Positions 1 through 64,000 of a stretch of DNA of 64,000 nucleotides are shown here, piece after piece. The notes beneath the pieces are model-generated. The model made no database searches. It was not told the DNA's origin and saw only the letters and a list, made by a program, of their open reading frames with translations. The DNA comes from Bacteroidales bacterium (GTDB lineage Bacteria > Bacteroidota > Bacteroidia > Bacteroidales > UBA7332). The stretch lies in assembly GCA_051652645.1 (NCBI GenBank), contig JBOFUP010000072.1:17995-81994 (forward strand), given 5' to 3'. Each line of letters opens with the position of its first letter. Within the stretch, counting starts at the first letter, position 1. Both the position numbers and the translations under genes were made by a program.

Positions 1-194
1 AAGTTTGTGCAGCGGTGAGTAACAAACATGTCGAACTCCTCGAAACTACCCTCATCAAGTAGCATATCGATTCTCTCACGAGCAGTGTATTTACCTTTTT
101 TGTGCTGAGAAGCAATTCTCTTCTCTCCACCACCTAAGCGAGCTTTTTCTCTTAGTTGAATCAGCTCTTTAACCTTTTCCAGTTGATGACTCAT
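1..194 (-). CDS. Acyl-CoA carboxyltransferase beta subunit (methylmalonyl-CoA decarboxylase alpha / propionyl-CoA carboxylase beta type), N-terminal fragment running off the window
   Basis: My translation of the minus strand from the ATG at 192-194 gives [64 protein letters not shown]. This is the typical N-terminus of the carboxyltransferase family. It lies directly downstream of the epimerase gene. Confidence 0.8.
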
Positions 195-243
195 GTCGAT
201 TAGATTTGTTTAGTTTTTTTCTAGTATATATACGGTCAATTTA

Positions 244-654
244 TTATTTGTTAGGATCTTGACAAAGTTCAGTCAAAACACTAGCAGTAGATTTTGGATG
301 AAGGAATGCGATATTCATACCCTCAGCACCTTTGCGTGGAGCCTTGTCAATAAGTTGTACTCCTTGCTCTTCACAATGAGCCAAAGCACCAACTAGATCA
401 TCCGTAGCAAAAGCGATATGATGTATACCTTCTCCCTTCTTCTCGATAAACTTAGCGATGGGACTCTCTTCTGATGTAGCTTCAAGAAGTTCAATCTTAG
501 TCTGCCCAACCATAAAGAATGCAGTCTTAACTTTTTGGTCAACCACCTCTTCTACTGCGTAGCACTTAAGACCTAATACCTTCTCATAATAAGGAATTGA
601 TGCTTCAATACTCTTCACAGCGATACCCAAATGCTCAATATGCGTTAAGTTCAT
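244..654 (-). CDS. mce: Methylmalonyl-CoA epimerase (glyoxalase/VOC fold)
   Basis: 136 aa. The sequence IEHLGIAV...GIHHIAFATDD...NIAFLHPKS matches the VOC-fold epimerase pattern. It sits next to the carboxyltransferase gene. Confidence 0.85.
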   Translation of the reverse strand: MNLTHIEHLGIAVKSIEASIPYYEKVLGLKCYAVEEVVDQKVKTAFFMVGQTKIELLEATSEESPIAKFIEKKGEGIHHIAFATDDLVGALAHCEEQGVQLIDKAPRKGAEGMNIAFLHPKSTASVLTELCQDPNK

Positions 655-828
655 AGCTAATAAAATTATTGTTTTTAGTAATCATTTATATACCCTACAA
701 ATGTATCTGTTTTGAATTGAAACAAAAATATTTTGACAATAAAAATAGAGTTATTCACTCTTTTTTTTAGACACATATGCCTAAAGCTTAGGGGACATGC
801 TATCTCTAGGTTACAAAATGAAACATAA

Positions 829-877
829 AAGCCGAAGGGGCTGTTTTGCATTTGCTACAAAACAGCCCCTTCGGCTT
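829..877. terminator. Stem-loop downstream of the ROK kinase gene
   Basis: Perfect 19-bp arms: aagccgaaggggctgtttt / aaaacagccccttcggctt. Confidence 0.6.
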
Positions 878-926
878 ACTTATATGATAATATATCAAAT
901 ATATATCTATCAGAATGGTCTAAAAA

Positions 927-1886
927 TCACTTTCCTTCCCAACCTAATGCACTAGCACCAAGTACAGCTGCATCACTCTCCTTCATTTCAGAGAAAAGAA
1001 TTTTCACTTTATTGCGGTAAGCAGGAAGAAGGTTCTTCTCCATACTCTTGCGTATTGGATCTAGAATCATATTGCCAGCCTTTGCCAATCCTCCGAATAG
1101 GATGAATGCCTCTGGGCTAGAGAAAGCCACAAAATCAGCGAATGCTTCACCAAGAATATTGCCTGTAAAAGCAAAAATCTCTAGCGCCAACTTATCACCC
1201 TTAGCGGCTGCATCAAATACATGCTTAGATGTAATATCTTGATCTGGAATAAGACGAAGAAGTGACTCATCTGAACGTAGCTCCAACATCTCGCGTGCTG
1301 TGCGCGCAACTCCTGTTGCTGAAGTATATGTTTCAAGACACCCCGTACGACCACATCCACAAAGACGACCGTTATTACGACGTACAGTCACGTGACCTAG
1401 TTCACCAGCGTAGCTGTCATGACCATACACGAGCTGACCGTTAGCTACGATACCACTACCAACACCAGTACCTAGTGTGATCATGATAAAATCTTTCATC
1501 CCACGAGCTGCACCATAGGTCATCTCCCCAATAGCAGCGGCGTTAGCATCGTTAGTCAACGTAGCAGGCACACCAAGACGAGCAGTAATCATCTTCGTAA
1601 GATTAATAACCCCTTTCCAAGGAAGGTTTGCTGCAAACTCGATTGTTCCTTTAAAATAATTCCCATTAGGTGCACCAATACCAACACCTTTAATCTTATC
1701 TATACCACCAACTTTTTCAACAAGGCAGGTAATACGACCACATAACTCATTTACGTAGTCTTCAATTTCAAAATAAGCTTGAGTCTTAATAGAGTCGCTA
1801 CTTAGTATTGCTCCGCGAGCATCCACTATACCGAATACAGTGTTTGTTCCACCGATATCAATACCTACAACATATGGTTTGTCCAT
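927..1886 (-). CDS. ROK family sugar kinase (glucokinase-like)
   Basis: It has the N-terminal ATP-binding motif GIDIGGTN. It also has the ROK zinc motif GHxxxxxxGRLCGCGRTGCLE. Confidence 0.85.
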   Translation of the reverse strand: MDKPYVVGIDIGGTNTVFGIVDARGAILSSDSIKTQAYFEIEDYVNELCGRITCLVEKVGGIDKIKGVGIGAPNGNYFKGTIEFAANLPWKGVINLTKMITARLGVPATLTNDANAAAIGEMTYGAARGMKDFIMITLGTGVGSGIVANGQLVYGHDSYAGELGHVTVRRNNGRLCGCGRTGCLETYTSATGVARTAREMLELRSDESLLRLIPDQDITSKHVFDAAAKGDKLALEIFAFTGNILGEAFADFVAFSSPEAFILFGGLAKAGNMILDPIRKSMEKNLLPAYRNKVKILFSEMKESDAAVLGASALGWEGK

Positions 1887-2008
1887 TAGGCTTATACAAG
1901 TTAGTTAATAATAGATTTGAGTTTTTTCGTGGACAAAGATAACGATATTTTTGAGATACTTTTTATCCAACTCAACAAAAATGAGTTGCTTTAGAGCTAT
2001 AAAAGTGT

Positions 2009-2016
2009 TATATTTG
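2009..2016 (+). promoter_or_regulatory. Bacteroides-type -7 promoter motif TAnnTTTG
   Basis: TATATTTG lies 44 nt upstream of the ATG at 2060. Confidence 0.4.
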
Positions 2017-2059
2017 TGACAATTAATATTACTAAATATTTTTATCAAAACTATTCACT

Positions 2060-3250
2060 ATGCAAAAGATTCTCTTATTCTCCATCTTCCTCATAGGAGG
2101 ATTGGCCGCCTCTCAGATCCTTCCTGGCCATTTAGGGGATGCTCATTCGACCCTAAAGATGATAACCGATCCTATGCTTTATTTGTGCTTAGCCTTTATC
2201 ATGATCAATGTAGGGCGCGAGTTTCTTATCGACAAAGGACAGATCAAGAGTTATACTTTGGACTACTTCGTGGCAATGGCTACAGCAGCTATGCCTTGGG
2301 TATTCACTTGTATATATTTTATGTTTCTCCTTCCAGAGGGATATTTCACAGATTGGGAAGCATGGAAAGAGAACCTTCTCTTAAGCCGATTTGCTGCTCC
2401 TACCTCTGCTGGTATACTATTCACTATGTTGGCAGCAGCCGGACTCAAAAGTAAATGGATATACAGCAAAGTACAGGTTCTAGCTATCTTTGACGACTTA
2501 GACACTATCCTATTGATGATACCTCTTCAGATAATGATGGTTGGATTCAAATGGCAACTTTTCGTTATTGTGTTCATCGTAACTATGCTTCTTTGGTTGG
2601 GATGGAAATATATGGGTAGACTAAACCTCAAGCAAAACTGGTACTACATTGCACTATACTCTGTACTAACATACGGTGCTACACACTCAATTTACTTGGT
2701 ATCGAAAAGCCTTTATGGTGCTGATGGAGCAATACACATTGAGGTACTTCTTCCAGCATTCGTATTGGGTATGATGATGAATCATAAACACATACACGGC
2801 AAGGTTGAAGAGAAGGTTACTGATTTTGTGTCTTACCTATTCATGCTTCTTGTGGGTATTAGTATGCCACACTTTATCGGCATGGATTCAAATGCTAAGT
2901 TTGATGACCTCCCAGCTACTATAACTTCTTCAATGGAGATGATGAGTTGGGGAACTCTCCTATTCCACGTAGTAATGGTGACGGCTCTCTCGAACATTGG
3001 TAAGATGGTGCCTGTTCTATTCTATCGCGATCGCGACATAAAGGAACGTTTAGCCATATCAATCGGTATGTTTACTCGTGGTGAGGTTGGAGCTGCAATC
3101 ATATTCCTTTCATTAGGTTATGGACTTGGCGGACCACTACTTATCATCTCAGTACTTACTATTGCTCTAAACCTTATACTTACAGGGTTCTTCGTTCTTA
3201 TCGTTCGCAGACTAGCTCTAAGCGTATATGGCGCAACTGAAAAGGCATAA
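2060..3250 (+). CDS. Polytopic membrane protein, cation:proton antiporter (CPA)-like
   Basis: 396 aa with many hydrophobic segments. The motifs AIFDDLDTILL and FAAPTSAG resemble the CPA-family DD and TS motifs. The family assignment is tentative. Confidence 0.45.
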   Translation: MQKILLFSIFLIGGLAASQILPGHLGDAHSTLKMITDPMLYLCLAFIMINVGREFLIDKGQIKSYTLDYFVAMATAAMPWVFTCIYFMFLLPEGYFTDWEAWKENLLLSRFAAPTSAGILFTMLAAAGLKSKWIYSKVQVLAIFDDLDTILLMIPLQIMMVGFKWQLFVIVFIVTMLLWLGWKYMGRLNLKQNWYYIALYSVLTYGATHSIYLVSKSLYGADGAIHIEVLLPAFVLGMMMNHKHIHGKVEEKVTDFVSYLFMLLVGISMPHFIGMDSNAKFDDLPATITSSMEMMSWGTLLFHVVMVTALSNIGKMVPVLFYRDRDIKERLAISIGMFTRGEVGAAIIFLSLGYGLGGPLLIISVLTIALNLILTGFFVLIVRRLALSVYGATEKA

Positions 3251-3286
3251 TCTTGAATATCTAATCAATACCAATACACAACCACG

Positions 3287-3814
3287 ATGAACAATCCATT
3301 TGCAAGACTTCCAAAAGCAGATAGCTTCGAAGTCACAAGCGAGCAGATAGCAGAGGGTGAGAGACTTAAATCAGCTCAACTATCAGCAATCTTTGGAGTT
3401 GAGGGAGGTAAAGACGAATCGCCACAGCTATCATGGTCTGGTTTTCCAGAAAATACTAAAAGCTTTGCTATTACCTGTTTCGACCCAGATGCACCTACCC
3501 AATCAGGATTCTGGCATTGGTCTGTAGTTAATATCCCTGCAACCACTACGGAGATAGCAGCTGGAGCTGGCGACATTGAAGGCTCGAGTCTTCCTCCTGG
3601 AGCCTTTCAACTTCGCAATGACGCTGGCATCAAACGATTCGTTGGAGCGGCACCACCAAAGGGACATGGCGAACATCGATATTTCTTCGTAGTTCATGCT
3701 CTCGATGTTGAGGATCTTGGCGTAAACCAAGAGGCTACACCTGCCTATCTAAACTTTGTTATCTCAGGACACATTCTAGCACGTGCTGTGATAGTTGCAA
3801 CATATGAGATGTAA
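3287..3814 (+). CDS. YbhB/YbcL family Raf-kinase-inhibitor-like (PEBP) protein
   Basis: CFDPDAP...WHW...GHGEHRYFFVVHALD are PEBP signature motifs. Confidence 0.85.
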   Translation: MNNPFARLPKADSFEVTSEQIAEGERLKSAQLSAIFGVEGGKDESPQLSWSGFPENTKSFAITCFDPDAPTQSGFWHWSVVNIPATTTEIAAGAGDIEGSSLPPGAFQLRNDAGIKRFVGAAPPKGHGEHRYFFVVHALDVEDLGVNQEATPAYLNFVISGHILARAVIVATYEM

Positions 3815-3832
3815 ACACACCATAGAATAGAA

Positions 3833-3868
3833 AGAGGCGCAGACCAAATCACAATGGTCTGCGCCTCT
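3833..3868. terminator. Bidirectional stem-loop between convergent genes
   Basis: Arms agaggcgcagacca / tggtctgcgcctct. Confidence 0.6.
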
Positions 3869-3883
3869 TCTATATTAACTTCC

Positions 3884-5872
3884 TTAGAAAGGTATACACA
3901 CTTTGAACCTATACTTTGAAAGTGATGAAACCACAGATATACTACCCTTTAACAGATCAATATATCCTTTTATGAGTGATAGCTTTAAGGCCACTGGCTC
4001 CTCTTCTATTGATGTAATCCCTCCCCTATAACGAACTCTGTTCAAATCACTTATTATTGTAGGTTCAACATAAAGACCCGTTGTTATTATAGTAAAACAA
4101 TAACTAATGGGGGTTATCTCACAACCAATCTGAACACTTCCAGAACTATTATACTTGAGTATGATAATCATTAAATTTCGAAGAATAGCATAAACCTTAT
4201 CCTTATCATTGCTAGCCTCAATATTCAACAACTCATCTGTAACTATAGCACTGATATCCACTCCACGACTATTCTTTTCGAGTCTAAACTCATCAAGAAG
4301 CATATAGAGTATCTCTCCAATATTAAGAATACCACTACAAGAGATAGCCAAACCTGAATCTATATGCGAGATCTCTACTAGATCATTTATTGTAGAGATC
4401 AACTGATCTCCATTCTGACGAATAATCCTAACAAAAGAGTCACTATCCTCACTCGAAACTTCACCAGCACATACAAGATCTAGAAATCCATATATTATAT
4501 TCAACGGAGTACGTATCTCATGCTGAAGGCTCTCAAGAAAACGACTCTTCATATTACTACTTCGCTCCGCTCTTACCTTTGAAAAGAGCAGCTCCATAGT
4601 CCTCTTATTGTTGGCTATTGCCATACCTATATTGTTTGAAATCGATCTGATAATAGGGATATCCTGTTCAATGAATGGATCACAATCGAAATAATCATCA
4701 ACAACCAATACTCCCCAAAGCTGAGTGTCGACAAAAACGGGAAAGACAAGAAGATTTCTTACTCCATTCGATCTCAAATGATGACCCATGTCACCAGGCA
4801 ACCTTGATGATTCAACTACTATATCCCTATTCTTAATGATATCCTCTAAAAAAGGTAAGAACTCTTCAAACAACACCTCTCCCCTTACAACATCCACTCT
4901 TCCCAAATAATCTTCTCGAGTGTAGGAGTTACGAACAAAAAGGGAATCTCTTCCTTGCAAACCGTCATCTCTCTGATACAAAGAGATACGTCCAAAATTA
5001 GTAGCCTCAACAATAAGTTGGAGCGACTCTGGGATAGTCTCATTCAATGGCCTATCAGAGAGCAATATCTGGCTTACCTCGGATGAAGCATTAAGTATAC
5101 TGTTTAGCCTAAAAATACGATCTTCTGCCTCCTTAATCTTTGTTATGTCCTCTTTTATTGCCACATAATGGGTTATCTCACCATCTAGAAATAGTGGCCA
5201 CACAATGGCTTTCTCCCAATACAACGAACCATCCTTACGCCTATTATGAAACTCACCACGCCATCCCACACCAGAGGATATTGAACTCCACAAATCTTCA
5301 TAAGTTGACCTTGGGGTGTTTCCTGACTTAAGGACACGAGGATTCAAGCCTTTTACCTCTGACTCTTCATAATGAGTAATCTCAGTAAACTGCTTGTTGA
5401 CATACTGTATATTCCCATCAGTATCAGTAATAACAATTACGCTCAAGCTCTGATCTGTCGAAGTAGCCAAGCGTGACAAATAATGCTGCTCCTCAAGAAA
5501 AGTTTTAGGATCAAAGAGATAACCTGAAAATGAGAATACCTCACCGTGAGTATCACGACAAGGCATAACAAAAAGCAGAACCATATTTTCCCTCTGAGCA
5601 TAGCGCTTTGATAAGACTAAAGGGCGTAGCGTAAAAACATCTTCTCGACTTGAAACGCATGATTCAATATGAGACAATATATATTCATGCTCAGATGAAT
5701 CAAAGATATCTAATATAGATTTTGTACTACTCCTCAACTCATCCTTTGAGCATGAGAAAATCTTCTCAACTCCATCACCAATATCAACAATAGGTAAACC
5801 ATAGCTATTAGTCCATTTGAATTCAAGAACTGAGCTATGATTTAACGCCTCCAATAAGTAGTCCATATCCAT
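3884..5872 (-). CDS. PAS/GAF sensor histidine-kinase-like protein with a degenerate ATP-binding domain
   Basis: It has a PAS-like segment (VIVITDTDGNIQYVNKQFTEITHYEESEVKGLNPRVLKSG...WRGEFHNRRKDG). A GAF-like segment follows. The H-box is LQHEIRTPLN. The C-terminal domain lacks canonical N/G1/G2 boxes. Confidence 0.75.
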   Translation of the reverse strand: MDMDYLLEALNHSSVLEFKWTNSYGLPIVDIGDGVEKIFSCSKDELRSSTKSILDIFDSSEHEYILSHIESCVSSREDVFTLRPLVLSKRYAQRENMVLLFVMPCRDTHGEVFSFSGYLFDPKTFLEEQHYLSRLATSTDQSLSVIVITDTDGNIQYVNKQFTEITHYEESEVKGLNPRVLKSGNTPRSTYEDLWSSISSGVGWRGEFHNRRKDGSLYWEKAIVWPLFLDGEITHYVAIKEDITKIKEAEDRIFRLNSILNASSEVSQILLSDRPLNETIPESLQLIVEATNFGRISLYQRDDGLQGRDSLFVRNSYTREDYLGRVDVVRGEVLFEEFLPFLEDIIKNRDIVVESSRLPGDMGHHLRSNGVRNLLVFPVFVDTQLWGVLVVDDYFDCDPFIEQDIPIIRSISNNIGMAIANNKRTMELLFSKVRAERSSNMKSRFLESLQHEIRTPLNIIYGFLDLVCAGEVSSEDSDSFVRIIRQNGDQLISTINDLVEISHIDSGLAISCSGILNIGEILYMLLDEFRLEKNSRGVDISAIVTDELLNIEASNDKDKVYAILRNLMIIILKYNSSGSVQIGCEITPISYCFTIITTGLYVEPTIISDLNRVRYRGGITSIEEEPVALKLSLIKGYIDLLKGSISVVSSLSKYRFKVCIPF

Positions 5873-5979
5873 TTATTAAAAACAGCGACAGAAACAGTTA
5901 TAATCGACACACCATGAAATATCTCATACAACTGCTTCTATCGCTTTATGATTTACCCCTCAAAATTGAGCGGAAATTA

Positions 5980-7170
5980 TCAAATAACCTTCAGCTCCTT
6001 GCCTACTGCTATAAAAGCATCTACGCACCTCTCAAGATCTTGACGAGAATGCGCCGCTGATAGCTGAACACGAATACGAGCTTGCTCTTTCGGGACTACT
6101 GGATAATAGAATCCTATCACATATATCCCATGCTCCAACATCTTTGCTGCAAATTCCTGCGATAATTTAGCATCGTAAAGCATTACAGCACATATGGCTG
6201 ATTGTGTTGGTTTGATATCAAACCCAGCCTCCAACATACGACTACGGAAGTAGTCTACATTCTCTGCAAGCTGTGTATGCAACTCGTCACTCTCCCCTAA
6301 CATCTTAAACACTTCTAGAGAAGCTCCTACAACAGCCGGAGGAATAGAGTTTGAGAAAAGATAAGGACGTGAACGTTGACGAAGAAGCTCGATTATCTCT
6401 TTACGTCCTGTAGTAAAGCCACCAATTGCACCACCGAAAGCTTTACCCAAGGTCCCTGTATAGATATCAATCTTTCCATAAACATCAAATTGCTCACTAA
6501 CTCCTCGTCCACTCTTGCCCACTACACCTGCCGAGTGACACTCGTCAACCATCACTAAGGCATTATACTTCTCAGCCAAAGCACAAATCTTATCCATCGG
6601 AGCAACGTTGCCATCCATAGAGAAGACTCCATCGGTTACGATAATACGGAATCTTTGAGCTTGTGATTCAATAAGAACGCGCTCAAGATCAGCCATATCA
6701 GCATTATTATATCTATATCTCTTTGCCTTACATAGGCGAACTCCATCGATGATTGATGCATGATTTAGCGAGTCCGAGATGATCGCATCCTCTTCTGTAA
6801 AGCATGGTTCGAAAACTCCACCATTGGCATCAAAACAAGCTGCATAGAGTATCGTATCTTCTGTACCAAAGTAACCAGAGATTGCACACTCTAGCTCCTT
6901 GTGTATATCTTGTGTACCACAAATAAATCGAACTGATGACATCCCATAACCATGACTATCCATCGCTCGCTTTGCAGCCTCAACCACTCTAGGATGATCA
7001 GAGAGACCAAGATAATTATTCGCACAGAAGTTTAGCACCGGCAACTCTCTGCCTTGAATTGATATCTCCGCACGCTGAGGCGTAGTAATAACCCTCTCTC
7101 TCTTATAAAGACCAGCCTGCTCAATGGCTTGCAATTCAGCAGCCAGATGGTTTTTCATTTCTCCAAACAT
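5980..7170 (-). CDS. kbl: Glycine C-acetyltransferase (2-amino-3-ketobutyrate CoA ligase)
   Basis: 396 aa. It shows the class II aminotransferase pattern NNYLGL...DECHS...GTLGKA and is paired with a threonine dehydrogenase gene. Confidence 0.9.
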   Translation of the reverse strand: MFGEMKNHLAAELQAIEQAGLYKRERVITTPQRAEISIQGRELPVLNFCANNYLGLSDHPRVVEAAKRAMDSHGYGMSSVRFICGTQDIHKELECAISGYFGTEDTILYAACFDANGGVFEPCFTEEDAIISDSLNHASIIDGVRLCKAKRYRYNNADMADLERVLIESQAQRFRIIVTDGVFSMDGNVAPMDKICALAEKYNALVMVDECHSAGVVGKSGRGVSEQFDVYGKIDIYTGTLGKAFGGAIGGFTTGRKEIIELLRQRSRPYLFSNSIPPAVVGASLEVFKMLGESDELHTQLAENVDYFRSRMLEAGFDIKPTQSAICAVMLYDAKLSQEFAAKMLEHGIYVIGFYYPVVPKEQARIRVQLSAAHSRQDLERCVDAFIAVGKELKVI

Positions 7171-7191
7171 AATATTATATTATCTTTTTTA

Positions 7192-8154
7192 TCACAGTTT
7201 GATTTCATATTTCTCTCTAAGCTTAGCTATCATGTCAATAGACATCCTCTCCAAGTCAAACTTAGGATTCCAACCCCACTCCTCACGTGCACAAGTATCA
7301 TCAATAGAGTTTGGCCAAGAGTTCGCTATCGTCTGACGAAGCTCATCTATCTGATACTCCATTTCAAAACCAGGAACAAGTTTCTTTACCTGAGCAGCTA
7401 TCTGCTCTGGATCAAAACTCATTGCAGTGACATTAAATGAATTGCGGTGAATTAGTTTTGATGGATCTGCCTCCATAAGATCTATAGCAGCATCCAATGC
7501 ATCTGGCATATACATCATATCCATATATGTGCCAGCCGAAAGAGGACATATAAACTTCTCTCCCTTAACTGCTGAGTAATAAATATCCACAGCATAGTCT
7601 GTGGTTCCACCTCCCGGAGGAGTCACATACGACACTAAACCTGGGAAACGCACAGAACGTGTATCAACTCCATACTTATTAAAGTAATAGTCACTCAACA
7701 TCTCTGTTGTAACTTTTGAAATCCCATATATAGTACTTGGACGCTGAATAGTATCTTGAGGTGTTTTATCCTTTGGCGAACTCTCACCGAAAGCCCCGAT
7801 AGAACTTGGCGTAAATACAGCACATCCCTTCTCACGAGCAAGCTCCAAAAGGTTAAGTACTCCATCAATTTGTATCTGCCATGCTAGTAGAGGTTTCTGC
7901 TCACCAACAGCCGACAGTAGTGCCGCAAGATTATATATTGCGTCGATCTTATATTTATCAACTACCTGGGCTATCTGCTCTCTATTCATAACATCAACTA
8001 TAGCCGACGGACCACCTGCCATCAACTCCTCAGAAAGTGGAGCTGAAGCCAAATGCCCTGCCACCACGTGGTTCTTGCCATAGCGTCGTCTCAACTCACT
8101 TGTCAATTCTGAACCTATCTGACCAGTAGCTCCAATTACCAATATGTTTTTCAT
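7192..8154 (-). CDS. tdh: L-threonine 3-dehydrogenase, NAD-dependent epimerase/SDR-type
   Basis: It has a GATGQIGS Rossmann motif and YxxxK (YGISK). It lies immediately upstream of kbl on the same strand. Confidence 0.75.
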   Translation of the reverse strand: MKNILVIGATGQIGSELTSELRRRYGKNHVVAGHLASAPLSEELMAGGPSAIVDVMNREQIAQVVDKYKIDAIYNLAALLSAVGEQKPLLAWQIQIDGVLNLLELAREKGCAVFTPSSIGAFGESSPKDKTPQDTIQRPSTIYGISKVTTEMLSDYYFNKYGVDTRSVRFPGLVSYVTPPGGGTTDYAVDIYYSAVKGEKFICPLSAGTYMDMMYMPDALDAAIDLMEADPSKLIHRNSFNVTAMSFDPEQIAAQVKKLVPGFEMEYQIDELRQTIANSWPNSIDDTCAREEWGWNPKFDLERMSIDMIAKLREKYEIKL

Positions 8155-8369
8155 AATCCTCTTTCAATGTTTTGTTTATTTACGCTGCAAGATTAATCAA
8201 AAAAAAAGAAATAACACACCCCTAGAAGTGAAAATATGTAAAACAAGTATGAGAAAATAGCTTTATTAATATGAAAAAAGTAACAATTTGTTATTACAAT
8301 GCATCACTTTACTCTCAATGAAATATAAAAAAGGAGGATGGCTTAGCTTATTGATTAGATAATGCTTAC

Positions 8370-8377
8370 TATATTTG
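8370..8377 (+). promoter_or_regulatory. Bacteroides-type -7 promoter motif
   Basis: TATATTTG lies 23 nt upstream of the ATG at 8400. Confidence 0.4.
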
Positions 8378-8399
8378 CATTAATTAAAATATTACAAAT

Positions 8400-9422
8400 A
8401 TGATACTTATTACAGGTGCAACTGGTCTTGTTGGTGGCCACCTACTAGCACAATTGATTGCTAAAGGCGAAAAATGCCGAGCCTTAAGAAGAAAAAATAG
8501 CTCGCTAGATGAGCTAAAACTCATAGCTAAATACTACAAAATTGAGTTTCAGAAGATAGAAGAAAACACTCAATGGGTTGAAGGTGATATGCTAGACCCT
8601 AAGAGCTTAGAGATAGCAACGCAAGGTATAACAACACTTTACCACTGCGCAGCGGTTGTAGCCTTCGATAATGCCAATCAAAATCGTCTTATGAACGTAA
8701 ATATACAAGGCACAAAACTAATCTGTGAAGCAGCTCTAAAGAACGATGTTAAGCAAATGGTTATGGTAAGCTCAATAGCCTCTCTTGGAAAGAGCAATGA
8801 CGGAGATGAGATTAATGAACAAACACCCAGAGATCTTAATCTTGAATACAACCTCTATAGCCAATCAAAGTATGCATCAGAGCAGGTGGTTTGGGACTAT
8901 ATCTCTCGAGGACTAAATGCCTCAATTGTAAATCCTGGGATAATATTAGGAGTCGGGCTTCTTAATAAAGGAAGCCTACAGATAGTTGAGAAAGCAAGCA
9001 AATGGATTCCAATATACACGAATGGGACCACGGGGTATGTCGACGTAAGGGATGTGGCCAAGAGCATGCAGCGCATTGTAGAACTCAAACAATGGGGAGA
9101 GCGCTTCATCCTTGTGAGTGAAAACCTTAGCTACGGGGATATATTCAAAAAGCTTTCCAAATCACTAGGTACACCAGCTCCATTATTTGGACTTAACAAA
9201 GTAACCCTATCGATAATAGCCTCCATACTATGGCTAATAACAAAACTAACGGGAGCAAGCCCTAGACTTACCCCAGCTATGATACGTTCTGCCACGAGCC
9301 TAAGCTTCTATAGCAATAAAAAAGCCAAAAATATTCTTCAAATTGAGTTTGTCTCGATGAACGAGTCCTCAGCAGACATTGCCAAATGGATAGGTGAAAT
9401 GTCCATCAACAAAAGTAAGTAA
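8400..9422 (+). CDS. NAD-dependent epimerase/dehydratase (extended SDR) family protein
   Basis: It has a GATGLVGG Rossmann motif and YSQSK (YxxxK). Confidence 0.75.
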   Translation: MILITGATGLVGGHLLAQLIAKGEKCRALRRKNSSLDELKLIAKYYKIEFQKIEENTQWVEGDMLDPKSLEIATQGITTLYHCAAVVAFDNANQNRLMNVNIQGTKLICEAALKNDVKQMVMVSSIASLGKSNDGDEINEQTPRDLNLEYNLYSQSKYASEQVVWDYISRGLNASIVNPGIILGVGLLNKGSLQIVEKASKWIPIYTNGTTGYVDVRDVAKSMQRIVELKQWGERFILVSENLSYGDIFKKLSKSLGTPAPLFGLNKVTLSIIASILWLITKLTGASPRLTPAMIRSATSLSFYSNKKAKNILQIEFVSMNESSADIAKWIGEMSINKSK

Positions 9423-9424
9423 TA

Positions 9425-10255
9425 TCACTTAGATAGATTGATGTATTCCTCAATGATGGAATCACTAAAACCTAACTCCTTAGCCTTTATGAAGTCATTG
9501 TATGCAAGTCGTCTCTCATAAAGCTTAAGCCTATTCTTACCTCTAAGAAGATAGATCAGCGCATTATCTGGATCATAATCAAGAGCTAACTTAAGATCCT
9601 CTAGTGATCGAGCATATTTACCCCAAAGGAAATACATCTCGGCACGACGGAAGTATAAGTCTGGATCGCGAGGATTTACTGATAATACTATAGAATAAAG
9701 TCGCTCGGCCTCCTTGTATGCTCCTATATGCGTATTAAGTGAGGCCAACCCTATTCTGGCCTTAGAGCTATTTGGATTCAAAGAAAGCATCTGCTTGAAA
9801 TCATTCGCCGCAGACAACGTATCATTCTTCTCAAGATGCAGCATGCCTCTTGAGTAGAGTGCTTCGCTGCTATTTGGCTCTATCTGAAGTACTGTAGAAT
9901 AATCGTCTAATGCTCCATTCACACTGTCCATCTCCAGATAAAGAGCTGCCCTATTCATTAATATAGCAGATGACCTTGGAGCAAATAGCAAACCCGTTTC
10001 ATACGATTGAAGAGCTTCTCGAAGATTCCCCCTCCTACGCTGTATAGAACCCAAATTATTCAACAACATACCATTCTGAGGGTTAGCTGGCTCTAGCCTT
10101 AATGCTCGTTTGAGACACTCCTCCGCACCAACCCAATCCTCAACATCCGAACACTCAAATGATTGATCTATCCAATCCTGATACCCCTGCGCTGACAGCG
10201 TAGTGATTGCTCCAAAAAGCAGTAGTAGAGACACATACAAATATCTAGTTAACAT
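9425..10255 (-). CDS. Secreted tetratricopeptide (TPR) repeat protein
   Basis: It has an N-terminal signal-like hydrophobic segment. Repeated 34-aa TPR-like units are present (A..Y......P.N..A...). Confidence 0.75.
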   Translation of the reverse strand: MLTRYLYVSLLLLFGAITTLSAQGYQDWIDQSFECSDVEDWVGAEECLKRALRLEPANPQNGMLLNNLGSIQRRRGNLREALQSYETGLLFAPRSSAILMNRAALYLEMDSVNGALDDYSTVLQIEPNSSEALYSRGMLHLEKNDTLSAANDFKQMLSLNPNSSKARIGLASLNTHIGAYKEAERLYSIVLSVNPRDPDLYFRRAEMYFLWGKYARSLEDLKLALDYDPDNALIYLLRGKNRLKLYERRLAYNDFIKAKELGFSDSIIEEYINLSK

Positions 10256-10288
10256 AACTAACCCTATTAATAATTTATTACTCTAAAA

Positions 10289-11182
10289 TCAACGAATGCG
10301 TATTGAATCACCCTCTTTTGGGATATAATCTCCAGCGAAATCATTCAATTTATATAACCCCTTAAGAGTAATACCATACTTCTGCGAAACGAAATAGATA
10401 GATTCCCCTCCTATAATAGTATGATAGAAATCCGCACCCTTGGACTTCTTACTCTTCTTCTCTAGGTAGATTATCTCACCTCCTTCGAAAGTATAACCTG
10501 ACGGTAACTCATTATACTTACATAAGCGCTTACGGCTAATCCCTATCTCCTTGGCTACCTCGTCTATACTCTCGCCTCTCTTGGCTTCTACATACAGTAG
10601 TCCCTGGTTTATGAAACTCTCCCTCATTATGACAGTCTCCTTATCCTCCCTATTGGGCCTTGAAAGAGATCCTCCTTTATCATACTTATGAAGCTCATAA
10701 TCCTCTATCAAACGAATCAGCTTTGAAGGATAACTCTTATCGGTTGCATACCCCGCCTTTGATAAGCCATTAGCCCAAGCCTTGTAATCAGTTGGTCTAT
10801 AATCAAAGAGAAAAGCATAACGAGAGCGCTGCGAGAGGAACTTTGCGTGGTCAGAAAAAGACTCATCAGCATGCCTATAACGACGAAAGCACTCACCTAT
10901 CTCATCATCATTATGATATATACGCCTTCCAGACCAATCAGAATGACACTTTATTCCAAAGTGATTATTGCCCTCCTTTGCTAATCTGCCTTTCCCCGCA
11001 CCAGACTCCAAAAGCCCCTGTGCCAACGTGATACTAGCTGGTATCTTATACTTCTTACTATTTGATATAGCAATATCCTTATACCTTTCTACATAATCTA
11101 CATAATCAGGATTCTTCCTTTGTGCCTCTAGCACTATGAAGGAGGTAAACAACAAAGACAACAATAAGGCTTGGCGTTTCAT
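10289..11182 (-). CDS. Peptidoglycan hydrolase: N-acetylglucosaminidase domain plus LysM repeats
   Basis: AQGLLESGAGKGRLAKEGNNHFGIKCH is a glucosaminidase motif. Two C-terminal LysM-like repeats are present (Y.V..GES....A...G). Confidence 0.8.
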   Translation of the reverse strand: MKRQALLLSLLFTSFIVLEAQRKNPDYVDYVERYKDIAISNSKKYKIPASITLAQGLLESGAGKGRLAKEGNNHFGIKCHSDWSGRRIYHNDDEIGECFRRYRHADESFSDHAKFLSQRSRYAFLFDYRPTDYKAWANGLSKAGYATDKSYPSKLIRLIEDYELHKYDKGGSLSRPNREDKETVIMRESFINQGLLYVEAKRGESIDEVAKEIGISRKRLCKYNELPSGYTFEGGEIIYLEKKSKKSKGADFYHTIIGGESIYFVSQKYGITLKGLYKLNDFAGDYIPKEGDSIRIR

Positions 11183-11250
11183 TATATTATAATTTTTCTA
11201 TTTTACTCTTTTTTTCTATCCCAACTACTATCAGGGTCTTACAAAAATAG

Positions 11251-11258
11251 TAATTTTG
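11251..11258 (+). promoter_or_regulatory. Bacteroides-type -7 promoter motif
   Basis: TAATTTTG lies 30 nt upstream of the cdd ATG. Confidence 0.4.
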
Positions 11259-11287
11259 TCTCCGCCATCAAATAATAAAAGCATAAT

Positions 11288-11773
11288 ATGGAAAATTTGA
11301 TTATCAAGACTAATATTAAAGTCTACAATCTAGATGAACTAAGCAGCCAAGACAGACAACTTGTAGACATGGCACGCGAAGCTACAACTAGAGCATATGC
11401 ACCATACTCTGAGTTTCACGTCGGTGCTGCAGCTCTTCTTGAAAACGGAGAAATCATAACGGGCAATAATCAAGAGAATGCAGCATATCCTTCAGGGCTT
11501 TGTGCTGAACGTGTAACTCTTTTTTGGGCTAACTCTAAATACCCAAACATGCCTGTCAAAACCATAGCTCTAGCAGCATTCACTAATGGCGATTTCACTC
11601 AAGAGTGCGTTGCTCCTTGCGGTGCTTGTCGTCAAGTAATGCTAGAAACAGAAGATAGAGGGGGAGAACCGATGAGAATACTTCTCTCTGGACGCGATCA
11701 AGTATACGAAGTAGATAGTATCAAAGATATACTTCCTCTATATTTCGAAAAAAGCAATTTAGGACACAAATAA
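11288..11773 (+). CDS. cdd: Cytidine deaminase
   Basis: CAERV and PCGACRQ are zinc-binding deaminase motifs. Confidence 0.85.
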   Translation: MENLIIKTNIKVYNLDELSSQDRQLVDMAREATTRAYAPYSEFHVGAAALLENGEIITGNNQENAAYPSGLCAERVTLFWANSKYPNMPVKTIALAAFTNGDFTQECVAPCGACRQVMLETEDRGGEPMRILLSGRDQVYEVDSIKDILPLYFEKSNLGHK

Positions 11774-11814
11774 TTACCTGACATATTAACACAAAAAAAA
11801 ACGGAGAAGAGAAG

Positions 11815-12333
11815 ATGAGATTAAGAATGATTACTTTCGCTGTTGCCACTTTGGCAATTTGCTCAACAGTGCGCGCTAATGACGATAGAAATGAGATGAA
11901 CAATAGCCACGTGAAAATAGAGGCTACTGAACACAGAAACGGACGCAATGTGGAGAGCGTAAAGATTGTAAACAAAACTCACCTTAAGGGAAAGGATAGT
12001 GCTTACAAAAAAAATAAACTTACTAGAGCACTTCAGCCATATGCTGAATATCCTATCACATCAAAAATGAGCGGGGGTCAATACAGAGTTGTTTGCTTCT
12101 ATCGCCTAGAAAAGGATGGCGAAAAGAACGACAATCACCAAATAACAATCGGTATGGATGAACTATCTCCTATCGAACACGATCTTAAACCTATCAAAGG
12201 TGTAAATCGCCTTGAAATGGAGTTTGACGTAAAAGCGCTTCGTGGCAAAAACCATATCTTAAAAGTATGGTTTACATCACCAAACATTGCCGTTGATCGT
12301 TTTGAAGTTAGACGAAAACTAATTAAAAACTAA
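11815..12333 (+). CDS. Hypothetical secreted protein
   Basis: 172 aa with a signal-peptide-like N-terminus (ITFAVATLAICSTVRA). I recognise no family motif. Confidence 0.45.
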   Translation: MRLRMITFAVATLAICSTVRANDDRNEMNNSHVKIEATEHRNGRNVESVKIVNKTHLKGKDSAYKKNKLTRALQPYAEYPITSKMSGGQYRVVCFYRLEKDGEKNDNHQITIGMDELSPIEHDLKPIKGVNRLEMEFDVKALRGKNHILKVWFTSPNIAVDRFEVRRKLIKN

Positions 12334-12336
12334 TAT

Positions 12337-12927
12337 ATGAGACGATACACAACAACAATCCTAGCAGTAGCATCCCTTGTATTGGGCGCAACAGCAATTA
12401 CAGCACAAAATGCCGCTATCGATAATATTATGCAACGGAAAAGCGTTCGTACATATCAAGATAAAGCGGTTGAAAGAGAGAAAATTGACACTCTTCTACG
12501 TGCTGCAATGGCCGCCCCTACAGCGGGGAATAAACAACCTTGGGCATTCATCGTTATAGAGCAAAAGAAAAACCTCGAAACTCTTTCTCAAGCTCTTCCT
12601 TATGCCAAGATGCTCTCAAAAGCTCCTATTGCGATTGTTGTTTGTGGTATCCCTAGCAAAAGCTTCCCAGACAGAGGTGCCGAATATTGGATACAAGATT
12701 GTTCGGCTGCTACAGAGAACATTCTTCTAGCAGCAGAAGCAATAGGACTTGGTGCAGTATGGACTGGTGTACATCCTATAGAAGAGAGAGTAAAGATGGT
12801 TCAAGAGGTTTTAAATATTCCAGCTGACATTATACCTCTTTGTGTTATTCCTATCGGATATCCTACAGGGCGAGAAAAACCAAAAGATAAGTGGAAGCCT
12901 GAACTCATTCATTGGGAAAAATGGTAA
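12337..12927 (+). CDS. Nitroreductase family protein
   Basis: RKSVRTYQDK...AAPTAGNKQPW is the nitroreductase N-terminal signature. Confidence 0.8.
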   Translation: MRRYTTTILAVASLVLGATAITAQNAAIDNIMQRKSVRTYQDKAVEREKIDTLLRAAMAAPTAGNKQPWAFIVIEQKKNLETLSQALPYAKMLSKAPIAIVVCGIPSKSFPDRGAEYWIQDCSAATENILLAAEAIGLGAVWTGVHPIEERVKMVQEVLNIPADIIPLCVIPIGYPTGREKPKDKWKPELIHWEKW

Positions 12928-13063
12928 CATTGTCATGTGAGCCATCTCAACATTGAAAAATATTTCCACACTCAAGAGCCTACTAATCAACCAACAGAGC
13001 AAATTCCCCATTTAATGGGCTAAAATAAATACTCTGAAAGTTTGCAGGTTCAAAATAAAGCAC

Positions 13064-13071
13064 TACTTTTG
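13064..13071 (+). promoter_or_regulatory. -7 promoter motif of tRNA-Arg copy 1
   Basis: TACTTTTG is preceded by TTTG (13041-13044) at about the -33 position. The same arrangement occurs upstream of copy 2. Confidence 0.5.
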
Positions 13072-13108
13072 TAACCGTAATCGAGAAACAATCACGGTTA
13101 CAAAAAAG

Positions 13109-13182
13109 GGTTCCGTAGCTCAACTGAATAGAGCATCTGACTACGGATCAGAAGGTTACAGGTTTGAATCCTGTCGGGATCA
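13109..13182 (+). tRNA. tRNA-Arg (anticodon ACG)
   Basis: I folded a cloverleaf by hand: acceptor GGTTCCG/CGGGATC, D-arm GCTC/GAGC, anticodon stem TCTGA/TCAGA with loop CTACGGA, T-arm ACAGG/CCTGT with loop TTTGAAT, discriminator A. CCA is not encoded. Confidence 0.9.
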
Positions 13183-13190
13183 CCCTTAAA

Positions 13191-13226
13191 CAGGCTATCT
13201 GATAGAAATATCAGATAGCCTGTTTT
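13191..13226 (+). terminator. Intrinsic terminator of tRNA-Arg copy 1
   Basis: Arms caggctatctgata / tatcagatagcctg are followed by tttt. Confidence 0.65.
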
Positions 13227-14045
13227 GCTATTACACAAACTCGAGGCCTACAATAGGCATTTTAAGGTAGCAAGCTAAGAACTTTGGATCAAGTCCAAGA
13301 TTTGTAGGATTGTTAGATATTGGAATGGACTACACATAGATTTTGAATAACCTAGATAAGAAGGATTTTTATATAGGTTACACCAACCATAAAGCTTTTT
13401 GAGTTGAATGATTCCTGCGGTGGCGTTAGTTCTTCTGGATTAGAAGTGATACCTTATATTCTTTAATGAGAATTAGCATACAATGGCCTGTCAGAATAAT
13501 GTCGTAAAATTGATTTGTAGAGAAGTATTATTCAACTCTGAGAGTTTAAAATCTCTTTCCTCTCTCTACATCTAGCTGTTTTTAACGATAGGAGTATTAC
13601 TATTTACAATTTAATTATTGGGAGTATCTCTATTAGATTAATGCTGCTTGTTAATAGTAGCATTGTGTTAATAACGTTTTGAGATTTAAGATAAAACCCT
13701 CTGTTGCAATAGTAACATATAGCCACTTATTGCAACGTCCTATTGCAACCTCTAAACACCTGACAATAAGGGAGTGTTGCAATGTGGCAATAAAAACAAG
13801 CAAAACTAAAACTCTGTGTGATGAATTTGCAGTTTCATTGATAGCAAATTGTTAAATCACATGGTTAGTTAACTCTTCTGATTGCAATTAGCTATTTGAC
13901 CACTATTCAAAAAAGATTTCAGACCTCAACCACTACGTAAGATGTGGATCCCCTCAGGCAAATACATGGATTATGCACTGACAAACTAACCAAACCCTCA
14001 ACCTAATTCGAAAACTCTATGATATCACACTATTTCTGCAGTGAG

Positions 14046-14102
14046 TTTAGGGTGAAACCTCTGAGGGTTTAGGGTGTTATCCCTCAGAGGTTTCACCCTA
14101 AA
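14046..14102. repeat. Perfect 22-bp inverted repeat (palindromic element)
   Basis: Arms tttagggtgaaacctctgaggg / ccctcagaggtttcaccctaaa are separated by a 13-nt spacer. The spacer itself contains a third tttagggtg. Confidence 0.7.
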
Positions 14103-14245
14103 TCCTCAGAGTTTTTTATCGAGCCCTTGTTAAGCTACCTATCATATGGTGTATAAGTTAATATAACGGACTATTTTTGAAGTGTGAGAAATTAAGCTGA
14201 TAAGGATTTTTTTTGAGGGGGCATTCATCTATCGCTTAAGCGCAT

Positions 14246-15136
14246 TTAGCCATTATACCTACGCCTTTTATTGAATTTATAACCCAAATAGGACAATTTG
14301 TAAAAGTCTATCAAATTACAAATAGATGGCAGGCTCTTAGATGCAAACTCTATCGCTTTAGAGCATATTGGAAATAGTAATCCAGATAGTAATAACAACA
14401 ACTTATGATCAGATGCAAACCTAGTTAAGCGAACTTCATTGTGCAACTTTCGCTCAATATCTTGATCTTCACAAAATAGATTATCTATGGCACATCTCGT
14501 TTTCTTTAGATACACCTCATCTGAATCCACTCCTCTGTGAAGAGTAGGATTATTGAGATTAACAACCTTAAAGCCAGCCTCCTTGAGTTCGATTCCAAAG
14601 AGAGTATCCTCATGACCATAACCTTTAATATTGTCATTAAAGCGTACCTTATCAAAAACCGATTTATGTATGAAAAAGTTACCACTTAAAAAGCTTGAGG
14701 AGAGGTTTGAGCCCTCTTCACCGAAGCTCTCCCTCTTTATTCCATTATAGTAATGAAGCGCACTCCCAGGCTTGAGGTCATCCTTCGAATAGACACATCC
14801 ACCACAAATAACCCTACATTCTTTATTTCTCAAGTAAATCTGAAGATAATCATCCTTACAAATCTCCATGTCACAATCTAAGAACACAAGCAATTCGTAA
14901 TATGTATTATCTATCAACAGATTACGTATCACAGACCGCCCAACATTCTCGTTCAGATATATCCACCTCACCCCAAAGAGTGATTGCGTTGACCTATTAT
15001 GCTCAAGATATTCTGTTGACGCATCATCGATACAGAGAATCTCAAAAACAACACCTAACGACACGGCCTGCTTTTGTAAATCTTCCACTAATGTGGTAAC
15101 ATCGCGATTGTAAACTGGAATAAGTATGGATAGCAT
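14246..15136 (-). CDS. Glycosyltransferase family 2
   Basis: SILIPVYN...CIDDAST...FLDCD are GT2 (GT-A fold) motifs, including a DxD-like motif. Confidence 0.8.
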   Translation of the reverse strand: MLSILIPVYNRDVTTLVEDLQKQAVSLGVVFEILCIDDASTEYLEHNRSTQSLFGVRWIYLNENVGRSVIRNLLIDNTYYELLVFLDCDMEICKDDYLQIYLRNKECRVICGGCVYSKDDLKPGSALHYYNGIKRESFGEEGSNLSSSFLSGNFFIHKSVFDKVRFNDNIKGYGHEDTLFGIELKEAGFKVVNLNNPTLHRGVDSDEVYLKKTRCAIDNLFCEDQDIERKLHNEVRLTRFASDHKLLLLLSGLLFPICSKAIEFASKSLPSICNLIDFYKLSYLGYKFNKRRRYNG

Positions 15137-15251
15137 ATGATATAATATTAGTCAATATGAAACGAGACTAAAACTAACAATTATATTTGAGCTCACAATA
15201 GAGAAGATTGGATACTTTATTAATCTGACTAATCAGTGGATCATATACATC

Positions 15252-16550
15252 TCAACTTTTCAAATTATCCAATAAATCAATCTTCCTAGTATACATTTGA
15301 ATTGAATCTTTTAAAGATGTATATAAATCAGGAGATCGTTGATTTATTAGCAAATTATACTGGGCTTCGACCTCTTTTACCTCATTTCTATCTAAATCAT
15401 AATTTGAAAGATTCAAAATTTGAGGCTTATTACTACTTGCACATACTACCAACAGATATGCTAAATTATGACAGAGATTTAAATAATTACTATCTTCTCT
15501 TTTCAGATATTCTTTAAAAAGATCTATCAACTCATTAATAATATAACTAAAATCCTCTCCTGGATCAATCAAAGATATATATAGTGCATGGTTTAGGTCC
15601 TTCAGGAGTATCAAGGTAAAACAAGGTACCATAGAAAGCTTATCATTAAAACTTCTAATTACAACTGTAAAGTGGACTATCATCTTTTCAAGTTGCCTTA
15701 AAGATAACTGATACTTTTTGGCAAAAAGCTCAAATATTTCGTACATATTTTGACTTGATATAATATGTTTACCAATCCTATTATCCAATCCGTTCTTTAC
15801 GAATAAGTATTCTAAAAACTCTTTGTAATTAGGGTTTGGTAAATTATAATTTAGATCAATGAAGCGACGAAGATACTCATCTGCGTCAATCCTATCGCTA
15901 CCATAATAACCTCGTATAGAATTACCTAACTGCTCCTTATCTATAGAGAGCACAAAAACAACTCCATCAACAGAGAATATATGCTTTATCTTTTCCAATA
16001 CCTCAACAGCATAGTCAGGACGGCAACGATCTAACTCATCGACGATAAAAACAAGTGGTTTATCTCCTGCATTTTTCTTAACATAAGCAGTTAACTCATT
16101 CTTAAACTGATTTACCACATCCTTTTTTGCTCCATAACCATTCACCTCAGCTAAAAAGGCATTAGCTAACTCACTAGCACCTATTTTACTGGCAACATCC
16201 TTAGATAAAGGATATAATAGTTTTTTAAACTTATCTGCTACCCTATTGAATGTCCCATTTATTTCGTCCAATGATTTTAACTCGCCCAATAATGCAAGCA
16301 TAGGCTCTGAAGTAAAATCACTCTCCCATGCATTAAAATATATTGTTTTGTAACCCTTATTTTGGAGCGCCTTATGCCACATTTTCACAAATGTACTCTT
16401 ACCTGTTCCCCACTTCCCATCCACTGCAAGCACAAACCCATCTGAATAAGCATCAATAATTGATATCAGCGACTCAGCATGTTCCTTTCTATTGAGTTTG
16501 CAATTAAAAAATGGATCTTCAGGTTCAATCACGACTTCTTTTGTTTTCAT
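15252..16550 (-). CDS. KAP family P-loop NTPase (soluble form)
   Basis: It has Walker A GKWGTGKST. It also has the KAP-typical Walker B region FIVDELDRCRPDYAVEVLEKIKHIF. No transmembrane insertion is visible. Confidence 0.85.
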   Translation of the reverse strand: MKTKEVVIEPEDPFFNCKLNRKEHAESLISIIDAYSDGFVLAVDGKWGTGKSTFVKMWHKALQNKGYKTIYFNAWESDFTSEPMLALLGELKSLDEINGTFNRVADKFKKLLYPLSKDVASKIGASELANAFLAEVNGYGAKKDVVNQFKNELTAYVKKNAGDKPLVFIVDELDRCRPDYAVEVLEKIKHIFSVDGVVFVLSIDKEQLGNSIRGYYGSDRIDADEYLRRFIDLNYNLPNPNYKEFLEYLFVKNGLDNRIGKHIISSQNMYEIFELFAKKYQLSLRQLEKMIVHFTVVIRSFNDKLSMVPCFTLILLKDLNHALYISLIDPGEDFSYIINELIDLFKEYLKREDSNYLNLCHNLAYLLVVCASSNKPQILNLSNYDLDRNEVKEVEAQYNLLINQRSPDLYTSLKDSIQMYTRKIDLLDNLKS

Positions 16551-16719
16551 AAATACAATTTTAGGCCAACCCTAAAGTCATCAGAGCTAGTCCGTTAATA
16601 TTATCGGTAAATCTATGGATAAAAAAAATACTTTCGATAAGTTTCTCGTATATATCTTATTAAAAAAACAATCGGATGGTAATGTTCTATACGAAACACT
16701 ACCATCCTACCTAATTACC

Positions 16720-17493
16720 CTAATTACTTATCTTACTCATATTCTCAATAAGCACAAAACTATTTGGATACTCCTTAAGGCCCATATCTAGGTATTCCTT
16801 TGCTTTGATCTTATTATTTCGTTTGATATAGAAATTAGTTATCAACTCATAACACTCTCTCCTACCCCAAGAGGGAATCAACAACTCCTGACCAATAGAT
16901 GATGATAATTCCAGAGACTTTAATGCATACTCCTCAACTCGCTTCCCACCACCATAATTCTCGGGCACGTTAAAGTCATTATTCGCATACACATAGTAGG
17001 CTCGAGGATTGCTTGGATCAATCTCTATTGCCATATCTATGCTTGAGGTTGCAGCTCTAGAGAGCTTAATGATAGCCGGAAAGCTAGCAAACTGACAAGA
17101 ATAATTCTGAAGCATAGATAGAAGAGCATAGTCATCCGAACTTTTACTCTGTATTCTCTTGAGCAGATCAATACCACGCTTAACCTCCGACTCTGCACTA
17201 CTCCAATCTCCTTTCTTCAAAAAAAGAATAGAATTATAGTACATTGCGTATGATTTCCAATAGAGAAGTCGATCATCTTTACTCTCAATATACTCATCTC
17301 TTAATTCATCAATCAACTCCGTAAGTGAGTAATTCCCCTCCTCTTTAAACGAGTTTTCAAAACAGCACTGAACTCTCTGCTCCATGCTTACACGTGAGGA
17401 ATCAAATCCATTATCCTTGGCCTTAAGTGTCGATGCTCCTAACACAAATATCATTAGGTGCATCATGAGTGAAACATATATTGTAAGTCGCAT
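16720..17493 (-). CDS. Hypothetical secreted protein, TPR-like helical repeats
   Basis: It has a signal-like N-terminus. The sequence is helical-repeat-like. It is the last gene of a three-gene co-directional cluster. Confidence 0.45.
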   Translation of the reverse strand: MRLTIYVSLMMHLMIFVLGASTLKAKDNGFDSSRVSMEQRVQCCFENSFKEEGNYSLTELIDELRDEYIESKDDRLLYWKSYAMYYNSILFLKKGDWSSAESEVKRGIDLLKRIQSKSSDDYALLSMLQNYSCQFASFPAIIKLSRAATSSIDMAIEIDPSNPRAYYVYANNDFNVPENYGGGKRVEEYALKSLELSSSIGQELLIPSWGRRECYELITNFYIKRNNKIKAKEYLDMGLKEYPNSFVLIENMSKISN

Positions 17494-17500
17494 ATTTATC

Positions 17501-17788
17501 TCATTTTAGATGTAAATACTCCTTGAGAACCTCAACATATTGGTGAAAAGCATCTCTCCCTATATCGGTAATGGAACATACTGTTCGAGGTCTTTTACCA
17601 ACAAACTCCTTTCGTATCTCAATGTAACCAGACTTCTCCAGCCTATCTAGCTGAATACTTAGATTGCCTGAGCTAGCCCCTGTCTTCTCTTTGAGAAAAG
17701 TAAAATCAGCTTCAATAACGGTGATCAGAATAGAGACGACAGAGAGCCTTAGCTCGGCATGTAATACTGGGTCTAACTCCTTAAACAT
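17501..17788 (-). CDS. Small winged-helix DNA-binding transcriptional regulator
   Basis: 95 aa. LKEKTGASSGNLSIQLDRLEKSGYIEIRKEFVGKRPRTVCSITDIGRDAF shows a wHTH pattern. It overlaps the upstream membrane-protein gene by 8 nt. Confidence 0.7.
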   Translation of the reverse strand: MFKELDPVLHAELRLSVVSILITVIEADFTFLKEKTGASSGNLSIQLDRLEKSGYIEIRKEFVGKRPRTVCSITDIGRDAFHQYVEVLKEYLHLK

Positions 17789-18419
17789 CTCTAAGTGATT
17801 TAATGTACATATTTAATTTAATCCCAGGAATAATCATCGAGACAATTGGCCATAGAATAAAAAGGAATAGACTACTACTCATTGACTCTATCGAAAGAAG
17901 TGAGATGATAGACAATACAACACCTACTAGTCCTCCAATCTTACTAGGTTTGAAATCGATAATTGCCCCTGTGATAGCTATACCGATACTCACAACTAAC
18001 ACCTCAACAAAGGGGAGAATAATAAATATACGAGAACCTTCAATCCCATTAAGCGTATCTAAATCGGCGAAAATTATTAGGGTGAAGAGCAGTGGCATAC
18101 CAACTGTTACAATCAATATGATTTGCCATAGTTGCTTTATTATCTTATCTATTTGTGTATACACCCTTGGGCGATTACCAAAAACCATACGCTGCCACAC
18201 ACTACCAACGATAGGTATCAACATATACATCCAGTTAAAAATGGGATTCATACCCCATACAAATTGAAATAAAAGAATTAATAGTGTCACCATAAGGGTT
18301 GTAACACCCCATATAATGAAAGCATTTCCTCCTCTATTATCTAGGTTACTCTTTGAGTTTTGCATCATACTGACAATAAGATCTAAACTCTCCTGCGATG
18401 TTAATTTCTTAGTTTCCAT
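17781..18419 (-). CDS. Integral membrane protein of unknown function
   Basis: 212 aa with 5-6 hydrophobic helices. It is translationally coupled to the wHTH gene. Confidence 0.6.
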   Translation of the reverse strand: METKKLTSQESLDLIVSMMQNSKSNLDNRGGNAFIIWGVTTLMVTLLILLFQFVWGMNPIFNWMYMLIPIVGSVWQRMVFGNRPRVYTQIDKIIKQLWQIILIVTVGMPLLFTLIIFADLDTLNGIEGSRIFIILPFVEVLVVSIGIAITGAIIDFKPSKIGGLVGVVLSIISLLSIESMSSSLFLFILWPIVSMIIPGIKLNMYIKSLRDV

Positions 18420-18800
18420 ACTGTTTAGTTTTTAAGTTCGCCACAAATATAAATAGGTTTATTATATAAACCATCAAAATACACAGTATTAACACTGTTA
18501 AAACTAAACACGACCACTAAATCTGCCTACTCCAGAGTGTAAATAGTAATCCACAAAGATGTTAATCTCCTTCATTAAGCTTACGCTTATCACAAAACCT
18601 ACCTTGCATCTCTTGACACTCTTTTTCACTCATCTTCTGGCGAATAGCCAAGAATAAGTTAGGTGTAACAAGTGTCTACAGGATAAAATCAATAGTACTC
18701 TTTTCATAAAAACATTGTGAGATGTATGTTAGGTAGATAATTATTTAATTATAGACGGGGTTTGGAAATGATTACTTAAACAAGAAACAAAACATTTTTA

Positions 18801-18808
18801 TATATTTG
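18801..18808 (+). promoter_or_regulatory. Bacteroides-type -7 promoter motif for the helicase operon
   Basis: TATATTTG lies 26 nt upstream of the ATG at 18834. Confidence 0.45.
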
Positions 18809-18833
18809 CTAAATGAATCTAATCATTTAAATC

Positions 18834-21020
18834 ATGAATAAACAAAATATAACTAAAAGGAAATACACATCAAATAGTAGCCACAGAGAACTACTATATT
18901 TTTACATATCTGAGCTGATAATAAAAAGTACAGATACCCATAAATTATATGAAGAGTTCTATAATCATACCCAAGCTGCAAGCATGATATTCGGCCATGG
19001 ACAAGATGGAATAGAATATACTGTAAGAATCTTAGATAATTATGGGGTAGAGTTTTTTGAATATAAAGATAGTGGAGCAAAAAATAGTCACTTCAGACCA
19101 AGGATGTCAGAACTAATTGAGCATCACCCAGAAATATTCAACACTAATAGTATACACCAATCATTTAAGGAAGAGATAATCAAAGCGCTTAATGACGAAA
19201 GAAGGTATGCAATAAAGAACTTGCGAAACAACTGGATAAACATAACAGATATAGAAAAAACAGTCAAAGATAAAGGGAGAAATATATACTCTGCTAGAAT
19301 AGATACTGAAGATGATGATCAAGTAATTAATTTACTTGAAGACATGAAAGTTAAAATCAAAATACTAAATAATAAATATGAGATAACAGTTCTTGAGTTT
19401 GACCCAAAAGAGAATACTCTTATTTTTAGATGCTCTGATGATCTAAAACACAAAAAAGGGGCAATTGAAATAAATTGTATATTCCTAATTGACAAGCTTC
19501 TTGATTGCATATCAAATACCACATTGGATCACTCAATATTTAGAGGACTATTCGAAAACAAAATCCCTCAGTTAGACCTAGAGTTTAATGATCATATTAT
19601 TTGTAAGGGATTAGACGATAAACAATCCGAGGCTATAATCTACTCTCTAAAAAATGGAATATCATACATCTGGGGCCCACCTGGCACTGGCAAATCTCAC
19701 ACCCTTTCATCTCTTCTAGTCAATCTGATGCAAACAAATGAGAGAACTTTAGTCTGCTCAATTGCTAATGTTGCTGTTAATAGCCTTGCAAACAAATTTG
19801 TTGATAGAGTCGATGAGTATTCTATTATACCTCAAGTCAAAAAACTAAAGTATGGAGATGCTCTTAGAGTGGGTTTTATTAAGGATAAGAATACCATAAA
19901 AAATAGTCTATTATTTCCAAATTCAATTGAAATCAGTGAATTAAGAGATACAATAGAAAAAAAATGGGAAACCCTAGCCCAATGTGATAAAAAAGATGCT
20001 TATTACTCAGAATTGAAATCAGAGATTCATGACCATAGAAAGAAGCTAGAAGAACTAGTAAAATATCAAATCAGTGGTGCTAAAATAATATTTGCTACTT
20101 GCTCAAAATCTCTTATAGATTCCACTCTTTCAAATATGGAGTTTGATAATATTATTATTGATGAAGGAAGCATGGTGTCTATACCTTACTTATATGCATT
20201 AATAAGCAAAACTAAAAAAAGGGTTATTATTTCGGGTGACTACCGACAGTTAGGTCCTATAGCCCTTTCATCTACTGACATGTCTGAAAAATGGCTTAAA
20301 AGAGACTTGTTTTCACTTTTGGGGAAGAATAAAAAGGATGCTAATTGTCTCAAAATGTTACAAACCCAAAGGAGGTCTGCTTGTGAGATTATTAATCTAG
20401 TAAATAAAGAATTCTATGAAAACAACCTACATACTGAGCCTAGCAAAAAACATAAATTAGCAGAAAAACCTCTACTATTTAAATCTTCGCATGTTGAGTT
20501 TCTGGATCTTAGTCATATGCCTGAGTATAAATATGAATACACTGCTAGTCACTCTAGAATAAACAGAATCTCTATTGAAGCAATAAAATCAATACTATTC
20601 AAACTACATACTGATTATAAAGATATTAATTCTGTTGGGATAATATCACCATATAAATCACAAGTAGGATTGATTAAGAAAGCCGTAAATGACCTAAAGA
20701 GCTGTATTGACTTTAAATTTAACATATTAGAGGGTACAGTCCATACATTCCAAGGATCAGAGTGCGATGTAATTATATTTGATATGGTTGACTCCATAGA
20801 ATGTAATAGCTCCAATACAAACTCATCAATAGGAACACTCTACAGAGGAGAATGTGGTGAAAAACTAATCAATGTTGCAATAAGTAGAGCAATAAGTAAA
20901 TTGATTATTGTAGGCTGTTCTAAAGTAATGATTGAGGCAAATAAAAACAGTCAGGTCAGACAAAGTGTTAAAAGTATAATAAAGAATGCATATCAACTAT
21001 CAATAAGCAAAAACTCTTAA
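18834..21020 (+). CDS. Superfamily 1 helicase, Upf1/DNA2/NAM7-like (AAA_11/AAA_12 type), with an uncharacterised ~270-aa N-terminal region
   Basis: It has Walker A GPPGTGKSH (nt 19674-19697) and Walker B IIIDEGSM. The remaining motifs are GDYRQLGP, TVHTFQGSECDVIIFD and NVAISRA. Confidence 0.85.
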   Translation: MNKQNITKRKYTSNSSHRELLYFYISELIIKSTDTHKLYEEFYNHTQAASMIFGHGQDGIEYTVRILDNYGVEFFEYKDSGAKNSHFRPRMSELIEHHPEIFNTNSIHQSFKEEIIKALNDERRYAIKNLRNNWINITDIEKTVKDKGRNIYSARIDTEDDDQVINLLEDMKVKIKILNNKYEITVLEFDPKENTLIFRCSDDLKHKKGAIEINCIFLIDKLLDCISNTTLDHSIFRGLFENKIPQLDLEFNDHIICKGLDDKQSEAIIYSLKNGISYIWGPPGTGKSHTLSSLLVNLMQTNERTLVCSIANVAVNSLANKFVDRVDEYSIIPQVKKLKYGDALRVGFIKDKNTIKNSLLFPNSIEISELRDTIEKKWETLAQCDKKDAYYSELKSEIHDHRKKLEELVKYQISGAKIIFATCSKSLIDSTLSNMEFDNIIIDEGSMVSIPYLYALISKTKKRVIISGDYRQLGPIALSSTDMSEKWLKRDLFSLLGKNKKDANCLKMLQTQRRSACEIINLVNKEFYENNLHTEPSKKHKLAEKPLLFKSSHVEFLDLSHMPEYKYEYTASHSRINRISIEAIKSILFKLHTDYKDINSVGIISPYKSQVGLIKKAVNDLKSCIDFKFNILEGTVHTFQGSECDVIIFDMVDSIECNSSNTNSSIGTLYRGECGEKLINVAISRAISKLIIVGCSKVMIEANKNSQVRQSVKSIIKNAYQLSISKNS

Positions 21021-21021
21021 T

Positions 21022-21846
21022 ATGAATATCACAATTGAGTACAAAGGTCATCACAACTTGACTAGAATAACATCTGAGTTAACTTACGAACTTGAAGTGG
21101 ATATAAAAAGTACGGTTGGGGATATCTTGAATATTGCTCTTGACTTTCTCATTGAAAAACATATTGAGAAAAATGGTTCTTCATCCAATAATGGAATTAG
21201 ATTTGGACTATATTGGCGTATTGATATATCTTTTAATAAGAAAAGGATGATAGATTTCGATCAAGCTGAACCCTTTAGATTCTCTATGTCAGAGACTATA
21301 AATAAACAAGAACTAAAAAGTAAGATAATCAATAAGCTAATAGAAGCAACTAGTATCAACCAAAATTTAACTCTAGGTATCCTAGTAAATGCTAATTTCA
21401 TTAGCACTAAACAAAAAGAGGTTAATCTCTCTAATCAAGAGGATATAGAGTTAATGAATAAATTACAAATAAAACCAATTACCCATTTTTTTAAAAATCA
21501 AAATATCAAACCTAATAGTAGCTACTCCATTGATTTACGATTGAAAGAAGAAACTAGTGTAAAAGCATATGCTATCTACACCATCAATTCTTTTATAATA
21601 AAAAAGCATTCTGAGATGTTAGCTAATGAGAATATAAACCTTTCAATACAAACAAAGAAAGAAAGGCAGAACCTCATTGAGAATAAAATTGTAGTCCTAG
21701 AAAATGATAGGTATATATTCCAAGATGACTACAAACTTAATTCATATAGAATATCAGCAGAGATAATATTTGGTAGAAAAATTGAGTCACTACTAGTTTG
21801 GATTACCGAGAATAATACACAACTAAAAGATATCATCTCTAGATGA
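21022..21846 (+). CDS. Hypothetical protein coupled to the helicase, with a DUF4357-like C-terminal segment (tentative)
   Basis: Its ATG lies 1 nt after the helicase stop (TAA-T-ATG). It is 274 aa with no catalytic motif I recognise. The C-terminal RYIFQDDYKLNSYRISAEIIFGRKIESLLVWITENNTQLKD resembles the DUF4357 pattern. Confidence 0.55.
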   Translation: MNITIEYKGHHNLTRITSELTYELEVDIKSTVGDILNIALDFLIEKHIEKNGSSSNNGIRFGLYWRIDISFNKKRMIDFDQAEPFRFSMSETINKQELKSKIINKLIEATSINQNLTLGILVNANFISTKQKEVNLSNQEDIELMNKLQIKPITHFFKNQNIKPNSSYSIDLRLKEETSVKAYAIYTINSFIIKKHSEMLANENINLSIQTKKERQNLIENKIVVLENDRYIFQDDYKLNSYRISAEIIFGRKIESLLVWITENNTQLKDIISR

Positions 21847-21868
21847 CTAATATCTCTCATGCATTAAT

Positions 21869-21909
21869 AAATAAAGCAGCCTAATAATTAGTATTAGGCT
21901 GCTTTATTT
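21869..21909. terminator. Bidirectional stem-loop after the helicase operon
   Basis: Arms aaataaagcagcctaata / tattaggctgctttattt. Confidence 0.6.
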
Positions 21910-21917
21910 ATTGAGTT

Positions 21918-22085
21918 CTACTTTTTACCAATCAAAGTCTTTATTACAGCATTTCCAATCTTCTTCTCCATACCACTTCGTGTGGTTGGAATACCAGTTG
22001 ATTTAGCAACCTTTCTTTTCACCTCAGATATGCCCAGAGCTCTCTTCCAAGAGAATGATAGTCCTTTAATTCCAAATAGTCCCAT
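21918..22085 (-). CDS. Small basic protein (55 aa), below the ORF-track cutoff
   Basis: My translation: MGLFGIKGLSFSWKRALGISEVKRKVAKSTGIPTTRSGMEKKIGNAVIKTLIGKK. It ends 9 nt from the bidirectional hairpin. Confidence 0.35.
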   Translation of the reverse strand: MGLFGIKGLSFSWKRALGISEVKRKVAKSTGIPTTRSGMEKKIGNAVIKTLIGKK

Positions 22086-22320
22086 AGTAATTTATTGTTT
22101 TGTGATATTAGTAAATGTCCTAACTATAAAATAATTGCTAATATATAAATTTAATCTATAAGTAGAATACAAATATCACTATAGACAATATTATAAACAA
22201 ACAAGATTAGTCTGCTGTCTAGTAAATAAATATTTGCTATAAGTATACTATATGAATTACAAAAGAGAGTTACAGCTGAGGTTATAAATCATAATGATCA
22301 AACTATCCTAGGGAAATAAT

Positions 22321-23502
22321 TCAACTCTGCTTTGTTTCACCATCAGCCTCAGCTATCTTATCTACAATCAGCGATATAGCTCCATCGCCCGTAACATTAG
22401 TTGCGGTACCTATACTATCCATGGCAACACATAGTGCAATCATGAGCGCTTGTTGTGTTTCGTTGAAACCCAACATAGAGCTGAGAATACCTAAAGAGGC
22501 CATTATGGCACCACTGGGCACTCCAGGGGCAGCTACCATAGTAATACCCAACATGAAAACGAATCCTATCATTGAGGCAATTTCGACTGTTTGACCTGAC
22601 ATGACCATAATAGCAACGGCACCTCCTGTGATAATCATAGTACTACCAGATAGGTGTATAGTAGCACATAACGGAACTGTAAACACAGCTATGCTCTCCT
22701 TTACTTTATTCTTAATTGTCTGAGCCAACGTAACAGGAATTGTAGCTGCACTTGATTGTGTACCCAATGCAGTAGCGTAAGCTGAAATCATATTTTTGAA
22801 TAACAAAATAGGGTTGCGTTTTTGAACTACCCCAGCAATAGTATATTGTATAGATAGGATTATTACATGAAGAATAAGGATGAGAATTATTACTTTGATA
22901 AACATACTCATAATGGTAAACACTTTTCCCGACATTGTCATATTAAGAAATATCCCGAAGATATAGAAAGGCAAAACCGGCACTATTGCCTTGGCTATTA
23001 ACATAGAGATAATCTCCTTGAAGTCAATTGCAGACCTCTTGAGTGTGTCGCCTGTAATAACAGATAGACCCAACCCAACCACGAACGAAAGCAGTAAAGC
23101 TGTCATTACATCCATAAGTGGAGGCATGGATACCTGAAAGTAAGGAGTGAGTGTGACTCCGGTATATGAAATTAAATTATCGGATCCAGAGGTGTTGAGT
23201 ATATGTGGGAAAATAAGATCGCAGGTGGCGAGTGTTAAGAATCCCGACATTAGGGTGGAGGCATAAGCAATAATTGCCGTAATAGCTAAAAGTTTTCCAG
23301 CTCCTTTTCCTAACTCTCCAATAGCAGGTGTTACTAAGCCAACTATTATCAATGGTATAGCAAAGGAAAGGAAATTAGCAAACAGTCCATTAAAAGTCAT
23401 AAACAGACGAGCAACACCAATGGGCATGAAATGTCCGAAAACAATACCAAGAATAATTGCCAGTATGACCCTCATTAATAATGATATCTTGATCTTTTTC
23501 AT
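22321..23502 (-). CDS. Dicarboxylate/amino acid:cation symporter (DAACS) family transporter
   Basis: 393 aa and polytopic. It carries the conserved SSAATIPV-type motif. Confidence 0.8.
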   Translation of the reverse strand: MKKIKISLLMRVILAIILGIVFGHFMPIGVARLFMTFNGLFANFLSFAIPLIIVGLVTPAIGELGKGAGKLLAITAIIAYASTLMSGFLTLATCDLIFPHILNTSGSDNLISYTGVTLTPYFQVSMPPLMDVMTALLLSFVVGLGLSVITGDTLKRSAIDFKEIISMLIAKAIVPVLPFYIFGIFLNMTMSGKVFTIMSMFIKVIILILILHVIILSIQYTIAGVVQKRNPILLFKNMISAYATALGTQSSAATIPVTLAQTIKNKVKESIAVFTVPLCATIHLSGSTMIITGGAVAIMVMSGQTVEIASMIGFVFMLGITMVAAPGVPSGAIMASLGILSSMLGFNETQQALMIALCVAMDSIGTATNVTGDGAISLIVDKIAEADGETKQS

Positions 23503-23686
23503 ATAGTAGGTTTAGTCTTTCTTTATTAATAACTCTAGTGCCACTGATTATATAATGGAAAAACTAATGAAATAGTTCTTATTATTCTATTTATTACTAA
23601 AGTTTATAACCCCAATAGGTGTTTGAAAGAGAAAGCCAGAATTTGTGAATAACATAGATAGAATAAATGATAGATATTTGTTATTA

Positions 23687-23730
23687 CCAAACAAGAGGAA
23701 TCCCCCTTGCGAAGGACTCCTCTTGTTTGG
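23687..23730 (-). terminator. Stem-loop downstream of asnA
   Basis: Arms ccaaacaagagga / tcctcttgtttgg. Confidence 0.55.
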
Positions 23731-23751
23731 TCTACAATATATAATAAAATA

Positions 23752-24810
23752 TTATTTCAGGTAAATATTTTTAGCTGCACACTCCTCAATCATATCATCA
23801 CCCCAGATAGAAGATTGAACCTCCCCGATGTGAGCACAACGAAGAAAGTACATACACAATCGTGACTGCCCTATTCCCCCACCTATTGAAAGAGGTATAC
23901 GATCTTCTAAAAGCTTACTATGGAAACTTAGGGTTGTACGATCTAGGGCATCTCTAAGCTCAAGTTGTTTTAACAGAGCCTCTTTATCTACTCTTATTCC
24001 CATTGAAGAGATCTCAAAGGAGTTCTCTAGAATAGGATTCCAAAGCAATATATCTCCATTTAGCCCTTGATGACCATCTTCATTATATGTTGTCCAATCA
24101 TCATAATCAGGTGCACGACCATCATGAGGTTCACCATTTGACAAATCACTCCCAATGCCTATCAAGAATACTGCTCCATACCTCTTAGTTATCTCATACT
24201 CCCTCTGCTTGGGGGTTAAATCTGGATAAATTTGCAATAGTTCTTCACTGTGAATATAAGTTATTCGCTCTGGTAATATTGGAGTAATGTGGGGATATTT
24301 CTCATAAACTGTATTCTCAACCTTTTTGAGAATAGTGAATAATTTATCAACTATTGTTTTTAGAAAAGAGAGAGATCGGTCATCTTGGGTGATTGTACGC
24401 TCCCAATCCCATTGATCTACATAAAGAGAGTGTATATTGTCAAGCTCCTCATCAGCGCGAATAGCATTCATATCGGTATATAGGCCATACCCTGGAGCAA
24501 TTTTATATGCAGCTAGCTTTGCTCTTTTCCATTTAGCTAAGGAGTGTACCACCTCAGCATTCTTATCACCGAGGTGTTTGACTGGAAATGTAACGGCTCT
24601 TTCACTACCATTAAGATCATCATTCAATCCAGTTCCGGACAAGACAAAAAGAGGAGCTGTAACTCTTCGCAAGCATAACTCATTTGCTAATTCTGATTCA
24701 AATCTATCTTTTATCAATTTGATAGCCTGTTCCATTGTCTCTGGCACAATAGTCGGGCGGTAATCTTTTGGAAGGAACAATCCCATAGTTTCAAATTTTA
24801 CGTTTAACAT
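23752..24810 (-). CDS. asnA: Aspartate--ammonia ligase (asparagine synthetase A)
   Basis: 352 aa with a class II aaRS-like AsnA pattern (RRVTAPLFV...SLYVDQWDWE...GGGIGQSRL). Confidence 0.9.
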   Translation of the reverse strand: MLNVKFETMGLFLPKDYRPTIVPETMEQAIKLIKDRFESELANELCLRRVTAPLFVLSGTGLNDDLNGSERAVTFPVKHLGDKNAEVVHSLAKWKRAKLAAYKIAPGYGLYTDMNAIRADEELDNIHSLYVDQWDWERTITQDDRSLSFLKTIVDKLFTILKKVENTVYEKYPHITPILPERITYIHSEELLQIYPDLTPKQREYEITKRYGAVFLIGIGSDLSNGEPHDGRAPDYDDWTTYNEDGHQGLNGDILLWNPILENSFEISSMGIRVDKEALLKQLELRDALDRTTLSFHSKLLEDRIPLSIGGGIGQSRLCMYFLRCAHIGEVQSSIWGDDMIEECAAKNIYLK

Positions 24811-25070
24811 TTAGTCAACAAACAGACACACCGCAAATACAACAGTGCGCAAAACAAAGACACCTTGTGTCTATTTGCTACAAATATAAGCACTTTGCAT
24901 TACACAATGATCAAGTATACATATTTTATCTATCACAAATAATACTAACAAATATCAGCTCCCCTCCTACTAAGGAAGCATCATCACATATAACTCGATG
25001 CCTATTGGTTATGATTTACTCTCTTACACCCTTTAGCTTTAAATAATTTTGCACAATTGTAATGATTACA

Positions 25071-25078
25071 TATCTTTG
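25071..25078 (+). promoter_or_regulatory. Bacteroides-type -7 promoter motif
   Basis: TATCTTTG lies 29 nt upstream of the ATG at 25107. Confidence 0.4.
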
Positions 25079-25106
25079 CAGCAACTATTATTGAAAAGAT
25101 TTCAAG

Positions 25107-26255
25107 ATGACACAAAACAAACACTACTACACACTCTCTCTAGCCTCTTCCTTTGCCCTAACCCTTGTCGGGATGGTGCTTCACAGGACTACAAACCCCT
25201 CTATTGAGATTTGGTCTGCCCCATTAAATATCATGTTATTATTTAGCATAGTTGTAGTTGGCATCGCATTTTCTCTATATTACAGAAAGACAAAAGCTTA
25301 TCGTTTTTTTACAAATACACACACAACCCTTGGTGCGTTGACCGGATTTGTTTGCCTCCTGATTATCTTGGGGATTACTCCTCAACTTAACATCCATGAG
25401 GTTAATGAGGAGATAGGATGGGGGGAGATGATATACAGACGACTAACGACATCACTACCCTTTTCTCTCAACTTAATATACATACTATTTATCCTGTTAC
25501 TAGTTATTCTGAAGAGAAGATTCACTCTGAATTTGAGGTATATATCATTTCAATTTAACCATATTGGATTATGGTTGGCCTTGTCGGCTGGGCTATTTGG
25601 TGCGTCTGACAAGAAGGAGCACAAAATACTTCTTGAACCTAATAAGGTTATTCAGAACGGATTCACACTAAAAGGTGAAACTCAACGTCTTCCTTTCTCA
25701 TTTATATTAAATGACTTCTCAATAGAAAGATATCCTGACAAGTTACTACTCCTAGCCAAAAATAAGGATGAAGTGGAAGAAAAAGGTGAGTGTGAAATAC
25801 ATACTTACTCATCTGAATACACCATTGGAGACATTTGCTTTAAAGCCTCGTACAATATGGATAATCATATAATCGTTGAACTTAAGGATACAATAGAGAT
25901 ACTAAAGAGGAATAGATCTTTAATCGAAGTGGGAGATAACATGGTATTATATAGAAATCAGGGTAAAGCGAAACACTATTCTGCAACTTTATCTTTTGAG
26001 TATAAAAAAGAGATGCACCGAGAGAAGATTAGTGTTAATAACCCAATTATTATAGATGACTACTACATCTATCTTGAAAGTTTCGACTACAAAGAGCATT
26101 ACGATACACCTAATGTGGTTTTACGTTTGGTCAAAGACCCTTGGATAGTGGTTGCTTATATTGGTTTATGGATGATAATCATTGGGGCCTTGTTATTGAT
26201 TATTGTTGGGCCCATAACACAGAACAATGCAAACCAAAATAAATTAAGAATATGA
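25107..26255 (+). CDS. Cytochrome c biogenesis protein, ResB/Ccs1-like (System II)
   Basis: It has N-terminal TM helices, a large soluble loop and a C-terminal TM helix. It overlaps the downstream ccsA by 4 nt. Confidence 0.55.
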   Translation: MTQNKHYYTLSLASSFALTLVGMVLHRTTNPSIEIWSAPLNIMLLFSIVVVGIAFSLYYRKTKAYRFFTNTHTTLGALTGFVCLLIILGITPQLNIHEVNEEIGWGEMIYRRLTTSLPFSLNLIYILFILLLVILKRRFTLNLRYISFQFNHIGLWLALSAGLFGASDKKEHKILLEPNKVIQNGFTLKGETQRLPFSFILNDFSIERYPDKLLLLAKNKDEVEEKGECEIHTYSSEYTIGDICFKASYNMDNHIIVELKDTIEILKRNRSLIEVGDNMVLYRNQGKAKHYSATLSFEYKKEMHREKISVNNPIIIDDYYIYLESFDYKEHYDTPNVVLRLVKDPWIVVAYIGLWMIIIGALLLIIVGPITQNNANQNKLRI

Positions 26256-27046
26256 TAACCTGGGACTCATTTATATATTTTGTAGTTATTACGATAATCC
26301 TACAAATAGTTGCCATGCGCAACATGTTCAGCTCAAACAATATGAAAAGAGTAATAATTCCAACCCTACTAGCCATAGGAGTTTACTCATCATTCATACT
26401 ACTGCTATGGAGCTACCTTGGGAGGCCACCTATGCGAACGATGGGAGAAACTAGATTATTATATTCTCTGTTCTTAATCGTCATTGGACTTATTACATGG
26501 ATAAGAAGCAGATATAATATACTTCTTATATTCACGTTTGTACTAAGCATCGTATTTATGATTATCAACCTACTTAAACCTGAGATACATGAAAAGGAGT
26601 TGATGCCCGTGCTGAATAGTCCATGGTTTGTACCCCATGTAGTTATATATATGGTAGCATACGCCACTATAGCGTGCGCATTCGTTTTGTCTATCGTCAA
26701 ACTACTCGGAATAAATAAATTCAAAACAAAAAACCTGATTAACCACTGTGACAAGCTTGTTTATGATGGAATGGGACTACTCACAATTGGAATGATAATG
26801 GGTGCACTATGGGCCAAACAAGCATGGGGAGATTACTGGAGCTGGGATCCTAAAGAGGTTTGGGCATCAATAACATGGATGATTGGAGTAATTTACATAC
26901 ACTATAGGCTAAGAGATAAAGGTAACTCAAAGAGCCCTTATATTTTAATTATTATCCTTTTCCTGTGTTTTCAAATATGCTGGTACGGTATCAACTATCT
27001 TCCAACGGCAGCAACAAGCGTCCACACCTATATGGATATGAAATAA
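26252..27046 (+). CDS. ccsA: Cytochrome c assembly protein CcsA (heme export/ligation)
   Basis: It carries the tryptophan-rich WWD-type motif WAKQAWGDYWSWDPKEVWA. Confidence 0.8.
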   Translation: MITWDSFIYFVVITIILQIVAMRNMFSSNNMKRVIIPTLLAIGVYSSFILLLWSYLGRPPMRTMGETRLLYSLFLIVIGLITWIRSRYNILLIFTFVLSIVFMIINLLKPEIHEKELMPVLNSPWFVPHVVIYMVAYATIACAFVLSIVKLLGINKFKTKNLINHCDKLVYDGMGLLTIGMIMGALWAKQAWGDYWSWDPKEVWASITWMIGVIYIHYRLRDKGNSKSPYILIIILFLCFQICWYGINYLPTAATSVHTYMDMK

Positions 27047-27082
27047 AAAGAACAATATGTCAATTTAATTATAACCCAACTT

Positions 27083-28465
27083 ATGAAGAAAATCTTCTTG
27101 ACCGTCGGTGCAATAGTAATTGCTGCTACGGGGGTGTTTGCTTATCAGCGACACACCAACACAAAAACCCTCGAATCACTTACTTTAAACGAACAAGTAA
27201 AACACATCTTGACAAGCAATCGATGCTTAGATTGCCACTCACACTCTCCCGAACTACCGTTCTATGCTTCACTACCTATAGCTAAGGATATTGTTGAGAA
27301 AGATGTAACGAACGGATATCGCTACATTGACCTTGAGAGCGTGATCCAAGAGATCAACAACGCAAGTGACCCTTCTGAAGTTAACATAGCAAAGATTGAA
27401 CAAAGTGTAATCAATGCCTCTATGCCTCCAAAGAAGTTCACCACATTACATTGGCATAGCTCTCTCGACTCGAACGAAAAATCCATATTAATGGAATGGG
27501 TTAAAACCAATAGAGCAAACCTATATTCTAATAGTCTAAGTGCGGAGAGTTTTTCAAACGAGGCTATATTCCCTATTGTTGATTCAATCTCTGTGAATCC
27601 AGCCAAAGTAGCACTTGGAGCTAAACTATTCCACGACACTAGACTATCGAAAGACAATACTATCTCTTGTGCCACGTGCCATAGTCTTGATTCGGCTGGT
27701 GTTGACAGACTTCAATTCTCTAAAGGTATAAAGGATCAAATTGGCGGTATTAATGCACCAACAGTTTTCAATGCAGCATTCCACGTAGCTCAGTTCTGGG
27801 ATGGACGCTCTGCTGATTTGCAGGCTCAAGCCGGTGGTCCTCCTTTCGATATGCTAGAGATGGGGTCAACATCGTGGGATGAAATAATTGAAAAGCTATC
27901 TAAAGACAAAGCCCTGACTGCTGAATTCATCAATATATACCCAGATGGATATACAGGCGACAACATAACAGATGCTATTGCTGAGTTTGAGAAGACACTA
28001 ATCACTCCTAACTCTCGTTTTGACCTTTACCTAAAAGGTGATCAAACGGCTCTTGTTGCAGATGAGATTGAAGGTTATGAACTCTTCAAGGCAAACAACT
28101 GCGCTACTTGCCACGTTGGACAAGCCATGGGTGGACAATCATTTGAATACATGGGCATAGTAGCAGACTACTTCGCTGACAGAGAGATGAAAGCCGATAG
28201 GGATATTATCAAGACAAAAGATCAAGGACACTTCAATGCCACGAACAACGAGAGCGATCTTCAAAGATTCAAGACTCCTAGTTTAAGAAACGTTGCACTA
28301 ACTGCTCCATATATGCACGATGGTACAATAAATACCCTTGAAGAAGCTACACGGATAATGCTAAAATATCAACTCGGAAAAGAGCTTCATGAAAGTGAAG
28401 TAAACAAGATTGTTAAGTTCATGCATACTTTGAACGGACAATACAATGGTAAAGAGTTGAAATGA
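27083..28465 (+). CDS. Di-heme cytochrome c peroxidase (CCP/MauG family) with an extra N-terminal CxxCH haem-binding domain
   Basis: Three CxxCH motifs are present: CLDCH, CATCH and CATCH. The CCP pattern FHDTRLS...FWDGR...PSLRNV is also present. Confidence 0.85.
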   Translation: MKKIFLTVGAIVIAATGVFAYQRHTNTKTLESLTLNEQVKHILTSNRCLDCHSHSPELPFYASLPIAKDIVEKDVTNGYRYIDLESVIQEINNASDPSEVNIAKIEQSVINASMPPKKFTTLHWHSSLDSNEKSILMEWVKTNRANLYSNSLSAESFSNEAIFPIVDSISVNPAKVALGAKLFHDTRLSKDNTISCATCHSLDSAGVDRLQFSKGIKDQIGGINAPTVFNAAFHVAQFWDGRSADLQAQAGGPPFDMLEMGSTSWDEIIEKLSKDKALTAEFINIYPDGYTGDNITDAIAEFEKTLITPNSRFDLYLKGDQTALVADEIEGYELFKANNCATCHVGQAMGGQSFEYMGIVADYFADREMKADRDIIKTKDQGHFNATNNESDLQRFKTPSLRNVALTAPYMHDGTINTLEEATRIMLKYQLGKELHESEVNKIVKFMHTLNGQYNGKELK

Positions 28466-28510
28466 TAAATACAAGCATAAATTACCATTACTACTAGGTA
28501 AAACACAAAA

Positions 28511-28553
28511 TTGCATCCCAAATAGTCTATTTAATGACTTATTTGGGATGCAA
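28511..28553 (+). terminator. Stem-loop after the peroxidase gene
   Basis: Arms ttgcatcccaaata / tatttgggatgcaa are followed by ttt. Confidence 0.6.
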
Positions 28554-28761
28554 TTTCTTATAGTATATATACTGTTTTACGGCCTTTCACGTATCAAAAT
28601 GAGACGTGTAATCAAAGCATACGACTAACCACAGTCAAACTATATCATATAATGAGTGAGAGATCTAATACGACCACGAGTTTGAGCATTGATTACTCAT
28701 TTATCAAGTCTCACTACCTACAAATAAATAAATCGCCATATCCACATTAGGGTTGAATTGA

Positions 28762-29883
28762 TCAATAGTCCTTACCTGACCTACTCTCTAGCCTACCCTT
28801 CCAATATCCATTTGCAAAAGAGATAAACTCCTCTTGATTACACACAGGTGCAGAGATACGTTTTATTAGAGAAGAAGATACAAAACCTTTTGTAGCTAAC
28901 TGCAAACCAGCTTGGCGTAAATCATCTAAAAGCTGAGATTGCAGATCAAGCAATGATGGATTATTAAAGAGATACATTATAGCTGGACGTAGCAGCTCTG
29001 CTGCAACAAAGCGATGATCATTGTGAGCTAACGCTCTGAAGTGAGATCGCAAGGAATCAAAATGTGAGAGTTCTGGAAATCCACATAATGACAGTAAAAC
29101 CAAAGATTGATCTTCTCGCATCCTTCTAGTTGGATGACAAACGGTATCTACTCCCCTCATCATAAATGGATGTAAAGAGGATACATGCCTATCAAAATAA
29201 CACTTCAGTTTGTCGGGCATACCATCTGCATAGAGCGGAAAAGCATATACAACCATATCTGCACTATCTAGTAGATTAGCCAAAAGAGCATGATCATCAC
29301 TATCTTTGAAAATACAATCACCAGCATTTCGTTGCCAACAATGCCAACATCCTGTACATGATTTGATTCGATAATCTGATATATCAACCGTTCTAACATC
29401 GATAGTATTGACACCTCTCAGTCCCTCAACCAAGGCGGATGTTAATAGAGCTGTATACCCGTGCTCCTTACGCGGGGAAGCTGTAAGTACTACAACACTC
29501 TTTGGAACCCTAGCAATCCTCTGACTTACTGGGATTAGATCTTCCAATGGAGAATCCAAATGCATAGCTGGACGTAATAACTTAAAGAGTGAGCTATCCC
29601 CTTGAAATTTCAATCTTCTAGTTATTATTCCCCAAAGAGGATTTAACCTACCAGATGAGAGCTTTAGCCAATCATTAAAATCACATCGTAGTGATGCATC
29701 AAATTCTGGAGAGTGTGACCTATGAAGCTCTACCCCTTTTGAACCAATCATCACAAAGCACTCTAGATCTATATCTTGAAAGTAAAACTGTAATATACGA
29801 TCTTCTTGATGAGAATCGACCATTACTAGCTCCACCATAGCAGACATTGCCTCATAAGGGTTGAGAATACGTTTCTTTTTCAT
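28762..29883 (-). CDS. SCP2-like domain fused to a flavodoxin-like (NADPH-dependent FMN reductase / iron-sulfur flavoprotein type) domain
   Basis: The N-terminal GRLNPLWGIITRRLKFQGDSSLFKLL is SCP2-like. The C-terminal part contains VVVLTASPRKEHGYT...CTGCWHCW...DC...MVVYAFPLY. Confidence 0.6.
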   Translation of the reverse strand: MKKKRILNPYEAMSAMVELVMVDSHQEDRILQFYFQDIDLECFVMIGSKGVELHRSHSPEFDASLRCDFNDWLKLSSGRLNPLWGIITRRLKFQGDSSLFKLLRPAMHLDSPLEDLIPVSQRIARVPKSVVVLTASPRKEHGYTALLTSALVEGLRGVNTIDVRTVDISDYRIKSCTGCWHCWQRNAGDCIFKDSDDHALLANLLDSADMVVYAFPLYADGMPDKLKCYFDRHVSSLHPFMMRGVDTVCHPTRRMREDQSLVLLSLCGFPELSHFDSLRSHFRALAHNDHRFVAAELLRPAIMYLFNNPSLLDLQSQLLDDLRQAGLQLATKGFVSSSLIKRISAPVCNQEEFISFANGYWKGRLESRSGKDY

Positions 29884-29962
29884 CTTTAAGTAAGTGGTTT
29901 AAATAATTCACAGAACAATATATAAATTATACGTTGCAATTCCAAATACTATCTTAAGATAC

Positions 29963-30000
29963 AAAAAAATAGGCTATTTGATATCTCTATCAAATAGCCT
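29963..30000 (-). terminator. Intrinsic terminator of tRNA-Arg copy 2
   Basis: Arms aggctatttgata / tatcaaatagcct are followed by a T-run on the minus strand (aaaaaaa on the plus strand). Confidence 0.65.
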
Positions 30001-30008
30001 ATCAAGGG

Positions 30009-30082
30009 TGATCCCGACAGGATTCAAACCTGTAACCTTCTGATCCGTAGTCAGATGCTCTATTCAGTTGAGCTACGGAACC
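30009..30082 (-). tRNA. tRNA-Arg (anticodon ACG), second copy
   Basis: The reverse complement is identical base-for-base to 13109-13182. I checked this block by block. Confidence 0.9.
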
Positions 30083-30117
30083 CTTTGTTAACCGTGATTG
30101 TCTCTCGATTACGGATA

Positions 30118-30125
30118 CAAAAGTA
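30118..30125 (-). promoter_or_regulatory. -7 promoter motif of tRNA-Arg copy 2
   Basis: The reverse complement reads TACTTTTG, at the same spacing from the tRNA as in copy 1. Confidence 0.5.
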
Positions 30126-30233
30126 GTGCTTTTTTTTAGACCCACAAACTTTTGGTCAAATAATATTTGAAATAAGATTACACATAAAGCACTAACAGCT
30201 GGTAATCATGGGGTATACACATATGTTAAAAAA

Positions 30234-30605
30234 TCACTCTTCCTCATCTTCTACCATATCACCCCAATGTAGCATTTCACTTTTTATTGCAAGAAGCTCT
30301 CTCTTTACTGCTTCTAGGCGATCAATAATCTCAAAGTTCTTGGATACTCCCTGAGGATTTGCTTTCAACTTGGCCGCTGCACCTGGCAGAGTCATACCCT
30401 GCTCTTTTACTAAGTGCTTAAACTTGCGTATTAGCTCAATATCCTCTTTTGTGTATTGACGAGTCCCTCCGGCTGTCTTCTTGATACTAAAAATGTCCAC
30501 CTCTCTCTCCCAAAATCTTAAGAGAGACTCATTGACACCTAGCAAAGCAGCTACTTCACTTATTGAGTAGAATAGCTTGAGTTTCTTGTTCTTGTGTAGT
30601 GCCAT
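30234..30605 (-). CDS. MerR family transcriptional regulator
   Basis: YSISEVAALLGVNESLLRFWERE is a MerR-type HTH. Confidence 0.8.
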   Translation of the reverse strand: MALHKNKKLKLFYSISEVAALLGVNESLLRFWEREVDIFSIKKTAGGTRQYTKEDIELIRKFKHLVKEQGMTLPGAAAKLKANPQGVSKNFEIIDRLEAVKRELLAIKSEMLHWGDMVEDEEE

Positions 30606-30629
30606 CTGTTATATCTCTTTGTAACTATT

Positions 30630-31601
30630 TTAATCCATCATTACGCCCTGTGTAGAAGATAGAAGAACCATCTTATCATAATCTTGTGGAGATAGATCCA
30701 TAAAGTAGTAATTTTGGGGATTGACGTGCTTACCTCGATAGATAACCTCATAGTGAAGGTGAGGGCCTGTTGATTTACCTGTATTCCCGACCTTACCTAT
30801 GACTTGACCTCGTTTTACAACAGCACCCTTCTTTACGCTGTAATCATTTAGGTGAGCATATTTTGTTTTATATCCAAATCCATGATTGATCACTATCGTC
30901 TTTCCATAGCCCTGATCCCAATCAGCTTGCTCTACTTTACCATCACCTGTTGCATATACAGGAGTTCCTATTTTTGCAGTAAAGTCCATCCCCGTATGCA
31001 TCCTTACGGTCTTATATACAGGATCTATCCTCCTACCAAAACCTGACGACGTTTGCTTAAGGTCTTTGTTTAAAACAGGCTGTATAGCAGGAATTGCCAT
31101 CAGTCTCACTTCTCTTGTGTTGAATAACTCTAGAAGTTCATCATATGAGTGAGATTGAATGAATAACTGCTTGTTAAGCAAATCCATCTTCTCGGCCGTA
31201 TTCTTTATAAGAGCTGAATTAGAGAGTGCATCAAACTCCTGATAACGGTTTGTTCTTCCATATTGTGCTGCCCTAAGCTCTGGAGGAATAGGCTCAGCTT
31301 GAAGCATAACTCTATAAAGGTTATCATCTCGCATCTGCAATTCATTCATAATTCTTTGTGCCTCATCAATACGCTTAGAGAGTATCCTATTTTGTGTAGT
31401 TAAAACACTGATTTCTCTTTTAAGCATAGCCTCAAAGGGTGAGTCTATGTAGTAGGCCAAAAGAAAGAAAAGACCTCCACCCATTAGTATGGAGGTTATT
31501 AAGTATCTTATTATCCCCCATGCTCGCTCTCCTGCTGTGGGGTAGACTCGCTCATATGTCAGTGTCTGGTTATTGTAACGGTAATATATCTTTTTGCTCA
31601 T
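30630..31601 (-). CDS. M23 family metallopeptidase (membrane-anchored)
   Basis: It has an N-terminal TM helix and a coiled-coil segment. HTGMDF and GPHLHYEV are M23 zinc motifs. Confidence 0.85.
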   Translation of the reverse strand: MSKKIYYRYNNQTLTYERVYPTAGERAWGIIRYLITSILMGGGLFFLLAYYIDSPFEAMLKREISVLTTQNRILSKRIDEAQRIMNELQMRDDNLYRVMLQAEPIPPELRAAQYGRTNRYQEFDALSNSALIKNTAEKMDLLNKQLFIQSHSYDELLELFNTREVRLMAIPAIQPVLNKDLKQTSSGFGRRIDPVYKTVRMHTGMDFTAKIGTPVYATGDGKVEQADWDQGYGKTIVINHGFGYKTKYAHLNDYSVKKGAVVKRGQVIGKVGNTGKSTGPHLHYEVIYRGKHVNPQNYYFMDLSPQDYDKMVLLSSTQGVMMD

Positions 31602-31671
31602 TGCTAATACAAATTATGGCGGCAATAGCTTTTTTATGCCAAAATATATCGGCAAATATAGTCTAAAAGTG

Positions 31672-31679
31672 TACTTTTG
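31672..31679 (+). promoter_or_regulatory. Bacteroides-type -7 promoter motif
   Basis: TACTTTTG lies 27 nt upstream of the alaS ATG. Confidence 0.4.
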
Positions 31680-31705
31680 CAACTATAATACTAACTATAT
31701 ATTCT

Positions 31706-34324
31706 ATGTTGTCAGCAAAAGAGATCAGAGAATCTTACAAAAAGTTCTTTGAAGAGAAAGGACACCAGATCGTACCATCTGCACCGATGGTGATCAAAGA
31801 CGATCCGACGTTGATGTTTACTAACGCCGGAATGAACCAGTTCAAAGATATTATTTTGGGCAATAGCCCTATAAAATACAGCCGTGTGGCTGACTCTCAA
31901 AAGTGCCTTAGGGTTAGTGGCAAGCACAACGACCTTGAGGAGGTTGGTATTGACACATACCACCACACAATGTTTGAGATGTTAGGTAACTGGTCATTCG
32001 GTGACTACTTCAAAAAAGAGGCTATCGAATGGGCTTGGGAATATCTTGTAGATGTTTTGAAGCTTGACCCAAGTCGCCTATATGCTACGGTATTTGAAGG
32101 TTATGCACCTGAGGGTCTTGAGCGAGACAATGAGGCAGCTGCTATTTGGGAGAAATTCCTTCCTGCTGATCGCATTATCAATGGCAACCGCAAAGACAAC
32201 TTCTGGGAAATGGGAGACATGGGCCCATGTGGTCCTTGTTCTGAAGTACATATAGACCTTCGCTCTGAAGCCGAGCGTGCTGAGGTCGACGGTCTGACTT
32301 TGGTAAACGAGAGCCACCCTCAGGTTGTAGAGATCTGGAACTTGGTATTCATGCAGTACAACCGTAAGGCTGATGGATCCCTAGAGGGACTACCAGCTCG
32401 AGTTATTGACACAGGCATGGGCTTTGAGCGCCTAGCAATGGCCGTTCAGGGAAAAACATCAAACTATGACACTGATGTTTTCCAGCCAATAATACAGACA
32501 ATGGCCAAAATGGCTAACGTAAGTTATGGTGTAAACGAGCAGACTGACATTGCTCTTCGCGTTATCGCAGACCACGTACGTACGATAGCTTTCTCTATTA
32601 CAGACGGACAGCTACCTTCAAACGCAAAAGCAGGATATGTAATTCGCAGAATCCTTCGTCGCGCCGTACGTTATGGATACACATTCTTGGGCCAAACTAG
32701 CTCATTCATGCATAAACTACTACCTTCACTTATCGACACTATGGGTGACGCTTATGGTGAGCTAGTACAGCAAAAAGGGCTAATCGAGAAGGTTATCAAA
32801 GAAGAAGAGGAGTCATTTCTTCGTACACTAGAGACAGGTATTAAATTACTAGAGGGTGTAATGAACACAACTAAAGCTGAAGGAAAAACTGAGGTTAGTG
32901 GTGTTACAGCATTCACTCTTTACGATACATACGGCTTCCCTCTTGACTTGACGGAACTTATCCTTAAGGAGAATCATATGAGCTGCAACATTGAGGAGTT
33001 TGATGCTCAAATGAAAATGCAGAAAGATCGCGCTCGCAACGCTGCGGCCATTGAAACGGGCGATTGGATTATACTAAAAGAGGGCGACCAGCTATTCGTA
33101 GGGTATGACCTAATGGAGTGTGACACTGAGATCCTTCGTTACAGACAGATCAAACAAAAGAATCAAACCCTATACCAATTGGTTCTTGAAAAAACTCCTT
33201 TCTATGCTGAAAGTGGTGGTCAAGTTGGAGATATAGGAACTCTTTCTAACGAAGAGGAGTCATTGGTTATATCAACGGTAAAACGTGAGAACAACCTAGG
33301 CGTACACTACACTTCTAAACTTCCAAAAGATCCAACTGCAACCTTCCGTGCTTCAATTGACATAGAAAAGCGTGAAGCTACAGCGGGCAATCACACTGCA
33401 ACTCACTTAATACACGAAGCACTACGTGAAGTGCTAGGCACACACGTTGAACAGAAAGGCTCACTAGTTACTCCTGATATGTTGAGATTTGACTTCTCCC
33501 ACTTCCAGAAAGTTACGGATGAAGAGATTGCATTGGTGGAAAAAATGGTAAACCGCAAGATACGCCAGAACTTAGCTCTTGACGAATTCCGCAGCCTACC
33601 TATAGACAAAGCAAAAGAGATGGGAGCAATGGCTCTTTTCGGTGAGAAATATGGTGATGATGTTAGAGTTATTCGCTATGGCTCGTCGGTTGAACTCTGT
33701 GGTGGTACTCACGCTAGCTCTACTGGAGCTATAGGTATGATTAAGATCATAGCAGAGAGCTCTATAGCTGCAGGTATTCGCCGTATTGAGGCTATCTCTG
33801 GAGAGAAAGTTGAAGAATACATTACTCTTCAAAGCAATATACTTCGTGATCTTAGATCAATGCTTAACAACGCTCCAAATATTACTCAAGCTATCCGCAA
33901 GACCATTGAGGAGAGTCAAGAGTTGAAGAAGGTTGTAGAAGAGATGATGAAAGAAAAAGCTGTACAGATCAAAAAAGGATTAGTACAAATGGCTGTTGAG
34001 ATAAATGGCATAAAAGTTATTCGTCTTGAAGGCAATTTCCCTGCTGAAATGGTTAAGAATATTGCATTTGAACTACGTGGAGAAATTACAGACAAGTTTA
34101 TTTTTGCAGCTGCTACAACTGACAACAACAAACCTATGCTTACTGTAATGATGAGCGACGCTCTTGTTTCTGATGGTTTGAACGCTGGAGCTATCGTACG
34201 CGAGGCGGCTAAACTTATCCAAGGTGGCGGCGGTGGCCAAGCTCACTTTGCACAAGCTGGAGGGAAAAATTCAGATGGAACAAGTTCTGCTTTGAGTAAG
34301 ATATTAGAAATCGCAGGTTGCTAA
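31706..34324 (+). CDS. alaS: Alanine--tRNA ligase
   Basis: 872 aa. [10 protein letters not shown], the editing-domain HTATHL and the C-terminal DHHA1 GGGGGQ segment match AlaRS. Confidence 0.95.
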
Positions 34325-34331
34325 AACCAAT

Positions 34332-34358
34332 ATAAAGCGATCTAAATGATCGCTTTAT
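34332..34358 (+). terminator. Stem-loop after alaS
   Basis: Arms ataaagcgatc / gatcgctttat. No clear T-run follows. Confidence 0.45.
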
Positions 34359-34443
34359 ATGCTATCTAACATCTATTTGTTCATTTAACAGTAATAATGA
34401 AAATATTTGTGTTAAAATAGTTGGTATAATTAGATTACCACAC

Positions 34444-34451
34444 TATATTTG
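34444..34451 (+). promoter_or_regulatory. -7 promoter motif with no downstream ORF
   Basis: TATATTTG is followed by about 270 nt lacking a plausible ORF, then a strong terminator. Confidence 0.45.
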
Positions 34452-34455
34452 CATC

Positions 34456-34725
34456 GAAGAATCAGTCGTGCTGCTACGATTGGTAAACTCACAGTTTTAG
34501 TTTAAAAAACCGAGACAAGCTTTGGTTTCTAATGGCGGGCCGCGCCTTCGGGTAAACTTTATGTTCGGCGGATTACAGCGGAGATCGGGCACTCAAATCA
34601 TGTCATACGGAGTTTTATTCATATCCTTAATGGTACGATTGGTTCTTCTTTTTTCACTACTACAGACTCTTATTACAATATGAGATATAAAATCCCGTGT
34701 ATCATATCGATATGCGGGATTTTTT
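34456..34725 (+). ncRNA. Candidate structured small RNA (unclassified, 6S-like long closing helix)
   Basis: The unit is bounded by a TAnnTTTG promoter and an intrinsic terminator (34692-34725). GAAGAATCAGTCGT (34456-34469) pairs with ACGATTGGTTCTTC (34635-34648), and T6 follows. The central part is GC-rich. Confidence 0.35.
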
Positions 34726-34729
34726 GTTA

Positions 34730-34737
34730 TATATTTG
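34730..34737 (+). promoter_or_regulatory. -7 promoter motif for the S41 peptidase gene
   Basis: TATATTTG lies directly after the preceding terminator and 31 nt upstream of the ATG at 34768. Confidence 0.45.
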
Positions 34738-34767
34738 TGCGAAGTCGCAACTAAACATATAGAAACA

Positions 34768-36447
34768 ATGATAAAAAAGAGAATAAAGTATCTCCTACCT
34801 GCTATTGCCATATCAATTCTTACTTCAAATACATATGGTCAAAATGAAGAGAAACACAACTTTGATATTACTAAAAATCTAGATATATTTCACTCGATAG
34901 TTCGCGAAGCAAACCTATTCTACGTTGATTCAATACAACCAGAAAAGATGATTAGCAAAGGAATAGATGCTATGCTTTATTCGCTTGATCCATACACGAA
35001 CTACATTCCTGAGTCTGACATGGAGGACTTCAAATTCATGACAACAGGTGAATACGGCGGTATAGGATCTATGATTATGGCTAGAAATGGTAGTATATTC
35101 ATCTCTGAGCCATACGAGGGAATGCCTGCACTTACCTACGGACTAAAGGCCGGTGATGAAATATTAGAGATTGACGGAGTTAGCATGAAGGGAAAACAAG
35201 TTTCCGACGCTAGCAACCTACTCAAAGGAGAAGCAAATACAAAAATCACTATTAAGATCCTGCCTTTCGGGGAGAGCAACCCTAAGGACATTGAGGTAAA
35301 ACGACAAAAAATTCAGTTAAGCTCTATACCCTATTCTGGTGTAATGGACAATAACAAAGGCTATATACAGATATCTCAATTTACAGACAAGACAGGGGAT
35401 GAGTTCAAAGAAGCATTTCTTAGACTCAAAAATCAGCATCAAATAGAGTCGCTTGTTATTGATCTTCGCGAAAATGGTGGAGGAATAATGGAGGAAGCCA
35501 TAAAGGTTGTTAACCTGTTCACACCAAGAGGAAGAGAAGTTGTTTCCACAAAAGGTAAAGTTAAACAGTGGGATAGAGTTTACAAAACAACTCTAGAGCC
35601 TATTGACACAATCATGCCAATAGCTATACTCGTCAATAAAGGGAGTGCCTCTGCCTCTGAAATACTATCCGGAGCACTTCAAGATATGGATAGGGCTGTT
35701 GTGATGGGACAAAGAACATTTGGCAAAGGACTCGTACAAACAACCAGAAACCTAAGCTACAACACTACTCTTAAGGTTACAACGGCAAAATACTACACAC
35801 CAAGCGGTAGATGTGTACAAGCTATTAACTATGCTAATAGAAATGCTGATGGAAGTGTCGGAGCCATACCTGATAGCTTAACAAATATCTTTTATACAAC
35901 AAACGGAAGAAGCGTTAGAGATGGTGGTGGTGTAACTCCTGATATTTCACTCACTCCAACCGAATCGCCAAACATCCTATACTACCTAATGAGTGATTTC
36001 ATAATCTTTGACTATGCCTCAATGTATAGAGCAAAACATCCAACTATAGTAGCTGCTAATAGTTTTGAACTAAGCGATGAGGAGTATAAAGAGTTTGCTG
36101 AATATGTTAAGTCAAAGAACTTCACATATGACCGTCAAAGCGAAAAAGTCCTAACTCAACTTAAGGAGGTAGCTAAATTTGAAGGTTATTTTGATGAAGC
36201 AAAAACCGAATTTGAAGCACTAGAAGCGAAGCTTCAACACAATCTTGACCACTCTTTGGATACATTCAAAGATGAGATAAAGCAATTCCTTGGAGATGAA
36301 ATAATAAAAAGATACTACTATCAGAAAGGAAGTGCGGAATTTATGCTGCGTTTCGATCCTGAAGTAAAGAGTGCTCTTGAACTACTAAATGATCAAAGCA
36401 AATACAAAGAAACATTATCTCCACCGAGTGAAATAACAACAAAATAA
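34768..36447 (+). CDS. S41 family C-terminal processing (tail-specific) peptidase
   Basis: I chose the start at MIKKRIKYLL, which gives a signal peptide. The track start at 34735 would overlap the promoter motif. A PDZ-like segment is present, plus the S41 motifs GGG...NKGSASASEI...GQRTFGKG. Confidence 0.85.
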   Translation: MIKKRIKYLLPAIAISILTSNTYGQNEEKHNFDITKNLDIFHSIVREANLFYVDSIQPEKMISKGIDAMLYSLDPYTNYIPESDMEDFKFMTTGEYGGIGSMIMARNGSIFISEPYEGMPALTYGLKAGDEILEIDGVSMKGKQVSDASNLLKGEANTKITIKILPFGESNPKDIEVKRQKIQLSSIPYSGVMDNNKGYIQISQFTDKTGDEFKEAFLRLKNQHQIESLVIDLRENGGGIMEEAIKVVNLFTPRGREVVSTKGKVKQWDRVYKTTLEPIDTIMPIAILVNKGSASASEILSGALQDMDRAVVMGQRTFGKGLVQTTRNLSYNTTLKVTTAKYYTPSGRCVQAINYANRNADGSVGAIPDSLTNIFYTTNGRSVRDGGGVTPDISLTPTESPNILYYLMSDFIIFDYASMYRAKHPTIVAANSFELSDEEYKEFAEYVKSKNFTYDRQSEKVLTQLKEVAKFEGYFDEAKTEFEALEAKLQHNLDHSLDTFKDEIKQFLGDEIIKRYYYQKGSAEFMLRFDPEVKSALELLNDQSKYKETLSPPSEITTK

Positions 36448-36471
36448 AAAGTATAACATTTAGCAACCATA

Positions 36472-36512
36472 AAAGGGAGTATATGCAACTAGTTTGTGCA
36501 TTTACTCCCTTT
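36472..36512 (+). terminator. Stem-loop after the S41 peptidase gene
   Basis: Arms aaagggagta / tactcccttt. Confidence 0.5.
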
Positions 36513-36619
36513 AACTTTTCAATTTGAAAGCAACAACATATATATAGTTTCAAATCGAAAGAGTTCAAAAAAATAGTTACTAGCACAATTCCACTCTCGC
36601 AAATGCCATTTATTTAAAC

Positions 36620-36627
36620 TAGCTTTG
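36620..36627 (+). promoter_or_regulatory. Bacteroides-type -7 promoter motif
   Basis: TAGCTTTG lies upstream of the first nhaC gene. Confidence 0.4.
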
Positions 36628-36670
36628 TAGTTATTATAAATAAGAAAACAAACAAATTAGTAACTATACA

Positions 36671-38131
36671 ATGTTGAATATGCCTGAAATTGGGAATAAA
36701 AGACCTCGTCTTTTTGTCTCCCTAATCCCAATTATCTTCCTTATAATTGCTTTAAGTGTAAACGTATTTGTGTTCGCTAGTGACGCATTAAGTGGCCCTA
36801 GCCAGATAGTATTGATGCTTTCTGCCATCTTCTGTTTTGCTGTATCATATTCCGAAACCAAAACAACTTGGGATGAGACAGAAAAGACAATAATAAAACA
36901 CATTGGAGATTCAACCCCAGCAATAATAATACTTTTCCTTATTGGCGCTCTTTCTGGTGCATGGATGCTTGGAGGCATTGTTCCTTCAATGATCTATTAT
37001 GGCCTACAGATAATACACCCATCTACATTCTTACTCACTGCTTGTATTATTGCCTCTCTAGTCTCACTTACAGCCGGTAGCTCTTGGGCAACGGTTGCTA
37101 CAATCGGAGTTGCGATGATGGGAGTTGGTAAAGCTTTAGGGTTTACCGAAGGATGGGTCGCTGGAGCCGTAATATCTGGTGCGTACTTCGGGGATAAGAT
37201 CTCTCCTCTTTCAGAAACAACAAACTTAGCTGCCAACTCAACCAATACACCTATATTCAAGCATATACGTAATATGATGATTACGACTGTTCCTAGTTAT
37301 GTCATCACTTTAATAATATTCTTAGTAGCAGGATTCATGATTGAGACTGATGGATCAATAGAGATAAAAGAGTTTACTGAAGCTCTGCAATCTACTTACA
37401 AGATAACCCCTTGGTTGCTTTTAGTACCAATTGCAACATTTGTACTCATCATAAAAAAAGTGCCAACTGCTCTTATTATGTTAATATCAGCATTAATAGG
37501 AGCTGTCATTGCTGCAACATACCAATCACCCCTGACATCCACTATGAATCCAGAGGCAGCAAATGGCACTATATCATCAATAATGGCAGCTTTTAAATCA
37601 ATGTACGGCTCTACATCTATAGAGACAGGCAATCAAGCGCTAAATGATCTTGTCTCAACAGGTGGTATGGCTGGAATGTTAAATACAACCTGGCTTATTA
37701 TTGCTTCGATGATGTTTGGTGGAGCTATGGAAGCGGGCGGGATGCTACAATCAATATCCAGAGAGATGATCAAATGGATGAAAGGTACTTTCTCCACTGT
37801 AGGCACAACTACATTCTCTTGCCTTTTCCTTAACGTGACAGCATCAGATCAATACATAGCAATACTACTACCAGGAAAGATGTTCTCATACTTCTACAAA
37901 AAACACGGTTATGATTCATCTCTTCTTAGTAGAACACTTGAAGATAGCGCTACAGTGACATCCGTGCTTATACCATGGAATACATGCGGAATGGCTCAGT
38001 CAACAGTACTTAGTGTCCCAACACTAACCTACCTACCCTACTGCTTCTTCAATATATTGAGTCCTATTATGACCCTTTTCATTGCGGCCATAGGATATAA
38101 AATTACAAAACGTACACCAAAACAACCATAA
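36671..38131 (+). CDS. nhaC: Na+/H+ antiporter NhaC family, paralog 1
   Basis: 486 aa and polytopic. The family call is by overall resemblance to NhaC-type antiporters, with no diagnostic motif confirmed. The segment GAYFGDKISPLSETTNLAA is shared with paralog 2. Confidence 0.85.
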   Translation: MLNMPEIGNKRPRLFVSLIPIIFLIIALSVNVFVFASDALSGPSQIVLMLSAIFCFAVSYSETKTTWDETEKTIIKHIGDSTPAIIILFLIGALSGAWMLGGIVPSMIYYGLQIIHPSTFLLTACIIASLVSLTAGSSWATVATIGVAMMGVGKALGFTEGWVAGAVISGAYFGDKISPLSETTNLAANSTNTPIFKHIRNMMITTVPSYVITLIIFLVAGFMIETDGSIEIKEFTEALQSTYKITPWLLLVPIATFVLIIKKVPTALIMLISALIGAVIAATYQSPLTSTMNPEAANGTISSIMAAFKSMYGSTSIETGNQALNDLVSTGGMAGMLNTTWLIIASMMFGGAMEAGGMLQSISREMIKWMKGTFSTVGTTTFSCLFLNVTASDQYIAILLPGKMFSYFYKKHGYDSSLLSRTLEDSATVTSVLIPWNTCGMAQSTVLSVPTLTYLPYCFFNILSPIMTLFIAAIGYKITKRTPKQP

Positions 38132-38133
38132 CC

Positions 38134-38176
38134 AAATGGCGATAATAACTCTCTTACAGAGCTATTATCGCCATTT
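38134..38176 (+). terminator. Stem-loop between the two nhaC paralogs
   Basis: Arms aaatggcgataata / tattatcgccattt. Confidence 0.55.
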
Positions 38177-38254
38177 ATGTATAAATATACATTGTAAAAA
38201 CCGTGAAATATATCAAATTAGCCACACAATCGCATATATAATCAATAATATCAC

Positions 38255-38262
38255 TACCTTTG
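38255..38262 (+). promoter_or_regulatory. Bacteroides-type -7 promoter motif for paralog 2
   Basis: TACCTTTG lies 30 nt upstream of the ATG at 38292. Confidence 0.4.
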
Positions 38263-38291
38263 TATCAAAGAACAGAATATACAGAATAAAT

Positions 38292-39749
38292 ATGCAAAAC
38301 CACATCGAAATCTCGAACAAACACCCTCGACTCTGGGTTGCTATGCTACCAATACTATTTCTGGTAACAGCGCTTAGCCTAAATGTACTCTTCTTAGGTA
38401 GTGATGCACTAGGAGGAGCAAGCCAATTAATACTCATCATTTCCTCAATATTCTGCTTTGCCGTTTCATATCTAGAAAACAAAACGACATGGGCAGAAAC
38501 AGAAAAAACAATAATAAAACACATTGGAGACTCCACTCCAGCCATACTAATACTCTTTATGATTGGAGCATTAGCTGGAGCTTGGATGCTAAGCGGTATT
38601 GTTCCCACAATGATTTATTATGGACTAAAACTTATCAACCCAACAACATTCCTTCTAACAGCCTGTTTGATATCTTCTATCGTATCACTAGCCTCAGGCA
38701 GTTCCTGGTCAACGGTTGCTACTATAGGAGTAGCTATGATGGGAGTTGGTAAGGCCCTCGGATATGCTGACGGTTGGATTGCTGGTGCCATAATCTCTGG
38801 AGCCTACTTCGGCGATAAGATCTCACCACTATCAGAAACCACTAATCTAGCTGCAAATGCCACACATACTCCCCTGTTCAAACACATAAGGTTCATGATG
38901 ATCACAACAGTACCAAACTACCTGATCACACTAACCATATTCACAATCTCAGGATTCTTCATAGAGACGCAAGGGACAGTAAGCATAGAAGATTTCACTA
39001 GTGCCCTTCAAGGTAGCTACGTAATCTCACCTTGGTTACTCCTAATTCCACTAGGGACCTTTGTGATGATAGCCAAGAAAATGCCCACTCTAATAATACT
39101 ACTAATATCTGCACTCGTAGCAGCACTCGTGGCAGCACTCGTACAGACAAATGCCACATCTTCAATAACAGATATACAAGGCAGTGGGATTCAACACTCA
39201 TTCATGGCAGCTTTCAATGCCTTGTTTGGCGAAACAAACGTAGAAACTGGCAATGAATCACTAAACAACCTTGTAGCAACACGAGGCATGGGAGGAATGC
39301 TACTAACCGTCTGGCTTATACTCTCTGCTATGACATTTGGTGGAGCTATGGAAGCTGGCGGAATGCTTCAAACAATCTCCAAACATTTAGTAAAACTGAT
39401 GAAATCAACATTCTCTACCGTAGGAGTAACATCTTTTTCTTGTCTATTCCTAAACGTAATGACTGCTGATCAATACATCTCTATATTACTACCAGGAAAG
39501 ATGTACTCATACATCTACAAGAAGAAAGGTTATGACTCCGCACTATTGAGTAGAACCCTAGAAGATAGTGCCACTGTAACATCTGTACTCATCCCATGGA
39601 ACTCATGCGGTATGACACAAGCCACTGTGCTAAACGTTGCTACAATAACCTACCTTCCATACTGTTTCTTCAACTATCTAAGCCCTGTGATGACACTTCT
39701 TATCGCAGCAATAGGATTTAAGATAAAGAAAGTAAAACAACACTCCTAA
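38292..39749 (+). CDS. nhaC: Na+/H+ antiporter NhaC family, paralog 2
   Basis: I moved the start to MQNHIEISNKHPRLW, which aligns with the paralog 1 N-terminus. The track extension covers a terminator and a promoter. The two proteins are collinear throughout. Confidence 0.85.
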   Translation: MQNHIEISNKHPRLWVAMLPILFLVTALSLNVLFLGSDALGGASQLILIISSIFCFAVSYLENKTTWAETEKTIIKHIGDSTPAILILFMIGALAGAWMLSGIVPTMIYYGLKLINPTTFLLTACLISSIVSLASGSSWSTVATIGVAMMGVGKALGYADGWIAGAIISGAYFGDKISPLSETTNLAANATHTPLFKHIRFMMITTVPNYLITLTIFTISGFFIETQGTVSIEDFTSALQGSYVISPWLLLIPLGTFVMIAKKMPTLIILLISALVAALVAALVQTNATSSITDIQGSGIQHSFMAAFNALFGETNVETGNESLNNLVATRGMGGMLLTVWLILSAMTFGGAMEAGGMLQTISKHLVKLMKSTFSTVGVTSFSCLFLNVMTADQYISILLPGKMYSYIYKKKGYDSALLSRTLEDSATVTSVLIPWNSCGMTQATVLNVATITYLPYCFFNYLSPVMTLLIAAIGFKIKKVKQHS

Positions 39750-39816
39750 AAACAATAGAGGATGTAGAAAGCTACTAGCTATCTACATCCTCTATTATAT
39801 TTCTCTCAAAAAGAAA

Positions 39817-40491
39817 TTAAAGAACACACTCTTCAAATTCCTCTCTAATTCTCTCATAAGCCTCTGCATAAAGATCGAAGTTACGATCCTTAAGTGGGTA
39901 ATCTTTTGCTTGCAAAGCAGGAACAACTCTCACATCAAACCCTTTTGCATCATACACATTCCCACAAATCATTCTGAACGACTTACCATCAACGGGTTGA
40001 TAATATGGAGGGAAACTCTCCTCTCCAACCCTACGTGGTTGAGCCCCATGAAGAAACTTCTCATTATCCTCACCATAGAACCCTAGCTGCTGCATCCAAT
40101 AATTAGCTTGAAGTGAAAGTACTATTACGTAACGAATAGATGGGTTCTCCTCCAAAATCCACTTTACATGAGACAAACCTCGTATAGCCTTCTCCTCAGG
40201 TATAAATGTACGCTTTCCCTTAGGAGCCTGCTCTACATAATCACGACAAAGGTTCGTAAAGAATATCTCCTCTGGCTTAACACGAGAATGTGTCAGATAG
40301 AGGATATGATCAAACAACGTCTTAGCCTCAACATTACGAGCACGCTCGCCATGATCTGCAGGAAACGGGCGAAAATAGTAATCCGCAAACATCACATACT
40401 CTGACACCGTCTCCGACCATTGCAAGTTAGAATCCTCTCCAACCACCAACACTTTGGCCGTCTCAACGGCTTTATAATCCTTAGATCTCAT
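39817..40491 (-). CDS. Hypothetical protein with uracil-DNA-glycosylase-superfamily-like motifs (tentative)
   Basis: VVGEDSN and IFFTNLCRDY resemble UDG family 4/5 motif A and the TN-containing strand. No clear HPS-type motif B is present. Confidence 0.35.
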   Translation of the reverse strand: MRSKDYKAVETAKVLVVGEDSNLQWSETVSEYVMFADYYFRPFPADHGERARNVEAKTLFDHILYLTHSRVKPEEIFFTNLCRDYVEQAPKGKRTFIPEEKAIRGLSHVKWILEENPSIRYVIVLSLQANYWMQQLGFYGEDNEKFLHGAQPRRVGEESFPPYYQPVDGKSFRMICGNVYDAKGFDVRVVPALQAKDYPLKDRNFDLYAEAYERIREEFEECVL

Positions 40492-40722
40492 AATCCAATC
40501 TATTTTTGATGTTTAACATCGGGCTATTATACCCTAATAATCTTTGCGAAGGTACACAATCAAAAGTGATAGAGCTATTAATTTAGATGGAAATATCAGA
40601 ATAACCAAAAAATAGCTCTTTTTGCAAACCCTACATACCAATTCAACGTTATACAACTAATAAAGGTTTTCGTATAATTCATACATTATGTTAAACATTA
40701 CCACTGCGTTTACGAGAACGGT

Positions 40723-41118
40723 ATGATAATTAGCCATCATATAGCAAAAATGAATAACATATTAACACAAACAACTATGACTACTACACAACCATTAGTT
40801 ACTAAAAACCAGACCGAATCTGAAATATACAACAAAGCATATTTAAAGGCAATCGATGCAGGCAAGGCAGAAGATTTCGCTCATTTCTTTGCTAAGCAAG
40901 CATTAAGCAAGCATACTATAGACCACGCATGGGCACTTGCCATACTAAGAGAATACCTTCTCAAGCTATCCAAAAACAAAAGTTACATACACGACACCAT
41001 AAGTTGGATAGAGTCACACGTAGACAACATATCCATCGAAGACCTCTCACAAGAGGGTAAACACTACAACGTCGTATACGAAGCACTACTCAATGCCGAC
41101 CAGCTTGAGTATGCATAA
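40723..41118 (+). CDS. Hypothetical protein
   Basis: An open frame of 131 aa with no motif I recognise. The true start may be an internal Met (MNNILTQ). Confidence 0.35.
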   Translation: MIISHHIAKMNNILTQTTMTTTQPLVTKNQTESEIYNKAYLKAIDAGKAEDFAHFFAKQALSKHTIDHAWALAILREYLLKLSKNKSYIHDTISWIESHVDNISIEDLSQEGKHYNVVYEALLNADQLEYA

Positions 41119-41147
41119 ATAGCTTTGCTTTTCTCTTCTCTCTTTAC

Positions 41148-41155
41148 TACCTTTG
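41148..41155 (+). promoter_or_regulatory. Bacteroides-type -7 promoter motif
   Basis: TACCTTTG lies 23 nt upstream of the ATG at 41178. Confidence 0.4.
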
Positions 41156-41177
41156 TCTCTGATACAGAAATAGAACT

Positions 41178-42395
41178 ATGATGAGTCAAACATTCGAGAG
41201 GCTAGAGATTATTGAGCCAATATTAAGAAGTATAAACGAGAAAGGCTATAAGAACACAACACCCATACAGCTTCAAGCAATACCTCAAATATTAAATGGC
41301 AAAGACCTTATTGCCTGTGCCCAAACCGGCACAGGGAAAACTGCCGCATTCTCTATTCCAATACTCCAAAACATATACATCAAAAAAACGAGTCGCGGAC
41401 ACATAGGTATAGAAGCACTTATACTAACACCAACACGTGAGTTAGCAAATCAAATACACAAGAGCCTAGAGACCTACGGCGAATATACAGACATAAACTA
41501 TACCGCCATCTTCGGAGGCATACCTCGCGTAGTTCAAATTGATAACCTAAGTCATCAGATAGACATACTAGTTGCCACACCCGGAAGGTTACTAGACTTA
41601 GCCGAAAAAGGATACTTAGACTTCACAAACCTATCACACCTTGTTCTAGACGAAGCGGATAATATGCTAAACCTCGGATTCATTGATGATGTAAAAAAAG
41701 TAATAGAGCTACTTCCAGTGAGCAGACAAACACTACTATTCTCTGCCACCATTCCACACGAGATTGCACAACTAGCAAATACAATACTCAAAGAACCCAT
41801 AAAGATCGAAATCACCCCCGAGAGAGTGACAACAAAGAACGTAGAACAAACCCTCTACTACGTACAACAAGAACTAAAGCCAAATCTATTAACTCATCTA
41901 ATAAAGAGCCTAGAAGTAGATTCGGCATTCATCTTCACTAAAACACGCAAAGAAGCAGATGAGGTATCTCTTTGGCTATCACAACAAGGATTTGCCACAG
42001 ACTCTATTCATAGCCAAAAGAGCCAGCACGAAAGAGAGCAAGCAATAAATAAGTTCAAGAACAGAGAGATAAACCTACTTGTGGCTACTGACGTCGCCGC
42101 CAGAGGCATAGACGTCAAAGACGTATCACATGTCTTTAATATCGGACTCCCACAAGAGAACGAAAACTATATCCATAGAATAGGACGCACTGGAAGAGCT
42201 GATAAAAATGGTAAAGCTATTACACTATGCTCCCCGAATGAGATAAGTAAGCTCAAAGAGATAGAAAAACTCATACGACAAAAGATAGAACTTGTAAAGG
42301 AACACATATACTCAAATGCCAACCTCACAAAGATGATTATCAAAGCAGAGGATGAAATTAAGAGCAAAAGTAATAACCGACGACGTAGGAGGTAA
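41178..42395 (+). CDS. DEAD-box ATP-dependent RNA helicase
   Basis: It has a Q-motif, AQTGTGKT, DEAD, SAT and HRIGRTGRA, plus a basic C-terminal tail RRRRR. Confidence 0.9.
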   Translation: MMSQTFERLEIIEPILRSINEKGYKNTTPIQLQAIPQILNGKDLIACAQTGTGKTAAFSIPILQNIYIKKTSRGHIGIEALILTPTRELANQIHKSLETYGEYTDINYTAIFGGIPRVVQIDNLSHQIDILVATPGRLLDLAEKGYLDFTNLSHLVLDEADNMLNLGFIDDVKKVIELLPVSRQTLLFSATIPHEIAQLANTILKEPIKIEITPERVTTKNVEQTLYYVQQELKPNLLTHLIKSLEVDSAFIFTKTRKEADEVSLWLSQQGFATDSIHSQKSQHEREQAINKFKNREINLLVATDVAARGIDVKDVSHVFNIGLPQENENYIHRIGRTGRADKNGKAITLCSPNEISKLKEIEKLIRQKIELVKEHIYSNANLTKMIIKAEDEIKSKSNNRRRRR

Positions 42396-42475
42396 AAAAT
42401 AGAAAGAGAGAAGATATGCCTATCAAAGACATATCTTCTCTCTTTCTATTTTATGATCTTAATCGATAATCAAGA

Positions 42476-43624
42476 TTAATCTTCGTCATCGAAGTCGAAC
42501 TCTTCGTAATCCTCATACTCATCATCGTCGAAATACTCAACATCGTCATCATCATCTCCGACAACTTGCTTAACATCAAGGTTGCGGTGAGTAAGTTTGA
42601 TCTCACGATTATTCTCCTCGCTATTCAACACCTCCCAAAGCATATCCTTTAGTTGCTGAATGTTGTATCCCGTAACCGAAGAGATGAAAAGCACTTTGAT
42701 GCCATCAGGAAGTTCACGTTTGATCTCCTCGATAAGCTCCTCGTCGAGCATGTCCGACTTAGTGATTGCTAATATACGCTGTTTATCCAAAAGCTCTGGA
42801 TTAAACTGCTGTAGCTCGCCAAGAAGAATATGATACTCTTTGGCAATATCATCAGCATCAGCAGGCACCATGAACAGAAGTGCTGAATTTCGCTCTATGT
42901 GGCGTAGGAATCTGAGTCCTAGTCCACGCCCTTCAGCGGCTCCTTCTATGATACCTGGGATATCAGCCATAACGAAAGAGCGGTTATCACGATACTTCAC
43001 AATACCGAGGTTTGGCTCAAGAGTCGTAAATGGATAGTCCGCTATCTTTGGTTTTGCCGCCGAGATAGACGCTAGCAGAGTAGACTTACCCGCATTTGGG
43101 AAGCCAACTAATCCAACATCAGCCAACATCTTTAGTTCAAGAATGATGGTCTTCTCTATAGCAGGCTCTCCTGGCTGGGCATAACGCGGAGTTTGGTTTG
43201 TTGAGCTACGGAAGTGCCAGTTTCCTAGACCTCCACGACCACCGTTGATAAGAACAATCTCTTGTCCATCTTCAGTGATATCACACATAAACTCACCTGT
43301 ATCAGCATCATAAACCACAGTACCCATAGGCACCTCGATGACTTGGTCAGCACCATCCTTGCCAAAGCTTCGGCTAGAGCTTCCCGATTCGCCGTGTCCA
43401 GCAAAGACGTGGCGTTGGAACTTGAGGTGGATCAGAGTCCAGTAGTTGCGGTTTGCACGAAGAATGATGTGCCCTCCGCGACCACCATCACCACCATCTG
43501 GTCCCCCTTTTTGGGTCCAGTTATCACGATGAAGGTGGCGAGAACCAGCCCCCCCCTTGCCCGAACGGCAGTATATTTTTACGTAGTCGACGAAATTTGA
43601 TTCCATATACAATTGGGGTGACAC
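42476..43624 (-). CDS. obg: GTPase Obg/CgtA
   Basis: It has the Obg fold glycine-rich N-terminus (GKGGAGS...[12 protein letters not shown]). G1 is GFPNAGKST. The C-terminal tail is strongly acidic. Confidence 0.9.
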
Positions 43625-43656
43625 AGCTCAATATTATTGAGCCATGTCTTGATTTA

Positions 43657-44226
43657 TTAAAGTTGATCGATAGATCCAGCAATACGAGCGAAGATATCTT
43701 CGATAGATCCCATACCGTGGATTCCGATATATTTGCCTTCAGACTTATAGTGATCGATAAGTGGTGAAGTTTGGTTGTTGTAAACATCAAGACGACTCTT
43801 GATAGTCTCTAGGTTATCATCCGAACGACCAGAGATCTCACCGCGCTTAAGAAGACGTTGGATAAGCTCTTGCTCTTCAACCTCAAGTGCAACAACACCA
43901 CTAACCTCAGTACCTCTCTCCTTCAACATAGCCGAAAGTGCGATAGCTTGAGGAGTAGTACGAGGGAATCCGTCAAAGATCACGCCGTTAACCCCTTTGT
44001 TAGCATCAAGCACAGAAGCCAACATGTCGATGATTAGTTGATCTGGCACCAACTGACCTTTAGAGATAAACTCTTCGGCAGTTTTTCCTAGTTGAGTACC
44101 GTTTTTGATCTCTGCACGAAGCACATCGCCAGTAGAGATATGAAAAAGGTTGTACTTCTCTTTGATCAAATCACTCTGCGTTCCTTTTCCAGAACCTGGG
44201 GCACCAAAAATTACAATGTTCAACAT
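43657..44226 (-). CDS. adk: Adenylate kinase
   Basis: It has the GAPGSGKGTQ P-loop and is a short-lid form. Confidence 0.9.
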   Translation of the reverse strand: MLNIVIFGAPGSGKGTQSDLIKEKYNLFHISTGDVLRAEIKNGTQLGKTAEEFISKGQLVPDQLIIDMLASVLDANKGVNGVIFDGFPRTTPQAIALSAMLKERGTEVSGVVALEVEEQELIQRLLKRGEISGRSDDNLETIKSRLDVYNNQTSPLIDHYKSEGKYIGIHGMGSIEDIFARIAGSIDQL

Positions 44227-44275
44227 AATATTTATACTGTTATATCAATAAATGAATTTTTTTCTCCAATATATC

Positions 44276-44812
44276 TTACTCGTGAATAACGTATATATCC
44301 TTAAGATTACGACCATAACCATCATAATCAAGACCATACCCAACGATGAAGTCATTAGGGATCTCCATCACAGCATAGTCCACAGTTATATCACACACTA
44401 TCGCATCAGGCTTCACAAGAAGAGAAGCTATCTTCACCTCAGCTGGTTTTAGTTCAGCTAGATCCTTGAGCAATTTCTCAATGGTGCGACCAGTATCAAC
44501 GATATCCTCAAGAACAACCACAGTTCTCCCTTCGATGGATTCATTTAGTCCGAAGATCTTCTTTACAGAACCAGTAGACTCTGTACCTTCATAAGATGCC
44601 AATTTGATGAATGAAAGTTCTGATGGAACAGTCACATACTTCATAAGGTCACCGATGAACATAAACGAGCCGTTGAGTACACCAACAAAAAGAGGGTCTT
44701 TACCTTCCAACTCTTCATTCATCTGTTTTGCTACACGAGCAATATTCTCCTGCAATGTTTCATAAGAGATAAACGGCTTGAACGTTTTATCCTTTACTTG
44801 AATTAAATTCAT
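44276..44812 (-). CDS. hpt: Hypoxanthine phosphoribosyltransferase
   Basis: It has the PRPP-binding motif VVVLEDIVDTGRT. Confidence 0.9.
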   Translation of the reverse strand: MNLIQVKDKTFKPFISYETLQENIARVAKQMNEELEGKDPLFVGVLNGSFMFIGDLMKYVTVPSELSFIKLASYEGTESTGSVKKIFGLNESIEGRTVVVLEDIVDTGRTIEKLLKDLAELKPAEVKIASLLVKPDAIVCDITVDYAVMEIPNDFIVGYGLDYDGYGRNLKDIYVIHE

Positions 44813-45018
44813 AATTTATTAATTGTTTCTTCTCTAACGTGTGGATAACCAAAAAGGGCTAAATCTATAATAAGCCAATTAAGCAATTTGGTATGCTTCC
44901 GAAAATAAAGTCGTCAAAGTTACCACTCTTTTTCAGAGATAACAAATTTCTTTCACTCGTTTCGCTCCTATTTTGCTTCGTTCCGTTATTTTTGCAAATA
45001 AATAACGAGATAACAGAT

Positions 45019-46539
45019 ATGAAACTATTCAGAACTGCCGAAATAAAGGAGATAGAGAAACGCACTATTGAGCGACAAGGCATCAACTCAATAGATCTTA
45101 TGCAACGAGCTGCATACAAAATAGCCCAGGAACTAATGTCACGCTGGGACACCACCACACCATTTGTCCTATTTGCAGGACCCGGCAATAACGGAGGTGA
45201 CACGCTCGCTGTGGCTCAGATATTGACAGAAGAGGGATATAACACCAAGTGTTATCTTATATGCCCCTCTCGAACACTCTCACCCGAGTGCACACATATG
45301 AGGGAGATACATGCCAATGAAGATAGAGCAGAACTATACGAAGTAATAAACTCTTTCACCCCTCCAGCATTGACCTCACGAACAGTTATCGTTGATGGAC
45401 TCTTTGGAACGGGGCTAAACAAACCCCTAGATGGTGGTTTCGCAGGCATAGTCAAATATATCAACAACTCAAACTCTTTCGTCGTATCAATAGACATACC
45501 CTCGGGTCTTTTCGGAGAGAACAACACAAATAACAACCCAGAGGCCATAATCAAAGCAGACCTAACACTCACATTCAATGCCCCACGCCTATCATTCCTC
45601 TTTAGAGAAAATGAGCAATACATAGGCCAATGGAAGATCATTGACCTAGATCTCGATGAAGAGGCTATAAGTGAAGCTGTATCGCCACACCAGATTGTAG
45701 AACACGAGCAGATAGCATCCGTAATAAAGAGCAGATCAACCTTTGCCCATAAGGGAGAGTTTGGACACGGATTACTTATTGCCGGATCAGTAGGAATGAT
45801 GGGTGCTGCACAGCTAGCAGCAGGAGCGGCACTTAGATGCGGCATGGGACTATTAACAATCCATTCCACACGCTCGGCCAACATAATAGTTCAAAGCACA
45901 CTACCAGAGGCAATCTTCAGCCCAGACAACTCACTTTTGGGATTCTCAAAGGTGCCTTCCCTTGATGGATATAGCGCTATAGCCATAGGCCCTGGACTTG
46001 GCAGCTCCGAGGAGTGCATTAGCGCATTCAGCTCATTCATGAATCGTCGCAACCCAAACACCATATTAGACGCAGACGCACTAAACATCATAGCACAAGA
46101 CAAGAAACTAGCAAACAACATCACCCCAGGAAGCATCCTAACGCCCCACCCTAAGGAGTTTGACCGTATGTTTGGAGAATCACACACATCATTCGAACGC
46201 TTAGAGAAGGCTAAGAAATTAGCCAATCAGCTACGAGTAATAATAATTCTCAAAGGAGCATTCACCGCTTCAGTGCTGCCTAATGGAGAAGTCTACTTCA
46301 ACCCAACAGGCAACCCCGGAATGGCTAATGGTGGTTCGGGGGATGTCCTCACAGGAATACTACTATCACTGCTCACACAAGGATACAACCAAGTAGAAGC
46401 TGCACTTCTAGGATGCTACCTTCATGGACTAGCTGCAGATCTAGCTGCAGAGGAGCTTACACAACACGCAATGAAAGCTGGAGATATAATTAAATATATA
46501 CCCAAAGCCTTCGCTAAACTAATAAAGAGCAACAGATGA
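45019..46539 (+). CDS. nnr: Bifunctional NAD(P)H-hydrate repair enzyme (epimerase + ADP-dependent dehydratase)
   Basis: I chose the start at MKLFRTAEIKEIE. It has a YjeF-N motif (GPGNNGGD) and a YjeF-C carbohydrate-kinase part (GGSGDVLTG). Confidence 0.85.
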   Translation: MKLFRTAEIKEIEKRTIERQGINSIDLMQRAAYKIAQELMSRWDTTTPFVLFAGPGNNGGDTLAVAQILTEEGYNTKCYLICPSRTLSPECTHMREIHANEDRAELYEVINSFTPPALTSRTVIVDGLFGTGLNKPLDGGFAGIVKYINNSNSFVVSIDIPSGLFGENNTNNNPEAIIKADLTLTFNAPRLSFLFRENEQYIGQWKIIDLDLDEEAISEAVSPHQIVEHEQIASVIKSRSTFAHKGEFGHGLLIAGSVGMMGAAQLAAGAALRCGMGLLTIHSTRSANIIVQSTLPEAIFSPDNSLLGFSKVPSLDGYSAIAIGPGLGSSEECISAFSSFMNRRNPNTILDADALNIIAQDKKLANNITPGSILTPHPKEFDRMFGESHTSFERLEKAKKLANQLRVIIILKGAFTASVLPNGEVYFNPTGNPGMANGGSGDVLTGILLSLLTQGYNQVEAALLGCYLHGLAADLAAEELTQHAMKAGDIIKYIPKAFAKLIKSNR

Positions 46540-47174
46540 AAAAGGGTGTATATTTCGTCACTGGCATAGACACAAACGTTGGAAAGACAGCCGCTACAGG
46601 CTTCCTCGCAAAAGAAATGATGCAGAAGGGCTTGAGTGTGATCACCCAAAAAATGGTACAAACAGGATGTGAAGCCCCATCAGAAGATATAGTAGAACAT
46701 AGACGACTCATGGGCATTCCTCTACAAGAGGTTGACCTCAATGGAGATAGCTGCCCTATAATATTCAGCTACCCATGCTCACCTCATCTAGCATCTGAGA
46801 TAGACAACAAAACTATAGATCTAGATGTTATAGAGTTAGCCACGCAGAGATTAGCTCAACAATACGACATTGTTCTGCTTGAAGGAGCAGGAGGAGTGAT
46901 GGTACCAATCACTAAAGAGTACCTCACCATTGACTATATGCAGAAACACCACTATCCTGTGATAGTGGTTACATCAGGCAAACTAGGTAGTATCAACCAC
47001 ACCCTACTCACACTAGAGGCAATACGCCAACGCGGTCTTGAGGTATCTATGTTAATATACAACCTATATCCAGCTGCCGACCCAAAGATAGAGCAAAGCA
47101 CCTTGGAATATTTTAGAGATTACCTACAAAGACACTATCCCGAGGCTGAACTAAAACTACTAGATAAAATATAA
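46536..47174 (+). CDS. bioD: ATP-dependent dethiobiotin synthetase
   Basis: It has the VTGIDTNVGKT P-loop and EGAGG. It overlaps nnr by 4 nt (ATGA). Confidence 0.85.
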   Translation: MKKGVYFVTGIDTNVGKTAATGFLAKEMMQKGLSVITQKMVQTGCEAPSEDIVEHRRLMGIPLQEVDLNGDSCPIIFSYPCSPHLASEIDNKTIDLDVIELATQRLAQQYDIVLLEGAGGVMVPITKEYLTIDYMQKHHYPVIVVTSGKLGSINHTLLTLEAIRQRGLEVSMLIYNLYPAADPKIEQSTLEYFRDYLQRHYPEAELKLLDKI

Positions 47175-47194
47175 ACAGACCATAAAAACACCCA

Positions 47195-47605
47195 TTGAAC
47201 ATGTCAAAGTTCATCACAATAGCCACCTTCTCAAACCTCAATAGCGGAGCCGTGCTCCGCTCACTTCTTGAATCCCAAGACATAGAGTGCAGATTCAATA
47301 ACGAAGCAACCACGCAGATCTTCGGAGGATATGCTAACATAGGATACGCAGAGTTACAAGTAATCGAGGAACAACTACAGGAGGCATTGGAGATAATGAA
47401 AGAAAATGGGTATAGAAGCAGCATAGGCAAGAGTGACAACAACACCAACCCCATGCTAGAGAGTCTAGAGAGAATAAGTTCGCGCATACCAATACTGCGA
47501 CACTTAAAGCTCGAATATAGAATCATTATGATACTTATAGCTCTTGCCGTAGCCATCGGCCTATTATTGTCATGGTTATTCACCGTTGACGGTGTTCCTT
47601 ATTAA
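47195..47605 (+). CDS. DUF2007-like small protein with a C-terminal TM helix
   Basis: The N-terminal pattern (IATFSNLNSGAVLRSLLESQDIEC) resembles putative signal-transducing DUF2007 proteins. Confidence 0.5.
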   Translation: MNMSKFITIATFSNLNSGAVLRSLLESQDIECRFNNEATTQIFGGYANIGYAELQVIEEQLQEALEIMKENGYRSSIGKSDNNTNPMLESLERISSRIPILRHLKLEYRIIMILIALAVAIGLLLSWLFTVDGVPY

Positions 47606-47623
47606 ACAAAACGGTTAATATAA

Positions 47624-47667
47624 AAAAAGAGAGGATGCCCCACAAATGGAGCACCCTCTCTTTTTTT
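47624..47667. terminator. Bidirectional stem-loop between convergent genes
   Basis: Arms agagaggatgc / gcaccctctct are flanked by A-runs and T-runs. Confidence 0.6.
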
Positions 47668-47699
47668 ATCGCAAAGCGAAAAGCTATAATAATGAAATA

Positions 47700-48284
47700 T
47701 TATTTCCCTTTTTTCGCTGCAGCAGCCATCATACCACGAGCTGCACGTGTTAGTTTAACCGCACAAACAACAGCCATTTTCGAGTTAACCAACTCTAGGT
47801 TCTCGTAAGAAAGCTGACCAACTTGTACTGTTTTACCAAGACCCAAATCAGAAACGTTGATAGTCAAGAACTCAGGGATGTTGTTGTAAAGAGCTCTAAC
47901 GCGAAGTTTACGCATCTCTAGAGCCAATTTACCCCCTTGCTTAACACCTTCTGCAAGACCTTCAAGTTTAACAGGAACTTCGAATACGATAGCTTTGTCT
48001 TCGAATACCTCAAGGAAGTCGATGTGAAGAACTTTGTCTGTCACTGGGTGGAATTGAAGATCCTTCAATACAGCCTTAACAGTTTTGTCACCGATAGTCA
48101 AGTCGATAACGAAAACCTCTGGAGTGTAGATCAAGTTTTTAACGTCAGCCTCAGATACGCTGAAAGTGATAACTTCACTACCACCATAAAGAACTGCTGG
48201 AATTGACTCTGAAGCACGAACTGCTTTCGTTGCTTTTTTTCCGTAGTCTGCACGAGCTACGCCTGAAAGTGCAAATGTTTTCAT
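47700..48284 (-). CDS. rplY: 50S ribosomal protein L25 / general stress protein Ctc
   Basis: 194 aa. The pattern GKKATKAVRASESIPAVLYG... matches L25/Ctc. Confidence 0.9.
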   Translation of the reverse strand: MKTFALSGVARADYGKKATKAVRASESIPAVLYGGSEVITFSVSEADVKNLIYTPEVFVIDLTIGDKTVKAVLKDLQFHPVTDKVLHIDFLEVFEDKAIVFEVPVKLEGLAEGVKQGGKLALEMRKLRVRALYNNIPEFLTINVSDLGLGKTVQVGQLSYENLELVNSKMAVVCAVKLTRAARGMMAAAAKKGK

Positions 48285-48480
48285 TGTTTAATTATTTGTG
48301 TTACTCAAAATTAAGTAATTACGCTCCTTAATTTTCCCATCACACGATAGAATCTTCAAAAGCGATGCAAAGGTATAAAAAACCTACCACTCCCGCAAAC
48401 ATGACAATCCCTTATTTCACCACAACTAGCTTTTATATATAATTTATAGCCTTAAGAGCTGCGTTCTACTCTTAATTCTC

Positions 48481-48488
48481 TACTTTTG
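48481..48488 (+). promoter_or_regulatory. Bacteroides-type -7 promoter motif
   Basis: TACTTTTG lies 46 nt upstream of the ATG at 48534. Confidence 0.4.
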
Positions 48489-48533
48489 TAGCAAACTCAA
48501 TTACGACCTAAATCACAATCAATATTATATAAT

Positions 48534-50408
48534 ATGATAAATCTACAGGTGGATGGGCTAACCAAATCATTTGGCGACCTTGTTCTATTTGAAAATATAT
48601 CTTTTGGAATCAACGAGGGAGACCGAATAGGTCTGATTGCAAAAAACGGCACAGGCAAAACAACCCTTATGAACATACTCACGGGCAAGGAGGATTACGA
48701 TAGCGGAGCTGTCGTATTTCGCCGCGACCTACGCGTGGGATACCTCTCACAAGACCCTTCATACCCACCACACTTGACTGTCCTCGAAGCCTGCTTTGAG
48801 TCTGATAGCGAAACCGTCAGAACCATAGCACAGTATGAGCGCATCATGAATTCAGACGACCATACAGGCCTCGACGAAGTGCTCCACAAGATGGACAGCT
48901 TCAAGGCTTGGGACTACGAACAGAGAGCCAAACAAATCCTCTCACAACTAAAGATACGCGACTTCAATCAAAAGATATCAGAACTTTCAGGAGGTCAACT
49001 AAAACGTGTGGCACTAGCCAATGTCTTGATCTCTGAGCCCGAACTCCTTATACTAGATGAACCAACGAACCACTTGGATCTAGACATGACCGAATGGCTC
49101 GAAGAGTATCTTAACCGCTCACGCGTGAGCCTCTTGATGGTCACTCACGACCGCTATTTCCTTGACCGAGTGTGTAACGAAATCATAGAGATAGATCGCC
49201 GCACACTATACTCCTACAAAGGCAACTATAGCTACTATCTTGAGAAGAGAGAAGAACGACTGAACTCACAAAACGCTGAGACAGACAGAGCCAACAACCT
49301 CCTTCGCAAAGAGCTAGAGTGGATGAGACGCCAACCCAAGGCACGAGGCACAAAAGCTAAGTACCGCGTTGATGCCTTCTACGAGCTTGAGCAGAAAGCA
49401 CAACAAGAGCGCGAGAAGGGATCCGTACAGCTAGGTGTCAAATCCAGCTACATAGGCAATAAGATTTTCGAGATCGAACACCTAAACAAAAAGTTTGACG
49501 ACCTTATTATACTTAATGACTTCAGCTACATATTCTCAAGATATGAGAAACTAGGCATAGTGGGCAACAACGGCACAGGCAAGTCCACATTCATCAAAAT
49601 GCTTATGGGTAAAGTATCTCCAGACAGTGGCACCATAGATATAGGTGAAACCGTACGCTTTGGATACTATAGCCAAGATGGACTCGCTTTCGATGACAAC
49701 ATGAAAGTGATTGACGTTGTTCGAAACGTAGCCGAGGTTATAGACATGGGCGATGGCTCCAAGCTCACAGCAGGACAAATGCTACAACACTTCCTATTCC
49801 CACCAGAGACACAACACAACTTTGTATATAAGCTCAGTGGAGGAGAGCGTCGCAGACTATATCTTTGTACTATATTGATGCAAAACCCCAACTTCCTAGT
49901 ACTCGACGAGCCGACCAACGACCTAGACATCGTTACACTGAATGTCCTTGAGGAGTACCTAGCATCCTTCAAAGGATGTGTGATAGTAGTATCCCACGAC
50001 CGCTACTTCATGGACAAAGTAGTGGACCACATACTCGTATTCGAGGGCAATGGAAACCTAAAAGACTTCCCTGGTCACTACTCACACTATCGAGCCTGGA
50101 AGGAGCTGCAACAAGAGGAAGCATCCAAAGAGAACACCAATTCTCCCGTAGCAGCTCCTAAAAACAGCAAACCCGAGAGAGCTCCAGAGCAAAAAAGACG
50201 TCTATCGTTCAACGAAAAAAGAGAGTTCGAACAAATAGAGTCACTACTCCCAACATTAGAGCTCGAAAAGGAAGAGTTAGAGACACTTATGAGCTCAGGC
50301 ACTCTATCCAACGATGAGCTGATATCCAAATCAGCTAGGATCAAAGATCTTATTGATGAGATCGACGAAAAGACAATGCGTTGGCTAGAACTGAGTGAGT
50401 TCATTTGA
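48534..50408 (+). CDS. ABC-F family ATPase (two tandem ABC domains, no TM domain)
   Basis: Two Walker A motifs (AKNGTGKT, GNNGTGKS) and two LSGG signatures are present. A C-terminal coiled coil follows. Confidence 0.9.
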   Translation: MINLQVDGLTKSFGDLVLFENISFGINEGDRIGLIAKNGTGKTTLMNILTGKEDYDSGAVVFRRDLRVGYLSQDPSYPPHLTVLEACFESDSETVRTIAQYERIMNSDDHTGLDEVLHKMDSFKAWDYEQRAKQILSQLKIRDFNQKISELSGGQLKRVALANVLISEPELLILDEPTNHLDLDMTEWLEEYLNRSRVSLLMVTHDRYFLDRVCNEIIEIDRRTLYSYKGNYSYYLEKREERLNSQNAETDRANNLLRKELEWMRRQPKARGTKAKYRVDAFYELEQKAQQEREKGSVQLGVKSSYIGNKIFEIEHLNKKFDDLIILNDFSYIFSRYEKLGIVGNNGTGKSTFIKMLMGKVSPDSGTIDIGETVRFGYYSQDGLAFDDNMKVIDVVRNVAEVIDMGDGSKLTAGQMLQHFLFPPETQHNFVYKLSGGERRRLYLCTILMQNPNFLVLDEPTNDLDIVTLNVLEEYLASFKGCVIVVSHDRYFMDKVVDHILVFEGNGNLKDFPGHYSHYRAWKELQQEEASKENTNSPVAAPKNSKPERAPEQKRRLSFNEKREFEQIESLLPTLELEKEELETLMSSGTLSNDELISKSARIKDLIDEIDEKTMRWLELSEFI

Positions 50409-50505
50409 TATAAAAGTTATTACTAAATTACTTTGCAGTTTGTATATAAATATTAGCTTTGCAGGAGAAATCCTTGAATCTAATTATTTTATACATATTA
50501 AAGCT

Positions 50506-51753
50506 ATGCTGAACGTATCAAAGCGCGGCATTATTATGCCAGCATCACCAATCCGCAAATTAGCCCCATTGGCTACAGAAGCAAGAAATAGAGGAGTAAA
50601 AGTCTATCCACTAAACATCGGACAGCCCGACATAAAAACCCCACAAGAGGGTCTAGATGCAATGCACAATCTAGATAGAACAATACTCGAATACAGCCCA
50701 AGCGAGGGCATACTATCACTTCGAAAAAAACTCGTTAGCTACTACAGCAAATTCAATATCCAAGTAAACACCGAAGAGATCGTTGTTACAACTGGAGGAT
50801 CCGAAGCCCTAAGCATGGCATTCATGGCATGCCTAGACCCAGGCGACGAGATCATCGTACCAGAGCCTACCTATGCCAACTATCTAGGATTTGCTGTCAC
50901 AGCAGGAGTAGTTGTTAAAACAATACCATCATCAATAGAAGATGGATTTGCACTACCACCCATCGAACATTTCGAGGCACTCATCACAGATCGCACCAAA
51001 GCCATCTTGATATGCAACCCAAACAACCCAACAGGATACCTCTATACAGACCAAGAGCTAGACAAGCTCTCGAAACTAGTAAAGAAACACGAGCTATACC
51101 TCTTCTCTGACGAAGTATATCGCGAATTCTGTTATACCGACAAGCCATACCTCTCAGCCCTTAACCTCAAAGGCATAGAGCAGAACGTTGTGATGATAGA
51201 CTCCATGTCAAAACGCTACAGCGAATGTGGAATAAGAATAGGAATGCTAGTTACACGCAACGAAGAGGTCAAAGCAGCTGTGATGAAATTCGCACAAGCA
51301 CGCTTAAGCCCCCCACTTCTTGGACAGCTATGCGCTGAAGCCTCATTCGACGCACCACAAGAGTATCTCACTGCCGTTTACGAAGAGTATATCGAGAGAC
51401 GAAACTGCCTGATCGAAGGACTAAACCGCATCGAGGGAGTATTCTCCCCAATGCCCAATGGGGCTTTCTACACCGTAGTAAAACTACCCGTAGACAATGC
51501 CGACAAGTTCTGTGCATGGTGCTTGAGCCACTTCGACTACAAAGGCGAAACAATATTCATGGCGCCAGCCTCAGGATTCTACAAAACAGCAGGACTCGGC
51601 ATTGACCAAGTACGAATAGCATATGTCCTCAAGCGCGAAGAGCTAGAGAAAGCACTCATCGTACTGGAGAAAGCACTAGAGGCCTACCCAGGAAGAGTAC
51701 CTCCTACGAAAAAGGAGACACTACTTCACAAACTAGAAGAATATGAAATTTGA
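50506..51753 (+). CDS. PLP-dependent aminotransferase, class I (aspartate aminotransferase-like)
   Basis: I chose the start at MLNVSKRGI. It has the SMSKRYS PLP-lysine motif and NPNNPTG. Confidence 0.85.
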   Translation: MLNVSKRGIIMPASPIRKLAPLATEARNRGVKVYPLNIGQPDIKTPQEGLDAMHNLDRTILEYSPSEGILSLRKKLVSYYSKFNIQVNTEEIVVTTGGSEALSMAFMACLDPGDEIIVPEPTYANYLGFAVTAGVVVKTIPSSIEDGFALPPIEHFEALITDRTKAILICNPNNPTGYLYTDQELDKLSKLVKKHELYLFSDEVYREFCYTDKPYLSALNLKGIEQNVVMIDSMSKRYSECGIRIGMLVTRNEEVKAAVMKFAQARLSPPLLGQLCAEASFDAPQEYLTAVYEEYIERRNCLIEGLNRIEGVFSPMPNGAFYTVVKLPVDNADKFCAWCLSHFDYKGETIFMAPASGFYKTAGLGIDQVRIAYVLKREELEKALIVLEKALEAYPGRVPPTKKETLLHKLEEYEI

Positions 51754-52993
51754 ACTATTCATAGCACGCAAACTATTTTCAAAACAGCAGGGAGAGAAAC
51801 AGGTTTCTCTCCCTGCTGTTCGTATAGCAACCATGGGCATAGCACTTGGTGTTGCAGTGATGATCCTTTCGGTAGCCATCGTTCTAGGCTTCAAAAACGA
51901 GATCAAGACAAAAGTTATAGGCTTCGGCTCACACATACAGATCAGTTCGCTCAACAACAGCAGCAACCTAGAGTCAAACCCCATCATAGCCGACTCCACA
52001 CTGATGGCCACCCTACTGAGTGATCCCGAAATATCTCATGCAGAACGCTTCGCCTCAAAACCCGGCATCATCAAAAGCCAAGAAGAGTTTCAAGGCGTCA
52101 TCCTTAAGGGAGTAGGCACAGATTTCGACTGGAGCTTCATAGAGCAACACCTTGTAGAAGGCAACACACTAAACACACAGAGCGACACCACGGTGAGCAA
52201 CACCGACGTACTGATCTCACAAGCCATAGCCAACCAGTTAAAACTAAAAACAGGCCAAAGCTTCATGGCATACTTCGTACAAGAGCAACTACGAATGCGC
52301 AAATACAACGTACGAGGCATCTACAAGACCGATCTAGCCGAACTAGACAAAATGATAGTGTATGCAGACATAAAACAAGTACAACGACTCAATCAATGGC
52401 GCGAAGATCAAGTAAGCGGAGTAGAGATCACCATTAAGAATTTCGACAATCTAGAGCAGACCACCGATCGACTATTCTACCAAATGCAAAAAAGCCCAGA
52501 TGCAGATGGCAATGACTACTACGTACGCTCTATCATAGAGCTCAACCCACAGATATTCTCATGGCTAGATCTTCTAGACATAAACGTATGGATGATACTA
52601 ACCCTTATGCTATTGGTAGCAGGCTTCACAATGATCTCAGGACTACTTATCATCATACTAGAACGCACAAACATGATAGGGATACTCAAAGCACAAGGAG
52701 CCAACAATAGAAGCATACGCAAGATATTCCTCTATCTCTCGGCCATGCTCATCAGTCGCGGACTACTATGGGGAAACATCCTAGGGATAACATTAGCACT
52801 AATACAGCTAATATTCAAACCCCTCTCGCTCGACCCAGAGATGTACTACCTAAGCAAAGTGCCAATCGAACTAAACATCATACACTTGATACTCCTAAAC
52901 CTAGGGACACTAGGCATAACACTGCTGATGCTCATCGCACCATCAATGATTATAGCCAAGATAGCACCAGCTAAATCCATACGATTTGAATAA
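51743..52993 (+). CDS. FtsX-like ABC transporter permease (LolC/E type)
   Basis: 416 aa with an N-terminal TM helix, a large periplasmic loop and three C-terminal TM helices. Confidence 0.8.
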   Translation: MKFELFIARKLFSKQQGEKQVSLPAVRIATMGIALGVAVMILSVAIVLGFKNEIKTKVIGFGSHIQISSLNNSSNLESNPIIADSTLMATLLSDPEISHAERFASKPGIIKSQEEFQGVILKGVGTDFDWSFIEQHLVEGNTLNTQSDTTVSNTDVLISQAIANQLKLKTGQSFMAYFVQEQLRMRKYNVRGIYKTDLAELDKMIVYADIKQVQRLNQWREDQVSGVEITIKNFDNLEQTTDRLFYQMQKSPDADGNDYYVRSIIELNPQIFSWLDLLDINVWMILTLMLLVAGFTMISGLLIIILERTNMIGILKAQGANNRSIRKIFLYLSAMLISRGLLWGNILGITLALIQLIFKPLSLDPEMYYLSKVPIELNIIHLILLNLGTLGITLLMLIAPSMIIAKIAPAKSIRFE

Positions 52994-52994
52994 A

Positions 52995-53031
52995 AATAAT
53001 AGCCTGAAACAAACTGTTTTAGGCTATTATT
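52995..53031 (+). terminator. Stem-loop after the permease gene
   Basis: Arms aataatagcct / aggctattatt. Confidence 0.55.
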
Positions 53032-53086
53032 TGTTTAGTCATCAGTAAACAAATATGTTATAGACATCTAATAAACCCCACATAAC

Positions 53087-53473
53087 ATGAAAGATAAAAT
53101 AATGAGCTACCTTCTCGAAGAGGGATATCGCCCAGCTATAGACGAAGATGGAGATGTAGCCTTCAAAGTAGAAGGCGTATCAATGTACTTCTCTCTCACT
53201 GACGACGACCCTGGGTTCATTAGGCTAATACTACCTAACTTCTGGAAAGTAGACGACCTTCAGGAGTATGAACGTAGCCTAAGAGTAGCAAATAAACTAA
53301 ATTCAACATACAAAGCCGGCAAAATCTTTATACACAACAACTATCTGATCTCCACCGTTGAGCTATTCGTATACTCAACAACAAAAATCGAAGAGATCCT
53401 AGTTAGAATAATAAGCATACTACGACGTATGACCTACGAATTTGCCGAACTAATGCAACGCGAGAATAGCTAA
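53087..53473 (+). CDS. YbjN-like (T3SS-chaperone-fold) small protein
   Basis: LEEGYRPAIDEDGDVAFKVEGVSMYFSL matches the YbjN family pattern. Confidence 0.5.
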   Translation: MKDKIMSYLLEEGYRPAIDEDGDVAFKVEGVSMYFSLTDDDPGFIRLILPNFWKVDDLQEYERSLRVANKLNSTYKAGKIFIHNNYLISTVELFVYSTTKIEEILVRIISILRRMTYEFAELMQRENS

Positions 53474-53566
53474 GCACATATAATAAGAGAAAACTCATTT
53501 TAACCATTTTGCTATATGAAGTTAGCAAATTAGGTAAAAAGCTGTAAATTATTCAACAACAAACGC

Positions 53567-53614
53567 TAAAAGCGTTCATTTAGATACCACAAAGGAGTCT
53601 AAATGAACGCTTTT
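53567..53614 (+). terminator. Stem-loop after the YbjN-like gene
   Basis: Arms aaaagcgttcatttaga / tctaaatgaacgctttt. Confidence 0.6.
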
Positions 53615-53640
53615 CTTTTGGCATAAAAGGATTAAATTTT

Positions 53641-53648
53641 TAACTTTG
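53641..53648 (+). promoter_or_regulatory. Bacteroides-type -7 promoter motif for the NifU-like/GGGtGRT cluster
   Basis: TAACTTTG lies 17 nt upstream of the ATG at 53665. An alternative ATG is at 53707. Confidence 0.4.
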
Positions 53649-53664
53649 CAAGGCTTTTAATTAG

Positions 53665-54399
53665 ATGAAGCAACATACATTTTTACTAAACATAATAAGG
53701 ACAGACATGAATTATTCACACGAAGTAGAGCAAATGTGCATCGTGAAAAAAGGACCAAACCACGGTCCAGCTCCAATTCCACAAGAAGGAAAATGGATGA
53801 AAGCTAAAGAGGTTGTTGACATCTCTGGTTTGACACACGGTGTGGGTTGGTGTGCTCCACAACAAGGAACATGTAAATTGACGTTGAACATCAAAGAAGG
53901 AATTATCCAAGAAGCTTTGATCGAAACTGTAGGTTGTTCAGGTATGACTCACTCTGCAGCTATGGCATCAGAGATCCTTCCAGGAAAAACTATCCTAGAG
54001 GCTTTGAACACTGACCTTGTATGTGATGCAATCAACGTAGCAATGCGCGAATTGTTCCTACAAATCGTTTACGGACGTTCACAGTCTGCATTCTCAGAAG
54101 ATGGTCTACCAATTGGTGCTGGTCTTGAGGATTTGGGTAAAGGTCTTCGCTCACAAGTAGGAACAATGTTCGGTACTTTGGCAAAAGGTCCTCGTTACCT
54201 AGAGATGGCAGAAGGATACTGTACTCGTATGGCTTTGGATGCTGATGGCGAAACTATCGGATACGAATTCGTACACCTTGGACGTTTCATGGATATGATC
54301 AAAAAAGGTATCGATGCAAACGAAGCTTTGGAAAAAGCAAAAGGTACTTACGGTCGTTTCAACGAGGCTGTAAAATATATCGACCCTCGTCATGAATAG
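53665..54399 (+). CDS. NifU/IscU-N-terminal-like domain protein
   Basis: The cysteine pattern WCAP...GTCK...ETVGCSGMTHSAAMASE...LVCDA resembles an IscU-type scaffold. The true start may be 53707 (MNYSHEV). Confidence 0.6.
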   Translation: MKQHTFLLNIIRTDMNYSHEVEQMCIVKKGPNHGPAPIPQEGKWMKAKEVVDISGLTHGVGWCAPQQGTCKLTLNIKEGIIQEALIETVGCSGMTHSAAMASEILPGKTILEALNTDLVCDAINVAMRELFLQIVYGRSQSAFSEDGLPIGAGLEDLGKGLRSQVGTMFGTLAKGPRYLEMAEGYCTRMALDADGETIGYEFVHLGRFMDMIKKGIDANEALEKAKGTYGRFNEAVKYIDPRHE

Positions 54400-54574
54400 A
54401 AAAAGTATAATACTTCGCATCCTCTACATACTCATAGCCGTAACTATCGTTGCAGCCATAGTATGCTACATGGTACTACCCACACTAATGGGGAGCTACA
54501 TTGCTATGTGTGCGGTTGTGTTGGTATTGAACTTTCTTATCTCGATCTTTTTCGTAAACAAGAACTTTCACTAG
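54392..54574 (+). CDS. Small two-helix membrane protein
   Basis: 60 aa, strongly hydrophobic. It overlaps the upstream gene by 8 nt. Confidence 0.5.
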   Translation: MNRKSIILRILYILIAVTIVAAIVCYMVLPTLMGSYIAMCAVVLVLNFLISIFFVNKNFH

Positions 54575-54632
54575 TTCAACTGTTTACAACAAAAACATCC
54601 TATTACACAAAAAATTATAACAACTAACGAAT

Positions 54633-55628
54633 ATGTTATTTGAATCATACGATCGTCGTATTGCTAAAATCAACGCTGAGTTGAACAACTACGGCATTGC
54701 AAACATCGAAGAGGCAAAAGCTATCTGCGAGGCAAAAGGAATCAACCCTTACCAAATCTGCGAAGAGACACAGGCTATCTGTTTCGAAAACGCTAAATGG
54801 GCTTACGTAGTAGGTGCTGCTATCGCAATCAAAAAAGGAATCACAAATGCTGCTGAAGCTGCTGAAGTTATCGGTATTGGTCTTCAAGCATTCTGTATCC
54901 CTGGATCAGTAGCAGAAGACCGCAAAGTAGGTATCGGCCACGGTAACTTGGCTGCTATGCTTCTTCGCGAAGAGACAAAATGTTTCGCTTTCCTTGCAGG
55001 TCACGAATCATTCGCTGCAGCTGAAGGTGCAATCAAAATCGCTGAGATGGCAAACAAAGTACGTACTGAGCCTCTACGCGTAATCCTTAACGGATTGGGT
55101 AAAGATGCAGCACAGATCATCTCACGTATCAACGGATTTACTTATGTTCAAACACAGTTTGACTACGCTTCAGGCGATGTAAACGTTGTTATGCAGAAAG
55201 CATACTCAGAAGGTCTTCGCGCTAAAGTACGTTGCTACGGTGCAGACGACGTTCGCGAAGGTGTTGCTATCATGCGTAGCGAAGGTGTTGACGTATCTAT
55301 CACAGGTAACTCAACTAACCCAACACGTTTCCAACACCCAGTAGCTGGTACATACAAAAAAGAGTGTATGGAACTAGGTAAAAAATACTTCTCTGTTGCT
55401 TCAGGTGGTGGTACAGGTCGTACACTTCACCCAGACAACATGGCAGCAGGTCCTGCTTCATACGGTATGACAGACACTATGGGTCGTATGCACGGTGACG
55501 CTCAATTCGCTGGTTCTTCTTCAGTTCCTGCACACGTTGAGATGATGGGCTTCCTAGGTATGGGTAACAACCCAATGGTAGGTGCTACAGTTGCTGTAGC
55601 GGTTGCTATCGAAGAGGCTTCAAAATAA
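54633..55628 (+). CDS. GGGtGRT family protein (function unknown)
   Basis: It contains the eponymous motif ASGGGTGRTLHPDN. Confidence 0.85.
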   Translation: MLFESYDRRIAKINAELNNYGIANIEEAKAICEAKGINPYQICEETQAICFENAKWAYVVGAAIAIKKGITNAAEAAEVIGIGLQAFCIPGSVAEDRKVGIGHGNLAAMLLREETKCFAFLAGHESFAAAEGAIKIAEMANKVRTEPLRVILNGLGKDAAQIISRINGFTYVQTQFDYASGDVNVVMQKAYSEGLRAKVRCYGADDVREGVAIMRSEGVDVSITGNSTNPTRFQHPVAGTYKKECMELGKKYFSVASGGGTGRTLHPDNMAAGPASYGMTDTMGRMHGDAQFAGSSSVPAHVEMMGFLGMGNNPMVGATVAVAVAIEEASK

Positions 55629-55661
55629 TAATCTGATAATCAGATAATTATACAGAAAAAC

Positions 55662-55698
55662 AAGAGAGAGTGTATAGTAATATGCACTCTCTTTTTTT
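55662..55698 (+). terminator. Intrinsic terminator after the GGGtGRT gene
   Basis: Arms gagagtg / cactctc are followed by a run of T. Confidence 0.55.
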
Positions 55699-55915
55699 AT
55701 GTCTATGGCTGATGTAGTTTAGATTGTTTTGAAGGTTTACGGCTCATTAAATCATGAAAGTGGTTATTTGATAGAATAGATGTTTTATACCGATTTTGAG
55801 ATAAAATTGTGTGCATGAGGGTATAGCAAAATAAAAAACCTCTATTTTTAGAATAATCAACATTATAATCTATTGAATTTCGATTGCTTATCTCAAATTT
55901 TATGCACACAAAATT

Positions 55916-57134
55916 ATGGGAAAAACAAGCTACAAAGTTAGTTTTAGAGTCGTTGAAACTAGACTAGATTCAGAAGGTTATGCACCTTTCGATGTTATCA
56001 TTACTCAAAACAGTAAACGAGTATTTTTTTCAGCTGGTAAAAAAGTTCCGGCTAGTTTATGGGATAAGGTAAAACAAACCTTTAAAGGGAGAGGAGAAGA
56101 AGTAAATACTTTGAATAACTACCTTACTTCATTAAAAGCAAATATCTATCAAAAAGAGATTGAGCTTAGAGATAGAGGATTTGAAGTAACACCTCAGACT
56201 CTTAAAGATGCTTTCTTTAATCAGATTGAAGTAATGACAGATTCTACATTACTTGAAGTTTTTAAATGAGAAACAAGCAGCATTATATAAATTGGGAAGA
56301 CTAAGTAAAGCTACCATTTATATGAATGATTCTACTTTAAAATTGCTTACTGCATTTATTCAGGAAAGGTATAAGAGAAAAGATTTATATCTTAAAGAGC
56401 TTAATTTAGACTTTATGGAGCGTTTTCATCTTTATCTAATGACTGACAAAGGAATGAGAAATAATACTACTACAAAGCATTTAAAGCTATTAAAACGTAT
56501 ATGTAATGAAGCTGTAGAGAATAACAAAATTACTGCTAATCCTTTTGCCAAATATAAAGTAGTCCGGGATAAAGTAGAAATTGAGTTTCTAACACAAGAA
56601 GAAATAGATAGAATCTATGCTACAGACTTTGGAATAGAAAGACTAAACAGAATGAGAGATGTTTTCATCTTTAGCTGTTATACTGGATTAGCTTATTCGG
56701 ACTGTAAGCAATTATGTGAAGAACATATTAGCATTGATGCTGATGGTAGATATTGGATTAGAAAGAAAAGACAGAAGACAGGTAATTTATCAAGAATACC
56801 TATGCTTCCAATTCCTAAAGCTATTATGGAGAAATACAAAGGGTGTAAATATGGTGGGTATATTGTTCCTGTTGTAGATTGCTCTTCTACCAATTCTTAC
56901 TTAAAGGAAATTGCTACTATATGTAGAATTGATAAAAGAATAACTTTCCATGTTGCAAGACATACATTTGCAACTACAGTTACTTTAGCTAATAAAGTAT
57001 CATTAAATGTAGTCAGTAAGATGTTAGGACATGCTTCAATTAAAATGACTGAACACTATGCTAAAGTTGTAGATGAAAGGATAGCTGATGAAATGGATAA
57101 ATTGATGCAATTAGAAAAAACTCCTATAATTTGA
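55916..57134 (+). pseudogene. Bacteroides-type tyrosine recombinase/integrase, split by a frameshift
   Basis: ORF 55916-56269 is an Arm-DNA-binding N-terminus. ORF 56253-57134 holds the SAM-like and catalytic domains (HVARHTFAT, LGHASIKMTEHYA). The frames join at the T5A3 run at 56259-56266. The second ORF has only a TTG pseudo-start. Confidence 0.75.
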
Positions 57135-57380
57135 ATATATTTCAAGTTATAGGAGTTTTGTTTTGTCTGTCTTCAAATTAAATATAACATGTCTTTATGT
57201 CTTATAATGACAATATGTCATAATAATATTATATGATACATATTGGCACTATATTTGTTTTATAATATTAAATAAAGCATATGATATGTATACTTAAAAA
57301 GAAGGAGGTGATTTTAAAAGCCATATAATAAGATGGATAATGATAGCGTTCGAGTTGTTTTATAAATTAATATTAAAAAA

Positions 57381-57878
57381 ATGAAGTTAACTAATAAAGA
57401 GAGATTGTTTTTAATGAATCAGTATTTGATTCTTGATAAACTATATCCAGATTATGGTTATAGTAGAAATATATCTATATTAAAGAATGGGTTTAGTAAA
57501 GAATATTCTGATTTAGAATCACATATATATAAAGAAATAACTGAAGAAAATTGTGATTTTGTATATGATGTATTAGAAATGTATAGAAGCATTTATGATT
57601 CAAATGCACAATTTAACATCCCTAATACTCGATTTCCAGGTTTTGATGGCAATAATCCTGATGGCTGTTTGAATTATGCAACATTTCTTATTGATGAAAA
57701 GGGATTATATGAAGAACATAAAAATTCTAATGGATATAACAGCCATTTGTCAGTTAATACTAAATATAGGAATATGCTAGCTAAATGGAAACCGATATAT
57801 GAAGAGAGAATTAATTGGGGTGTAGGTCATGCTTTCTTATCAAAAGAAGAAATTAAAGAATTACTAAATACCTATTGA
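57381..57878 (+). CDS. YfbU family protein (UPF0304)
   Basis: LTNKERLFLMNQYLILDKLYP, FPGFDGNN, YRNMLAKWK and LSKEEIKELLN parallel E. coli YfbU as I recall it. Confidence 0.7.
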   Translation: MKLTNKERLFLMNQYLILDKLYPDYGYSRNISILKNGFSKEYSDLESHIYKEITEENCDFVYDVLEMYRSIYDSNAQFNIPNTRFPGFDGNNPDGCLNYATFLIDEKGLYEEHKNSNGYNSHLSVNTKYRNMLAKWKPIYEERINWGVGHAFLSKEEIKELLNTY

Positions 57879-58055
57879 TTGAAATTGATAAGATTGTTGC
57901 TTTAATAGCAATTTCGTAAATGTCAATTAATACAAATACTCGATATTTACTAATATAAAAAGCTACCAAATATCAAGGTGGCTTTTTATTTGTATTTTAC
58001 TTACTGAATTAGTGATAGTTGTGTAATAATTGATTAGATTATATATTACTAATTC

Positions 58056-59737
58056 GGGTCTGCTGAATAAATATAAATACTTGATTATCAGTAAATAAAT
58101 TCATTTTTATTAGTCCAATTGATATTAAATTACTATATTTGAGTGTTAAAAACAAGGACTATGAAATTCTAATCACAAGGAAAACAGCTCGAAATAGACG
58201 AATTTAAATCTTCATTACAGGGGCTTAACAAATCTAATCGATGGGTTAAGCTTGGAGATTCTATGCCCTGGGCTGAAATAGAAATACTCTATAATTCTAA
58301 ACTGGGAAATAATAAACGTGGAGCCGGTAATAAGCCAGCCAGAATGATTATTGGTGCATTGATCATAAAGCATAAAATGAATCTATCTGATGAAGAAACG
58401 ATTTATACTATACAAGAAAATCCTTACATGCAGTACTTTCTGGGGCTTTCGGAGTTCACAGATAAACCGATCTTTAACTCTAGCTTGTTTGTGACTATCC
58501 GTAAGCGTTTAGGTACCGATGATTTTAATGAAATGAGTCTGACATTGTTATTGACTCAACTTGAGAAAGCTAAATCAGCTAATCAATCGGACAAGGATGA
58601 AAAGGATAAAAAGGATAAAAACAATACCCCTAACTCTTCCAGTGCGAATCAAGTATCAGAGAATGAATCACAATTTACAGACAGCCAGGGACGCAAGCAT
58701 CAAGGATCACTAAAGATTGATGCAACTTGTGCAGATGCAGAAGTTCGCTATCCTACAGATATTGATTTACTTCATGATAGCTCAAGGGTAATCAATCGAT
58801 TGATGTCTAAATTGTGTAAGAACTTTTCGCTTCAACAACCGAACTCCCACTACAAGCAGGCGCGAAAGTCGTATCTTGAAGTGATTAAACGAAAAAAGAA
58901 AAGCAAGAAACTGATTAATAACGGAAAGTTAGAGCTATTAGCTTATCTGGGTAGGGATATTCATAGTTTTGTTACGCTTATAGCAACAAATGGGACTCAA
59001 CTTCTCTACAAGCTCAGATCTGATGAGCAGCGCCTTGTAGGAAGTATCATTAAAGTATTTTCATCAACAGAAAGCAATGTTTAAGGACAATGCTCGGAGT
59101 TGTCCAAATCGGATAATAAGTATTTTTCAAGCGCATCTTCGTCCTATAGTCAGAGGTAAGGCTAAATCTATGACTGAATTCGGAGCAAAAATTGGAGCTA
59201 GTATTACAAACGGATTCACATTTATTGATCACCATAGTTGGGATGCTTATAATGAATCTTCGGATTTGGAACTGCAAATACAATTGTTTGAAAAACGTTT
59301 TGGATACCTCCCTGCGAAACTTTATGCTGATAAAATATACCTTAACAAGTCTAACAGACAACTACTCAAAACTTATGAAATAGAAGTAATGGGTACTCCT
59401 TTAGGGAGGCCATCTGCTGAATCAAAGACAAAAGAAGCTAGAGCTAAGCAAGCAAAAATAGCTGGAGAACGCAACGAAATAGAAGCTACATTTGGAACAG
59501 CAAAAAGAGTTTACAAGGCGAATAATATCAGAGCAAAGTTACCGGAAACGGCTAACTCTTGGACTGGTATGTGTTACCTTGTGAAAAATGTGATGGAGTT
59601 TCTAAGGAGGCTTCTTCATGCGCATTTTTTAATGACTGTTATTTCGAAAATTTACGGCAAAATTCGGATAACTATTCTACCGGATCAAAATAATGTGATC
59701 CGCTGCCATTTAGCCTATTAATTTATTCAGCAGACCC
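58056..59737 (+). mobile_element. Insertion sequence (IS1182/IS5-like) with 17-bp perfect terminal inverted repeats
   Basis: The left end GGGTCTGCTGAATAAAT (58056-58072) matches the reverse complement of the right end (59721-59737). It encloses a DDE transposase reading frame. Confidence 0.8.
58161..59721 (+). pseudogene. DDE transposase (InsH-N/DUF772 + DDE_Tnp), disrupted
   Basis: An in-frame TAA is the fourth codon (ATG AAA TTC TAA at 58161-58172). A frameshift near 59050-59080 splits the gene into ORFs 58263-59084 and 59077-59721. Confidence 0.7.
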
Positions 59738-59805
59738 TAAATAACCTTATCATTGACTTTTTTGATAAATTATTATACAATTTAGGAATAATCTTTTGTA
59801 GCTTT

Positions 59806-61317
59806 GTGTCTATACAAATTCAATTCTATATGCTACTCGACTTTATCATTAATCAGACAGAAGCCTTTCTTAACTCGAAGACTAAAAGTGAAAGAAAGCT
59901 AATCGGGCAATTCTTTACCTCAAAAGAAACGGCTATTTACATGAGTAGTTTATTTGAAATACCTGAAAAAGAATCGTTATCTATTCTTGATCCCGGATCA
60001 GGATCTGGAATACTTTCAGCTTCATTGGTCGAATATTTGTATACGAATTATCCCAATAAAGAAATTAAGCTTACATGTTACGAGAATAATCCCGATATTT
60101 TACCTGTTTTGCAAGGAAATCTGGAATATCTACGTTCAAACATGAATATGAAGTTTGAATATACTATTAATACGGATAATTATATAGCAAGTCAGAAAGC
60201 AGAATTTAATCATGAACTAATTCGAGAGCTGGATCCTCATAAATATGATTTAGTAATCGGCAATCCGCCTTATCTGAAAGTATCAAAAGATGCTGTAGAA
60301 GCTAAATCCATGCCCGAAGTTTGTCATGGAGCTCCTAATTTATATTTCTTGTTTGCAGCCATGAGTCTTTTTAATTTAAAAGACGAAGGTGAATTGGTTT
60401 ATATCATTCCAAGATCCTGGACTTCAGGTGCATATTTTACCCGATTCAGAGAATATTTGCTAAAAAAGGGTCAGATCATGAATATACACCTTTTTGTATC
60501 AAGAGATAAAGTCTTTGAAAAAGAAGAAGTTCTTCAGGAAACCATCATAATAAGAATAAAGAAGACAAAGAAAGTAAATCCGGAAATTACAATAACGACT
60601 TCCAATTCTAATCAGGATTTTCATAGTATAAGTCATTTCAGAGTAAAAAGAGAGGTCGTTATCTCAGGTAAAAGTAAATTCATCTTTCTTGTTACGAATG
60701 AACAGGAAGTTCAGATTTTAGAAAAGATAGAGAAGTTTTTATACACACTTCCCGACTTGAATATAAAAATGAAGACAGGCTTAACGGTCGACTTTAGATG
60801 TCAGGAACTGCTGTGTGATGTGCCCGAGAGCGATACCGTTCCATTATTCTATTCTCAGCATATCCAAAACGGATCTGTCGTTTTTCCCATCGGGAAAGAA
60901 AAAGAGTATATCAAGACTTCTCAGAAAGGACTGATACAGAAAAATGAAAATTATTTATTCGTAAAGCGCTTTACAAGTAAAGAAGAGGCTCGACGATTAC
61001 AATGTGGAATATATCTTTCGGAAAATTATCCCGATTATGATTATATTAGCACCCAAAATAAGATCAACTTCATTGGTCAGATGAAAGGCGATGCGCTGTC
61101 TGCTGATTTCATTTATGGACTTTACGTACTGTTTAATTCAACCATATACGATAAATACTATCGCATACTGAATGGCTCAACACAGGTAAATTCTACCGAA
61201 GTAAATACACTTCCTGTCCCCGATGCTCATACAATTGAGGTTTTAGGGAAACAACTCAAAGATCCAGCAGATCTGTCAACCTCAAATTGTGACCTTATTT
61301 TAGATACTATATTATGA
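59806..61317 (+). CDS. N6-adenine DNA methyltransferase (Eco57I/M.PstI/M.BsuBI-like, gamma class)
   Basis: It has the AdoMet motif LDPGSGSGIL and the catalytic GNPPY. The track start is GTG at 59806, and a likelier ATG lies at 59830. It overlaps the endonuclease gene by ATGA. Confidence 0.8.
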   Translation: MSIQIQFYMLLDFIINQTEAFLNSKTKSERKLIGQFFTSKETAIYMSSLFEIPEKESLSILDPGSGSGILSASLVEYLYTNYPNKEIKLTCYENNPDILPVLQGNLEYLRSNMNMKFEYTINTDNYIASQKAEFNHELIRELDPHKYDLVIGNPPYLKVSKDAVEAKSMPEVCHGAPNLYFLFAAMSLFNLKDEGELVYIIPRSWTSGAYFTRFREYLLKKGQIMNIHLFVSRDKVFEKEEVLQETIIIRIKKTKKVNPEITITTSNSNQDFHSISHFRVKREVVISGKSKFIFLVTNEQEVQILEKIEKFLYTLPDLNIKMKTGLTVDFRCQELLCDVPESDTVPLFYSQHIQNGSVVFPIGKEKEYIKTSQKGLIQKNENYLFVKRFTSKEEARRLQCGIYLSENYPDYDYISTQNKINFIGQMKGDALSADFIYGLYVLFNSTIYDKYYRILNGSTQVNSTEVNTLPVPDAHTIEVLGKQLKDPADLSTSNCDLILDTIL

Positions 61318-62231
61318 AAAAAACAGAAAACGCTAATTCTATCTTAAAGTCTATAGGAATGCCGGACCGGCAACAGACAGAACTCTGTTGTTATGTTCTG
61401 CTTGCGATGGCTGGAGTAAAAGAAAAAAGTACATGGACTAAAGCGACGAATGAATGGATCAGGATTCATGACATAATTATATTTTTAGCCGAAAACTATG
61501 ATAAGAAGTATGCCGAAAACTCGCGTGAGACAATTCGCAAACAAGCGTTACACCACTTTCGCACTGCAGCTTTAATCGAAGATAATGGGAAGGCTACAAA
61601 CTCTCCCAATTATAGGTATAGGTTAACTTCAGAAGCGTTGCATCTGATTCAGACTTTTAATAAAAAAGAATGGAAAACTGAATTAAGCTCGTTTCTTTCG
61701 AGTCACGAAAAGTTGATTGATATATATGCTTCAAAAAAGACGATGCGTAAAATGCCTGTTGAAATCAACGGTGAATCATTCACTTTTTCACCGGGAAAAC
61801 ACAATCAGCTTCAAAAGGCAATAATCGAAGATTTCGCTCCACGCTTTGCTCCCGGATGTAAGTGCCTCTATGTTGGTGATACTACAGCCAAGGATCTTTA
61901 TAAAGACAATGAGACGCTTGAACGTATCGGATTTAATCTGACTCTTCACGATAAAATGCCCGATGTTATTCTTTACAAAGAAGATTCAAACTGGATCTAT
62001 TTTATCGAAGCGGTTACATCTGTCGGACCTATGGATGCTAAGCGTATTCAGGAAATATCTGAATTTACTCAAAATATATCTGCAGGTAAAATTTACGTAA
62101 CTGCTTTCCTGGACTTCAAAACTTTCAAAAGCTTTTCGGAATCTCTGGCTTGGGAAACAGAAGTCTGGATTGCCGATATGCCTGAACATATGATTCACTT
62201 GAATGGAGATCGTTTTTTAGGTCCGAGATGA
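61314..62231 (+). CDS. BsuBI/PstI family type II restriction endonuclease
   Basis: GKHNQLQKAIIEDFAPRF...YVGDT...MPDVILY...IEAVTSVGP...AWETEVWIADMPEHMIHLNGDRFLGP matches the family pattern as I recall it. Confidence 0.8.
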   Translation: MKKTENANSILKSIGMPDRQQTELCCYVLLAMAGVKEKSTWTKATNEWIRIHDIIIFLAENYDKKYAENSRETIRKQALHHFRTAALIEDNGKATNSPNYRYRLTSEALHLIQTFNKKEWKTELSSFLSSHEKLIDIYASKKTMRKMPVEINGESFTFSPGKHNQLQKAIIEDFAPRFAPGCKCLYVGDTTAKDLYKDNETLERIGFNLTLHDKMPDVILYKEDSNWIYFIEAVTSVGPMDAKRIQEISEFTQNISAGKIYVTAFLDFKTFKSFSESLAWETEVWIADMPEHMIHLNGDRFLGPR

Positions 62232-62287
62232 GAGAAGAGGAATATAGAATGTGGACGAATTAAATCAATAACGAAATTAGCATAATA

Positions 62288-63403
62288 ATGAAAGAGAATG
62301 ATTTGAATTTACAAATTGATGCAGTTAGAAAAGAAATAAAAACAGATAATTTCAGTATTTCCATTCGAGAGTTAATTCAGATATACAAAGATGGTGATTT
62401 GGAACTTACTCCTGCATACCAAAGATTATTCAGATGGCAAGATGATCAGAAAAGTAGATTTATAGAGTCATTATTAATAGGTATCCCAACTCCTCCTTTA
62501 TTTATAGCTCAAAAAAAAGGAGCAAAATGGACCATTGTAGATGGGCTACAAAGGGTATCTACACTTTTACAATTAATGGGACTTCTGCCAGATAGTAAAA
62601 ATAAAGAAGAGCTTCTGCCGGAATTTACTTTTACAGAAACAGAAAAACTGCCTGCTTTAGAAGGGTTAACGTGGAGTACATTGGATGAAGATGCACAAAG
62701 GATAATCAGAATGTCAAAGCTCGATTTAAAGATTATTTTAGTTGAAGATAATATTGAAGCACAATATGAATTATTCAAGCGATTAAATACTGGGGGCCTT
62801 GAACTTGAACCTCAGGAAATACGCAATTGCTTAATAATAATGGCAGATGAAGAGTTTTATAAGAAAATAGAGAATATTAAATCTGATCCAGAATTTGTTA
62901 GCTCAATTTCACTTTCTCCAAATAAGCATCAGATTGAACTACCAATGGAGCTTATATTGCGTTATTTTATTATGAAGAATGATAAAATAGATTATACCAA
63001 GTATAATATGCAAACTACTTTATTATCGCAGTTTATAGATAAAGAAACAATTAGTATTATTAATGATACTGAATTTAACATTAATAATGAAATCTCTATA
63101 TTCGAACGTGTATTTAAAGTGCTTAATACTGCCATCCCTGGAGGAGTATTCCGAAAATATAATACTGATAAATCAGACTTTGAAGGACCATTTCTTCAAA
63201 ATTTATTTGAAGCAATTGTTCCAGGGATAGCAAATAATATTGATTATTATGAACAGGCAAATTCAGAACAAGTTAAGGATAAAATTATTCAAATGCAAGA
63301 CAAAGATCAATATCTTGAAGGAGCAAAACGAGGTGTTAAAGCATTAACCAGAATCAGATCAATGATTGAATTTTCTAATGATTATTTTGGAAGTCATGAG
63401 TAA
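62288..63403 (+). CDS. DUF262 (ParB/Srx-like, GmrSD N-terminal type) domain protein
   Basis: The DGLQR motif (nt 62540-62554) corresponds to DUF262 DGQQR. YQRLFRW lies upstream. No DUF1524/HNH C-terminal domain is present. Confidence 0.8.
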   Translation: MKENDLNLQIDAVRKEIKTDNFSISIRELIQIYKDGDLELTPAYQRLFRWQDDQKSRFIESLLIGIPTPPLFIAQKKGAKWTIVDGLQRVSTLLQLMGLLPDSKNKEELLPEFTFTETEKLPALEGLTWSTLDEDAQRIIRMSKLDLKIILVEDNIEAQYELFKRLNTGGLELEPQEIRNCLIIMADEEFYKKIENIKSDPEFVSSISLSPNKHQIELPMELILRYFIMKNDKIDYTKYNMQTTLLSQFIDKETISIINDTEFNINNEISIFERVFKVLNTAIPGGVFRKYNTDKSDFEGPFLQNLFEAIVPGIANNIDYYEQANSEQVKDKIIQMQDKDQYLEGAKRGVKALTRIRSMIEFSNDYFGSHE

Positions 63404-64000
63404 TGAGGAATTTGAAAATCTAATGTTTGATGAGTGGACTTGGCGTAGGAAAGAGCTGACACAATTAATACTTATAGCAGAGCACACAAAAGAAAAAGTT
63501 CTTTACAGAAGTATTATCCTACTTTTGTATGCTCATTGGGAAGGATATATCAAAAAGGCTTGTAGGATTTATTTATATTATATAATTAGTAATAAATATA
63601 AAATTTCATCACTACAAGATAACTTCAAAGCCCTCTGCTTAAAAGGCTTTTCGAGAGAAGTATTAAAATCCTCAGAGTCACTTAATTTAACCAATGAGAT
63701 GAGGCTGGTATCAATGATAAATGAAGTAGATGATATTCTTATTGATAAAAAGCTAAAAGTTAACCTCAATAATGACAAGGAAAAAGATCTTATTGATACA
63801 CACGATAACTTAAATCCTAAAGTCCTACAGAATATATTATCAATAATTGGACTTTCTTATAAAGAAGAATATGAAAATAAAAAGATGTATATCGAGACTT
63901 ATTTATTAGCTAATCGTAATGCTATTGCGCATGGGAACAAAGAAATAAATCAAGACTTCGAATTAGAAATATCAAAATTAAAGGAACTGAGGGATGTTAT
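63396..64000 (+). CDS. HEPN-domain protein (MAE_28990/MAE_18760-like), partial, runs off the window
   Basis: This ORF is not in the ORF track. My translation from the ATG at 63396 is open to the window end. It contains LLYAHWEGYIKK and the Rx4H motif RNAIAH (nt 63915-63932). Its start overlaps the DUF262 stop (ATGAGTAA). Confidence 0.7.
   Translation, partial: MSNEEFENLMFDEWTWRRKELTQLILIAEHTKEKVLYRSIILLLYAHWEGYIKKACRIYLYYIISNKYKISSLQDNFKALCLKGFSREVLKSSESLNLTNEMRLVSMINEVDDILIDKKLKVNLNNDKEKDLIDTHDNLNPKVLQNILSIIGLSYKEEYENKKMYIETYLLANRNAIAHGNKEINQDFELEISKLKELRDV

Follow-up and report, generated by a model that had tools for sequence, protein, structure and literature searches.

The 3' end of the window, by which we mean the whole 64 000-nucleotide stretch of Bacteroidales DNA analysed here, raises the question of what a DUF262 protein does when it carries no nuclease domain of its own and its gene runs directly into one for a HEPN protein. 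The first gene (62288–63403, forward strand) encodes a protein of 371 residues, the proposed sensor or regulator of the pair, and the second (63396–64000, forward strand), which encodes the proposed RNase effector, opens with an ATG at 63396 and stays open through the window end, so that the first 201 of its 254 codons are visible. The eight-nucleotide overlap, ATGAGTAA (63396–63403), contains both the HEPN start and the DUF262 stop. A preliminary description of this DNA had named both domains, the overlap, the missing DUF1524/HNH domain and an Rx4H signature in the second frame, and all four are borne out by the sequence and Pfam results given below. It had also held that the second frame was missed by the open-reading-frame track; the frame is indeed absent there, probably since the window edge truncates the gene, but NCBI annotates its product as an 'MAE_28990/MAE_18760 family HEPN-like nuclease'.

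The 371-residue protein is 100% identical to an NCBI 'DUF262 domain-containing protein' (P0121). Its sole Pfam match is GmrSD_N/DUF262 (PF03235), which covers residues 29–183 (E = 8e-24, 85 bits against a cut-off of 33.2); a DUF1524/HNH domain was absent in the same profile search. Two motifs can be read directly from the sequence: QRLFRW (residues 45–50; 62420–62437, forward strand), corresponding to the QRxxxW motif named for DUF262 (PMC12065111), and DGLQR (residues 85–89; 62540–62554, forward strand), an NTPase motif of the DGQQR type. Gln45, Arg46 and Trp50 of the former and Asp85, Gly86, Gln88 and Arg89 of the latter are invariant among 52 DUF262 homologues, and in the HEC-06 system Q/R mutations in the DGQQR-type motif abolish defence (bioRxiv 10.1101/2024.01.29.577857). 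The AF2 model (pLDDT 87) is mainly helical in its C-terminal half, from about residue 175. A Foldseek search of the PDB with this model returned only ParB-family or DUF262 proteins among its top 20 matches, with weak E-values (2e-3 to 0.4); they include pNOB8 ParB-N (probability 1.00), BrxU, ParB-CDP, Noc, PadC and SspE. Judged from profiles and model, the protein is predicted to consist of an N-terminal ParB-fold domain of NTPase type and, C-terminally, a helical domain like the 'ParBDB' of NsnA. For SspE and GmrSD a sensor role of DUF262 is established, and for NsnA it has been proposed (PMC10952713, PMC12065111). Homologues of the protein bear the JGI label 'ParB-like and HNH nuclease domain'.

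The complete product of the second gene, whose recovery the preliminary description had recommended, was obtained through an NCBI entry of 254 residues (P0001), to which the visible part is 100% identical and which extends 53 codons past the window. The fragment matches PF18737 (HEPN_MAE_28990) with an E-value of 4.5e-27 (96 bits; cut-off 26.8), and the full-length protein does so with 1.7e-30 (107 bits) over profile positions 2–211 of 211. A second family, PF18735 (HEPN_RiboL-PSP), is matched by the fragment at 4e-22 (79.5 bits) and by the full protein at 83.8 bits (cut-off 28.4). Since both scores lie far above the gathering scores, the HEPN match is not a chance one. Residues 43–54 read LLYAHWEGYIKK; within them, HWEGYIK (residues 47–53; 63534–63554, forward strand) holds E49-G-Y-I-K53, an acidic/basic Ex3K motif of the kind typical of HEPN domains, and RNAIAH (residues 174–179; 63915–63932, forward strand) is an Rx4H catalytic motif whose arginine is followed by a polar residue, the Ex3[KR] motif and an Rx4-6H motif with such a polar residue both being described for HEPN domains (PMC3710099). 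His47, Trp48, Glu49, Gly50 and Lys53, as well as Arg174, Asn175, Ile177 and His179, are invariant among 88 HEPN homologues. The AF2 model is all-α (pLDDT 91.5). Searching the PDB for the HEPN fold, a check that had been suggested alongside the profile search, gave no Foldseek match below E = 1, only noise, and PDB sequence profiles gave no match even at E = 10; in BFVD the sole good match was a phage protein of the same family. Because no similar solved HEPN structure was found, the fold assignment rests on the Pfam profiles and the motifs.

The pair is widespread and the pairing of its two genes obligate. DUF262 lies directly upstream of HEPN in all 117 related loci, namely 80 genome loci that were found via the HEPN protein, where the partner is a same-strand DUF262 protein of about 365–380 residues, and 37 IMG/VR contigs, every one of which keeps the DUF262–HEPN arrangement; the co-occurrence in other genomes on which the preliminary description had made its proposal depend is thereby borne out. 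Stop and start codons overlap in 66 of the 80 genome loci and are separated by at most 20 nucleotides in 12 more. Pairwise identities of the two proteins rise and fall together (r = 0.89, Mantel p = 0.001). Divergent pairs are present in P2-like phage genomes, and the pair is also found on small plasmids, for example a 5.7-kb Col-type plasmid. A clade with a short HEPN protein makes up 52 of the 80 loci and has no conserved third gene, each Pfam family occurring in five or fewer of 101 neighbouring genes. The strict overlap and the tight co-divergence fit a complex of the two proteins better than two independent enzymes.

In the window, the two genes are the last of four in a conserved cassette and make up its 3' half; the order is Eco57I-type methylase, BsuBI/PstI endonuclease, DUF262 and HEPN. 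The first gene (59806–61317, forward strand) encodes an Eco57I-type N6-adenine DNA methyltransferase of 503 residues when read from the first GTG, its putative start (Pfam Eco57I 5e-19, N6_Mtase 2e-10; PADLOC MTase_II 9e-108), and NPPY is visible in the translation. Its 3' end overlaps by four nucleotides the start of the second gene (61314–62231, forward strand), which encodes a type II restriction endonuclease of the BsuBI/PstI family with 305 residues, comprising a BsuBI_PstI_RE domain (2e-61) and an N-terminal HTH domain (BsuBI_PstI_RE_N, 5e-42). The cassette lies on an island of low GC content that also has an integrase gene and an IS element. That the pair belongs to a cassette with these upstream restriction-modification genes had been overlooked in the preliminary description. 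Among the 28 closest loci, a homologous methylase adjoins the pair in 24–26 and a BsuBI/PstI endonuclease in about 21. With M and R for the methylase and endonuclease and A and B for DUF262 and HEPN, the genes are arranged in three ways, as M-R-A-B, as M-A-B-R or with A-B after an M::R fusion; the pair is inserted between M and R in loci L001–L007, and the closest relative (L122/L123, 75–78% identical) has the order seen in the window. A Bacillus cereus plasmid also carries the methylase/endonuclease/DUF262/HEPN cassette. The BsuBI/PstI-type system is missing from the short-HEPN clade and from 33 of the 37 viral contigs, and the restriction genes co-diverge with the pair at r of about 0.5, against 0.88 for DUF262 and HEPN in that comparison. 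We considered whether avoidance of CTGCAG points to an active PstI-like system. The window has 11 sites against 12.3 expected; with no depletion there is no hint of activity at PstI specificity, though the actual recognition sequence may differ, and we rejected the indicator as uninformative. For the operon boundaries, a σ70 promoter/terminator scan, which does not cover Bacteroidota promoters, gave results no different from those for shuffled sequence.

The pair had been described earlier as a GmrSD-like module in which the nuclease was replaced, and the pairing as predicted only and uncharacterized; the former is not the nearest fit, and the latter is out of date. The PADLOC model for NsnA of the Menshen system matches the window DUF262 protein at 1.1e-58 (residues 15–358, profile positions 42–370 of 385) and outscores that for PD-T4-2_A (PDLC04027; 6.7e-35, residues 25–367, profile positions 39–361 of 363), whereas the GmrSD-like models are marginal (HEC-06, 1.5e-3; SspE, 4e-4). 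The protein shares with GmrSD, BrxU and SspE an N-terminal DUF262 NTPase domain with a DGQQR-type motif, and BrxU and SspE are among its top structural matches, but these are type IV enzymes of DUF262–DUF1524 architecture, whereas here the effector would be the separate HEPN protein. By profile comparison the DUF262 half thus appears closer to NsnA and PD-T4-2_A than to GmrSD. As for the pairing, the link between DUF262/ParB and HEPN was already described in 2013 by Anantharaman and Makarova (PMC3710099, Table 1; PMC3632139), a system of this kind was shown to be anti-phage in 2022 and NCBI routinely names both proteins. The entry in Table 1 of PMC3710099 matches the cassette of the window directly in its PF18737 HEPN family, its ParB-fold DUF262 partner and its methylase neighbourhood; it is a one-line computational note in which neither the BsuBI/PstI endonuclease nor the three arrangements of the genes nor the obligate pairing appears.

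Menshen (NsnABC; Millman 2022; PMC12065111) resembles the window locus in that the likeness of the DUF262 protein to NsnA extends from end to end, a ParB-DUF262 domain being followed by a helical 'ParBDB'-type domain, and in that it, too, has been proposed to link DNA sensing to an RNase effector (PMC12065111). It differs in that neither an NsnB ABC-ATPase nor an NsnC inPIN-effector stands beside the pair in related loci, where HEPN directly follows instead; as the window stops inside the HEPN gene, this was judged from homologous loci, among them the closest relative. Downstream of HEPN, related loci have either the endonuclease or an unrelated gene, and ABC/SMC-type ATPases account for at most five of the 101 neighbouring genes in the short-HEPN clade.

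The characterized system is PD-T4-2 from E. coli ECOR65, annotated as 'DUF262, HEPN' (Vassallo et al. 2022, PMC9519451). T4 was the phage used for its selection and validation, the latter including its deletion from the native strain ECOR65 (PMC9519451, Tables S1–S3), and it was still protective when cloned as two genes alone (PMC9519451, Table S2). Both systems consist of adjacent co-directional genes for a DUF262 protein lacking DUF1524 and then a HEPN protein of RiboL-PSP/MAE_28990 type, and the two Pfam families matched by the window HEPN protein, PF18735 and PF18737, are the best HHpred matches of PD-T4-2B (97.8% and 96.9%; PMC9519451, Table S3). The E. coli pair (RCO39066.1 and an unannotated ORF) was compared through PADLOC models and the published HHpred table. 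The differences are that PD-T4-2 is no longer than 1.54 kb as a whole and its B protein, detected solely by HHpred, has about 165 residues, whereas the B protein of the window has 254 residues and a direct Pfam match, and that PD-T4-2 was cloned without restriction genes, whereas the window pair is fixed beside a BsuBI/PstI-type system. The PADLOC model for PD-T4-2_B matched neither P0001 nor three homologues at E-values up to 10, nor the plasmid or phage HEPN homologues. PD-T4-2 is a distant E. coli version of the window pair. Two further comparisons were discarded: DARNA is PD-T7-3 and not a renamed PD-T4-2, and PD-lambda-5, considered as a fused cassette, is a loose analogue only, in which a ParBc domain goes with a D12-class methylase and the HEPN signal is very weak.

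With somewhat better than even confidence, we propose that the pair is a self-contained, translationally coupled module for defence against phage, of the PD-T4-2 type, in which an NTP-dependent DNA sensor frees a HEPN RNase, leading to abortive infection. The coupling of a sensor to an RNase, as first suggested for this locus, is plausible, and we infer the following sequence of events. The DUF262 protein is most likely a DNA binder that responds to some sign of infection, for instance DNA that is foreign or modified. The HEPN protein, with its intact Rx4H site, is most likely a metal-independent RNase and would be kept inactive in a complex with the DUF262 protein until an NTP-dependent conformational change in the latter releases or activates it. 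The freed RNase may then cut tRNA or mRNA, so that translation stops and infection is aborted. As the pair belongs to a restriction cassette on a low-GC integrase-bearing island, its probable role is to back up the restriction system as a second line.

That position also invites a closer dependence, in which the adjacent BsuBI/PstI-type M and R proteins silence the pair by physical contact and a phage anti-restriction factor that disables them, or the appearance of their DNA products, is the trigger. The precedent is PrrC, a HEPN RNase in a restriction-modification operon that is under the control of an NTPase domain and of the linked restriction system and serves as a second line of defence (PMC3710099). 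In the restriction-linked anticodon nucleases PrrC–EcoprrI and RloC, as in our proposal, a HEPN RNase goes with an NTPase module as its controller; unlike the window pair, they have an ABC-type NTPase fused to HEPN and a type Ic system, whereas here the ParB-fold DUF262 protein is separate and the system is of type II, so the likeness is one of logic, the regulators not being homologous. A restriction-modification family adjoining the pair in about 21–26 of the 28 closest loci from several phyla, the pair lying between M and R in L001–L007 and the existence of M::R fusion variants would all suit such an analogue of PrrC/EcoprrI. We nevertheless regard silencing by the restriction proteins as unlikely, given the 52 short-HEPN loci and 33 viral contigs that do without them, the protection afforded by PD-T4-2 as two genes alone and the moderate co-divergence of the restriction genes with the pair. 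It is similarly doubtful, on this analogy, that the pair in the clade of the window is a type II counterpart of PrrC–EcoprrI, functionally wired to the BsuBI/PstI-type system; the ParB-fold NTPase might then monitor the restriction complex or its DNA substrates and products, and we can offer only tentatively the corollary that a phage evading or inhibiting restriction unleashes the HEPN RNase.

It is very unlikely that the main role is that of a toxin–antitoxin addiction module, with DUF262 neutralizing a HEPN toxin and the pair serving to stabilize the mobile island or the cassette of restriction genes. The overlap of the two genes in one operon, the toxin-type HEPN domain and the location, here on a low-GC island that has an integrase gene and an IS element and elsewhere on small plasmids, give that appearance, but the upstream partner is large, highly conserved and enzyme-like and its NTPase motifs are invariant, which sets it apart from typical labile antitoxins, and defence has been demonstrated for the related PD-T4-2 (PMC9519451); addiction and defence can coexist. 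Scarcely probable, finally, are two independent nucleases, a DUF262/ParB-like DNase or nickase of phage DNA and a HEPN protein cutting RNA separately: Anantharaman et al. and Makarova et al. regard ParB/DUF262 domains as restriction-linked nucleases (PMC3710099; PMC3632139) and the JGI label agrees, but the reviewed DUF262 proteins cleave or nick through the DUF1524 domain that is absent here, DUF262 being the NTPase/sensor, and the gene overlap and co-divergence favour a complex.

The sensor-controlled RNase module that we prefer belongs to a pair type already known, predicted in 2013 and tied to T4 defence in 2022, and found here joined to a PstI-type restriction system. Our literature search found no paper on the trigger, RNA target or structure of any MAE_28990-family HEPN protein, our PDB searches yielded no solved structure, and the DUF262–HEPN class, PD-T4-2 and its relatives, is mechanistically still a black box. 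The clade of the window, with direct profile matches, invariant catalytic residues and absolute pairing, is a cleaner object of study than PD-T4-2 and, through its constant association with a PstI-type system, lends itself to testing whether defence is layered, the RNase backing up a restriction step that acts first. The PADLOC v2 models recognize the DUF262 half only, and surveys therefore likely miss such loci or mis-score them as partial Menshen systems.

The DUF262 gene (62288–63403, plus strand) encodes a protein of 371 residues with QRLFRW at residues 45–50 and DGLQR at residues 85–89. The HEPN gene starts at 63396 on the same strand and is still open at the window end after 201 codons, with RNAIAH at residues 174–179; the octamer ATGAGTAA (63396–63403) contains both the DUF262 stop and the HEPN start, and LLYAHWEGYIKK forms residues 43–54 of the HEPN frame. 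Re-reading of the window sequence recovered both frames, their overlap and the DGLQR and RNAIAH motifs as first described. The sole Pfam match of the 371-residue protein is GmrSD_N/DUF262 (8e-24), confirming that it lacks a DUF1524/HNH domain, and the proposed HEPN identity of the second frame is supported by matches of the window fragment to HEPN_MAE_28990 (4.5e-27) and HEPN_RiboL-PSP (4e-22). A protein search gave NCBI entries 100% identical to both proteins, from an 82,669 bp Bacteroidales MAG contig: a 'DUF262 domain-containing protein' (P0121) and a 254-residue 'MAE_28990/MAE_18760 family HEPN-like nuclease' (P0001). The preliminary description held that the annotation track had missed the HEPN gene; it is indeed absent from the window track, but since the identical protein is named in NCBI it is not generally unannotated and is merely truncated at the edge, with only 53 codons beyond. 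The full-length protein spans the entire Pfam model (positions 2–211 of 211, 1.7e-30).

Alignment of 88 HEPN homologues revealed that R174, N175, I177 and H179 are invariant, RNAIAH representing the Rx4H form with the customary polar residue following the arginine. His47, Trp48, Glu49, Gly50 and Lys53 are likewise invariant, and this stretch contains Ex3[KR], the second HEPN signature of Anantharaman et al. (PMC3710099). With a confident pLDDT of 91.5, the AF2 model is all-α. No solved structure resembling it was found with Foldseek and PDB sequence-profile searches gave no match, so that the HEPN assignment is based on curated profiles and motifs rather than on fold comparison; the only good structural match was a same-family phage protein in BFVD. 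The DUF262 protein is highly conserved from end to end (mean column identity of 65% over 52 sequences), and the top PDB matches of its AF2 model (pLDDT 87) were ParB N-domains, BrxU, CTP/CDP-bound ParB, Noc, PadC and SspE.

PADLOC matched the DUF262 protein best to NsnA of Menshen (1e-58) and then to PD-T4-2_A (7e-35), both over nearly the full length, with only marginal scores for GmrSD-like models. A GmrSD enzyme is ruled out because DUF1524 is absent, and Menshen because neither NsnB nor NsnC adjoins the pair in the related loci, the closest relative included. Reviews count PD-T4-2, Menshen and Dazbog among the DUF262 systems without DUF1524. PD-T4-2, from Escherichia coli ECOR65, is annotated 'DUF262, HEPN', its B protein giving PF18735 (97.8%) and PF18737 (96.9%) with HHpred, and its activity against T4 has been validated, among other ways by deleting it from the native strain (Vassallo et al., 2022; PMC9519451). 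The window pair has the same architecture and a homologous A protein; however, the PADLOC PD-T4-2_B model fails to detect its HEPN protein, leaving PD-T4-2 membership of the B half unproven at the sequence level. The locus directly fits what Anantharaman et al. described in 2013 for the MAE_28990 family, with a ParB-fold DUF262 partner and a methylase nearby (PMC3710099). Our literature search turned up no mechanistic paper on PD-T4-2 or on a HEPN protein of the MAE_28990 family; the characterized DARNA system is PD-T7-3, not PD-T4-2. Trigger, target, structure and restriction coupling are questions for the whole class more than for this locus.

A scan of one genome per species identified at least 587 loci encoding a HEPN relative, distributed over more than ten phyla (for example Bacteroidota, Cyanobacteria, Dehalococcoidia, Proteobacteria, Firmicutes, Actinobacteria and Acidobacteria). 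Among the best 80 of these, a gene for a DUF262 protein of ∼365–380 residues lies immediately 5′ of the HEPN gene on the same strand in every case; stop and start overlap in 66 (by 4 nt in 49) and a gap of at most 20 nt separates the genes in 12 more. An independent scan of IMG/VR gave 37 contigs with more distant HEPN relatives, all 37 with an upstream DUF262 gene, so the expected co-occurrence is borne out in both collections. From locus to locus, pairwise identities of the two proteins are strongly correlated (r = 0.89, Mantel p = 0.001). The two genes thus invariably come as a pair, in most cases translationally coupled, and co-evolve.

The preliminary description had left the upstream restriction–modification context unconsidered. 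An Eco57I-type N6-adenine methylase (59806–61317, plus strand) directly precedes a BsuBI/PstI-family endonuclease (61314–62231, plus strand), with a 4-nt overlap between the two and 56 nt separating the endonuclease from the DUF262 gene. Within the best 80 of the at least 587 loci, the 28 nearest the window form a 'long' HEPN clade (∼250–260 residues) and the remaining 52 a 'short' one (∼215 residues). In the long clade a homologous methylase adjoins the pair at 24–26 of 28 loci and the endonuclease at ∼21, in three orders: methylase–endonuclease–DUF262–HEPN, as in the window and its closest relative (75–78% identical); methylase–DUF262–HEPN–endonuclease; and a methylase–endonuclease fusion followed by the pair, as on a Bacillus cereus plasmid. 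This is no chance neighbourhood. Since the 52 short-clade loci have no conserved third gene and the restriction genes co-diverge only moderately with the pair (r ∼0.5), the pair is autonomous and, in the window's clade, fixed to one restriction family; a PrrC-like guard, with the pair wired to the restriction proteins, seems unlikely. CTGCAG, the PstI/BsuBI site, which may not be that of this system, occurs 11 times in the window against 12.3 ± 3.4 expected, showing no depletion; two sites fall within the endonuclease gene. Flavobacterium johnsoniae CI04 has a further, divergent DUF262 gene (372 residues) with a RiboL-PSP-type HEPN, split into two ORFs, behind it (3114–5030 of that locus). This pair runs divergently from the methylase preceding the main pair, so that one methylase is flanked by two paralogous pairs.

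At this locus an NsnA-like protein of ParB fold and NTPase type, its motifs intact, is paired with a HEPN protein whose catalytic signature is likewise intact. In SspE, GmrSD and BrxU, DUF262 is the NTPase and sensor governing the attached nuclease (PMC10952713, PMC12065111), and Rx4H HEPN domains are metal-independent RNases, mostly of abortive-infection systems or toxins (PMC3710099). Makarova et al. (2013; PMC3632139) noted frequent fusion of COG1479/DUF262 to HEPN and proposed a programmed-cell-death system tied to DNA modification. Most plausibly, the DUF262 protein would sense foreign DNA and undergo a nucleotide-dependent conformational change that would license the HEPN RNase, leading to translation arrest; in the window's clade it is probably a back-up to the adjoining restriction system that the pair provides. 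That the two proteins act as independent nucleases is improbable, and a plain addiction module is equally hard to favour.

The cassette lies on a low-GC island (55916–64000; 28–35% GC versus ∼38–44% over most of the window) that starts right after a GGGtGRT-family gene (54633–55628). The other cargo comprises a tyrosine integrase split into overlapping ORFs (55916–56269, Arm-DNA-bind_5; 56253–57134, Phage_int_SAM_5 and Phage_integrase), which may reflect a frameshift, pseudogenization or misassembly; YfbU (57381–57878); and, just 5′ of the methylase gene, an IS transposase in overlapping ORFs (58263–59084, DUF772 transposase domain; 59077–59721, DDE_Tnp_1_2), either a frameshifted copy or a case of programmed frameshifting. 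Composition and cargo suggest horizontal acquisition.

Two P2-like phages, Escherichia virus P2_4B2 (140–2015 of its locus) and Klebsiella phage ST16-OXA48phi5.4 (2351–4254), likewise carry divergent pairs, the HEPN halves of which are annotated 'hypothetical' and match HEPN_MAE_28990 (7.6e-18) or HEPN_RiboL-PSP (3e-07). As PADLOC recognizes the DUF262 half alone, defence-system calling probably under-reports these pairs. A few plasmids carry the pair as well; on the small, mobilizable Col-type Enterobacter cloacae plasmid pRHBSTW-00675_3 (5.7 kb), the HEPN gene (46–717) is annotated 'hypothetical', the DUF262 match (∼4659–5597) is missing from the gene table and a RelE/ParE toxin–antitoxin pair is also present. 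Elsewhere in the window, two tRNA-Arg(ACG) genes lie ∼17 kb apart in opposite orientation (13109–13184, plus strand; 30007–30082, minus strand).
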